In this document: piece by piece, positions 1 through 8,803 of the stretch
Position numbering within the stretch: the first letter of the stretch is position 1
Layout: every line of letters starts with the position of its first letter
Virus record (IMG/VR): IMGVR_UViG_2687453449_000001
Coordinates: 1 to 8,803 of that record
Reading direction: 5' to 3' (one strand)
Length of the DNA stretch: 8,803 nt
Origin: a virus
Taxonomy: Duplodnaviria > Heunggongvirae > Uroviricota > Caudoviricetes
Translations under genes and position numbers: made by a program
Notes under the pieces: model-generated
Database searches by the model: none
What the model was told of the DNA's origin: nothing
The model's input: the letters and a program-made list of their open reading frames with translations, nothing else

Positions 1-900
1 TTAACGCAACAGTGGACAATCTGGTGGTAATCGACAACGCAACGCTGCCGGAAGTATTTCAATATGAAAATTTTGCCCACTCAACGGTTCGCCATCAAGA
101 TTAAAGGTGATGTCGTGTGGTGCCTGAATATCAAACCACGACGAAGCGCCTTCGATAATATTCGGGTTATCTTCGTCAGATTTTAAGGTTGATACGAGAG
201 CCGGAAGTATTTCATCGCCGGTAAAAATGCGCAGTTGCAGCAAGCCATCGTTAATTAACGCGTTCGGACACAATTGCTGACCGCCACCGGCCTGACGCCC
301 GTTACCAATACCAATGACCAGGGCGTCACCTTGCCAGTGAAAGTTTTCACCGCGGATTTCACAACGGTCCGGTTGCAGAGTATCCATGCGCATTAAGCCA
401 TGAATGATGTAAGAGACGCCACCCAGCGCGGCTTTTAATTTTTCCGGCGTTTCTGTGGTAATACGCGTCCCAAATCCGCCTGTCGCCATATTAATAAAAC
501 AGGTTTGTTTGTTGACCTGCGCCATATCTATCGCAATGGCGTTACCGGCAATTGCCAGTTTCAGCGCCTTATCCAGTGCCTCAGGAATCCCTACACTGGT
601 GGCAAAATCATTGGCGGTTCCTAATGGCAAAATTCCCAGCGCGGGTATGTCATCCCCCTCACACTGAATCAACGCCGTAGAAACTTCATTAATGGTGCCA
701 TCACCACCACCGGCAATCACCGTTGCGACGCCCAACTTCCGGGCCTCCTCTACATATCGTGCGGCATCGCCTTTCTCCCAGGTGACCCGCACATGGATCG
801 TCATTCCTTCCTCACGCAACAGCATAATTGCTTCGCGCAAGGGTAAATTGTCAGTACTTTTGCCATTAAGAATCAGTAAGCTGGCGGGAAATTCTGCCAT
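1..900 (-). CDS. yegS: Lipid kinase YegS (diacylglycerol-kinase-fold)
   Basis: Complete minus-strand ORF: ATG at 898-900, TAA at 1-3, 299 codons. Translation starts [15 protein letters not shown] and contains the GGDG motif; it matches my recollection of E. coli YegS (299 aa). The ORF-track entry 1..1068 is the same frame extended upstream of the real start. Confidence 0.92.
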
Positions 901-1304
901 GATCGTATGTGCCTTTATGATTGGTCTGTAGATAGTGTAGAGCAGAAAAGAAAAGGTGGAGTCAGAACAGGATGAAAGTCGGAGGATAAAAGTCAGTTCA
1001 AGTATGGAGGATTCAGTGGTTACCACCAGGAGCTTGCAATGGGGACAGCGAATACTAACGGCAGCCACCGATAAATTTCAAAAAAGAGAATATACCTAAT
1101 ATTCAACTAAACGGTGGCATCTTCAATATAATATATTAAAGCCCTCATGGAGTTACCCGGAAGGGCCTCCATGTCCGTAATTCCTACTTATGTAGGAAAT
1201 GTTGTACAGAACATTTATTATAATCCTATTCAATTATAATAATCATGCCATTATTATATTTAAACACTAGAGAGTGTCGTTGGTATTTAATGGGGGAAGG
1301 TGAG
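901..1304. promoter_or_regulatory. AT-rich divergent intergenic region between yegS and yegR (putative promoters)
   Basis: 404 bp, AT-rich. TATAAT hexamers at 1219-1224 and 1235-1240 lie upstream of yegR. Imperfect palindrome TTCCTAC-TTAT-GTAGGAA at 1181-1198. Pattern-based only; no transcription start is anchored. Confidence 0.3.
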
Positions 1305-1622
1305 ATGAAAAAGATAGCTGCTATATCATTAATTAGTATTTTTATTATGTCTGGTTGTGCTGTGCATAATGATGAGACAAGTATCGGTAAATTTGGTCTT
1401 GCATATAAAAGTAATATTCAGCGTAAACTCGATAACCAATACTACACCGAAGCCGAAGCTTCTTTAGCCAGGGGTAGAATATCTGGTGCAGAAAATATAG
1501 TAAAAAATGATGCAACTCATTTCTGTGTTACTCAGGGCAAAAAAATGCAAATAGTTGAGCTGAAGACAGAAGGTGTAGGATTACATGGTGTCGCTCGTCT
1601 GACATTCAAATGTGGAGAGTGA
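1305..1622 (+). CDS. yegR: Small putative lipoprotein YegR
   Basis: ATG at 1305 preceded by GGAAGGTGAG (Shine-Dalgarno-like); TGA at 1620-1622; 105 codons. N-terminus MKKIAAISLISIFIMSGC has a signal peptide ending in a lipobox-like MSGC. Gene is strongly AT-rich (~36% GC). Length and position next to yegS match my memory of K-12 yegR. The ORF-track entry 1245..1622 is an upstream extension without a ribosome-binding site. Confidence 0.75.
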   Translation: MKKIAAISLISIFIMSGCAVHNDETSIGKFGLAYKSNIQRKLDNQYYTEAEASLARGRISGAENIVKNDATHFCVTQGKKMQIVELKTEGVGLHGVARLTFKCGE

Positions 1623-1781
1623 GAATATTTTTTGGTAAGCGTCAAATATGCGCGTTCTGGCTGTGCGTAGCCGGAACCTGTGGGAGCACGATGCCGATAA
1701 GTGAAAGGCATCGTGCTATGAAGGAGGATTCTATCGATGTGGTCAATGGAAGACGGTTACCAGAGATAGGGCTTATGCATA

Positions 1782-1808
1782 AAAAAATAAGCCCGTGTAA
1801 GGGAGATT
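1782..1808. repeat. attL core of P2-like prophage (identical to the 3' end of the cyaR sRNA terminator)
   Basis: AAAAAATAAGCCCGTGTAAGGGAGATT is seen at 1782-1808. Its reverse complement, AATCTCCCTTACACGGGCTTATTTTTT, is the 3' terminus of E. coli CyaR (RyeE) as I recall it, which is the known P2 attachment core. Sequence to the right diverges from cyaR and leads into int (phage arm); sequence to the left is host flank. Confidence 0.75.
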
Positions 1809-1887
1809 TAGGGTGTCATCCGTAGGGGCTTTCAACGGTACAATGCGGGTTTGAGCGGCATAAATGACCACTGAAAGCCCTTAAACG

Positions 1888-2901
1888 TTACTCTACTGTG
1901 GACACTGTGTGGACACTCTCGGCCTCAGTACCACCTCTCAGCGGATTAAGAGAAATGGCGTCCTGAAGGTACTCTGGAGCAAAATGAGCGTAAACCATAG
2001 TTTGCTCAATCCGCGTGTGACCTAGTATCCGTTGTAGCGTGATAATACTTCCTCCATTAATCATGAAATGAGTGGCAAAGCTGTGCCTTAGTGCATGTGT
2101 GGCTTGCCCCATTGGCAAATCCGGTTTTATTGCTTTCATTGTTCGTCTGAAGCGAGGGTAATCAGCATCAGGGAATAAAAAACCTCGTTTGTTATCCGCG
2201 ATCATTTTGGCAACAGCCTCTGAGATCGGGACGGTGCGTGGTTTGTTTGTTTTCGTTTTAACAAACGTGACGCGGTTATGAATGATATTTTCTGCTTTCA
2301 AACGAGCTGCTTCTCCCCAACGTGCTCCAGTACTCAGGCAAAGAATCGCAATCTTTTTGTTGTCGCCGTCAAGAGCTGCGAGCAGTAAGGCAATTTCTTC
2401 CTGCGTGAGATAGCCTGTGTCTGGTTTTTCCTCCTTAAGCCTTTTTGTCCCTCTGATAGGGTGCTCACCAAAGTATAACTCCGCTTCAATCAGGGCTGTA
2501 AACATGCCGCTAATACATGTTAAATCACGATTGATACTCGAAGGTTTAATACCCTGACTTCTTCGGGTGGCGCAGTATTGGCTGATAAGCGATTTCGTAA
2601 TTTGAAATGCGCATGGGTCATTCGTTATTTTTGTGAAGATTTCAATTTTTCCAAGATTAGATTTCCCATGCTCTTCGTGTTTACCCTTTAAATCCCACCA
2701 GATCTGTGTCAGCTCCGACAGACGTCGCTTGTCTGTTGGTTTTGATAGCCATTCTTTATTGTGGTGGTTGTACAACGTGTATTTCTCGAAAGCGACAGCT
2801 TCGCTTTTCTTATCAAACTTCCTACGGATGCGTTTTCCATTACGTCCAGTAGGGCGGATGTCCACTTCATATCGACCATCATCGAGTTTTTTGATTGCCA
2901 T
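1888..2901 (-). CDS. int: P2-type tyrosine integrase
   Basis: 337-codon minus-strand ORF: ATG at 2899-2901, TAA at 1888-1890, GGAGG 8 nt upstream. Tyrosine-recombinase signatures are present: TGARWGE (Arg box), HALRHSFAT (HxxR) and LGHTRIEQTMVYAH (catalytic Tyr). Length equals P2 Int (337 aa, from memory). Confidence 0.93.
   Translation of the reverse strand: MAIKKLDDGRYEVDIRPTGRNGKRIRRKFDKKSEAVAFEKYTLYNHHNKEWLSKPTDKRRLSELTQIWWDLKGKHEEHGKSNLGKIEIFTKITNDPCAFQITKSLISQYCATRRSQGIKPSSINRDLTCISGMFTALIEAELYFGEHPIRGTKRLKEEKPDTGYLTQEEIALLLAALDGDNKKIAILCLSTGARWGEAARLKAENIIHNRVTFVKTKTNKPRTVPISEAVAKMIADNKRGFLFPDADYPRFRRTMKAIKPDLPMGQATHALRHSFATHFMINGGSIITLQRILGHTRIEQTMVYAHFAPEYLQDAISLNPLRGGTEAESVHTVSTVE
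1897..1916. repeat. Tandem direct repeats TGTGGACAC x2 (candidate integrase arm-type binding sites)
   Basis: TGTGGACAC at 1897-1905 and 1908-1916, 11-bp period, overlapping the last codons of int. From memory, P2 Int arm sites have the consensus TGTGGACA. Not verified by search. Confidence 0.5.
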
Positions 2902-2954
2902 CAGAAAACCCTCCGAGTGGTGTGTTTTTTTGCGACTACTAATCGTTTTTTTCG

Positions 2955-2977
2955 TGGTGGCTGAAATTTAGCCACCA
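2955..2977. other. Hairpin (8-bp stem TGGTGGCT/AGCCACCA, 7-nt loop) in the C-int intergenic region
   Basis: Perfect inverted repeat seen in sequence, preceded on the plus strand by two T7 runs (2924-2930, 2946-2952). It is not followed by a U-tract on either strand, so it is not a canonical intrinsic terminator. Confidence 0.3.
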
Positions 2978-3016
2978 ATAGTAGGCACTTGTGATGAATA
3001 TATTCACGATGAATTG

Positions 3017-3316
3017 TTAACCAGTCTTTTGACCGGAGTGGGGCGACGTTGTTTCGTTTTGCCCAAAGTGTGCGAGAGCGGGCGCAATTTGCCCGGACTC
3101 AGGAGCGATCTGATTTGTCATGAACCATAAAGTGTATTTGGTGAATTGTGGGGTCTGCAGGATGTTCATCATGACATCTGTTGGAGGTGTTGAACGACCA
3201 CTTTCATAGTAACTCAGCGTGCCATACGGAACCCCTGTTAAATCAGCAAGTTGTTGTCTGCTCAAATACTCTGATTTTCGCATTAAGACTATCTTCTCGC
3301 TTATCGTGTTTGACAT
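3017..3316 (-). CDS. C: Immunity repressor C (helix-turn-helix)
   Basis: 99-codon minus-strand ORF: ATG at 3314-3316, TAA at 3017-3019. Helix-turn-helix-like segment LSRQQLADLTGVPYGTLSYYESG. Same length and position as P2 C (99 aa), upstream of and co-oriented with int. Confidence 0.9.
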   Translation of the reverse strand: MSNTISEKIVLMRKSEYLSRQQLADLTGVPYGTLSYYESGRSTPPTDVMMNILQTPQFTKYTLWFMTNQIAPESGQIAPALAHFGQNETTSPHSGQKTG

Positions 3317-3407
3317 GGTGTTTAGATCTCAATAGTATTTAGTTTAGATGTAGATTGTTTAGTGCTTGGATGTGGGCACTAAAAGGCATTATAAGGCATT
3401 AAACGCA
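3310..3407. promoter_or_regulatory. Lysis-lysogeny switch: face-to-face Pe (rightward) and Pc (leftward) promoters with C operators and cox boxes
   Basis: Seen: TTGACA at 3310-3315, a 17-bp spacer, then TAGTAT at 3333-3338 on the plus strand (candidate Pe). The 8-bp direct repeat GTTTAGAT at 3320-3327 and 3342-3349 (22 bp centre to centre) flanks that -10, as described for P2 operators O1/O2. TATAAT on the minus strand (plus coordinates 3388-3393) is the candidate Pc -10, embedded in three tandem 9-bp repeats TAAAAGGCA, TATAAGGCA, TTAAACGCA (3380-3407) that fit the P2 cox-box consensus TTAAA(G/C)NCA. Promoter and operator identities are by analogy with P2. Confidence 0.6.
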
Positions 3408-3430
3408 ATTCATGAGGGCTGGAGGACGAC

Positions 3431-3706
3431 ATGAGCAAGCAAGTAACACTCATGACTGATGCGATTCCTTATCAGGAGTTCGCAAAACTAATAGGAAAAT
3501 CGACAGGAGCGGTTCGTCGGATGATCGATAAAGGAAAGCTGCCTGTAATTGATATGACCGATCCACAATCAGCTTCAGGTCGTGCAGGTGAATATTGGGT
3601 ATATCTTCCGGCATGGAATAACGGACTAAAACTGGCTTATGAAAGCCGCCCTAAAGAGATTCGTGACGGCTGGTTGATGTGGTTAGGTCTTGGTGAACCA
3701 CGTTAA
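3431..3706 (+). CDS. cox: Cox (excision directionality factor and Pc repressor)
   Basis: 91-codon ORF: ATG at 3431, GGAGG 5 nt upstream, TAA at 3704-3706. Same length and position as P2 Cox. Small basic protein with a helix-turn-helix-like segment. Confidence 0.9.
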   Translation: MSKQVTLMTDAIPYQEFAKLIGKSTGAVRRMIDKGKLPVIDMTDPQSASGRAGEYWVYLPAWNNGLKLAYESRPKEIRDGWLMWLGLGEPR

Positions 3707-3716
3707 GGAGAACCGT

Positions 3717-3887
3717 ATGAATGAGCCTCGTTGTATTGCTCAGTTATTGCGTAACGAAAGCCCCAGGGCGATTGACTTCACCATCACCCACGGTAAGGGG
3801 CGTAAGGGAATCATTATCCGCACCAAAAAACAGAGTCCGTTAAAAAAGGTTCTGACCTTTCTGAAAAGCCGGAGGGTATGGAAATGA
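3717..3887 (+). CDS. Small early protein of unknown function (P2 orf78 position)
   Basis: ATG at 3717 with AAGGAG 7 nt upstream; 56 codons; its TGA (3885-3887) overlaps the B start as ATGA. The ORF-track start at 3690 is a TTG with no ribosome-binding site. Confidence 0.6.
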   Translation: MNEPRCIAQLLRNESPRAIDFTITHGKGRKGIIIRTKKQSPLKKVLTFLKSRRVWK

Positions 3888-4384
3888 CAGTGATGACGCT
3901 CAATCTCGTTGAAAAACAGCCAACAACTATGCGCCGGATAATTGGTAAGCATCTGGCCGTCCCTCGCTGGCAGGAGACATGCGATTATTATAATCAGATG
4001 ATGGAACGCGAACGGTTAACGGTTTGCTTCCATGCGCAGTTAAAACAACGTCACGCAACGATGCGTTTTGAAGAAATGAACGACGTCGAACGTGAACGGC
4101 TGGTTTGTGCAATTGATGAATTGCGTGGGGCATTCTCAAAACGCCGTCAGGTTGGCGCAAGTGAGTATGCATATATTAGTTTTTTAACAGTCAGTCAGCG
4201 TCGCACTTTATTTATGCATGCCGGATTGACTGAAAAAGAATTTAACCAGCCATACTGGCGAATTAATGAGGAATCATGTTACTGGCGTGATGCTTTATTC
4301 CGTGCATTACGTGAATTATTCAGTCTGTTTGAGTATGCGCCGACAATTCTGACGTCGGTAAAACCAGAGCAATATCTGCATTAA
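3884..4384 (+). CDS. B: Replication protein B (DnaB-helicase-associated early protein)
   Basis: ATG at 3884 lies 8 nt after GGAGG (3871-3875) and gives 166 codons, the length I recall for P2 B. The ATG at 3878 is only 2 nt from the Shine-Dalgarno sequence, so it is disfavoured. TAA at 4382-4384. Confidence 0.8.
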   Translation: MTVMTLNLVEKQPTTMRRIIGKHLAVPRWQETCDYYNQMMERERLTVCFHAQLKQRHATMRFEEMNDVERERLVCAIDELRGAFSKRRQVGASEYAYISFLTVSQRRTLFMHAGLTEKEFNQPYWRINEESCYWRDALFRALRELFSLFEYAPTILTSVKPEQYLH

Positions 4385-4447
4385 GTAATTAACCAGAGTT
4401 TTTAACGCACTTAATCGTGCGGGGCTTCTTTTTGCCTGGAGAAAGTC

Positions 4448-4672
4448 ATGCATACAGTTTCTGAAAATCAGTTCGGTAAATACGCATTACTACTGCAACA
4501 GGCCAGAACCGAAGCACAGGCCGACGCTGCGACGCGCTTTTCTTCTCATCTTGACGCCATGATTCGCCACATCACAAAGGCGGAGTTATCCCGCGTGGAG
4601 ATAGTCGAGCTGCTCAGTCAGGAGTCGGAAAAATTTCACAACATCGGATTGTCTCGCGGGGAGGTGCTTTGA
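4448..4672 (+). CDS. Hypothetical early protein (P2 orf80 position)
   Basis: 74 codons; ATG at 4448 with GGAGA 5 nt upstream; its TGA overlaps the next start (TGATG). No recognisable motif. Confidence 0.65.
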
Positions 4673-4974
4673 TGTCCTGTTCTCGTTCAGTTGTTTTACT
4701 GAACAATGCCTTAAAAATCGTCGTTATGAAAAATGGCGATTTGTCTCTTATTCAACTTGGTCTTGATAAAGAAAAACGCGAAATAACTGAATCTGTTATC
4801 GCGATTTATCAGAGTGAATTAAACCTCCTGTCTGATGTGGTCAATTTACTTGTTAAACGCGCTGTATTTCACAAGCAAATTTCCTCCGTGGATGAACTGA
4901 CAAAATTAACGACAGAAATCGCCAGCTATTGCGCTGATGAATTTAAGAAACTGAACGACAAAAGGAGCTGGTAA
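4672..4974 (+). CDS. Hypothetical early protein, compositionally foreign (AT-rich)
   Basis: ATG at 4672 with GGAGG 8 nt upstream; 100 codons; TAA at 4972-4974 overlaps the next start (TAATG). GC is ~35-38% by hand count, against ~48-60% in the flanking phage genes. No recognisable motif. Confidence 0.65.
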   Translation: MSCSRSVVLLNNALKIVVMKNGDLSLIQLGLDKEKREITESVIAIYQSELNLLSDVVNLLVKRAVFHKQISSVDELTKLTTEIASYCADEFKKLNDKRSW

Positions 4975-5198
4975 TGCCGGACAACGTGGATTTTATTCAG
5001 GAACAACAGGCTGAATTACTGGAGCGCCAGATTAACGCGGCAAGGGTAAAACATTGCGGTGCTTCTGCGCTGGTTTGCGAAGAGTGTGACGCGCCAATAC
5101 CTGCTGCCCGTCGTGCGGCTTATCCGTCAGCCACGCGTTGTGTTTCCTGTCAGTCAGTCTTTGAAGCAAAAAACAAACATTACCGGAGAATGGCATGA
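4974..5198 (+). CDS. TraR/DksA-family C4 zinc-finger protein
   Basis: 74 codons; ATG at 4974 with AAGGAG 6 nt upstream. Two CxxC pairs (VCEEC ... RCVSC) about 17 residues apart, typical of the zf-DksA/TraR family carried by many phages. Confidence 0.75.
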   Translation: MPDNVDFIQEQQAELLERQINAARVKHCGASALVCEECDAPIPAARRAAYPSATRCVSCQSVFEAKNKHYRRMA

Positions 5199-5470
5199 GC
5201 ATTCGTATTGAAATTGGCGAACGTTATGTCGTTACCAGTGACAGTTTTCAGTTTATTCTCCACGAGAAAAAGAGAGCGGAAAGTGGTAAAAACGCCGGTC
5301 AGGAGTGGCTGGCGGTGGTTGGTTATTACCCGAAATTAAGCCAGCTCGTTTCCGGCCTGATGCATCACGATATTCTGACCGGAAGCGCAAAGTCTTTTGC
5401 TGATTTAAACGCGCAGGTTGAGCAACTCAGCAGGCGTTGTTCAGAGGCTTTTGGCTCACATGGCCGTTAA
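5195..5470 (+). CDS. Hypothetical early protein (P2 orf83 position)
   Basis: 91 codons; ATG at 5195 overlaps the previous stop (ATGA), GGAG 6 nt upstream; TAA at 5468-5470 lies 11 nt inside the A coding sequence. Confidence 0.65.
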   Translation: MSIRIEIGERYVVTSDSFQFILHEKKRAESGKNAGQEWLAVVGYYPKLSQLVSGLMHHDILTGSAKSFADLNAQVEQLSRRCSEAFGSHGR

Positions 5471-7694
5471 AGCCTCCGGGCGTTTTGTCCCTCCGTCAGC
5501 ATTTGCCGCAGGCACCGGTAAGACGTTTACCGGTGCTTATGCATGGAACGCGCCACGCGAGGCTGTCGGGCGCGAAAGACCCCTTACACGTGACGAGATG
5601 CGTCAGGTGCAAGGTGTTTTATCCACGATTAACCGCCTGCCTTACTTTTTGCGCTCGCTGTTTACTTCACGCTATGACTACATCCGGCGCAATAAAAGCC
5701 CGGTGCACGGGTTTTATTTCCTCACATCCACTTTTCAGCGCCGTTTATGGCCGCGTATTGAGCGCGTGAATCAGCGCCATGAAATGAACACCGACGCGTC
5801 GTTGCTGTTTCTGGCAGAGCGTGACCATTATGCGCGTCTGCCGGGGATGAATGACAAGGAGCTGAAAAAGTTTGCTGCCCGTATCTCATCGCAGCTTTTC
5901 ATGATGTATGAGGAACTCTGCGATGCCTGGGTTGATGCACATGGCGAAAAAGAATTGCTGTTTACGGATGAGGCGCAGGCGCATCTGTATGGTCATGTTG
6001 CTGGCGCTGCACGTGCTTTCAATATTTCCCCGCTCTACTGGAAAAAATACCGTAAAGGACAGATGACCACGAGGCAGGCATATTCTGCCATTGCCCGCCT
6101 GTTTAACGATGAGTGGTGGACTCATCAGCTTAAAGGCCAGCGTATGCGCTGGCATGAGGCGTTACTGATTGCTGTCGGGGAGGTCAATAAAGACCGTTCT
6201 CCTTATGCCAGTAAACATGCCATTCGTGATGTGCGTGCACGCCGCCAGGCAAATCTGGAATTTCTTAAATCGTGTGACCTTGAAAACAGGGAAACCGGCG
6301 AGCGCATCGACCTTATCAGTAAGGTGATGGGCAGTATTTCTAATCCTGAAATTCGCCGGATGGAGCTGATGAACACCATTGCCGGTATTGAGCGTTACGC
6401 CGCCGCAGAGGGTGATGTGGGGATGTTTATCACGCTGACCGCGCCGTCAAAGTATCACCCGACACGTCAGGTCGGAAAAGGCGAAAGTAAAACCGTTCAG
6501 CTTAATCACGGCTGGAACGATGAGGCATTTAATCCAAAGGATGCGCAGCGTTATCTCTGCCGTATCTGGAGCCTGATGCGCACGGCATTCAAGGATAATG
6601 ATTTACAGGTCTACGGTTTGCGAGTCGTCGAGCCACACCACGACGGAACGCCGCACTGGCATATGATGCTTTTTTGTAATCCACGCCAGCGTAACCAGAT
6701 TATCGAAATCATACGTCGCTATGCGCTCAAAGAGGATGGCGACGAAAGAGGAGCCGCGCGAAACCGTTTTCAGGCAAAACATCTTAACCGGGGCGGTGCT
6801 GCGGGGTATATCGCGAAATACATCTCAAAAAACATCGATGGCTATGCACTGGATGGTCAGCTCGATAACGATACCGGCAGGCCGCTGAAAGATACTGCTG
6901 CGGCTGTTACCGCATGGGCGTCAACGTGGCGCATTCCGCAATTTAAAACGGTTGGTCTGCCGACAATGGGGGCTTACCGTGAACTACGCAAATTGCCTCG
7001 CGGCGTCAGCATTGCTGATGAGTTTGACGAGCGCGTCGAGGCTGCACGCGCCGCTGCAGACAGTGGTGATTTTGCGTTGTATATCAGCGCGCAGGGCGGG
7101 GCAAATGTCCCGCGCGATTGTCAGACTGTCAGGGTCGCCCGTAGCCCGTCGGATGACGTTAACGAGTACGAGGAAGAAGTCGAGAGAGTGGTCGGCATTT
7201 ACGCGCCGCATCTCGGCGCGCGTCATATTCATATCACCAGAACGACGGACTGGCGTATTGTGCCGAAAGTTCCGGTCGTTGAGCCTTTGACTTTAAAAAG
7301 CGGCATCGCCGCGCCTCGGAGTCCTGTCAATAACTGTGGAAAGCTCACCGGTGGTGATACTTCGTCACCGGCTCCCACGCCTTCTGAACACGCCGCAGCA
7401 GTGCTTAATCTGGTAGATGACGGTGTTATCGAATGGAATGACCAGGAGGTCGTGAGGGCGCTCAGAGGTGCATTAAAACACGGTCTGAGAAGACCAAACC
7501 GTCAGCAAAGAAACGGAAGCCCGTTAAAACCGCATGAAATAGCGCCATCGGCCAGACTGACTCGGTCGGAACGAATGCAAATTACCCGTATCCGCGTTGA
7601 CCTTGCTCAGAACGGTATCAGGCCACAGCGATGGGAGCTTGAGGCGCTGGCGCGTGGCGCGACCGTAAATTATGACGGGAAAAAATTCGCTTAA
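5460..7694 (+). CDS. A: Rolling-circle replication initiator A (HUH endonuclease)
   Basis: 744 codons from ATG 5460 to TAA 7692-7694. HUH motif PHWHMML at codons 398-404. Paired tyrosines in GYIAKYISK fall at codons 450 and 454 counting from this ATG, the same positions I recall for the P2 A catalytic tyrosines, which supports this start over the TTG at 5418 used by the ORF track. Confidence 0.9.
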   Translation: MAVKASGRFVPPSAFAAGTGKTFTGAYAWNAPREAVGRERPLTRDEMRQVQGVLSTINRLPYFLRSLFTSRYDYIRRNKSPVHGFYFLTSTFQRRLWPRIERVNQRHEMNTDASLLFLAERDHYARLPGMNDKELKKFAARISSQLFMMYEELCDAWVDAHGEKELLFTDEAQAHLYGHVAGAARAFNISPLYWKKYRKGQMTTRQAYSAIARLFNDEWWTHQLKGQRMRWHEALLIAVGEVNKDRSPYASKHAIRDVRARRQANLEFLKSCDLENRETGERIDLISKVMGSISNPEIRRMELMNTIAGIERYAAAEGDVGMFITLTAPSKYHPTRQVGKGESKTVQLNHGWNDEAFNPKDAQRYLCRIWSLMRTAFKDNDLQVYGLRVVEPHHDGTPHWHMMLFCNPRQRNQIIEIIRRYALKEDGDERGAARNRFQAKHLNRGGAAGYIAKYISKNIDGYALDGQLDNDTGRPLKDTAAAVTAWASTWRIPQFKTVGLPTMGAYRELRKLPRGVSIADEFDERVEAARAAADSGDFALYISAQGGANVPRDCQTVRVARSPSDDVNEYEEEVERVVGIYAPHLGARHIHITRTTDWRIVPKVPVVEPLTLKSGIAAPRSPVNNCGKLTGGDTSSPAPTPSEHAAAVLNLVDDGVIEWNDQEVVRALRGALKHGLRRPNRQQRNGSPLKPHEIAPSARLTRSERMQITRIRVDLAQNGIRPQRWELEALARGATVNYDGKKFA
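7311..7330 (+). other. Candidate ori / A-protein nick region inside the A coding sequence
   Basis: GCGCCTCGGAGTCCTGTCAA is seen at 7311-7330. From memory this matches the P2 origin nick region, which is known to lie within the 3' part of gene A. Recall-based; needs alignment to confirm. Confidence 0.4.
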
Positions 7695-7794
7695 CAACCG
7701 AATGCGCCCCCGCGCCAGGGCGGCACGCCGGTCAGTGAGGGTGAATCACCTGACACTGCACCGGCGTCCACCGCCCGACTTTTCAGAGGTAGTC

Positions 7795-8235
7795 ATGATG
7801 ACGCTGATTATTCCGCGAAAGGAGGCTCCTGTATCCGGTGAGGGTACGGTGGTCATCCCGCAACCGGCAGGCGACGAGCCGGTGATTAAAAACACGTTCT
7901 TTTTTCCCGATATCGACCCGAAGCGCGTCCGGGAACGTATGCGCCTTGAGCAGACCGTCGCCCCCGCCCGTCTGCGTGAGGCCATCAAGTCAGGCATGGC
8001 GGAGACGAATGCGGAGCTGTACGAGTACCGCGAACAGAAAATTGCCGCCGGTTTTACGCGTCTGGCGGACGTCCCGGCGGACGACATCGACGGTGAAAGC
8101 ATCAGGGTTTTTTACTACGAGCGCGCTGTGTGTGCGATGGCGACCGCGTCGCTTTATGAGCGTTATCGCGGCGTGGATGCCAGTGCGAAAACTGCTGTTT
8201 CTCAAAGCGGGGCAGGGGGTGACGGCCAGCGGTAA
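7795..8235 (+). pseudogene. L: Truncated head completion/stabilisation gene L fragment (L')
   Basis: ATG-ATG at 7795 with GAGG upstream. Translation MMTLIIPRKEAPVSGEGTVVIPQPAGDEPVIKNTFFFPDIDPKRVRERMRLEQTVAPARLREAIKSG... matches my recollection of P2-family gpL up to about ...YRGVDASAK (~8190). The last 14 codons (TAVSQSGAGGDGQR) are an out-of-frame read of D sequence. 146 codons against ~169 for intact L. Confidence 0.6.
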
Positions 8236-8803
8236 AAAAATCCCGCAGATTACCATCACCCGCAGCGACGGTGACCGTCATCATTTTGCGATTGCTGACC
8301 GTGGAGCCTATACCGGCGTAACGGCAAAGTGGTTACACACCAAAGACCCGAAACCACAAAAGCAGAAGGTAAAACTGAAACGCAAAAAGAAAGAAAAACA
8401 CCTGCGCGCACTGGAGCACCCGAAAGCAAAACCGGTCACGCAGAAGAAAGCGCCAAAAGTACCGGAAGCGCGCGAAGGTGAATACATGGCCGGTGAGGCT
8501 GACAACGTTTTTGCCCTGACTACGGTATATGCCACGAAAGCGCAGGCCATGCGCGCCGCTCAGGCGAAGTGGGATAAACTGCAACGGGGTGTGGCGGAGT
8601 TCTCCATCAGCCTGGCTACCGGTCGTGCAGATATTTACACGGAAACACCGGTTAAAGTGTCAGGCTTTAAGCGCGTCATAGACGAGCAGGACTGGACAAT
8701 CACTAAGGTGACACATTTTCTGAATAATAGCGGCTTCACGACGTCCTTGGAGCTTGAGGTCAGGCTTTCTGATGTGGAGTACGAAACAGAAGATGATGAG
8801 TGA
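8189..8803 (+). pseudogene. yegZ: C-terminal fragment of tail gene D (yegZ-like, D')
   Basis: Frame +2 reads LKAGQGVTASGKKIPQITITRSDGDRHHFAIADRGAYTGVTAKWLHTKDPKPQKQKVKLKRKKKEKHLRALEHPKAKP...RLSDVEYETEDDE with TGA at 8801-8803. This is the C-terminal ~200 residues of P2-family gpD as I recall it, and K-12 yegZ is annotated as such a fragment. There is no plausible start with a ribosome-binding site. The upstream 80 codons of ORF-track entry 7946..8803 are an out-of-frame read of L'. Confidence 0.8.

Follow-up and report, generated by a model that had tools for sequence, protein, structure and literature searches.

The P2-like element between yegR and cyaR in the Escherichia coli APEC strain RS76 is an ordinary decaying prophage and no missing link to the remnant at the same position in K-12. 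It is very probably a defective P2 prophage, of the P2 immunity type, that entered locI by a lysogenisation separate from the one behind the K-12 remnant. The whole stretch of DNA analysed here (the window, 8,803 nt) is 100% identical to the RS76 sequence (CP013048.1) and holds the left 7 kb of this 7.45-kb prophage. The preferred chromosomal site of P2 is the cyaR 3' end between yegR and yegQ, known as locI in the P2 literature. RS76 and K-12 share this attachment site, but not their deletion junctions. The K-12 remnant is a finding of decades ago, and Barreiro and Haggard-Ljungquist are said to have reported it as P2-like in J Bacteriol in 1992.

The window runs from yegS and yegR through the att core, int-C-cox-orf78-B-orf80-83 and A' to an M'/L' fragment and D'. 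Three blocks of it are collinear with phage P2 (NC_001895): 1782-7688 corresponds to P2 24356-30262 (int to A; 97.6% identity), 7691-8190 to P2 5897-6395 (97.8%) and 8184-8803 to P2 23335-23954 within D (95.5%). The D stop codon is the exact end of the window, which reflects how the window was cut and is no biological boundary; past D', outside the window, the RS76 prophage retains ogr and attR. The features are as follows.

1-900, minus strand: yegS (lipid kinase), chromosomal flank; Pfam DAGK_cat/YegS_C on the called gene (4542-5441 in L003)
1305-1622, plus strand: yegR, chromosomal, bordering the attachment site; aligned to K-12 b2085, Pfam YegR, ORF list
1782-1808, no strand: attL core, the complete 27-bp P2 att core AAAAAATAAGCCCGTGTAAGGGAGATT, 27/27 against the P2 attP core at 24356-24382
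1825-1922, no strand: attL Cox-binding region and Int P' arm, mapped from P2 features 24399-24496
1888-2901, minus strand: int, an intact P2 tyrosine integrase of 337 aa that differs from P2 Int at 2 residues and is free of internal stops; Pfam Int_N and Phage_integrase
3017-3316, minus strand: C, an intact P2 immunity repressor of 99 aa with the same protein sequence as P2 C (100%); Pfam HTH_3
3310-3413, no strand: Pe/Pc switch with operators O1 and O2; the annotated P2 hexamers and both operators all at 0 mismatches
3431-3706, plus strand: cox, intact (91 aa); 100% aa identity to P2 Cox; Pfam Phage_Cox
3717-3887, plus strand: orf78, intact; 1 aa difference from P2
3884-4384, plus strand: replication gene B, intact; 4 aa differences from P2; Pfam Phage_RepB
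4448-5470, plus strand: orf80, orf81, orf82 (TraR/DksA zinc finger) and orf83, intact and stop-free; 1-4 aa differences each from P2; Pfam DUF2732, DUF5405 and zf-dskA_traR
5460-7694, plus strand: A', replication endonuclease, shortened to 744 aa from the 761 aa of P2; Pfam Phage_GPA
7688-7691, no strand: deletion junction 1, P2 30262 joined to P2 5897 with 2 nt of filler (GC)
7691-8190, plus strand: M'/L' fragment (500 bp), comprising the final 4 nt of M, the spacer between M and L, and 396 nt from the 5' end of L, the head-completion gene
8184-8190, no strand: deletion junction 2, where L (to P2 ~6395) meets D (from P2 ~23335) in a GAAA microhomology
8184-8803, plus strand: D', the 3' 620 nt of the tail gene D to its natural stop; counterpart in K-12 (yegZ) only for 8589-8803

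Direct copies of the P2 core bound the RS76 element at 1782-1808 of the window and at 13746-13772 in L003, both matching at 27/27 positions, and the RS76 locus contains exactly these two complete cores, with no third or partial one. The earlier note on this DNA was thus right to place attL next to yegR. The K-12 attR core, which lies at the 3' end of cyaR, likewise agrees with the attL core at 27/27 positions. In attL, the Cox sites differ from P2 at 1/74 positions and the Int P' arm at 0/27. On the right, the Rfam match to CyaR (100.7 bits; 13749-13834 in L003) overlaps the core of attR, and the region of the IHF site in attR departs from P2 at 5/34 positions, its allele being the commoner one in the panel of same-site prophages.

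All early ORFs (n=10) are open. As in phage P2, the 27-bp core is followed by a collinear int-A region with identical C and Cox proteins, Pe/Pc operators and ori, and ogr and attR lie downstream. C, Cox, the convergent Pe/Pc promoters, O1 and O2 make up a putative P2-type immunity set, P2-identical throughout. In the replication module, B is intact and the ori nick region inside A' (~7303-7333) is P2-identical (0/31 mismatches), and A lacks its last 18 residues: A' ends 57 nt early, with a single Ala in place of the C-terminal 18 residues of P2 A. This exact A' protein occurs in a single contig among ~15 billion proteins. The early region had been taken to be present as a whole, which holds for int, C, cox and B and not for the 18 C-terminal codons of A. 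Likewise, attL and the early region do lie between yegR and D', as had been described, but so does the 500-bp M'/L' fragment, which had gone unmentioned. The att sites, int, cox, C, B, ori and ogr are intact in RS76.

Unlike P2, the RS76 element has no full-length A and lacks P2 30263-33593 plus 1-5896, and 6396-23334; lost with these segments are cos, all packaging, capsid/head, lysis and tail genes, tin, old and fun(Z). Junction 1 accounts for the A 3' end, orf91, the tin/old cargo, cos, Q, P, O, N and nearly all of M (~9.2 kb in P2), and junction 2 for everything from X to the first 544 nt of D (~16.9 kb in P2). The late genes left are L' (396 nt), D' (620 nt) and ogr, and the last 14 residues of the L' ORF (7795-8235) are out of frame. 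With its late gene set incomplete and cos absent, the element is a defective prophage and not a viable phage; particle formation and packaging should be impossible. Judged from its sequence, it probably expresses C from Pc, in which case P2 immunity of the cell and an occupied locI should follow, and it may be excisable by Int and Cox.

Both deletion junctions rest on one short-read assembly, in which Illumina paired-end and mate-pair reads were assembled with SPAdes, ordered against BL21(DE3) and closed by PCR, with two gaps left. An assembly of this kind could have dropped segments in common with a further P2-like prophage during scaffolding and joining of contigs, so that an intact or differently arranged P2 prophage might occupy locI and the deletions be artefacts. 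Consistent with this, the RS76 assembly is the only one to show the junctions and the truncated A': the L'-D' junction is absent from complete genomes, GTDB representatives and JGI metagenome contigs, and exact look-ups of the L' fusion ORF gave no match. However, both junctions preserve prophage order and orientation, and Ns and k-mer-length duplications are absent at the joins. De Bruijn-graph chimeras, from the way such assemblers work, require overlaps of tens of bases. One of the RS76 joins shows a 4-bp microhomology, typical of real illegitimate deletion, and the deletion remnants of K-12 and L9 type show that decay is common at locI. Artefactual deletions are therefore improbable.

The chromosomal flanks point to an insertion into an empty site. 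Over the 2.3 kb to the left and 7.1 kb to the right (9.4 kb) used for haplotype comparison, RS76 equals BL21, in which the site is empty, at 44/44 variable positions, and K-12 is the odd one out at 44/44. The K-12 haplotype is found on neither side of the site in RS76; window 1-1799 is 99.2% identical to MG1655. On the reading favoured here, a standard Int-mediated insertion into an empty BL21-type site left a complete core at either end. The element later underwent two internal deletions that kept the prophage order, one with the 4-bp microhomology and the other with the 2 nt of filler, and the K-12 yegZ-ogrK remnant descends from a different P2-like lysogen. As precise Int/Cox excision restores an empty site, the empty site of BL21 is by itself no proof of a prophage-free lineage history.

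Other prophages at the site show the same layout in complete form. Of 5,426 complete genomes, ~4,213 have an empty site, 810 an attL/int junction there and 358 a K-12-type remnant. Intact D genes that match D' of RS76 at 99.8% identity occur in UTAK-5, DETEC-S565 and Z1322HEC0005, and in UTAK-5 and DETEC-S565 the matching D belongs to a same-site prophage. The prophage of UTAK-5 (NZ_CP157152.1) shares the order yegR-attL-int ... D-ogr-attR-yegQ with RS76 but is complete (~34 kb) and has its own cargo genes; with only 96-98% identity in the early region, it is too distant to be the direct progenitor of the RS76 element. The best complete-genome match to the early region of RS76 reaches 98.6%.

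The element could also be a maintained mini-P2, a non-packageable island kept for P2 immunity and for blocking the attachment site, which would still excise and perhaps replicate as a circle; this is an unlikely elaboration. Very unlikely is a hybrid origin, in which an older right-end remnant (L'-D'-ogr-attR or D'-ogr-attR) at locI recombined with a later P2 infection or had it integrate next door. The identity to P2 is indeed uneven (97.6% in the early region, 97.8% in L', 95.5% in D'), and no single complete genome is close across all blocks, the best match being 98.6% for the early region against 99.8% for D'. However, P2-like phages are mosaic, so that one phage would by itself be expected to show such unevenness; a third or partial core is absent beside the two complete ones, and the RS76 flanks are identical to an empty-site haplotype. 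A hybrid would in any case provide no link to K-12, because D'-ogr of RS76 differs from the K-12/L9 lineage at 32/1,048 positions.

The order yegQ, cyaR, ogrK, yegZ, yegR, yegS that the earlier note gave for K-12 agrees with the K-12 annotation (trhP(yegQ)-cyaR-ogrK-yegZ-yegR-yegS). The K-12 element PR-X (the yegZ pseudogene plus ogrK) resembles that of RS76 in lying between yegR and cyaR, with attachment site and orientation shared, and in keeping the D 3' end, ogr and attR. It differs in being 656 bp long, in its partial core, in lacking the early region, in its flank haplotype and in its lineage. In K-12, the first 18/27 bp of the core beside yegR (window 1782-1799) are fused at a GTGTA microhomology to the last 215 bp of D, a join from 1799 to 8589 in window coordinates; the complete core lies at the cyaR 3' end. 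This left junction does not occur in the window, where the full 27-bp core leads into the int side of attP. The D fragments, which had been regarded as the same, have only the natural 3' end in common (620 bp in the window and 215 bp in K-12, where it matches window 8589-8803), and the yegZ-equivalent stretch differs at 9/215 positions.

According to the earlier note, a different D' breakpoint in K-12 together with no core next to K-12 yegR would argue for independent events. The breakpoints lie ~405 bp apart, in favour of independence, but a core is present beside K-12 yegR; this comparison thus splits evenly, and the decision comes from other evidence. Because the K-12 remnant is a strict structural subset of the RS76 element, structure alone does not exclude descent, and what excludes it is sequence and haplotype. 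RS76 and K-12 differ at 16/643 positions of the D'-ogr-attR segment, a divergence within that of the other same-site E. coli prophages in the panel (6-25 differences, one identical pair excepted), and the nearest to RS76 is strain 720632, with 6 differences. RS76 is no nearer to K-12 than those prophages are to K-12 or to one another. K-12 has eight private alleles in D'-ogr-attR (10-sequence panel), and RS76 does not fit this allele set. At 13 sites of the 643-bp segment RS76 and K-12 agree against P2, but these are majority alleles in the same-site panel and so carry no information on descent.

The real less-decayed relative of K-12 PR-X is the remnant of L9 type, found in eight genomes (L9, DSM 103246, HL15, SF10, TUM12357, A134_1EC, EC-07 and EC06), 7/8 of them with a recorded isolation source (poultry, fish meat or human). 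This 2.5-kb remnant comprises the 18-bp core, I', T', U', a full D, ogr and attR. Like the RS76 element, it is a P2-like prophage at this site that has decayed in part and retains more than the K-12 remnant; unlike that element, it has the K-12 flanks, left breakpoint and private alleles. The two retain complementary parts, L9 being without the int-A region that RS76 has, and RS76 without the I', T', U' and 5' part of D that L9 has. On the left, the flank of L9 matches K-12 at 100% identity for 2,359 bp and at 99.97% for 34 kb; the right part, flank included, shows 2 mismatches in 3,456 bp, with one difference within D'-ogr-attR, and K-12 alleles are present in D. The left breakpoint is identical in both, after core nucleotide 18. 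In silico removal from L9 of the 1,849 bp between two GTGTA repeats recreates K-12 except for 2 mismatches in 5,810 bp; this one deletion takes the L9 form to the K-12 state. The breaks at core nucleotide 18 and at GTGTA in K-12 and L9 might stem from aberrant recombination by Int between the core and pseudo-att sites within the prophage, rather than from plain microhomology deletion.

The L9-type remnant also bears on whether RS76 represents an intermediate stage in the decay of the prophage that became yegZ-ogrK. L9 keeps segments that RS76 has lost, so an RS76-like state cannot precede the L9 state on the path to K-12. The two elements do share their attachment site, with 18 bp of core beside yegR in K-12, and the K-12 remnant is nested in that of RS76, such that a single further deletion, from the attL core to D ~23740, would formally suffice; however, with no derived junction in common, a divergence typical of unrelated prophages (and greater than that from strain 720632), flanks that differ at 44 sites and are identical to those of an empty-site strain, and an L9 without the early region, descent of K-12 from an RS76-like stage is barely credible. 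The main proposal of the earlier note therefore falls, and its fallback, an independent lysogenisation at the same site, is supported by junctions, flank haplotype, divergence and L9.

With the link to K-12 false, the locus is unsuitable as a model for the origin of yegZ-ogrK; the significance of the window itself is small, and its useful results are corrective. Defective P2-like prophages are common at locI, and the site offers a natural series for studies of prophage decay rates, from empty and intact to 7.45 kb, 2.5 kb and 0.66 kb. Through the L9-type intermediate, the last step in the decay of K-12 PR-X can be reconstructed to the base.

The window is identical base for base to part of the chromosome of the avian pathogenic E. 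coli RS76 (CP013048.1; O7:HNT, ST93; positions 4542-13344 of L003, the RS76 locus), and BLAST against MG1655 and P2 resolves it into five blocks.

Blocks of the window, with the corresponding P2 positions and BLAST identities
1-1781: chromosome with yegS and yegR, 99.2% identity to K-12
1782-1808: complete P2 att core, 27 bp
1782-7688: int through A, P2 24356-30262, 97.6%
7691-8190: end of M, M-L spacer and first 396 nt of L, P2 5897-6395, 97.8%
8184-8803: last 620 nt of D, P2 23335-23954, 95.5%

Past the window end, the RS76 contig carries ogr, a second complete core within the 3' end of cyaR, and yegQ; core to core, the element measures 7,450 bp. The window holds a defective P2 prophage of an ordinary kind, at the attachment site well known for P2. 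The GenBank record also holds a gene call for a 71-aa ORF (1610-1825) that spans the attL core, from the end of yegR to phage DNA; no Pfam family matches it, and it is probably a spurious call made by the prophage insertion.

Taken in prophage order, two deletions distinguish the element from P2. The first (~9.2 kb) begins 57 nt short of the A stop codon, takes in cos and reaches the stop codon of M, with 2 nt of filler at the junction, and the second (~16.9 kb) joins L to D at a GAAA microhomology. A lacks its last 18 residues; all ten early ORFs are open, the C and Cox proteins are identical to their P2 counterparts, and there is no change from P2 in Pe, Pc, O1, O2, the P' arm or ori. The earlier note had outlined this layout broadly correctly, with three errors: its D fragment "the same" as that of K-12 is 620 bp long against 215 bp and has only the natural gene end in common, its whole early region ends in a truncated A, and an M'/L' fragment (the prime marking a partial gene) sits between A' and D'.

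Both deletions are known from one short-read assembly, which was ordered against a reference and closed by PCR except for two gaps, and neither junction was found in any other genome or contig among complete genomes, GTDB representatives and JGI metagenome contigs. They could on these grounds be an assembly artefact, which we consider improbable: prophage order and orientation are preserved across both junctions, one has microhomology, and the joins are free of Ns and long duplications. Both have the look of true illegitimate deletions. The 30-mer across the L'-D' junction had no copy in GTDB representative genomes or JGI metagenome contigs, and exact look-up of the L'-fusion ORF, translated from either of two alternative starts, matched no record; PGAP evidently handles L' and D' as pseudogenes. 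The shortened A' protein occurs only once among ~15 billion proteins.

The gene order given for K-12 in the earlier note, trhP(yegQ), cyaR, ogrK, yegZ, yegR, yegS, is correct, and the K-12 annotation has a feature "cryptic prophage PR-X". K-12 aligns to window positions 1-1799 and 8589-8803, the two blocks overlapping by 5 bp in K-12. Read directly, its junction runs from ...AAAAAATAAGCCCGTGTA straight into GCAGAGTTC..., joining core nucleotides 1-18 to D at ~P2 23740 via a GTGTA microhomology; a complete core is also present at the cyaR end. It had been proposed that a different D' breakpoint in K-12, together with absence of the core next to yegR, would argue for independent events. The breakpoints lie ~405 bp apart, but core is present beside K-12 yegR, so this alignment leaves the question of common origin undecided. 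Nor can structure alone decide it, as the K-12 remnant is nested in the RS76 element and equally in any intact prophage at the site.

The flanks are more telling. A three-way alignment of RS76, K-12 and BL21, which has an empty site, covered 2.3 kb to the left and 7.1 kb to the right and contained 44 variable positions, 40 of them within -1,394 to +1,903 bp of the attachment site. RS76 agrees with BL21 at all 44 and K-12 is the odd one out at all 44; RS76 thus reads as a BL21-type empty site with a clean insertion. However, the BL21 site could in principle have been emptied by precise excision, so the haplotype argument is supported by, rather than independent of, the prophage sequence and the L9 evidence described below. 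The ~1.2% difference separating K-12 and E. coli L9 from RS76 and BL21 is confined to ~1.4 kb left and ~1.9 kb right of the att site. Against L003, L004 and L005 (UTAK-5), it appears at ~5270-7000 and ~8400-9200 of the MG1655 locus L001, and the right-hand K-12/L9 tract carries the haplotype of UTAK-5, O113 FWSEC0010 and DETEC-S565 before reverting. The flank is a mosaic produced by recombination, in one direction or the other, around the attachment site. The idea that the divergent K-12 flank is an imported patch was dropped, since its left part just continues a K-12-clade haplotype common with L9 over 34 kb.

Within D'-ogr-attR, RS76 and K-12 differ at 16/643 positions, including 9/215 inside D'. 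In a panel that joins P2 with seven prophages found at the same attachment site in E. coli, any two of the seven differ at 6 to 25 positions, save for one identical pair (UTAK-5 and DETEC-S565). RS76 is 6 differences away from its own nearest relative and K-12 is 15 away from its own, and K-12 has eight private alleles. Other strains have an intact D that is 99.8% identical to RS76 D', in at least two cases within prophages at this site. Thirteen sites common to RS76 and K-12 and distinct from P2 were rejected as evidence of kinship, being majority alleles among the panel prophages. UTAK-5, with a 99.8% identical D, was likewise rejected as the intact progenitor, its early region being just 96-98% identical. 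Strain 720632, closest in D'-ogr (6/643), is unusable as a progenitor: in its assembly (NZ_CP025842.1; loci L013 and L014) the prophage is duplicated across the record origin, with P2-like late genes on either side of the record start and many genes frameshifted, whether because the prophage is in tandem or because the assembly is faulty. In the attR IHF-site region (L003 13714-13747), compared between RS76, K-12 and six other loci, the P-arm-side sequence adjoining the core is TCATTGTATTACGCG, the commoner allele among prophages at the site; the P2 version, TCAATTTATTGTACG, is rarer.

The site is lysogenised frequently and repeatedly. Of 5,426 complete genomes, 810 have the flank-core-int junction, 358 the K-12-type remnant and 8 the L9-type remnant, and in ~4,213 the site is apparently empty. 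The K-12-type genomes sampled are all 100% identical and mostly recognisable K-12 laboratory strains. The UTAK-5 prophage is intact, and of its cargo positions (L005 10735-14467 and 29186-31918) that of tin/old is taken by an AAA ATPase gene cluster and that of fun(Z) by IS1 and a RES-family NAD+ phosphorylase; its flank has a relE/parD pair between yegQ and yegP. Directly after A, the FT130 and 18AR0366 prophages at the same site carry genes for an RNA-directed DNA polymerase, or for SIR2-family and ATP-binding proteins, probably defence cargo in a P2 hotspot. BS-01 (NZ_CP172816.1, L006 3088-3540) resembles a third remnant type at first sight. After a K-12-like junction, CCCGTGTAG, its D'-ogr-attR has 1-4-bp deletions throughout (82% identity, 18 gap openings), between perfect flanks that are K-12-type on the left and match RS76 at 99.97% on the right; the stretch resembles an artefact of consensus building or assembly, or else a mixed sample, and as a probable consensus artefact it was left out of the evidence.

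The L9-type remnant was retrieved with a chimeric query combining the upstream D part of RS76 with the K-12 remnant. In E. coli L9 it spans 2,505 bp (L015 36684-39188; NZ_CP142044.1 1752683-1755187) and comprises, after yegR, the same 18-bp partial core as K-12, then pieces of I (273 bp) and T (509 bp), the end of U, an entire D, ogr and attR. Its left flank agrees with K-12 at 100% for 2,359 bp and at 99.97% across 34 kb, and its right part, private K-12 alleles included, departs from K-12 at 2 of 3,456 bp. Removing 1,849 bp in silico, from the GTGTA at the junction to the GTGTA inside D, leaves a sequence that differs from K-12 at 2 of 5,810 bp. The most parsimonious K-12 history would begin with an intact prophage, pass by three deletions to an L9-like remnant and end, after a fourth, in PR-X. 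For breakpoints inside the core, a D pseudo-site, GGGGTGTAGCAG, is a candidate partner of attL for P2 Int. RS76, in contrast, lacks exactly the segments that L9 retains, keeps the early region missing from L9, and differs from the L9 lineage at 32/1,048 shared positions, which places it off the K-12 path.

The flanks, the D'-ogr-attR sequence and the L9 evidence thus lead us to reject the leading proposal of the earlier note, the K-12 prophage at an earlier stage of decay. Together with site occupancy, they bear out its fallback of independent lysogenisation at the same site: judged by sequence and haplotype, the RS76 prophage was acquired independently of the K-12 remnant.

As predicted from its retained genes, the RS76 element most likely works as follows. 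C, expressed from Pc, would repress Pe and confer P2 immunity, and incoming P2 would be diverted by the occupied site and by homology with the resident element. Excision may still be possible through Int, Cox and the two intact att sites; lacking cos and structural genes, the element should be unable to form particles or to be packaged with the aid of a helper. The RS76 prophage itself is of low novelty, and the base-level reconstruction of the last step to K-12 yegZ-ogrK from an L9-like state is a tidy, minor by-product.

Follow-up and report, generated by a model that had tools for sequence, protein, structure and literature searches.

The closest described system to the locus analysed here is the left attachment junction of bacteriophage P2 at locI of Escherichia coli (AF063097 / NC_001895), a recombination system worked out by Haggard-Ljungquist and colleagues; the att sites of P2 are reportedly the subject of two papers, by Barreiro and Haggard-Ljungquist in 1992 and by Yu and Haggard-Ljungquist in 1993. 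In E. coli, P2 integrates preferentially at locI, the 3' end of the small RNA gene cyaR. A published list of P2 prophage insertion sites includes cyaR for strains W, K-12 and B, and the prophages found there, defective or full, are 'Wphi2' in W, 'ogr-D'' in K-12 and 'P2*B' in B (PMC3032704, Table 2). The same principle is used by 186 and by Fels-2/SopE-phi at ssrA, where the phage supplies a replacement 3' end of the RNA gene (PMC3448106). A more distant model is the attL of lambda with its Int/Xis/IHF excisive intasome, in which a heterobivalent tyrosine integrase holds core-type and arm-type sites, the excisionase binds between core and arm, and IHF bends the DNA.

The window, i.e., the whole stretch of 8,803 nt that we analysed, contains a site that compares closely with the first of these systems: positions 1782 to 1922 together with the flank on their left are, with very little doubt, the canonical attL (B-O-P') of a P2 prophage at locI, at the 3' end of cyaR. 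An attL at cyaR is the textbook left junction of P2 and already well known. The finding is therefore correct but not new, because cyaR is a published P2 site, and nothing is changed for P2; mainly it validates the first reading of the sequence, and offers a clean example of an att site replacing the 3' end of an sRNA. What is established here is the identity of the site, its boundaries, the mapping of the annotated binding sites, the intact reading frames and the existence of an attR. The parts of the junction are:

1769–1794, no strand: 8-bp inverted repeat with a 10-nt loop, left arm in the host flank and right arm in the core
1782–1808, plus strand: att core (O), 27 bp, AAAAAATAAGCCCGTGTAAGGGAGATT, equal to the P2 'attP' feature 24356–24382
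1825–1898, no strand: Cox (excisionase) binding region, mapped from the P2 protein_bind feature 'Cox' 24399–24472
1896–1922, plus strand: Int arm-type sites of the P' arm, P2 protein_bind feature 'Int, P' arm' 24470–24496, 100% identical to P2

Aligned to P2 by blastn, the window is collinear and without indels from 1782 to 7688, at 97.6% identity. Feature coordinates of P2 could thus be converted to window coordinates with a single offset of 22574, given that there are no indels, and the protein_bind features that GenBank gives for P2 fall at 1782–1809 (Int core site), 1825–1898 (Cox) and 1896–1922 (Int P' arm). The junction shares with P2 attL the identical 27-bp core, the P' arm Int sites, the pattern of Cox boxes, the position of int and the chromosomal site between yegR and cyaR; it differs by three point changes in the right arm (1819, 1821 and 1866). 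The same arrangement of yegS, attL and int through A occurs in about 607 of 5,426 complete E. coli genomes. We found no evidence that contradicts the identification as a P2 attL, and all caveats are functional.

The core is defined by exact breakpoints on both sides. Phage matches start at window position 1782 and the matches of unoccupied E. coli chromosomes, which run from the same yegS-yegR flank through the core into the body of cyaR, stop at 1808; the four-way alignment of attL, attP, attB and attR has the same bacterial and phage breakpoints, and the 27 bp are common exactly to attP, attL and attR. The original prediction had placed a core equal to the 3' end of CyaR at 1782–1808, with divergence into phage DNA to its right. 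All of its coordinates were exact and every string was found where it had been placed, and the match to the cyaR 3' end held on database comparison: the minus strand of the core is the last 27 nt of cyaR (terminator loop, 3' half of the stem and U-run), in a sequence that Rfam scores as CyaR with 100.7 bits at the empty site and at attR. The description of the junction as lying at the cyaR terminator is right as to the cyaR 3' end, but not in the sense of a terminator in the window, which holds only an orphan copy of 27 nt. That Rfam gives no match to CyaR (RyeE, RF00112) anywhere in the window, whether the cut-off is the gathering score or E ≤ 10, is expected because only this orphan copy is present; the complete gene, with its full-length covariance-model match, is found at attR and in the empty sites. 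The promoter and terminator scan likewise gave no terminator-like site around the junction.

On the phage side, the original prediction of a tandem repeat, TGTGGACAC, at 1897–1905 and 1908–1916 inside the 3' end of int was borne out: both copies fall within the final codons of the int reading frame, and they are the annotated P'-arm Int sites of P2. The repeat is really 10 nt long, TGTGGACACT, with an offset of 11 nt. These two direct arm-type sites, TGTGGACA(CT) at 1897 and 1908, overlap int at its 3' end, and no further exact copy of TGTGGACA exists in the whole window; a direct repeat of at least 9 nt was reached in 10 of 2000 dinucleotide shuffles. Both the core and the arm repeats are far beyond chance. 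For comparison, the arm-site consensus of P2-type phages is given as tgTGGaCa (PMC3448106). Between the core and the P' arm, the sequence of 1825–1898 is that of a Cox region: a scan with the published cox-box consensus returned the same cox-box-like matches as in P2, plus one more that is added by the change at 1866. According to PMC3936717, from which the consensus was taken, attP contains six boxes for Cox, and Cox exerts its action at attL.

The second junction was found in the source genome. As had been anticipated for a distance of up to ~40 kb, another exact copy of the core lies beside an intact cyaR in CP013048.1, 7,423 bp downstream and 402 bp beyond the end of the window:

13684–13772 of L126, outside the window: attR, with a P arm carrying two arm sites, the IHF site and the core

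This attR carries a wild-type P arm. In the P arm and IHF region it does not differ from the attP of two isolated phages, P2_2H1 and 10W, and the core is followed by the intact cyaR that gives the Rfam score above. As in other integrations at tRNA, tmRNA and sRNA 3' ends, the core thus duplicates the 3' end of a structured RNA while the gene, here cyaR, stays intact at attR; unlike the tRNA-like targets, the gene used is that of the Hfq-dependent sRNA CyaR.

Between the two junctions lies much less than a phage genome, 7.4 kb as compared with the 33.6 kb of P2. The reading frames and scars in the window are:

1888–2901, minus strand: int, tyrosine integrase, 337 aa, Pfam Int_N and Phage_integrase
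3017–3316, minus strand: C, immunity repressor, 99 aa, identical to P2 C
3431–3706, plus strand: cox, excisionase and Pc repressor, 91 aa, identical to P2 Cox, Pfam Phage_Cox
5460–7694, plus strand: replication gene A, truncated, 744 aa as compared with 761 in P2, P2 homology ending at 7688
7691–8803, plus strand: deletion scars, an M'/L' scrap and then the end of D (blastn against P2)

The int, C and cox frames are intact, which provides the site with its cognate integrase and Cox. Just two substitutions, F143Y and E161D, separate Int from P2 Int (99.4% identical), and one residue separates it from the Int of isolated peduoviruses (99.7%). The truncated A has lost its last 19 codons, and the ori nick site maps to about 7318. 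It is fused to the M'/L' scrap (7691–8190, P2 5897–6395), which is fused in turn to the last 620 nt of D (8184–8803, P2 23335–23954) through a 7-bp overlap. These A'/M'L'/D' junctions occur in 0 of 5,426 complete E. coli genomes. The content of the remnant is accordingly int, C, cox, B, orf80–83, truncated A, the M'/L' scrap, the end of D, and ogr. The late genes Q–D, cos and a full-length A, by which an intact inducible P2 prophage would be recognized, are not there: all that is left of the late region is the 500-bp M'/L' scrap plus the end of D, and the cos region has been lost. The element is thus a defective 7.4-kb deletion remnant of P2 from which no virion is possible, with the immunity repressor kept. 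Like the cyaR prophages of K-12, B and W, it occupies this insertion site and ends in the same attR (ogr, P arm, core and cyaR), and in the D'-ogrK-attR segment K-12 and the source genome match at nearly every base. K-12 has lost attL: its left core breaks off after ...CGTGTA and continues directly into the final ~213 nt of D. The element studied here, in contrast, retains attL, int, C, cox, B and most of A.

The arrangement would follow from the known mechanism. P2 Int, a lambda-type heterobivalent tyrosine recombinase, would have joined the 27-bp core of attP with the identical end of cyaR, such that the far junction (attR) kept an intact cyaR and the int-proximal junction kept the orphan core followed by the P' arm. 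Excision would require Int to bridge core and arm sites while Cox coats the boxes in attL and IHF bends the P arm in attR, and the products would be a circle of 7,423 bp and a restored attB. The parallel to lambda lies in the type of integrase, the two classes of Int site, the excisionase bound between core and arm and the bending by IHF. The sequences themselves differ, the excisionase sites of P2 are in the int-proximal P' arm and its P arm has a single IHF site, P2 targets an sRNA terminator and not the gal-bio spacer, and P2 Cox doubles as the repressor of the lysis-lysogeny switch (PMC3936717).

That the core could match by coincidence, or derive from some other integrative element so that the site is not a P2 att site at all, has a negligible probability. 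No evidence favouring it was found, and it is ruled out by the 27/27 identity with exact homology breakpoints on both sides, by the 97.6% P2 homology of the whole right side, and by the two exact core copies that bracket the element, when 0 are expected by chance in 22 kb. A different question is what else belongs to the site. The original prediction had noted that GGGCTTAT (1769–1776) in the host flank is the exact reverse complement of ATAAGCCC (1787–1794) in the core, and had counted the resulting hairpin among the features that make attL structurally complete. The pairing is real, and attL does look complete, but what completes it is the Cox region at 1825–1898, which that prediction had left unmentioned, and the hairpin is no part of the architecture: the repeat is unchanged in the unoccupied attB, and hence no feature of the junction, and it has no equivalent in P2 attP or attR. 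A working hairpin, be it a cruciform or single-strand structure in recombination or an RNA hairpin that ends or stabilises cyaR read-through, yegR or int transcripts, is most unlikely, even with a perfect 8-bp stem that is present in nearly all E. coli and folding energies of –6.8 kcal/mol as single-stranded DNA (z = –2.15) and –10.5 kcal/mol as minus-strand RNA (z = –2.0). Perfect inverted repeats of at least 8 bp with a loop of 3–20 nt arise in 54 of 2000 shuffles of 1760–1920 (2.7%) and about nine times in the whole window, i.e., this one is real but only marginally unusual. Against a function, a flank/core repeat of at least 8 bp occurs in 3 of 120 independent cyaR loci, which is the chance frequency, and the flanks are unrelated in other genera whose cyaR terminator is the same. 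E. coli strains differ in the left arm (TGGTTTAT, GGGCTTAC, CGGCTTAT), and no compensating change accompanies these mutations because the right arm is fixed by the core. No T-run follows the stem on either strand, the terminator scan is empty, and 1769–1794 has the properties neither of an intrinsic terminator nor of a conserved structure; lambda-type tyrosine integrases, moreover, act on duplex DNA and do not require a hairpin. We regard the repeat as something that the E. coli flank happens to carry, and not as a working part of the site.

Accepting the junction as a P2 attL with core, Cox region and P' arm, we must still ask whether it would work. The cis sites and trans factors for excision all look intact in sequence, and we lean slightly towards the view that the sites would still be bound and that excision would still occur. 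With an intact C, repression of cox should be expected, and P2 is classically non-inducible as a lysogen, therefore any excision would be rare. It is also possible, to a degree that deserves attention without making it our expectation, that the junction is a dead scar, intact in appearance in a remnant that can no longer excise, whether through the private substitutions in the Cox and Int region, the two changes in Int, a cox gene that C represses for good, or all three combined. Two internal deletions and the truncation of A show that the element is decaying, and selection on its att sites may for that reason be relaxed. The right-arm substitutions 1819T, 1821C and 1866G are absent from the three viable phages P2, P2_2H1 and 10W, and the exact remnant is in no other complete E. 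coli genome, so that there is no sign of mobility; the non-inducibility of P2 lysogens points the same way. On the other side, the core, both P' arm sites and all of the P2 cox-box matches are identical to P2, the arm at attR is that of viable phages, Cox and C are 100% P2, and Int is one residue from that of isolated phages. The element of this strain is thereby marked as a defective, possibly still excisable P2 remnant with an immunity repressor.

Whereas the DNA on the right of the core is that of P2, the DNA on its left is that of E. coli (yegS, yegR). This flank has a history of its own:

901–991, no strand: ancestral yegS-cyaR spacer, ending inside the former A-run of the ancestral cyaR core
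992–1781, plus strand: E. coli-specific insertion of 790 bp, GC 0.39, the B arm of attB and attL
1734–1770, plus strand: probable fossil P arm in the host flank, TCGATGTGGTCAATG being the start of the P2 Int P-arm site (15/15)

In Escherichia sp. E1V33 the sequence corresponding to 901–991 leads straight to the cyaR terminator by local alignment, and a motif of this spacer, GTCAGAACAGGATGAAAG, flanks cyaR in many genera. The insertion at 992–1781 contains yegR (1245–1622) and a hairpin with an 11-bp stem (1685–1717); the other genera sampled lack it between yegS and cyaR, and members of the YegR family are hardly found outside E. coli and Shigella. In an unbiased blastn-short search of the complete P2 genome the 15-mer fell at P2 24293–24307, and in the flank it is followed by a decayed second arm site and ACCAGAgATA. 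The local alignment score of this P arm is 38 as compared with 13.4 ± 2.2 for shuffles, and was reached in 0 of 5000. When the complete P2 sequence was searched with 992–1781 for relics of an ancient attL or int, the only matches were the P-arm 15-mer and one AT-rich 16-mer of the kind expected by chance. The insertion sits exactly at the ancestral cyaR core, and it is quite likely that attB at locI is itself the attR scar of an older P2-like element. Derivation of the P2 P arm from the E. coli flank was considered and rejected, the E. coli copy being the degenerate one; P2-like elements in Citrobacter, Buttiauxella, Trabulsiella and others share a P arm that is intact, complete with the two arm sites and the IHF box. 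The arm-type site TGTGGTCA (1738–1745) is invariant in the 7 divergent E. coli flanks inspected. It might conceivably still bind the N-terminal domain of Int and so aid the preference for locI or the assembly of the excisive complex, which we consider improbable; if true, such binding would make locI and attL partly attP-like.

Two records that might have shown a phage origin of the flank were rejected: ON470606 is a prophage excerpt that includes yegS and yegR, and 'Phage TP' (AY639599) is a K-12-type remnant with its flanks. Neither yegR nor the flank at 1623–1781 was found in true phage genomes. Distant YegR homologues lie in an IS-rich island and in a housekeeping neighbourhood, none of them in prophages. 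Arrival of yegR as phage cargo is therefore no more than a possibility. The flank at locI looks like a fossil attR with which this orphan gene came in.

We also note that in many enterobacterial genera the 3' end of cyaR is in use as an att site of P2 type. Together with the probable fossil attR at locI, this suggests that a 'bacterial' att site can be made out of the remains of a previous phage; both observations are by-products of modest value for studies of prophage decay and att-site evolution.

The 27-bp core, AAAAAATAAGCCCGTGTAAGGGAGATT, is located at 1782-1808, and its two boundaries were set independently, by homology breakpoints: phage genomes begin to match the window at 1782 and run rightwards, and prophage-free E. 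coli chromosomes match it from 1 to 1808. In an unoccupied E. coli strain (L002) the flank to the left of the core is the same, the 27 nt follow unchanged, and the body of cyaR (minus strand) comes next. The Rfam match in this empty site (CyaR, 100.7 bits) identifies the core as the last 27 nt of CyaR, i.e., terminator loop, 3' half-stem and U-run, which bears out the claim that the core equals the CyaR 3' end. In the window itself Rfam did not find CyaR, of which there is an orphan 27-mer only, and a scan around the junction found no terminator-like site. Because the order is B-O-P' (bacterial arm, core, phage arm) in P2's own orientation (ogr-P-O-P'-int), which also agrees with the literature placing Cox sites in attL, this prophage junction is attL. 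All strings and coordinates of the original prediction (core, inverted repeat, tandem repeats) proved exact on checking.

The window corresponds base for base to 4542-13344 of L126, a stretch of the source genome CP013048.1. A second core within ~40 kb downstream, adjoining an intact cyaR, had been anticipated, and L126 contains one at 13746-13772, an exact copy 7,423 bp from the first and 402 bp past the window end, for which the chance expectation is zero. Upstream of it are ogr, the ogr terminator and a P arm that keeps its two arm sites (TGTGGTCA, TGTGGACG) as well as the IHF region; downstream are an intact cyaR (Rfam 100.7 bits) and then yegQ. The second core and the intact cyaR beside it remove both objections that had been foreseen to the attL reading. 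The P arm and IHF sequence of this attR is identical to the attP of the isolated phages P2_2H1 and 10W, and is thus a wild-type variant.

Window 1782-7688 is collinear with bacteriophage P2 24356-30262 (97.6%, no indels), so that a window coordinate equals the P2 coordinate minus 22574. Binding-site features, experimentally derived in P2, were taken from the P2 GenBank record and placed in the window by mapping.

P2 features mapped onto the window (P2 coordinates in parentheses)
1782-1809 (24356-24383): attP / Int core site
1825-1898 (24399-24472): Cox
1888-2901 (24462-25475), minus strand: int CDS
1896-1922 (24470-24496): Int, P' arm

The tandem copies of TGTGGACAC (1897-1905 and 1908-1916) both fall within the last codons of the 337-aa minus-strand ORF at 1888-2901. 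A direct repeat of such length occurs in 0.5% of dinucleotide shuffles, and the exact TGTGGACA has no further copies anywhere in the window. Since they lie within the mapped Int P' arm feature, these repeats, originally proposed as att arm repeats, coincide with P2's two arm-type Int sites, for which the consensus in P2-type phages is tgTGGaCa (PMC3448106). The stretch from the core to the tandem repeats is predicted to be the Cox-binding region. Cox has six boxes at attP (consensus TTAAA(G/C)NC(A/C)) and has been proposed to act in attL in excision (PMC3936717). Cox-box-like matches are the same in the window as in P2, and across the 149 nt that span core and P' arm there are three differences from P2, at 1819, 1821 and 1866; these substitutions are also absent from P2_2H1 and 10W. 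C and Cox are identical to the P2 proteins; Int differs from P2 Int by F143Y and E161D and has 99.7% identity to Int of isolated peduoviruses. The substitution at 1866 adds an extra weak cox-box-like match, TAAATGACC.

The other proposed component of the site was a hairpin between host flank and core. GGGCTTAT (1769-1776) is indeed the exact reverse complement of ATAAGCCC (1787-1794), but this inverted repeat is unchanged in the unoccupied attB and has no counterpart in P2 attP or attR. Inverted repeats of at least 8 bp arise in 2.7% of shuffles, about nine comparable ones are found in the window, and the folding z-score is about -2. A scan for the cyaR terminator, one genome per species, gave 120 loci across Enterobacteriaceae as an empirical null, and three of them have an inverted repeat of 8 bp or more between flank and core, in agreement with the shuffle estimate; their flanks are unrelated to that of E. 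coli, GGGCTTAT recurring only in a second E. coli genome. Flank and core together were found in 5,394 of 5,426 genomes. Within E. coli the left arm is polymorphic (TGGTTTAT, GGGCTTAC, CGGCTTAT), and there is no compensation because the right arm is fixed as part of the core. No T-run follows the inverted repeat on either strand, and lambda-type integrases recombine duplex DNA. The inverted repeat belongs to the E. coli flank and core and not to the junction, and we regard the hairpin as incidental, any function being highly improbable. The original interpretation was otherwise essentially right: of the 'structurally complete' attachment site it described, the arm repeats and core stand, though the hairpin is no part of it and the Cox region had been left out. 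We also note that removing 8 nt (AAAAATAA) from 1769-1794 would give a perfect 18-bp palindrome, GGGCTTATGCATAAGCCC.

The prophage itself is a deletion remnant. A is cut after 7688, 57 nt short of its stop codon (744 aa vs 761 in P2), and joined to 500 bp of M'/L' (P2 5897-6395); a 7-bp overlap (8184-8190) links this scrap in turn to the final 620 nt of D. A search of 5,426 complete E. coli genomes found no other carrier of these junctions; about 607 of them share the yegS-attL-int...A left end. Virions are impossible, as the element has lost cos along with practically every head, tail and lysis gene. The replication origin nick site within A maps to about 7318. Judged from the sequence, all parts required for Int/Cox/IHF excision are present, and we lean slightly towards excision still happening. 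P2 is classically non-inducible, and cox should stay silent because C is intact.

Window 1-1781 is E. coli chromosome, with yegS (1-900, minus strand) and yegR (1245-1622), a flank present in 5,425 of the 5,426 complete genomes. When attL, attP, attB and attR are aligned, this flank shares TCGATGTGGTCAATG (15/15) with the start of P2's annotated P-arm Int site, followed by a decayed second arm site and then ACCAGAgATA; the P2 IHF region is about 15 nt shorter in the E. coli flank. Local alignment of the flank to the P2 P arm scores 38, against 13.4 +/- 2.2 for shuffles (0/5000 reach 38), and an unbiased search with short words from the flank, covering the whole P2 genome, finds the 15-mer exactly at P2 24293. 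In most other genera the distance between yegS and the cyaR terminator is about 100 bp. This ancestral spacer is kept at window 901-991 and is broken at 991/992, inside the A-run of the ancestral core, which makes 992-1781 an insertion at the att site itself. The insertion (790 bp, low GC of 0.39) is E. coli lineage-specific and carries yegR and a separate hairpin (1685-1717); its cyaR-proximal end is the fossil P arm (1734-1770). Given its placement precisely at the ancestral core of cyaR and the decayed P2 P arm at its end, attB locI, the preferred E. coli P2 site, resembles an attR scar left by an older P2-like element. The YegR family is almost restricted to E. coli and Shigella; neither of two distant homologues sits in a prophage and yegR was not found in true phage genomes, so it is unproven that a phage ever carried yegR. 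Seven divergent E. coli flanks that we inspected all keep the fossil arm site unchanged. Residual function is nonetheless unlikely: the site is wrongly spaced, standing 44 bp from the core (58 bp in P2), and its IHF box is lost.

In the same seven flanks, too few for constraint to be inferred, the invariant block is a 27-mer, CTATCGATGTGGTCAATGGAAGACGGT (1731-1757), that includes the fossil arm-type site; the positions to either side of it vary. Downstream of yegR, a strong hairpin at 1685-1717 with a perfect 11-bp stem (GCACGATGCCG / CGGCATCGTGC) occupies the place of P2's ogr terminator just ahead of the P arm; this hairpin lacks a downstream T-run, and both its loop and the sequence around it differ among E. 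coli strains. The yegR of E. coli ECMA0423 (L046 280-640) is an unusually divergent allele, its product, a small putative lipoprotein, having about 50% protein identity to that of window yegR (1245-1622) in closely similar surrounding DNA.

The attL finding is correct and already known. Barreiro & Haggard-Ljungquist (1992) reportedly described the 27-nt core, locI and the K-12 remnant, and Yu & Haggard-Ljungquist (1993) are said to have described the Int, IHF and Cox sites. The remnant in a K-12-type strain (L127) aligns almost base for base with the source genome in its D'-ogr-attR end (ogrK in K-12), but has lost attL: at about 3395-3400 (compared with window 1782-1800) its left core breaks off after ...AAGCCCGTGTA (CGTGTA), and the final ~213 nt of D are fused on there. 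PMC3032704 (Table 2) lists cyaR among the sites where P2 prophages are inserted, with Wphi2 in E. coli W, ogr-D' in K-12 and P2*B in B.

Beyond E. coli, P2-like P arms (TGTGGTCAATGTGTGGAC then AAATAAATCCTTTTATTTCA) directly flank the cyaR terminator in Citrobacter, Buttiauxella, Trabulsiella, Huaxiibacter, E. albertii and others (loci L019, L025, L038, L053, L066, L067, L078, L080, L082, L092, L104 and L117), and degenerate P arms are seen at cyaR in Salmonella diarizonae (L075), Pluralibacter (L105) and Enterobacter bugandensis (L088). The cyaR 3' end is a family-wide P2-type att site, with a core that tracks each host's terminator sequence.

Follow-up and report, generated by a model that had tools for sequence, protein, structure and literature searches.

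A probable cryptic P2 prophage reduced to its lysogeny and early regions at the yegR/cyaR site of an Escherichia coli chromosome

Whether a prophage with integrase, repressor and replication genes is still a phage, and what it could still do if it is not, is the question raised by a stretch of viral DNA of 8,803 nucleotides (IMG/VR record IMGVR_UViG_2687453449_000001; below, the window). The window was traced to CP013048.1, a finished 4.69-Mb E. coli chromosome recorded in two samples, of which it is an exact substring (L005 4542-13344). Here we describe the element that it carries, which is very probably a defective, cryptic prophage derived from P2 itself and having P2-type immunity, cut to 7,450 bp by two internal illegitimate deletions after Int-mediated integration. 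Positions 1782-8803 of the window correspond to the left 7,022 bp of this remnant.

The borders of the element are defined by two perfect copies of a 27-bp att core, located at L005 6323-6349 and 13746-13772, 7,423 bp apart, with 0 expected by chance. Position 1782 is the exact first base of the left copy (attL core, 1782-1808, plus strand), which is identical to the P2 attP core (24356-24382). The remnant is integrated in the E. coli chromosome at yegR/cyaR, a familiar P2 attachment site. The integration target is the 3' end of cyaR, as the CyaR RNA (Rfam, 100.7 bits) overlaps the attR core; a tRNA target was ruled out, with 0 tRNA genes in the window. The insertion at the attachment site was precise, since the empty site, rebuilt by joining the flanks across one core, is present in one piece (200/200) in other strains such as ATCC 8739.

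Both att sites are complete. In attL, the Cox-binding region (1825-1898, plus strand) has one mismatch in 74 nt (73/74) to the annotated P2 Cox site (24399-24472), and the Int arm-binding site of the P' arm (1896-1922, plus strand) is identical to P2 24470-24496 at 27/27 positions, while the P arm at attR matches P2 at 28/28 positions. The IHF site of attR has five mismatches to that of P2. Damage to this site was ruled out by the presence of the same allele in FT130, in K-12 and in the isolated phage P2_4C9, and because it also occurs in an isolated phage, the variant is, on this comparison, a natural allele. Beyond the end of the window lie, in order, ogr, a terminator, the P arm with the IHF site, the attR core, cyaR and yegQ, and nothing else of the prophage. 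The Ogr protein is identical to that of P2 (72/72); its gene starts 82 nt past the window end (L005 13426-13644) and adjoins attR. A sequence-only reading of the window had pointed to ogr, the attR core and cyaR as features to look for downstream, and all three are present.

A blastn comparison with the P2 genome (NC_001895) resolved the phage sequence into three collinear blocks, which together with the ogr/attR end account for all similarity to P2 across the 22 kb of source contig examined. The first block (1782-7688) matches P2 24356-30262 at 97.6% identity without gaps, from attL to codon 743 of gene A. The second (7691-8190) matches P2 5897-6395 at 97.8% identity, and the third (8184-8803) matches P2 23335-23954 at 95.5% identity. 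At the first deletion junction (7688-7691), P2 30262 is joined to P2 5897 with two unmatched bases (GC), and about 9.2 kb relative to P2 has been lost, comprising the 3' end of A, orf91, tin, old, cos, Q, P, O, N and M. At the second (8184-8190), P2 6395 is joined to P2 23335 across a 7-bp ambiguous overlap (TGxGAAA, of which GAAA is exact); this deletion of 16.9 kb removed the 3' end of L, the genes X through U and codons 1-182 of D.

The sequence between and beyond the junctions holds gene fragments, in line with the sequence-only reading, which had described L and D as such. The second block (plus strand) opens with the M stop codon and the M-L spacer, followed by an L fragment that begins at 7795, keeps codons 1-132 of 169 and continues in frame to 8235 through out-of-frame D sequence; it aligns to positions 1-103 of 139 of the Pfam model Phage_GPL, and L is thus a partial gene. 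The D fragment (8186-8803, plus strand) consists of the C-terminal 205 codons of this tail gene (codons 183-387 of 387) and its stop, lacks its own start codon and promoter, and covers positions 152-304 of 305 of Phage_GPD, again a partial gene. An intact prophage would have been indicated by L and D of full length or by structural genes immediately beyond the window; both genes are truncated here, and only the segment from ogr to yegQ follows.

Since yegS, yegR and the three P2 blocks account for the whole window, no space is left for terminase, capsid, lysis or tail genes, none of which the earlier reading had seen. No segments of the terminase (P, M), portal (Q) or scaffold/capsid (O, N) genes were found in the window or in the 22 kb of contig, and nothing was found of the lysis genes (Y, K, lysABC) or the tail and baseplate operons (R, S, V-G, FI-D), the L and D fragments being their sole remains. 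The 19-nt cos sequence is absent from the window, as had been claimed, and from the 22 kb of the source contig. These 22 kb include 8.5 kb downstream of the window, and the suggestion that the element might be packaged from a cos site surviving there did not hold; without cos, the remnant is unpackageable. The overall description, of a P2 prophage that retains little but its lysogeny and early/replication modules and is unable to form particles, is therefore borne out by the blastn map of retained and missing segments. Neither the A-cos interval nor the fun(Z) position carries defence cargo, both being deleted, and the sole PADLOC matches were C and Cox, generic DNA-binding proteins that weakly matched regulator models. 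Traits of P4-like satellites (an own cos, sid, psu, delta or alpha primase) are likewise missing from the element, which is P2-collinear throughout and without extra DNA; all called genes fall into Pfam families of P2 early genes.

The lysogeny module is preserved almost without change. The int gene (1888-2901, minus strand) encodes a full-length tyrosine integrase of 337 aa (Pfam Phage_integrase; phrog_1, integrase) that differs from P2 Int by F143Y and E161D. The immunity repressor C (3017-3316, minus strand; 99 aa; Pfam HTH_3) is identical to P2 C at 99/99 residues, and Cox (3431-3706, plus strand; 91 aa; Pfam Phage_Cox), the excisionase and repressor of Pc, is identical at 91/91. Between them, the divergent lysis/lysogeny switch (C/Pe-Pc/cox, 3310-3413) has all of its annotated P2 elements (P2 25884-25987) unchanged, namely the promoter Pe (-35 at 3310-3315, -10 at 3333-3338), which was also recovered by a consensus scan (TTGACA-17-TAGTAT, 3310-3338), the operators O1 (3320-3327) and O2 (3342-3349), and the promoter Pc (-10 at 3388-3393, -35 at 3408-3413). 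The two mismatches to P2 in the region both fall outside these elements, at 3396 in the Pc spacer and at 3421 just upstream of cox. The switch is thus intact, as was first read from the window, and the superinfection immunity to homoimmune P2-type phages predicted from it is well supported, because C, both promoters and both operators match P2 exactly.

The early operon follows with orf78 (3717-3887, plus strand; 56 aa; phrog_273), which has one substitution relative to P2, and the replication gene B (3884-4384, plus strand; 166 aa; Pfam Phage_RepB), which has four. A terminator-like hairpin 3' of B (4406-4421) was seen in two analyses. The next four genes, all on the plus strand, are full length: orf80 (4448-4672; two substitutions; DUF2732), orf81 (4672-4974; four; DUF5405), orf82 (4974-5198; one; zf-dskA_traR) and orf83 (5195-5470; three; DUF5405). 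PADLOC returned no defence match among orf80, orf81, orf82 and orf83.

The exception is gene A, encoding the rolling-circle replication endonuclease, for which the earlier listing of intact genes has to be corrected: int, C, cox and B are full length relative to P2, and A has lost 18 codons. The truncated gene (A', 5460-7694, plus strand) encodes 743 native residues and one foreign alanine, and its ORF terminates on the former stop codon of gene M. The deletion begins 57 nt before the A stop, so the last 18 of the 761 residues of P2 gpA are gone. The Phage_GPA domain (residues 133-462) with Y450 and Y454 is present, as is the ori region inside A (7266-7366, plus strand), whose nick site at 7318 corresponds to the P2 rep_origin at 29892; over 101 nt it differs from P2 at two positions, neither of them close to the nick. 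The lost tail includes a C-terminal motif, YPVADEWPGF, that is conserved among relatives of gpA, none of which stops as early as A'. Because A lacks this motif, the replication competence of the remnant is doubtful, and the element may be dead in this respect. The earlier view that it might excise and replicate hence stands in its first part, excision being plausible because nothing is missing from Int, Cox, attL or attR, and is weakened in its second by the loss of the A tail. An AlphaFold model of full-length gpA, built from a 55-sequence alignment, was poor overall (mean pLDDT 47, pTM 0.30) and allows at most a guarded comment on the last 60 residues; a literature search on the gpA C-terminus found nothing relevant. 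The conserved C-terminal motif of gpA-family proteins may be of interest in its own right to those who work on P2 replication.

The closest known system is phage P2 (Peduovirus P2), which has the same att core, Int, switch elements, B, orf78-83, ori and gene order as the remnant, with C, Cox and Ogr 100% identical and 97.6% nucleotide identity over 5.9 kb, but which also has the approximately 26 kb that the remnant lost (the A 3' end, orf91, tin, old, cos, the head, packaging, lysis and tail genes, and fun(Z)). The P2 attachment sites and the K-12 remnant were reportedly the subject of a 1992 study by Barreiro and Haggard-Ljungquist in J Bacteriol. This K-12 element, PR-X (ogr-D', with ogrK and the D' fragment yegZ), shares with the present one the yegR/cyaR site, the D'-ogr-attR right end and decay by internal deletion, but no more than 629 bp of it survive: a deletion that begins within the attL core and ends in D (P2 ~23740) has taken out int, C, cox, B and A. 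A common origin of the two was ruled out by 16 differences among 643 positions of D'-ogr-attR and by their other breakpoints; judged from these, they are independent.

The E. coli B prophage (REL606/BL21; P2*B) occupies the same site, is also defective and likewise keeps int-C-cox-B-A. Its flank is identical to that of the remnant up to the att core, the first difference falling at window position 1805. It is heteroimmune, however, with no nucleotide match to window 3147-3452 and with C and Cox 65% and 84% identical, respectively, and its A is full length; an ABC-three-component system serves as defence cargo, and part of the portal gene is left together with several baseplate and tail genes. 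Identity with the E. coli B prophage was ruled out by the different immunity region, despite the 100% identical flank. The partial P2 prophage of FT130 (NZ_CP040090), at the same site, is 98.1% identical over window 1-7688 and shows 2 differences in about 578 nt of the D' end, ogr and attR. It also joins the M-L spacer to D', but with different breakpoints. In FT130, A is complete and is accompanied by a reverse-transcriptase cargo gene; Q, half of P and part of M also survive there, and D' is down to 150 nt. P4-like satellites resemble the remnant in their small size, integrated state and interaction with P2 regulators, and Cox and Ogr act on P4 promoters (PMC3936717); these satellites have cos and their own replication and helper-manipulation genes, whereas the remnant has neither and is pure P2 sequence. 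The genome paper of E. coli W tabulates the occupants of the cyaR site as Wphi2, ogr-D', P2*B or empty (PMC3032704).

All ten retained ORFs (5.9 kb) are open, 10/10 without a frameshift or internal stop, which fits a very recent deletion and equally fits selection for retention. Under the latter, the region from int to A would be a domesticated immunity island, kept for beneficial C immunity or early-gene activity after the lethal late genes were purged. The identity of C and Cox to their P2 counterparts is in favor of this, as is the fact that three independent remnants at the locus (in the present strain, FT130 and REL606) keep int-to-A and lose late genes. We nevertheless consider it rather unlikely, since the position beside A that holds cargo in relatives (tin/old in P2, the ABC-three-component system in REL606, the reverse transcriptase in FT130) is deleted here, no PADLOC defence protein is left, and K-12 lost the entire int-to-A block. 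The event also looks young. No locus covering 80% or more of window 7560-8320 was found in 5,426 complete E. coli genomes, the 33-mer spanning junction 1 was absent from metagenome contigs and that spanning junction 2 from GTDB species representatives. Because the junctions are absent elsewhere and the exact A' protein is recorded on a single contig, the deletion pattern appears private to one strain, which again argues against selected retention. That int-C-cox-B-A are retained at yegR/cyaR by selection as host-domesticated immunity modules, with A' perhaps also interfering with incoming P2-type replication, is an improbable proposal.

The presence of Int, Cox, both complete att sites, B and ori could also suggest a mobilisable, satellite-like mini-replicon that excises, replicates via A and ori and hijacks a helper P2-like phage. 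With no cos in the element or the surrounding 22 kb, a P2-type terminase cannot package it; in addition, every base is P2-collinear without sid, psu, delta or a primase, the truncation of A has cost it a conserved motif, and a homoimmune helper would be repressed by the C protein of the element itself, so that we find such a role very improbable. That the A/L and L/D junctions are artefacts, produced by the collapse of an intact P2 prophage during assembly, is hardly credible. The junctions do occur in no other complete genome, and two similar P2-like prophage copies are known to be hard to assemble (PMC3032704), but the chromosome is finished and was recorded in two samples, the three blocks retain P2 order and orientation, junction 2 has the short microhomology typical of real illegitimate deletions, and comparable real deletions are found at this locus in FT130, REL606 and K-12.

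Under the preferred reading of a cryptic P2 prophage, Int-mediated site-specific recombination would have placed P2 into the yegR/cyaR site of E. coli. One deletion would then have begun 57 nt short of the A terminus, taken in orf91, tin, old and the cos junction and stopped at the M stop codon, and another would have extended from L codon 132 to D codon 182. These steps would leave attL, int, C, Pe/Pc/O1/O2, cox, orf78, B, orf80-83, A' with ori, the dead L and D fragments, ogr and attR. In the lysogen, C produced from Pc would repress Pe and confer immunity against superinfection by phages of the P2 immunity type; protection against heteroimmune relatives of the E. coli B/Hy dis type is not expected. 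Int and Cox with IHF could excise the remnant at the low spontaneous rate typical of P2, and neither lysis nor particles, packaging or P4 helper function would be expected from it. These predictions concern the 22 kb examined of the 4.69-Mb chromosome, and a second P2-like prophage or a P4 satellite elsewhere could interact with the remnant.

Remnants of this kind are well known from K-12 ogr-D' (PR-X) and the defective P2 of E. coli B, and the present one adds one more stage to the known P2 decay series at the cyaR site, which leads from the intact phage through partial prophages of the B or FT130 type and the int-to-A' remnant to the K-12 ogr-D' scar. Its relevance goes little beyond correct annotation. 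The strain is predicted to be immune to phages of P2 immunity and useless as a P4 helper, which matters if it is used as a phage host, and the early region would still be rescuable, its alleles being potentially donated to incoming P2-like phages through homologous recombination.

The element is a P2-like prophage reduced to its lysogeny and replication modules, as the sequence-only reading had proposed, but its A gene is 3'-truncated within a conserved motif and cos is also absent downstream. All 8,803 bases of the window were assigned by listing ORFs and mapping blastn matches to phage P2 (NC_001895). Beyond yegS (1-900, minus strand) and yegR (1305-1622) lie three P2 blocks in the order and orientation of a P2 prophage: window 1782-7688, matching P2 24356-30262 (97.6% identity, 139 mismatches, no gaps); window 7691-8190, matching P2 5897-6395 (97.8%); and window 8184-8803, matching P2 23335-23954 (95.5%). 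The 27-bp P2 att core begins precisely at position 1782, proposed earlier as the start, and the window holds no tRNA genes.

Only one contig on record encodes the truncated A protein, namely the E. coli chromosome CP013048.1 (4.69 Mb; GCA_001455405.1), of which the window is an exact substring (4542-13344 of the examined stretch, L005). Past the window end, this contig continues with ogr, whose protein is identical to P2 Ogr (72/72), the ogr terminator, the Int P arm (28/28 versus P2) with the IHF site, a second, perfect copy of the 27-bp core (attR, L005 13746-13772) overlapped by cyaR (Rfam CyaR_RyeE, 100.7 bits), and yegQ, giving an element of 7,450 bp. Neither further P2 homology nor the cos 19-mer was found in 22 kb of the source contig; a cos surviving beyond the window had been left as the only route to packaging. 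When the two flanks are joined across one core, the resulting 200-nt sequence is found in one piece (200/200) in empty-site strains such as ATCC 8739; the element is therefore a precise site-specific insertion whose interior was lost later. The site is empty, or holds only a very small remnant, in about 4,200 of 5,426 complete genomes.

The interior was lost at two junctions. At window 7688/7691, P2 position 30262 is joined to 5897 with two unmatched bases, and approximately 9.2 kb relative to P2 is gone, comprising the A tail, orf91, tin, old, the cos junction, Q, P, O, N, and M. At window 8184-8190, an imperfect 7-bp microhomology, exact for GAAA, links L codon 132 with D codon 182; here 16.9 kb is gone, comprising the 3' end of L, X, Y, K, lysABC, R, S, orf30, V-G, fun(Z), FI-U, and the 5' half of D. 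Pfam coordinates (GPL 1-103 of 139; GPD 152-304 of 305) confirm the earlier view of L and D as fragments, termed here L' and D'. The arrangement of int to A', L', D', and ogr was absent from the other complete E. coli genomes, metagenome contigs, and species representatives searched, and thus, while this type of element is already well known, its deletion pattern is new and private.

Codon-by-codon comparison with P2 revealed full-length int (337 aa, two substitutions), C (99 aa) and cox (91 aa), both without differences, orf78 (56 aa, one), B (166 aa, four), orf80 (74 aa, two), orf81 (100 aa, four), orf82 (74 aa, one), and orf83 (91 aa, three). The switch also stands as originally described: the Pe -35/-10, O1, O2, and Pc -10/-35 elements are the P2 versions, the two mismatches in the region fall outside annotated elements, and Pe was recovered independently by a consensus scan. 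In attL, the Cox-binding region matches P2 at 73 of 74 positions and the P' arm at 27 of 27. The attR IHF site differs from P2 at five positions, which might have indicated damage; this was ruled out because the identical allele occurs in the isolated phage P2_4C9, K-12, and FT130 (NZ_CP040090), and the site is therefore a natural variant. Across window 1782-8803 and L005 12725-13772, mismatches to P2 are uneven: a 250-nt interval contains 1-3 of them over C, cox, and the 5' end of int and 13-16 over the final 400 nt of A', and D' diverges by 4.5%. The segment of the D' end, ogr, and attR is near-identical in FT130 (two differences in ~578 nt), and phage P2_4C9 is nearer to it than P2. Recombinational mosaicism of this kind is usual among P2-like phages.

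The A gene had been read as intact; however, the first deletion starts 57 nt ahead of its stop codon. In the resulting A' ORF (5460-7694), 743 native residues are followed by one foreign alanine, compared with 761 aa in P2 gpA. The ORF is closed by a TAA (7692-7694) that the deletion imported from terminase gene M, where it had been the stop codon (P2 5898-5900). The catalytic Phage_GPA domain (residues 133-462), the Y450/Y454 region, and the ori nick site (window 7318) are kept. Among the top 120 relatives in the database (75-98% identity), 117 could be anchored on W-E-x-x-x-L-x-R-G, yielding 79 distinct tails; these carry 17-35 residues past the anchor versus 10 native ones in A', and none ends as early. 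The missing stretch holds a conserved x-Y-P-V-A-D-E-W-P-G-F, with its W present in 68 of the 79 distinct tails. Y-P-V-A-D-E-W-P-G-F is a conserved C-terminal motif of gpA-family replication endonucleases (P2 gpA residues 744-761; equivalent of window 7689-7745 in relatives), lies outside Pfam Phage_GPA, and may act as a peptide that binds a partner. The AlphaFold model obtained for a full-length relative is poor overall (mean pLDDT 47) with a confident small C-terminal domain (~700-748, pLDDT 70-82) and a low-confidence tail from 749; the start of the motif (744-748) has pLDDT ~70, and from residue 749 the values fall below 50. Read cautiously, this model places the break where the last beta-strand ends, with the loss of a conserved, probably flexible terminal peptide. 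Replication competence of the element with A' appears rather doubtful.

The left flank may carry older traces. Window 1734-1768, in the "bacterial" arm left of the attL core, holds a degenerate version of the P arm of P2 attP (local alignment score 38; shuffles 14.7 +/- 2.2, maximum 26 of 1000), its first 15 nt (TCGATGTGGTCAATG) being identical to P2 24293-24307. Since the flank with this relic is also present in K-12 and at empty sites, attB itself may carry the scar of a far older P2-type attR. The adjoining relic, the low G+C of window 1000-1750 (0.36-0.39 versus ~0.5 around), which includes yegR, and a full-length match of YegR to PHROG family phrog_21109 (function unknown in PHROG; E = 4e-71) hint that yegR is old phage-derived cargo. 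At 1610-1825, the source record calls a gene for a 71-aa ORF that covers the 3' end of yegR and the attL core; this ORF matches no Pfam family and is probably spurious.

What occupies the cyaR locus, a classic P2 attachment site, varies between strains: the E. coli W genome paper (PMC3032704) lists Wphi2 for W, ogr-D' for K-12, and P2*B for B, and gives the site as empty for Crooks. In MG1655, the 629-bp cryptic prophage PR-X (ogrK and yegZ) is annotated there, with a deletion running from inside the attL core into D. PR-X and the element as one remnant was ruled out, since 16 of 643 shared positions differ, and PR-X is therefore independent. The K-12 remnant was reportedly described in a 1992 paper, going by its title as cited in PMC3091744. 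E. coli B REL606, whose flank is identical to the window as far as core position 24, has a heteroimmune prophage that keeps defence cargo and tail genes. Both REL606 and strain CP029371 match window bases 1-1804, differ first at 1805 (att core position 24, G to T), and continue into a heteroimmune prophage; closely related chromosomes therefore took up different P2-type phages at one core. The K-12 and B ogr genes were reported to be functional, and the hybrid phage P2 Hy dis came from the B prophage. FT130 has yet another deletion pattern. The cargo slot immediately after A, a known variable site occupied by tin/old in P2, contains a reverse-transcriptase gene in FT130 (L002, its examined stretch, 15841-17388) and an ABC-three-component system with an AAA ATPase in REL606 (L003, 21838-25529); it is deleted in the window.

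The functional expectations derive from identity to P2, with the roles of C and Cox as given in PMC3936717 and the P2 record notes. The element would provide no lysis, particles, packaging, or P4 helper function, packaging being impossible because cos is absent; no defence cargo is left, and Ogr is intact with no late promoter left inside the element to act on. With attL and attR both complete, Int, Cox, and IHF could excise the element, an outcome for which we see about even chances. Excision would be rare, as in P2, because upon derepression Cox shuts off Pc, the promoter of C and int (PMC3936717). C made from Pc would repress Pe, and immunity to P2-immunity phages is quite likely. The early region would still be usable for homologous recombination with incoming P2-like phages.

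Follow-up and report, generated by a model that had tools for sequence, protein, structure and literature searches.

A sequence-intact P2 immunity switch in a deletion-crippled prophage of Escherichia coli

The region between the genes C and cox in the stretch of DNA analysed here (8,803 nucleotides, from here on the window) is the immunity class I switch of bacteriophage P2. It is intact in sequence and lies in a deletion-crippled P2 prophage at yegS/yegR of the E. coli chromosome CP013048.1. We give this reading a probability of roughly 0.93. Judged by its sequence, the switch is P2's own and goes beyond being merely P2-like. It is an already known switch, and the copy in the window is a common natural allele, not a new one.

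The P2 switch is among the best-characterised phage switches: its promoters and operators have been mapped, and the structures of both repressors have been solved. For the P2 sequence it is a published experimental fact that C represses Pe and Cox represses Pc (PMC1904263, PMC3936717, PMC2995052). An earlier note, made from the letters of the window, had proposed this architecture for the region. The match is more literal than proposed, with elements and proteins identical to those of P2, and the switch is probably functional in the source strain.

Results

Identity of the switch region

The window is an exact substring of the E. coli chromosome CP013048.1, whose strain is reported to be avian pathogenic, O7:HNT and ST73 (PMC4732331). 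In a sensitive search of 50,697 phage records the best phage match is P2 (AF063097 / NC_001895), with 99.2% identity over 851 bases. Direct alignment of window positions 3290-3445 with P2 (156 bases) leaves two differences, at 3396 and 3421, and both lie outside all promoter hexamers and operator repeats. The six promoter and operator elements annotated in AF063097 (Pe -35 and -10, O1, O2, Pc -10 and -35) map onto the window with zero changes (Table 1), and the start codons of C and cox coincide with the P2 annotation as well. In the sequence we find no evidence against an identity with the P2 switch. The immunity type of P2 Hy dis and E. coli B was considered separately and is ruled out, the best phage matches being P2 itself at 99.2%.

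The gene order is C, leftward from Pc, and cox, rightward from Pe. As in P2 class I, a C gene for a helix-turn-helix repressor (99 aa) and a cox gene (91 aa) diverge from a spacer of about 110 bp, which here measures 114 bp. Both proteins are of the P2 specificity class, each being 100% identical to its P2 counterpart. The third mark of the class is present too: two 8-bp repeats GTTTAGAT stand around the Pe -10, 22 bp apart from centre to centre.

C differs from P2 by one nucleotide, cox by two, and all three differences are synonymous. The C protein matches the 'C protein' structures PDB 2L49/2XCJ over its full length (E 6e-64), and Cox matches PDB 4LHF over its full length (E 4e-60). Int, encoded downstream of C, has two amino-acid differences from P2 Int; in P2, repression of Pc by Cox governs both C and Int (PMC3936717). 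The ten reading frames between int and A, these two included, are all open; in A the last 19 codons are lost, with other residues in their place.

Table 1. Coordinates of the switch elements, the adjoining genes and attL in the window
Feature	Position	Strand	Basis and P2 counterpart
attL (28-bp core 1782-1809 and second Cox-binding region 1825-1898)	1782..1898	.	identity to P2 attP core; P2 Cox protein_bind 24399-24472
int, downstream of C in the Pc operon	1888..2901	-	intact ORF, 337 aa; P2 annotation
C, immunity repressor, 99 aa, first gene of the leftward Pc operon	3017..3316	-	intact ORF; gpC in AF063097; Pfam HTH_3
Pe -35 TTGACA	3310..3315	+	promoter scan; P2 25884-25889 'minus_35_signal early promoter Pe'; identical to P2
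O1, C-repressor half-site GTTTAGAT	3320..3327	+	exact 8-mer; P2 25894-25901 'O1 repressor binding site'
Pe -10 TAGTAT	3333..3338	+	promoter scan; P2 25907-25912; identical to P2
O2, C-repressor half-site GTTTAGAT	3342..3349	+	exact 8-mer; P2 25916-25923 'O2 repressor binding site'
Approximate Pe/Pc transcript overlap zone	3345..3381	.	ends inferred from -10 positions; sequence identical to P2
Three phased cox-box-like 9-mers, predicted Cox operator over Pc	3380..3407	+	consensus TTAAA(G/C)NC(A/C)
Cox-box-like 9-mer TAAAAGGCA	3380-3388	+	7/8 specified positions
Pc -10 TATAAT (ATTATA on the + strand)	3388..3393	-	sequence; P2 25962-25967 'minus_10_signal Pc promoter'
Cox-box-like 9-mer TATAAGGCA	3390-3398	+	6/8 specified positions
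Cox-box-like 9-mer TTAAACGCA	3399-3407	+	8/8 specified positions
Pc -35 ATGAAT, 3/6, weak promoter	3408..3413	-	as annotated in P2, 25982-25987
cox ribosome-binding site GGAGG (P2: AGAGG)	3421..3425	+	P2 alignment; 3421 A>G
cox, first gene of the rightward Pe operon, 91 aa; Pc repressor and excision directionality factor	3431..3706	+	intact ORF; Pfam Phage_Cox

The early promoter and the C operator

The rightward promoter described in the earlier note is present as claimed. TTGACA overlaps the start codon of C, which reads CAT at 3314-3316 on the plus strand, and is separated from TAGTAT by a 17-bp spacer. Between positions 2900 and 3800 this is the sole sigma-70-like site, with 10 of 12 consensus matches in the promoter scan. 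One such match per 900 bp is not significant on its own, the shuffled average being 1.3. We do not use the promoter and terminator scan as evidence of significance, because its hits are no more frequent than in shuffles.

The operator is more specific. The 8-bp direct repeats reported to flank the rightward -10 are indeed there, and they are the only two exact copies of GTTTAGAT in the 8.8-kb window, 22 bp apart from start to start. The P2 repressor C, a helix-turn-helix dimer, recognises a pair of 8-bp direct repeats that are not palindromic and span the Pe -10. The centres of O1 and O2 are 22 nt apart, the half-sites are two helical turns apart, and both are required (PMC1904263, PMC2995052). 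When O1 of P2 is mutated from GTTTAGAT to ATCCGAGT, C binding and repression are lost (PMC1904263). The left primer of the published fragment for operator mobility-shift assays, GCATTAAGACTATCTTCTC, matches the window exactly at 3280-3298.

Two further resemblances occur around the operator. The reverse complement of the C half-sites reads CTAAAC and resembles a reversed cox-box, with 7 of 8 positions at 3317-3325 and 6 of 8 at 3339-3347. At 16 bp past O2 there is also an imperfect third repeat, GTTTAGTG (3358-3363, entered on the minus strand). Both might have a connection with the spread of Cox onto Pe described in the literature, and with a fourth C-protected patch downstream of O2.

A separate observation concerns the E. 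coli strain CM2 (NZ_CP114891.1, our match H95), which has 56 bp at 100% identity to window 3299-3354 only, that is, Pe with O1 and O2. The fragment occurs at two places in the 4.58-Mb genome; both copies are unannotated and have no adjoining match to C or cox. They may be an engineered or isolated promoter fragment.

The lysogenic promoter, the cox-boxes and the transcript overlap

On the opposite strand, the sequence bears out the perfect TATAAT that had been noticed at 3388-3393 pointing towards C. The hexamer annotated as the Pc -35 in P2 is a poor one, and in the P2 GenBank record only 14 bp separate it from the -10, which is atypical. No better Pc -35 is found at 16-18 bp from the -10, and the scan of 2900-3800 returned no minus-strand promoter at all. 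All four Pe and Pc hexamers are identical to the P2 annotation, including those of Pc that the consensus scan missed. Pc appears to rely on its perfect -10 alone. In P2 it is weaker than Pe (PMC1904263).

The predicted Cox operator lies over Pc. With the consensus TTAAA(G/C)NC(A/C) (PMC3936717), three cox-box-like 9-mers can be recognised (Table 1). The earlier note had described three such 9-mers in tandem over the leftward -10. The coverage stands, and it extends up to the annotated -35. The boxes are not strictly tandem, since they are spaced by 10 and 9 bp. In P2, cox-boxes are phased at 10-11 bp, cover the Pc -10 and -35, and number at least six per target (PMC3936717). Near Pc, three clear phased boxes are present (at 3380, 3390 and 3399), and further ones are too degenerate to call from the sequence. 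The published Cox footprint should apply here, as the sequence equals that of P2 save for one N position.

Single cox-box matches are uninformative: across the window we find 40, with 26 expected. We replaced the count of degenerate single boxes with a phasing criterion, namely triplets on the same strand at 9-11 bp. By this criterion the window has two phased triplets, one at Pc and one at the Cox site beside attL.

It might be argued that all of these elements are chance matches to consensus motifs in an AT-rich spacer and have no regulatory function. The sigma-70-like match does occur at the shuffle level, cox-box-like 9-mers are frequent across the window, and an isolated TATAAT is not unusual where the spacer is AT-rich. 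Against this, the elements match experimentally mapped P2 elements base for base, the exact 8-mer pair is confined to the switch within the window, and the cognate proteins are encoded unchanged on both sides. The identity with P2 effectively refutes a chance origin, to which we assign a negligible probability. Near-identity to the annotated P2 switch, the exact 8-mer pair and the phased cox-box triplets together place the switch beyond chance.

The transcripts from the two promoters had been expected to overlap. In P2 they do so by about 35 nt according to primer extension (PMC1904263), and the corresponding zone in the window is identical in sequence. An 8-bp inverted repeat has its arms at 3358-3365 and 3376-3383. 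Folding of 3345-3435 gave no significant RNA structure (z = -1.4).

Expected operation of the switch

The mechanism worked out for P2 can be laid over the elements in Table 1. The weak leftward Pc would transcribe C and int. C dimers would bind cooperatively to the two direct half-sites bracketing the -10 of the strong rightward Pe, and this binding would silence cox, orf78, B, orf80-83 and A. Should Pe escape, Cox would oligomerise on the phased cox-boxes over the Pc -10 and -35, shut off C and int, and direct excision at attL. The two promoters face each other, and some 35 nt of their transcripts would overlap.

The Cox protein of P2 has a winged-helix fold, forms multimers and protects 70 bp or more. 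When its concentration is high it extends towards Pe and thereby regulates itself, and at the att sites it acts as the excision directionality factor (PMC3936717).

From the identity of elements and proteins with P2, we infer that the same mechanism operates in the source strain, with active promoters, bound repressors and immunity. The stable state expected in the host has C on and Pe off, which would confer immunity to P2-class phages. A flip of the switch would lead at most to excision and perhaps to replication. No virions are possible, because cos and the head, tail and lysis genes have been deleted.

The prophage remnant

The phage had been called defective, and so it is: two deletions have removed cos and nearly all late genes. 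The P2 segment 24356-30262, which starts at the attP core and stops shortly before gene A ends, aligns without gaps to window 1782-7688 at 97.6% identity. After A the window continues with P2 5897-6395 (the end of M and part of L) and then with P2 23335-23954 (the C-terminal part of D). Lost from the remnant are cos, the packaging, head, lysis and tail genes, and orf91/tin/old. The element is thus not a complete, plaque-forming P2 prophage, which would carry cos and the head, tail and lysis operons between A and ogr. It occupies the yegS/yegR attachment site; ogr and the attR core follow in the larger locus, and 7,451 bp lie between the att cores. The 28-bp core of attL has the same sequence as the attP core of P2, and a second copy forms attR (13746-13773 in the larger locus, L003).

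At the first junction (window 7688-7691), A (P2 30262) is followed by two extra bases, GC, and then by P2 5897 (end of M, start of L). At the second (window 8184-8190), L (P2 6395) passes into D (P2 23335) at a short GAAA-type microhomology. Both junctions are absent from the other genomes searched: 5,426 complete E. coli genomes, GTDB representative genomes (two scans) and JGI metagenomes. In an exact-protein look-up, the truncated A protein is recorded on one contig only, the source.

E. coli K-12 presumably carries a comparable P2 remnant, yegZ/ogrK beside yegR-yegS. We take it to be decayed by deletion at the yegS/yegR-yegQ site, to keep part of D, ogr and attR, and to be without int, C, the switch, cox and the replication genes. 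Set against this assumed K-12 remnant, the one in CP013048.1 still has them all.

Several features of the remnant lie apart from the switch. The boxes of the Cox target at attL face both ways, with those at 1826 and 1846 on the minus strand and those at 1861, 1872 and 1881 on the plus strand (triplet 1861-1889). Just outside this second Cox target, at 1821, the window carries a private substitution. Differences from P2 cluster at 7282-7688, with 29 in about 400 bp (roughly 7%, versus 2-3% elsewhere); among them is a run of residues changed in the A protein, 661-678. Such clustering points to a patch of mosaic recombination close to the 3' end of gene A.

Related prophages at yegS/yegR differ in the cargo directly past gene A (L009-L011 at about 9440-11900, L013 at 9052-11194, and H32). 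They carry reverse-transcriptase genes, SIR2 and ATPase genes, or the cytolethal distending toxin genes cdtABC. This variable cargo spot is the position of orf91/tin/old in P2, and in the window the whole region is deleted.

Switch alleles in the population

Among 5,426 complete E. coli genomes, 405 carry the 166-bp switch at an identity of at least 98%, and several of these match it at 100%. For a closer comparison we used 12 sequences: the window, P2 and ten related prophages, all at yegS/yegR. We call an allele of the window private when it is missing from the 11 comparators, which are a subset of the more than 600 related prophages.

In this sample seven spacer positions segregate (3317, 3341, 3350, 3375, 3396, 3421 and 3423), and none falls within the 40 hexamer and operator positions, an outcome with a chance of about 0.06 by our own estimate. 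Such avoidance is suggestive of constraint in the phage population and of no more than that. Nucleotide diversity is 1.8% in the switch spacer versus 0.2-0.3% in C and cox; the spacer value is biased downward, some sequences having been chosen by similarity to the switch itself.

Both spacer differences from P2 are A>G changes. The one at 3396 affects the N of the middle cox-box, which the consensus leaves unspecified, and lies 3 bp upstream of the Pc -10; the one at 3421 turns AGAGG into GGAGG in the cox ribosome-binding site. The G allele at 3421 is common to five of the 11 comparison sequences (L004, L005, L006, L011 and L013). Across the 12 sequences the alleles at the two positions are always paired, as a G/G or an A/A haplotype. 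The switch of the window is one of the standing haplotypes and is shared at 100% with prophages in other genomes.

These two differences could shift the balance of the switch slightly, and both are common natural alleles. In a stronger form of this idea the switch would be intact in sequence and altered in function: G at 3421, with a better Shine-Dalgarno sequence for cox, and G at 3396, at -15 of Pc, would tilt the switch towards Cox and leave the repressed state less stable than in reference P2. In its favour, both changes lie in the Pc-proximal half of the spacer, and the two are invariably found together in the 12 sequences. Against it, the G/G haplotype is common among apparently ordinary prophages, 3396 is a position that the cox-box leaves unspecified, and neither allele makes a TG extended -10. 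We consider such an alteration very improbable and keep to the reading of an ordinary P2 switch.

Selection or recent deletion

The earlier note had further suggested that the switch is under purifying selection although the phage is defective. This part of its account is not supported: in our 12-sequence sample there is no private change from int to orf78, the switch is a standing allele, and across the collections searched the layout is found in one assembly.

The proposal deserves to be spelled out. On this view the remnant would have become defective long ago, and purifying selection would have preserved the switch together with C, and possibly all of the early region. The benefit could be the immunity to P2-class phages given by C, or it could be addiction-like, the loss of C unleashing harmful Cox, A and B. 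The open frames of the ten genes from int to A and the two unchanged repressor proteins speak in its favour, and the survivors form a coherent block (attL-int-C-cox-B-A plus ogr-attR) from which the late genes have been removed. The avoidance of hexamer and operator positions by the seven segregating sites has also been counted on this side. So have the private coding changes elsewhere in the window, 12 of which are synonymous and five non-synonymous; among 17 random changes, far fewer would be synonymous.

However, both the synonymous excess and the avoidance of operators are expected from selection on live phages and are not assignable to the period after the deletions. The excess of 12 to 5 reads as a signature of selection on working genes, from which the time after the deletions cannot be singled out, and only 11 comparators, taken from more than 600 related prophages, define these alleles as private. 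The spacer, moreover, is not unusually conserved when its diversity is set beside that of C and cox. In the 12-sequence sample the window has no private allele in 1888-3887 (int, C, the switch, cox and orf78). Hence the switch offers no measure of selection acting since the deletions and is uninformative on this point. In the collections searched the deletion layout occurs in one assembly only, so that no lineage is visible in which selection could have acted. Long maintenance of the switch by selection in the remnant seems unlikely to us.

Most likely, the switch is intact because the deletions are recent and it has not had time to decay. We prefer this as the simplest reading, on grounds of parsimony only. 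A recent deletion accounts for the intactness as well as selection does. A layout unique to one assembly fits a recent event. The deletions cannot be dated, because the nearest sampled relative of the early region is only 98.3% identical. These data speak neither for nor against long-term purifying selection on the remnant.

Discussion

The switch in the window corresponds to AF063097 25884-26004 in its 114-bp spacer, its Pe -35 and -10, its O1 and O2 at a distance of 22 bp, its Pc -10 and -35, and its cox-boxes. It differs from the reference by 3396 A>G and 3421 A>G in the spacer, by three synonymous changes in C and cox, and by its setting in a prophage that lacks cos and almost all late genes.

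The heteroimmune phages W-Phi and P2 Hy dis (classes II and III) share the convergent Pe and Pc, the binding of C to direct repeats and the repression of Pc by Cox (PMC1904263, PMC1904268, PMC2995052). They differ in the sequences, lengths and spacings of the half-sites, and their C proteins are only 43-63% identical. The half-sites of W-Phi are 10 nt long and 34 nt apart, whereas those of P2 Hy dis span the -35 and stand 2.5 helical turns apart. On its half-sites and its C protein, the window is assigned to P2 class I and not to the classes of W-Phi or P2 Hy dis.

A more distant parallel is the CI/Apl switch of phage 186. It too is described with lytic and lysogenic promoters face to face and with a protein that is both excisionase and repressor and acts on helically phased direct repeats (PMC7498355). 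Its CI repressor is unrelated, its operator layout is different, and it has no sequence relationship with the spacer studied here.

The 7.45-kb remnant might also be regarded as a domesticated mini-element, kept for class I immunity against P2-type phages and perhaps still capable of excision or replication once a P4-type antirepressor, for instance, has derepressed it. What it retains would suit such a role: attL, attR, int, cox, B, a nearly full-length A with an internal ori, ogr, and the C/Cox switch. The positive support for domestication consists of intact reading frames only, and we hold it to be quite unlikely. The remnant is better described as a crippled P2 prophage that still carries the P2 switch.

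As a discovery the finding is of small value: the observation is correct and the biology is ordinary. It does illustrate that an intact-looking regulatory region within a defective prophage is by itself no evidence of selection. Its practical use is for annotation: immunity to class I (P2-immunity) phages is predicted for the strain, together with an inability to make phage of its own.

Follow-up and report, generated by a model that had tools for sequence, protein, structure and literature searches.

Why a P2-type early operon holds a small gene far poorer in GC than those around it is the question that this locus raises. The window, the whole stretch of 8,803 nucleotides that was analyzed, carries a P2-type prophage adjoining the host genes yegS and yegR. 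The prophage genes follow the order int (1888-2901, minus strand), C (3017-3316, minus strand), cox, orf78, B, a terminator-like hairpin, four small ORFs, and A. Gene B (3884-4384, plus strand), encoding P2 replication protein B, and gene A (5460-7694, plus strand), encoding the rolling-circle replication initiator (Phage_GPA; PF05840, E=8e-124), anchor a conserved block on its upstream and downstream sides, respectively. The small ORFs between them, all on the plus strand, are orf80 (4448-4672; DUF2732, PF10809, E=4.7e-10), the GC-poor gene itself (4672-4974), orf82 (4974-5198), which encodes a TraR/DksA-type C4 zinc-finger protein (PF01258, E=2.9e-11; TIGR02419, 78 bits against a cutoff of 59.7), and orf83 (5195-5470; PF17399, E=3.8e-13). 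The segment from the early promoter Pe to the start of A (2.2 kb) is 97.6% identical to P2 at the nucleotide level. A sequence-only reading of this DNA had singled out the GC-poor ORF as a candidate acquired accessory gene and as the best candidate in the window for undescribed biology.

The ORF runs from an ATG at 4672 to a TAA at 4972-4974 and comprises 100 codons plus the stop. A strong Shine-Dalgarno sequence (GGAGGT, 4660-4665) lies within the 3' end of orf80 and is separated from the ATG by six bases. Moreover, one-base overlaps couple the ORF to both neighbors, as the TGA of orf80 (4670-4672) shares a base with its ATG (TGATG) and its own TAA shares a base with the ATG of orf82 (TAATG). 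In each of these features, the sequence-only reading was accurate. The product matches Pfam DUF5405 (PF17399) over model positions 1 to 88 of 88 (120.3 bits against a cutoff of 21.6, E=4.7e-35), matches PHROG 265, and is 96% identical in amino acids to P2 Orf81 (NP_046792; orf81 of AF063097) over all 100 residues. High identity, together with the slot between orf80 and orf82/orf83/A, places it in the P2 orthologue group. The gene shares with P2 orf81 the same flanking genes, the one-base overlaps, and a GC content of 0.373; it differs by four amino acid substitutions and by its residence at the yegR/yegS locus in a prophage that has undergone deletion, whereas P2 is a viable phage. We conclude, with a probability of roughly 80% that covers identity and evolutionary history and leaves function apart, that the AT-rich ORF is P2 orf81, a long-annotated, uncharacterized, conserved backbone gene whose low GC is old and inherited. 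Thus, the candidate for undescribed biology was already known, having been annotated in P2 since that genome was sequenced.

In this reading, orf81 is a vertically inherited part of an early/replication operon with the order cox-orf78-B-terminator-orf80-orf81-orf82-orf83-A, transcribed from Pe, with translation coupled from orf80 and onward into orf82. The terminator-like hairpin, which a motif scan placed with its T-run between B and orf80 (4406-4431, plus strand), occupies the position of an annotated "putative rho-independent terminator" in P2 and of tR1, an anti-terminated site, in phage 186. Because orf80 through A lie downstream of the hairpin, they constitute an early-operon segment whose expression may be attenuated there. 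We note that orthologues of orf81 are labeled variously in RefSeq and GenBank as "replication initiation protein," "DUF5405 family protein," "minor tail protein," and "hypothetical protein," and that the adjoining orf78 is labeled "tail fiber protein" in some records; such labels have been propagated without evidence.

The low GC content of orf81 is real. The sequence-only reading had estimated 35 to 38%, and the computed value is 37.3% (GC1 0.455, GC2 0.287, GC3 0.376). Its figure of 45 to 60% for the neighbors was slightly generous, as the early genes span 44 to 54% (orf80 0.507, orf82 0.511, orf83 0.478, B 0.442, A 0.535). Within the prophage part (1888-8803), only 0.15% of 303-bp windows are as low in GC as orf81 (mean 0.497, standard deviation 0.058). 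To separate protein sequence from codon choice, the codons of each Orf81 protein were redrawn from the codon usage of its own neighbors. For the gene in this window, the simulation gave an expected GC of 0.42 against 0.377 observed and 0.51 for the neighbors, and an expected GC3 of 0.495 against 0.38 observed (P of about 0.01). Thus, about two-thirds of the GC deficit is due to amino acid composition (15 Leu, 11 Ser, 10 Lys, 10 Val, 7 Ile, 7 Glu, and 6 Asn residues), and the other third is due to AT-biased synonymous choice. The deviation that the sequence-only reading proposed to check by sliding-window GC and codon usage was therefore borne out.

How the composition arose is better judged from distant relatives. 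In four distant loci, the gene in the orf81 slot has a GC content of 0.367, 0.382, 0.401, or 0.416, compared with 0.373 in P2, and in all five loci the slot is the lowest in GC of the operon (neighbors, 0.43 to 0.58). Moreover, the synonymous AT bias recurs in three independent distant loci by the same simulation (P=0.0002 to 0.006). Synonymous sites will have turned over many times at 30 to 38% protein identity, so a foreign origin that has yet to ameliorate is not the cause. Instead, low GC is ancestral to this gene, common to its deep homologues and stable since before divergence to 30% protein identity, and something maintains the synonymous AT bias in homologues that are only about 30 to 38% identical. 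Although the deviation is real, its sharing by deep homologues and the large contribution of amino acid content argue against foreign origin as its cause, and low GC within a phage operon is not in itself evidence of recent acquisition.

Conservation of orf81 is high among P2-type replication modules. The gene occurs in 75 phage records, compared with 76 that contain a P2-type B gene, and the single extra B record is a partial match at a record end. Among 5,426 complete E. coli genomes, orf81 has 1,834 occurrences spread over 1,601 genomes (about 30%) and B has 1,958 over 1,705, such that orf81 accompanies about 94% of B loci. The orf81-type family is nonetheless small, as HMMER, run exhaustively against 1.84 billion cluster representatives (50% identity), returned only 20 relatives of the orf81 type. 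A scan of genome contigs with the single Orf81 protein found matches in only three Escherichia species. Four distant homologues with readable contigs (29 to 38% identity) all occupy the same slot, in the order RepB, DUF2732, DUF5405, an optional TraR and second DUF5405, and then GPA, and they do so in both C/Cox-type and CI/CII-type immunity backgrounds. In the loci examined, a DUF2732 gene is always directly upstream of the orf81-type gene. The survey counts and the retention of the slot at 29 to 38% identity indicate that orf81 is an old and positionally fixed part of the replication module. The gene is not universal in the Peduoviridae, however, as phage 186 lacks an orf81-type gene but contains DUF2732, TraR, and Orf83-type genes, all annotated as "not essential," together with a DEDD exonuclease and a PAPS reductase. 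From the absence of orf81 in 186 and the annotation of the related genes, orf81 is probably dispensable.

The gene is mosaic in one respect. Its 5' half (4672-4820, plus strand; GC 0.34, the AT-richest part), encoding a predicted N-terminal four-stranded beta domain (amino acids 1 to 50), exists as two old alleles, and its 3' half (4821-4971, plus strand), encoding two predicted long helices (amino acids 51 to 100), is conserved. The second allele is found in Yersinia phage vB_YpM_115 and in a 96-amino-acid form (P0147) on at least 1,000 contigs. Over the first 50 codons, the P2 form is 53 to 68% identical in nucleotides to the second allele (dS saturated, dN 0.41), whereas from about position 4825 onward the two are at least 95% identical (dS 0.17, dN 0.009). 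The abrupt switch in identity points to a recombination junction inside orf81, at the boundary of the beta domain and the helices. With dS saturated in the N-terminal half, no signal of positive selection can be claimed there. In vB_YpM_115, an extra ORF of 81 amino acids (L006, 1250-1495; GC 0.41) lies exactly between orf80 and orf81 and accompanies the divergent N-terminal allele; its only matches are weak ones to winged-helix proteins (E of about 0.02). The orf80/orf81 junction is thus a minor insertion point in an otherwise fixed block.

A low GC content could also reflect selection on the nucleic acid, and a search for signals in orf81 gave little. A promoter scan found no promoter-like site in or before the gene, Rfam gave no match at E<=1 within it, neither the H-NS high-affinity motif nor A-tracts were above background, and dS was not depressed relative to that of the neighbors. 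No convincing terminator was seen either: a weak hairpin at 4715-4742 (11 pairs, 3 of them G-C), followed by a T-rich stretch, was flagged by the terminator scan, which returned 8 terminator-like matches against 2.5 expected in the whole scanned region. An inverted repeat (4675-4692 and 4949-4966, 16 of 18 positions complementary) links the start of orf81 to the Shine-Dalgarno sequence of orf82. Long-range mRNA pairing between its arms was no better than in shuffled sequences in P2 or any other orthologue, and we attribute the repeat to chance.

Two explanations of the composition must be weighed against descent within the operon. The sequence-only reading took base composition as a mark of foreign origin, which would make orf81 a moron, that is, an accessory gene of foreign composition that entered the early operon of this prophage recently. 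A GC content of 0.373 against about 0.50 for the surroundings, a codon choice more AT biased than that of the neighbors, the exchange junction at and inside the gene, and the extra ORF beside it in some phages are all what a moron might exhibit. Recent acquisition is nevertheless highly improbable, as the slot is occupied in nearly every P2-type phage record and E. coli B locus, a moron being variably present among close relatives, and as slot and low GC are both retained far past the time needed for amelioration. Moreover, orf81 lacks the dedicated promoter or terminator that would let a moron be expressed autonomously, and the recognized cargo hotspot of P2-like phages is elsewhere, between A and Q (PMC9122126). 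Cargo genes for lysogenic conversion in P2 (tin, old, Z/fun, and the A-Q hotspot) resemble orf81 in being AT-rich relative to the phage backbone and nonessential. The A-Q cargo, however, is variably present, confined to a defined hotspot, and often separately transcribed (PMC9122126), whereas orf81 is fixed inside the early operon. Of the two findings that the sequence-only reading had named as contrary to its proposal, universal conservation at this position was obtained, and a known replication role was not. What stands of the proposal is that the gene is uncharacterized and probably dispensable, and the internal allele junction is the sole respect in which the idea of an accessory, exchangeable gene has some substance. 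Alternatively, the AT-rich nucleic acid itself might be selected, as a silencer or site of H-NS nucleation, as a segment that sets the expression of A by tuning mRNA decay or translation, or as an internal promoter, with the protein being secondary. A synonymous AT bias that persists over deep divergence, and that protein sequence does not explain, is in its favor. We regard selection on the nucleic acid as unlikely, however, given the signal searches above, the unconserved pairing, a dS level with that of the neighbors, and the evidence that the protein is selected.

The Orf81 protein is under purifying selection, as pairwise dN/dS among five Peduovirus orthologues is 0.2 to 0.3 (overall omega 0.27). 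The protein is small and near neutral (100 amino acids, pI 7.8). AlphaFold2, given a 12-sequence alignment, returned a confident model (pLDDT 86.6, pTM 0.73) in which four antiparallel strands between residues 6 and 46 (6-10, 14-18, 24-32, and 37-46) precede two long helices (49-66 and 73-98). Sequence, profile, and fold searches of the PDB found no solved structural relative, and the BFVD fold matches were to DUF5405 proteins (TM 0.59 to 0.77). An alignment of 22 sequences of the orf81 and orf83 types is colinear throughout, with only Leu26 (invariant) and Tyr46 (at least 90%) conserved. Orf81 has the DUF5405 architecture, namely an N-terminal beta region, two C-terminal helices, and the Leu and Tyr positions. 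No residue or motif in the 22-sequence alignment looks catalytic, which fits a binding or scaffolding protein and not an enzyme. A similarity to oligoribonuclease and the DEDD family appeared in a single-sequence search of the PDB (E=0.01 over 38 residues) but disappeared with the family profile and was discarded as chance.

What Orf81 does is less clear. Many RefSeq phage records, including that of P2, follow PHROG 265 in calling it a replication initiation protein, and the gene does sit between the replication genes B and A. We consider that role very improbable. Searches of Pfam and NCBIfam and sequence, profile, and fold searches of the PDB found no homology to an initiator family such as Rep/GPA, DnaA, lambda O, or RepA, and the initiator is gpA, with 186 replicating by a homologous A in the absence of orf81. 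The conflicting labels given to the same gene in other records indicate that the name is a propagated annotation, and a comparative study lists the function of Orf81 as unknown (PMC3091744). Thus, the label, however widespread, is unfounded and not to be trusted. Our literature search found no paper that mentions DUF5405, no functional work on P2 orf80 to orf83, and no experiment on orf81.

Orf81 might instead be a partner of the TraR-like Orf82 in modulating host transcription. The two genes are translationally coupled, and there are two independent natural fusions of an intact Orf81 to an intact Orf82, one created by a frameshift with an 8-amino-acid linker (P0091; 74 member sequences on 10 contigs) and the other by an in-frame deletion that leaves both domains intact (P0089). 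With a one-base overlap, however, any frameshift near the stop makes such a fusion. Moreover, an AlphaFold2 model of a natural fusion, built on an alignment that was shallow for the Orf82 half, gave no confident packing (pTM 0.39, linker pLDDT below 50), and each gene occurs apart from the other, as two loci (L005 and L002) carry orf81 in the absence of an intact TraR gene, and 186 carries TraR in the absence of orf81. A partnership with Orf82 therefore seems improbable. Apparent Orf80-Orf81 fusion proteins, considered as Rosetta-stone evidence, were frameshift artifacts in which the C terminus of Orf80 is garbled. We give somewhat more room to a role in host takeover, anti-defense, or superinfection exclusion, with a host target unrelated to DNA-end metabolism, although such a role remains doubtful. 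Orf81 is small, nonenzymatic, early expressed, and probably nonessential, its two old alleles diverge in a beta domain exposed at the surface, a pattern often seen in proteins at the host-phage interface of conflict, and the neighboring Orf82 is TraR/DksA-like, a family that targets host RNA polymerase. Orf81 has no match in PADLOC-DB at E<=0.1, however, and no characterized anti-defense protein in the PDB or BFVD is similar to it. Furthermore, positive selection is not measurable, with dS saturated in the N-terminal half and omega low overall, and the strict position within the replication module is unlike that of typical anti-defense cargo.

A different lead comes from Orf83, encoded two genes downstream, of which Orf81 is, by sequence comparison, an ancient paralogue. 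The relationship is remote: hhalign aligned the two over 80 colinear columns at E=8e-4 with a probability of only 24%, and BLASTP found nothing between them. Like Orf81, proteins of the Orf83 type (P2 Orf83, 186 CP83, Sf6 gp24, and ES18 gp45) are small and expressed early, belong to the same Pfam family, and have the beta-then-helix layout with residues at the positions of Leu26 and Tyr46. They differ in that identity is about 14 to 19%, their genes are not AT-rich, the lysine/glycine-rich loop is longer, and the first helix is shorter. Moreover, the Orf83 type is found in 155 phage records (lambdoid, T4-like, N4-like, and Casjensviridae), whereas the Orf81 type is found only in P2-type replication modules.

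In unrelated phages, orf83-type genes have neighbors that encode DEDD exonucleases or serve in recombination or against RecBCD. In 186, the orf83-type gene is translationally coupled to a DEDD 3'-5' exonuclease gene (RNase_T family, PF00929), and in the Casjensviridae phages UF_RH7 and MA12, a DUF5405 gene is coupled to a gene for an Rv2179c-like DEDD exonuclease (PF16473) in the opposite order. The coupled pairs lie at L009 3391-4247, L015 2501-3648, and L016 2501-3639, and in the Casjensviridae the DUF5405 domain forms the N terminus of a 179-amino-acid protein. Likewise, the orf83-type gene directly follows abc2/erf/ssb in Sf6 and ES18, RecT/Gam-like genes in HK140, and the gp46/47 nuclease genes in a T4-like phage. 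The context in the N4-like phage Pylas shows nothing relevant, and the four distant orf81-type loci contain no exonuclease gene. On the analogy of these neighborhoods, we weakly favor, as a tentative guess still well short of an even chance, a role for Orf81 as a small protein-binding factor for the DNA-end and exonuclease functions of replication and recombination. Such a factor would be a nonenzymatic accessory protein, dispensable for core rolling-circle replication, that modulates enzymes acting at DNA ends or in association with replication, in particular a DEDD-type 3'-5' exonuclease or the recombination or RecBCD-related machinery. The conserved helical half might serve as the scaffold and the variable beta half as the specificity surface. 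The neighborhoods belong to the Orf83-type paralogue and not to Orf81 itself, and adjacency is weak evidence in the early regions of temperate phages, where small genes with no relation to one another abound.

Small partners of exonucleases have precedents. The theta subunit of polymerase III (HolE) and the HOT protein of phage P1 are nonenzymatic, shorter than 110 amino acids, and act on or are encoded beside a DEDD 3'-5' exonuclease. The coupling of DUF5405 to exonuclease genes in 186 and the Casjensviridae suggests a possible analogy in mode of action. Theta and HOT, however, are all helical, and neither sequence nor fold similarity to Orf81 was detected. We speculate that DUF5405 proteins, Orf81 included, could be an unrecognized class of small phage proteins that partner or inhibit nucleases of DNA ends, among them DEDD-type 3'-5' exonucleases. 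In P2 and other phages that encode no exonuclease, a host enzyme would be targeted. The long-diverged, AT-rich N-terminal beta domain of Orf81 would set specificity, and its two alleles would correspond to different host targets. So specific a scheme is unlikely to be right in full, but the link of DUF5405 to exonuclease and recombination genes is a concrete hypothesis and a cheap one. As a discovery, orf81 matters little, being long annotated and so common in E. coli. Its remaining value is as a very common and conserved early protein of a model phage with neither an assigned function nor a solved structure. Modest interest attaches to the deep synonymous AT bias, to the paralogy of orf81 and orf83, to the allele junction inside the gene, and to the association of DUF5405 with exonuclease and recombination genes.

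The prophage that carries orf81 in this window is a defective remnant that lacks cos, most of the late genes, and the A-Q cargo hotspot (where tin and old would lie). Downstream of A, which ends at 7694, a truncated head-completion gene L (7795 to approximately 8183; Phage_GPL profile positions 1 to 103 of 139) is joined to the C-terminal part of the tail gene D (8184-8803; GPD profile positions 152 to 304). In the E. coli genomes that match best, A is followed instead by genes for reverse transcriptase or SIR2/ATPase. On the other side, the host lipoprotein gene yegR (1245-1622) lies between yegS and int and resembles orf81 in AT-richness (GC 0.365, GC3 0.26). It is not phage cargo, however, but a marker of the chromosomal flank of the attachment site.

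Follow-up and report, generated by a model that had tools for sequence, protein, structure and literature searches.

Two deletion junctions, probably genuine, in a defective P2-like prophage at the cyaR site of avian pathogenic Escherichia coli RS76

A P2-type replication gene A that is followed closely by an L-like reading frame, which itself runs into sequence of gene D, raises the question of whether the DNA carries real deletion junctions, naturally short genes, or joins that were made during assembly. The window, by which we mean the whole stretch of 8,803 nucleotides analysed here, is an exact substring of the genome of E. coli APEC RS76 (CP013048.1; L004 4542-13344), an avian pathogenic strain from poultry with the serotype O7:HNT (PMC4732331). 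Our answer, which we hold with a probability of roughly 0.88, is that the joins are real: a defective (cryptic) P2-like prophage at the RS76 cyaR / yegR-yegQ site carries two internal deletion junctions.

The prophage occupies the known cyaR (yegR-yegQ) attachment site. In the E. coli W genome paper 'cyaR RNA' is given as a P2 site, with 'ogr-D'' listed for K-12 and 'P2*B' for strain B (PMC3032704, Table 2). The P2 attP core begins at window position 1782, and the core is repeated as attR 7,424 bp downstream, beyond the window (L004 13746-13772), giving direct repeats at both ends of the element. The attR copy lies within the 3' end of cyaR; CyaR (RF00112) was located at L004 13749-13834 on the minus strand, with its 3' end overlapped by the att core. 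Past the end of the window RS76 continues with ogr, attR, cyaR and yegQ. The left part of the window contains the following features, of which yegS and yegR were assigned from the listing of open reading frames and reading of the sequence.

1-900, minus strand: yegS
1305-1622: yegR, upstream of the P2-type gene set
1782-1808, plus strand: attL core, 27 bp, identical to the P2 attP core
1888-2901, minus strand: int, intact, encoding a 337-aa integrase, 98.8% nucleotide identity to P2 int
3017-3316, minus strand: C immunity repressor gene, intact, 99 aa, 99.7% nucleotide identity to P2 C
3431-5470, plus strand: early operon with cox, orf78, B, orf80, orf81, orf82 and orf83, all of P2 length and inside the gapless alignment
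5460-7694, plus strand: A', replication endonuclease, 744 aa

Local BLAST aligned window positions 1782-7688 with positions 24356-30262 of P2 (NC_001895) at 97.6% identity over 5,907 nt with 0 gaps, and the identity of the single early genes to P2 ranged from 96.2 to 99.7%. The P2 gene order, together with this high nucleotide identity across int, C, cox, B and A, is that of a Peduovirus. The A' product corresponds to residues 1-744 of a 759-aa protein and carries no foreign residues; it lacks the C-terminal 15 aa in comparison with the 759-aa relatives and 17 aa in comparison with P2 A. A sequence-only reading of this DNA had counted 744 codons in A' and, with some doubt, given 761 aa for P2 A, and both figures were correct. 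The whole GPA domain is contained in A' (Pfam PF05840, profile positions 1-321 of 321), and the TAA with which the frame ends (7692-7694) is the old stop codon of gene M. The nick region of the replication origin (about 7318; 7288-7348), which lies inside A', is identical to P2 at 61 of 61 positions. These 61 nt are thus 100% identical to P2 as against only 96.9% for A overall.

To the right of A' lie an island of M/L sequence and a part of D, bounded by two junctions (J1 and J2):

7691-7693, plus strand: J1, microhomology TTA, A joined to the stop codon of M
7695-7794, plus strand: intergenic M-L spacer in its native form, equivalent to P2 5901-5999 apart from an additional C at 7706-7710
7795-8235, plus strand: L', a presumed pseudogene of 146 codons; gpL takes up codons 1-132 (to 8190), after which come 14 codons of D sequence out of frame and a stop
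8187-8190, plus strand: J2, microhomology GAAA, L codon 132 joined out of frame to D codon ~184
8187-8803, plus strand: D', a presumed pseudogene for residues ~184-387 of the 387-aa gpD, ending at the D stop, which is the end of the window

The sequence-only reading had postulated two deletion junctions, one from A to L' and one from L' to D' fused out of frame, and had advised alignment to P2 for finding the breakpoints and any microhomology. Both junctions were placed by alignment to P2 and to closer relatives, with TTA at J1 and GAAA at J2. For the alignment base by base, EcPF20 and 1409 were used for A, EC93 for M/L and DETEC-S565 for D.

At J1 the A gene is broken 15-17 codons before its end, so that the junction does lie within the A 3' end, as had been suspected. 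The two parents read TTCGCTTA/T in A and CAGTTA/ACAACC in M, the TTA being common to both. More precisely, the nearest A genes (E. coli EcPF20 and strain 1409) read AAAAAATTCGCTTA/TCC at this point and the M/L parent (EC93, P2) reads GCCAGTTA/ACAACC, and from these parental sequences J1 is a clean join with 3 bp of TTA. Filler DNA at J1, in the form of the GC at 7689-7690 that is unmatched in P2, was considered and dropped, since the EcPF20 and 1409 A genes read TTCGCTTAT and the two bases are therefore parental. Since the partner of A at J1 is the M stop codon, the 100 bases preceding L' are the native M-L spacer, and the earlier statement that the L-like frame starts 100 bp after the A stop holds (start at 7795, stop at 7694). 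The spacer has five C at 7706-7710 as against four in P2, EC93 and MIN14, and the extra C is the sole indel within the 500-nt M/L island. The deletion at J1 comprises about 9.2 kb (9,224 bp in P2 coordinates) and took away the A 3' end, orf91, the tin/old-type cargo, cos, Q, P, O, N and M.

The two segments that meet at J2 were matched to P2 by local BLAST, window 7691-8190 to P2 5897-6395 with 97.8% identity and window 8184-8803 to P2 23335-23954 with 95.5% identity; the D segment (8184-8803) was 98.7% identical to fiAA91-ss and up to 99.8% identical to E. coli prophages. Homology to L stops at 8190 and perfect homology to D starts at 8187, in agreement with the switch from L to D that had been put at about 8190, and over 8184-8190 the L and D sequences match at 6 of 7 positions. 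The deletion here amounts to about 16.9 kb (16,942 bp in P2 coordinates), with loss of the L 3' end, X, the lysis genes, R, S and the D 5' half, and also of the baseplate, fibre, sheath, tube and tape-measure genes and U. What is left of the two genes covers their Pfam profiles only in part: L' matches positions 1-103 of 139 of GPL (PF05926), and D', which has no native start codon, positions 152-304 of 305 of GPD (PF05954). Full-length L homologues have 169 aa, and L' diverges from them past residue 132. We infer that L' and D' are non-functional pseudogene fragments. The D reading frame, which differs from the L frame, was said to run across the junction without a stop, and it indeed stays open from 7946 as far as the D stop at 8803. 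The open part at 7946-8186 was considered as a new start or fusion gene and rejected; it is the alternative frame of L, equally open in P2, and so gives no evidence for a new gene.

The total missing DNA is 9,224 + 16,942 = about 26.2 kb in P2 coordinates, with the proviso that the cargo genes of the real parent may not be those of P2; this figure replaces the ~28 kb that had been estimated before. No homology to P2 30266-33593, 1-5896 or 6396-23337 was found in the window by BLAST against P2, the cos 19-mer was absent from the RS76 locus, and no genes were called between A' and ogr. The three segments that remain are each 95-99.8% identical to P2-family genes over 500-5900 nt, which is not a matter of chance. 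A complete P2-like prophage has structural genes, a switch region, an integrase and both attL and attR (PMC3448106); the RS76 element lacks the structural and lysis genes and the cos site of a complete, non-cryptic prophage. Since the retained pieces stand in the prophage order A, M/L, D, two deletions suffice. The sequence-only reading had allowed for at least two deletions or for one deletion plus a rearrangement; the former part stands, and the rearrangement is not needed.

Against the close relatives, J1 and J2 are both clean joins without filler, and no IS, att sequence, long repeat or extended homology was found within +-30 nt of either. Collinear parents and a few bp of microhomology, with no IS, att sequence or long repeat, are the marks of microhomology-mediated deletion. 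Two joins made at random would show microhomology of at least 3 bp and at least 4 bp with a probability of about 1e-3, a value obtained analytically as well as by simulating 200,000 random deletions in an intact prophage. The starting prophage would have been full-length, about 30-34 kb, and would have lost one block that began at A codon 744, took in cos and ended with the final sense codon of M, and another from L codon 132 to D codon ~183. Judged solely from the structure of the junctions, the deletions may have arisen by RecA-independent illegitimate recombination, either by replication slippage or by microhomology-mediated end joining, and could have been two successive events or one template-switching event.

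A single complex event would be a template switch of the FoSTeS/MMBIR kind from A to the end of M, with about 500 nt copied before a further switch to D. The short microhomology is of similar size at J1 and J2, the two junctions flank a short retained island of 500 bp, and a search of 5,426 complete genomes and of the further collections gave none with only one junction, all of which such an event could explain. The missing intermediates are weak evidence, however, as just one strain is known to have the allele at all; moreover, two successive deletions are the simpler route to the same product, and other strains have single deletions at this site. We regard a single event as rather unlikely. 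Far less can be said for the view that there are no junctions at all, the 146-codon frame being an L homologue that is short by nature and the D-like frame a natural gene with an upstream start, which is the outcome that the sequence-only reading had itself named as fatal to its proposal. For 80 codons before 8187 the D frame has no stop, as this view would have it, but that stretch is the alternative L frame, open in P2 too. The L homologues have 169 aa, and their identity to L' ends abruptly after residue 132; D' spans only profile positions 152-304 of 305, that is, residues ~184-387 of 387; and about 1,500 E. coli genomes hold a full-length L and about 2,100 this part of D. There is practically no chance that this view is correct.

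The remaining alternative is an assembly artefact, in which the RS76 prophage would be full-length or otherwise deleted and the joins would come from contig ordering against BL21(DE3) and gap closure. The reads of RS76 were short (Illumina 150-bp paired-end and 100-bp mate-pair) and were assembled with SPAdes, and the contigs were ordered with Mauve against BL21(DE3), with gap closure by PCR and Sanger sequencing that left two gaps (PMC4732331). BL21 and REL606 hold a different defective P2 at the same site, P2-like prophages are known as hard to assemble (PMC3032704), and both junctions are unique to the RS76 record. On the other hand, De Bruijn assemblers need k-mer overlaps, so that reads must span each junction, and there are 0 Ns in the 22-kb RS76 locus. 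Blunt abutment of contigs would give microhomology of at least 3 and at least 4 bp with a probability of only about 1e-3, and here two non-homologous microhomology joins lie within 500 bp. Moreover, the BL21/REL606 remnant lacks L, so that ordering guided by this reference would not have put an L piece there, and independent deletions of the same kind are found at this site in other genomes finished with long reads. We consider an artefact very unlikely.

The sequence-only reading had also proposed a comparison with other E. coli genomes carrying this locus, and this comparison turned up other deletion alleles at the same site, and J1 and J2 were both missing from the 5,426 complete genomes of E. 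coli. The att core, insertion site and gene order of RS76 are those of P2 (NC_001895) and of Peduovirus prophages found in E. coli, which show 95-99% nucleotide identity to RS76 in each retained segment; unlike P2, RS76 lacks ~26 kb, from the A 3' end through the D 5' half, and is not a viable phage. Full-length prophages with a collinear gene order exist at the same site, for example in MIN14 (O7:H4), which also shares the O7 serogroup with RS76; its phage segments are about 97-98% identical to those of RS76, and it serves as a structural proxy only. The K-12 remnant 'ogr-D'' (yegZ-ogrK, cryptic prophage PR-X) lies at the same site next to cyaR and shares with RS76 the right end, namely the D 3' end, ogr and attR. 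One of its breakpoints lies on the attL side, at about window 1799, and the other in D, at the position equivalent to window 8589, and the joined ends overlap by 5 nt, so that K-12 lost everything between the attL core and D, whereas RS76 keeps the early region, the 500-bp M/L island and 620 nt of D.

In E. coli B (REL606, BL21), P2*B at the same site has an intact early region from int to A and, through an internal deletion, a fusion of truncated late genes (PMC3032704). There the fusion is Q'-S', with most tail genes kept and a cargo defence cluster after A, whereas RS76 has A joined to the M stop and L'-D', and the tail genes are absent. In REL606 the cargo position after A is taken by an ABC-three-component-system / AAA ATPase cluster (L003 21838-25529); this position is that of orf91, tin and old in P2 and is deleted in RS76. 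PK8276 also has the right end at the same site (D, ogr, attR), with a single deletion and a 6-nt overlap; int' is joined to U'-D, leaving 144 nt of int and a full-length D, and the early region is absent. As the breakpoints of K-12, REL606 and PK8276 are not shared with RS76, these remnants, which are already known from the literature, decayed independently. The site thus has four or more deletion alleles of separate origin (RS76, K-12, B and PK8276), and all of them keep the D 3' end, ogr and attR. The overlap of the cyaR 3' end with the att core may constrain how far rightward deletions can reach. The cyaR attachment site is a known hotspot at which P2-type prophages have decayed repeatedly.

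The RS76 allele was seen in one short-read assembly only. When a query spanning both junctions was run against the 5,426 complete E. coli genomes, the best place covered the D piece only (44%), and neither the JGI metagenomes nor the species representatives of GTDB contained the exact 22- and 25-mers of J1 and J2. The 744-aa A' occurs as an exact sequence in one contig only, and the L'-D' fusion product (starts 7795 and 7672) was not on record in an exact look-up; this product is uncalled or treated as a pseudogene. Full-length L in the context M-L-X, which is seen directly in EC93, occurs in the ~1,500 genomes mentioned, and the fetched examples of the ~2,100 with this part of D are annotated with a full-length D. 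An exact intact parent was not found, the closest relatives being 98.3-99.8% identical per segment and the nearest intact early regions 98.3%. For this reason, what the parents read at the breakpoints is deduced from relatives.

With the lysis genes, the structural genes and cos gone, the element would be unable to lyse the cell, to assemble particles or to be packaged. Still present are both att sites and the genes for the C repressor, Int, Cox, B, Ogr and an almost complete A with its ori; for this reason P2-type immunity is probably still conferred and the element may still be able to excise, so far as gene content can tell. One might go further and see in the remnant a selected, domesticated module and not passive debris, as the deletions strip exactly the killing and packaging functions and spare the repressor, Int/Cox, Ogr and an A with ori that would be competent for replication. 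If that were true, the host would retain immunity of the P2 type to superinfection, and perhaps also a non-lytic element, able to excise and to replicate itself, that could interfere with incoming P2 or P4 phages, and the recurrent retention of D'-ogr-attR (K-12, B, PK8276, RS76) would reflect selection and not only protection of cyaR. We think domestication improbable. Two genuine deletions in the RS76 prophage are ordinary prophage decay and one more independent deletion allele at a known hotspot.

Beyond annotation the finding matters little. The element is best labelled as a defective P2-like prophage that cannot produce phage, with L' (7795-8235) and D' (8187-8803) marked as fragments of pseudogenes and A' as truncated at its C-terminus. 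The RS76 allele could be a small data point for work on how prophages decay and on microhomology-mediated deletion. A minor observation concerns the records of relatives. At least two 'complete' E. coli records, those of MIN14 (NZ_CP069646.1) and EcPF20 (NZ_CP071441.1), have the start of the prophage A gene as base 1, presumably because start-fixing software picks this replication endonuclease gene, and in many other records the prophage D is found near 26-32 kb, consistent with the same rotation. Rotation at A splits the prophage across the two ends of the record and hides it from BLAST summaries that report a single place.
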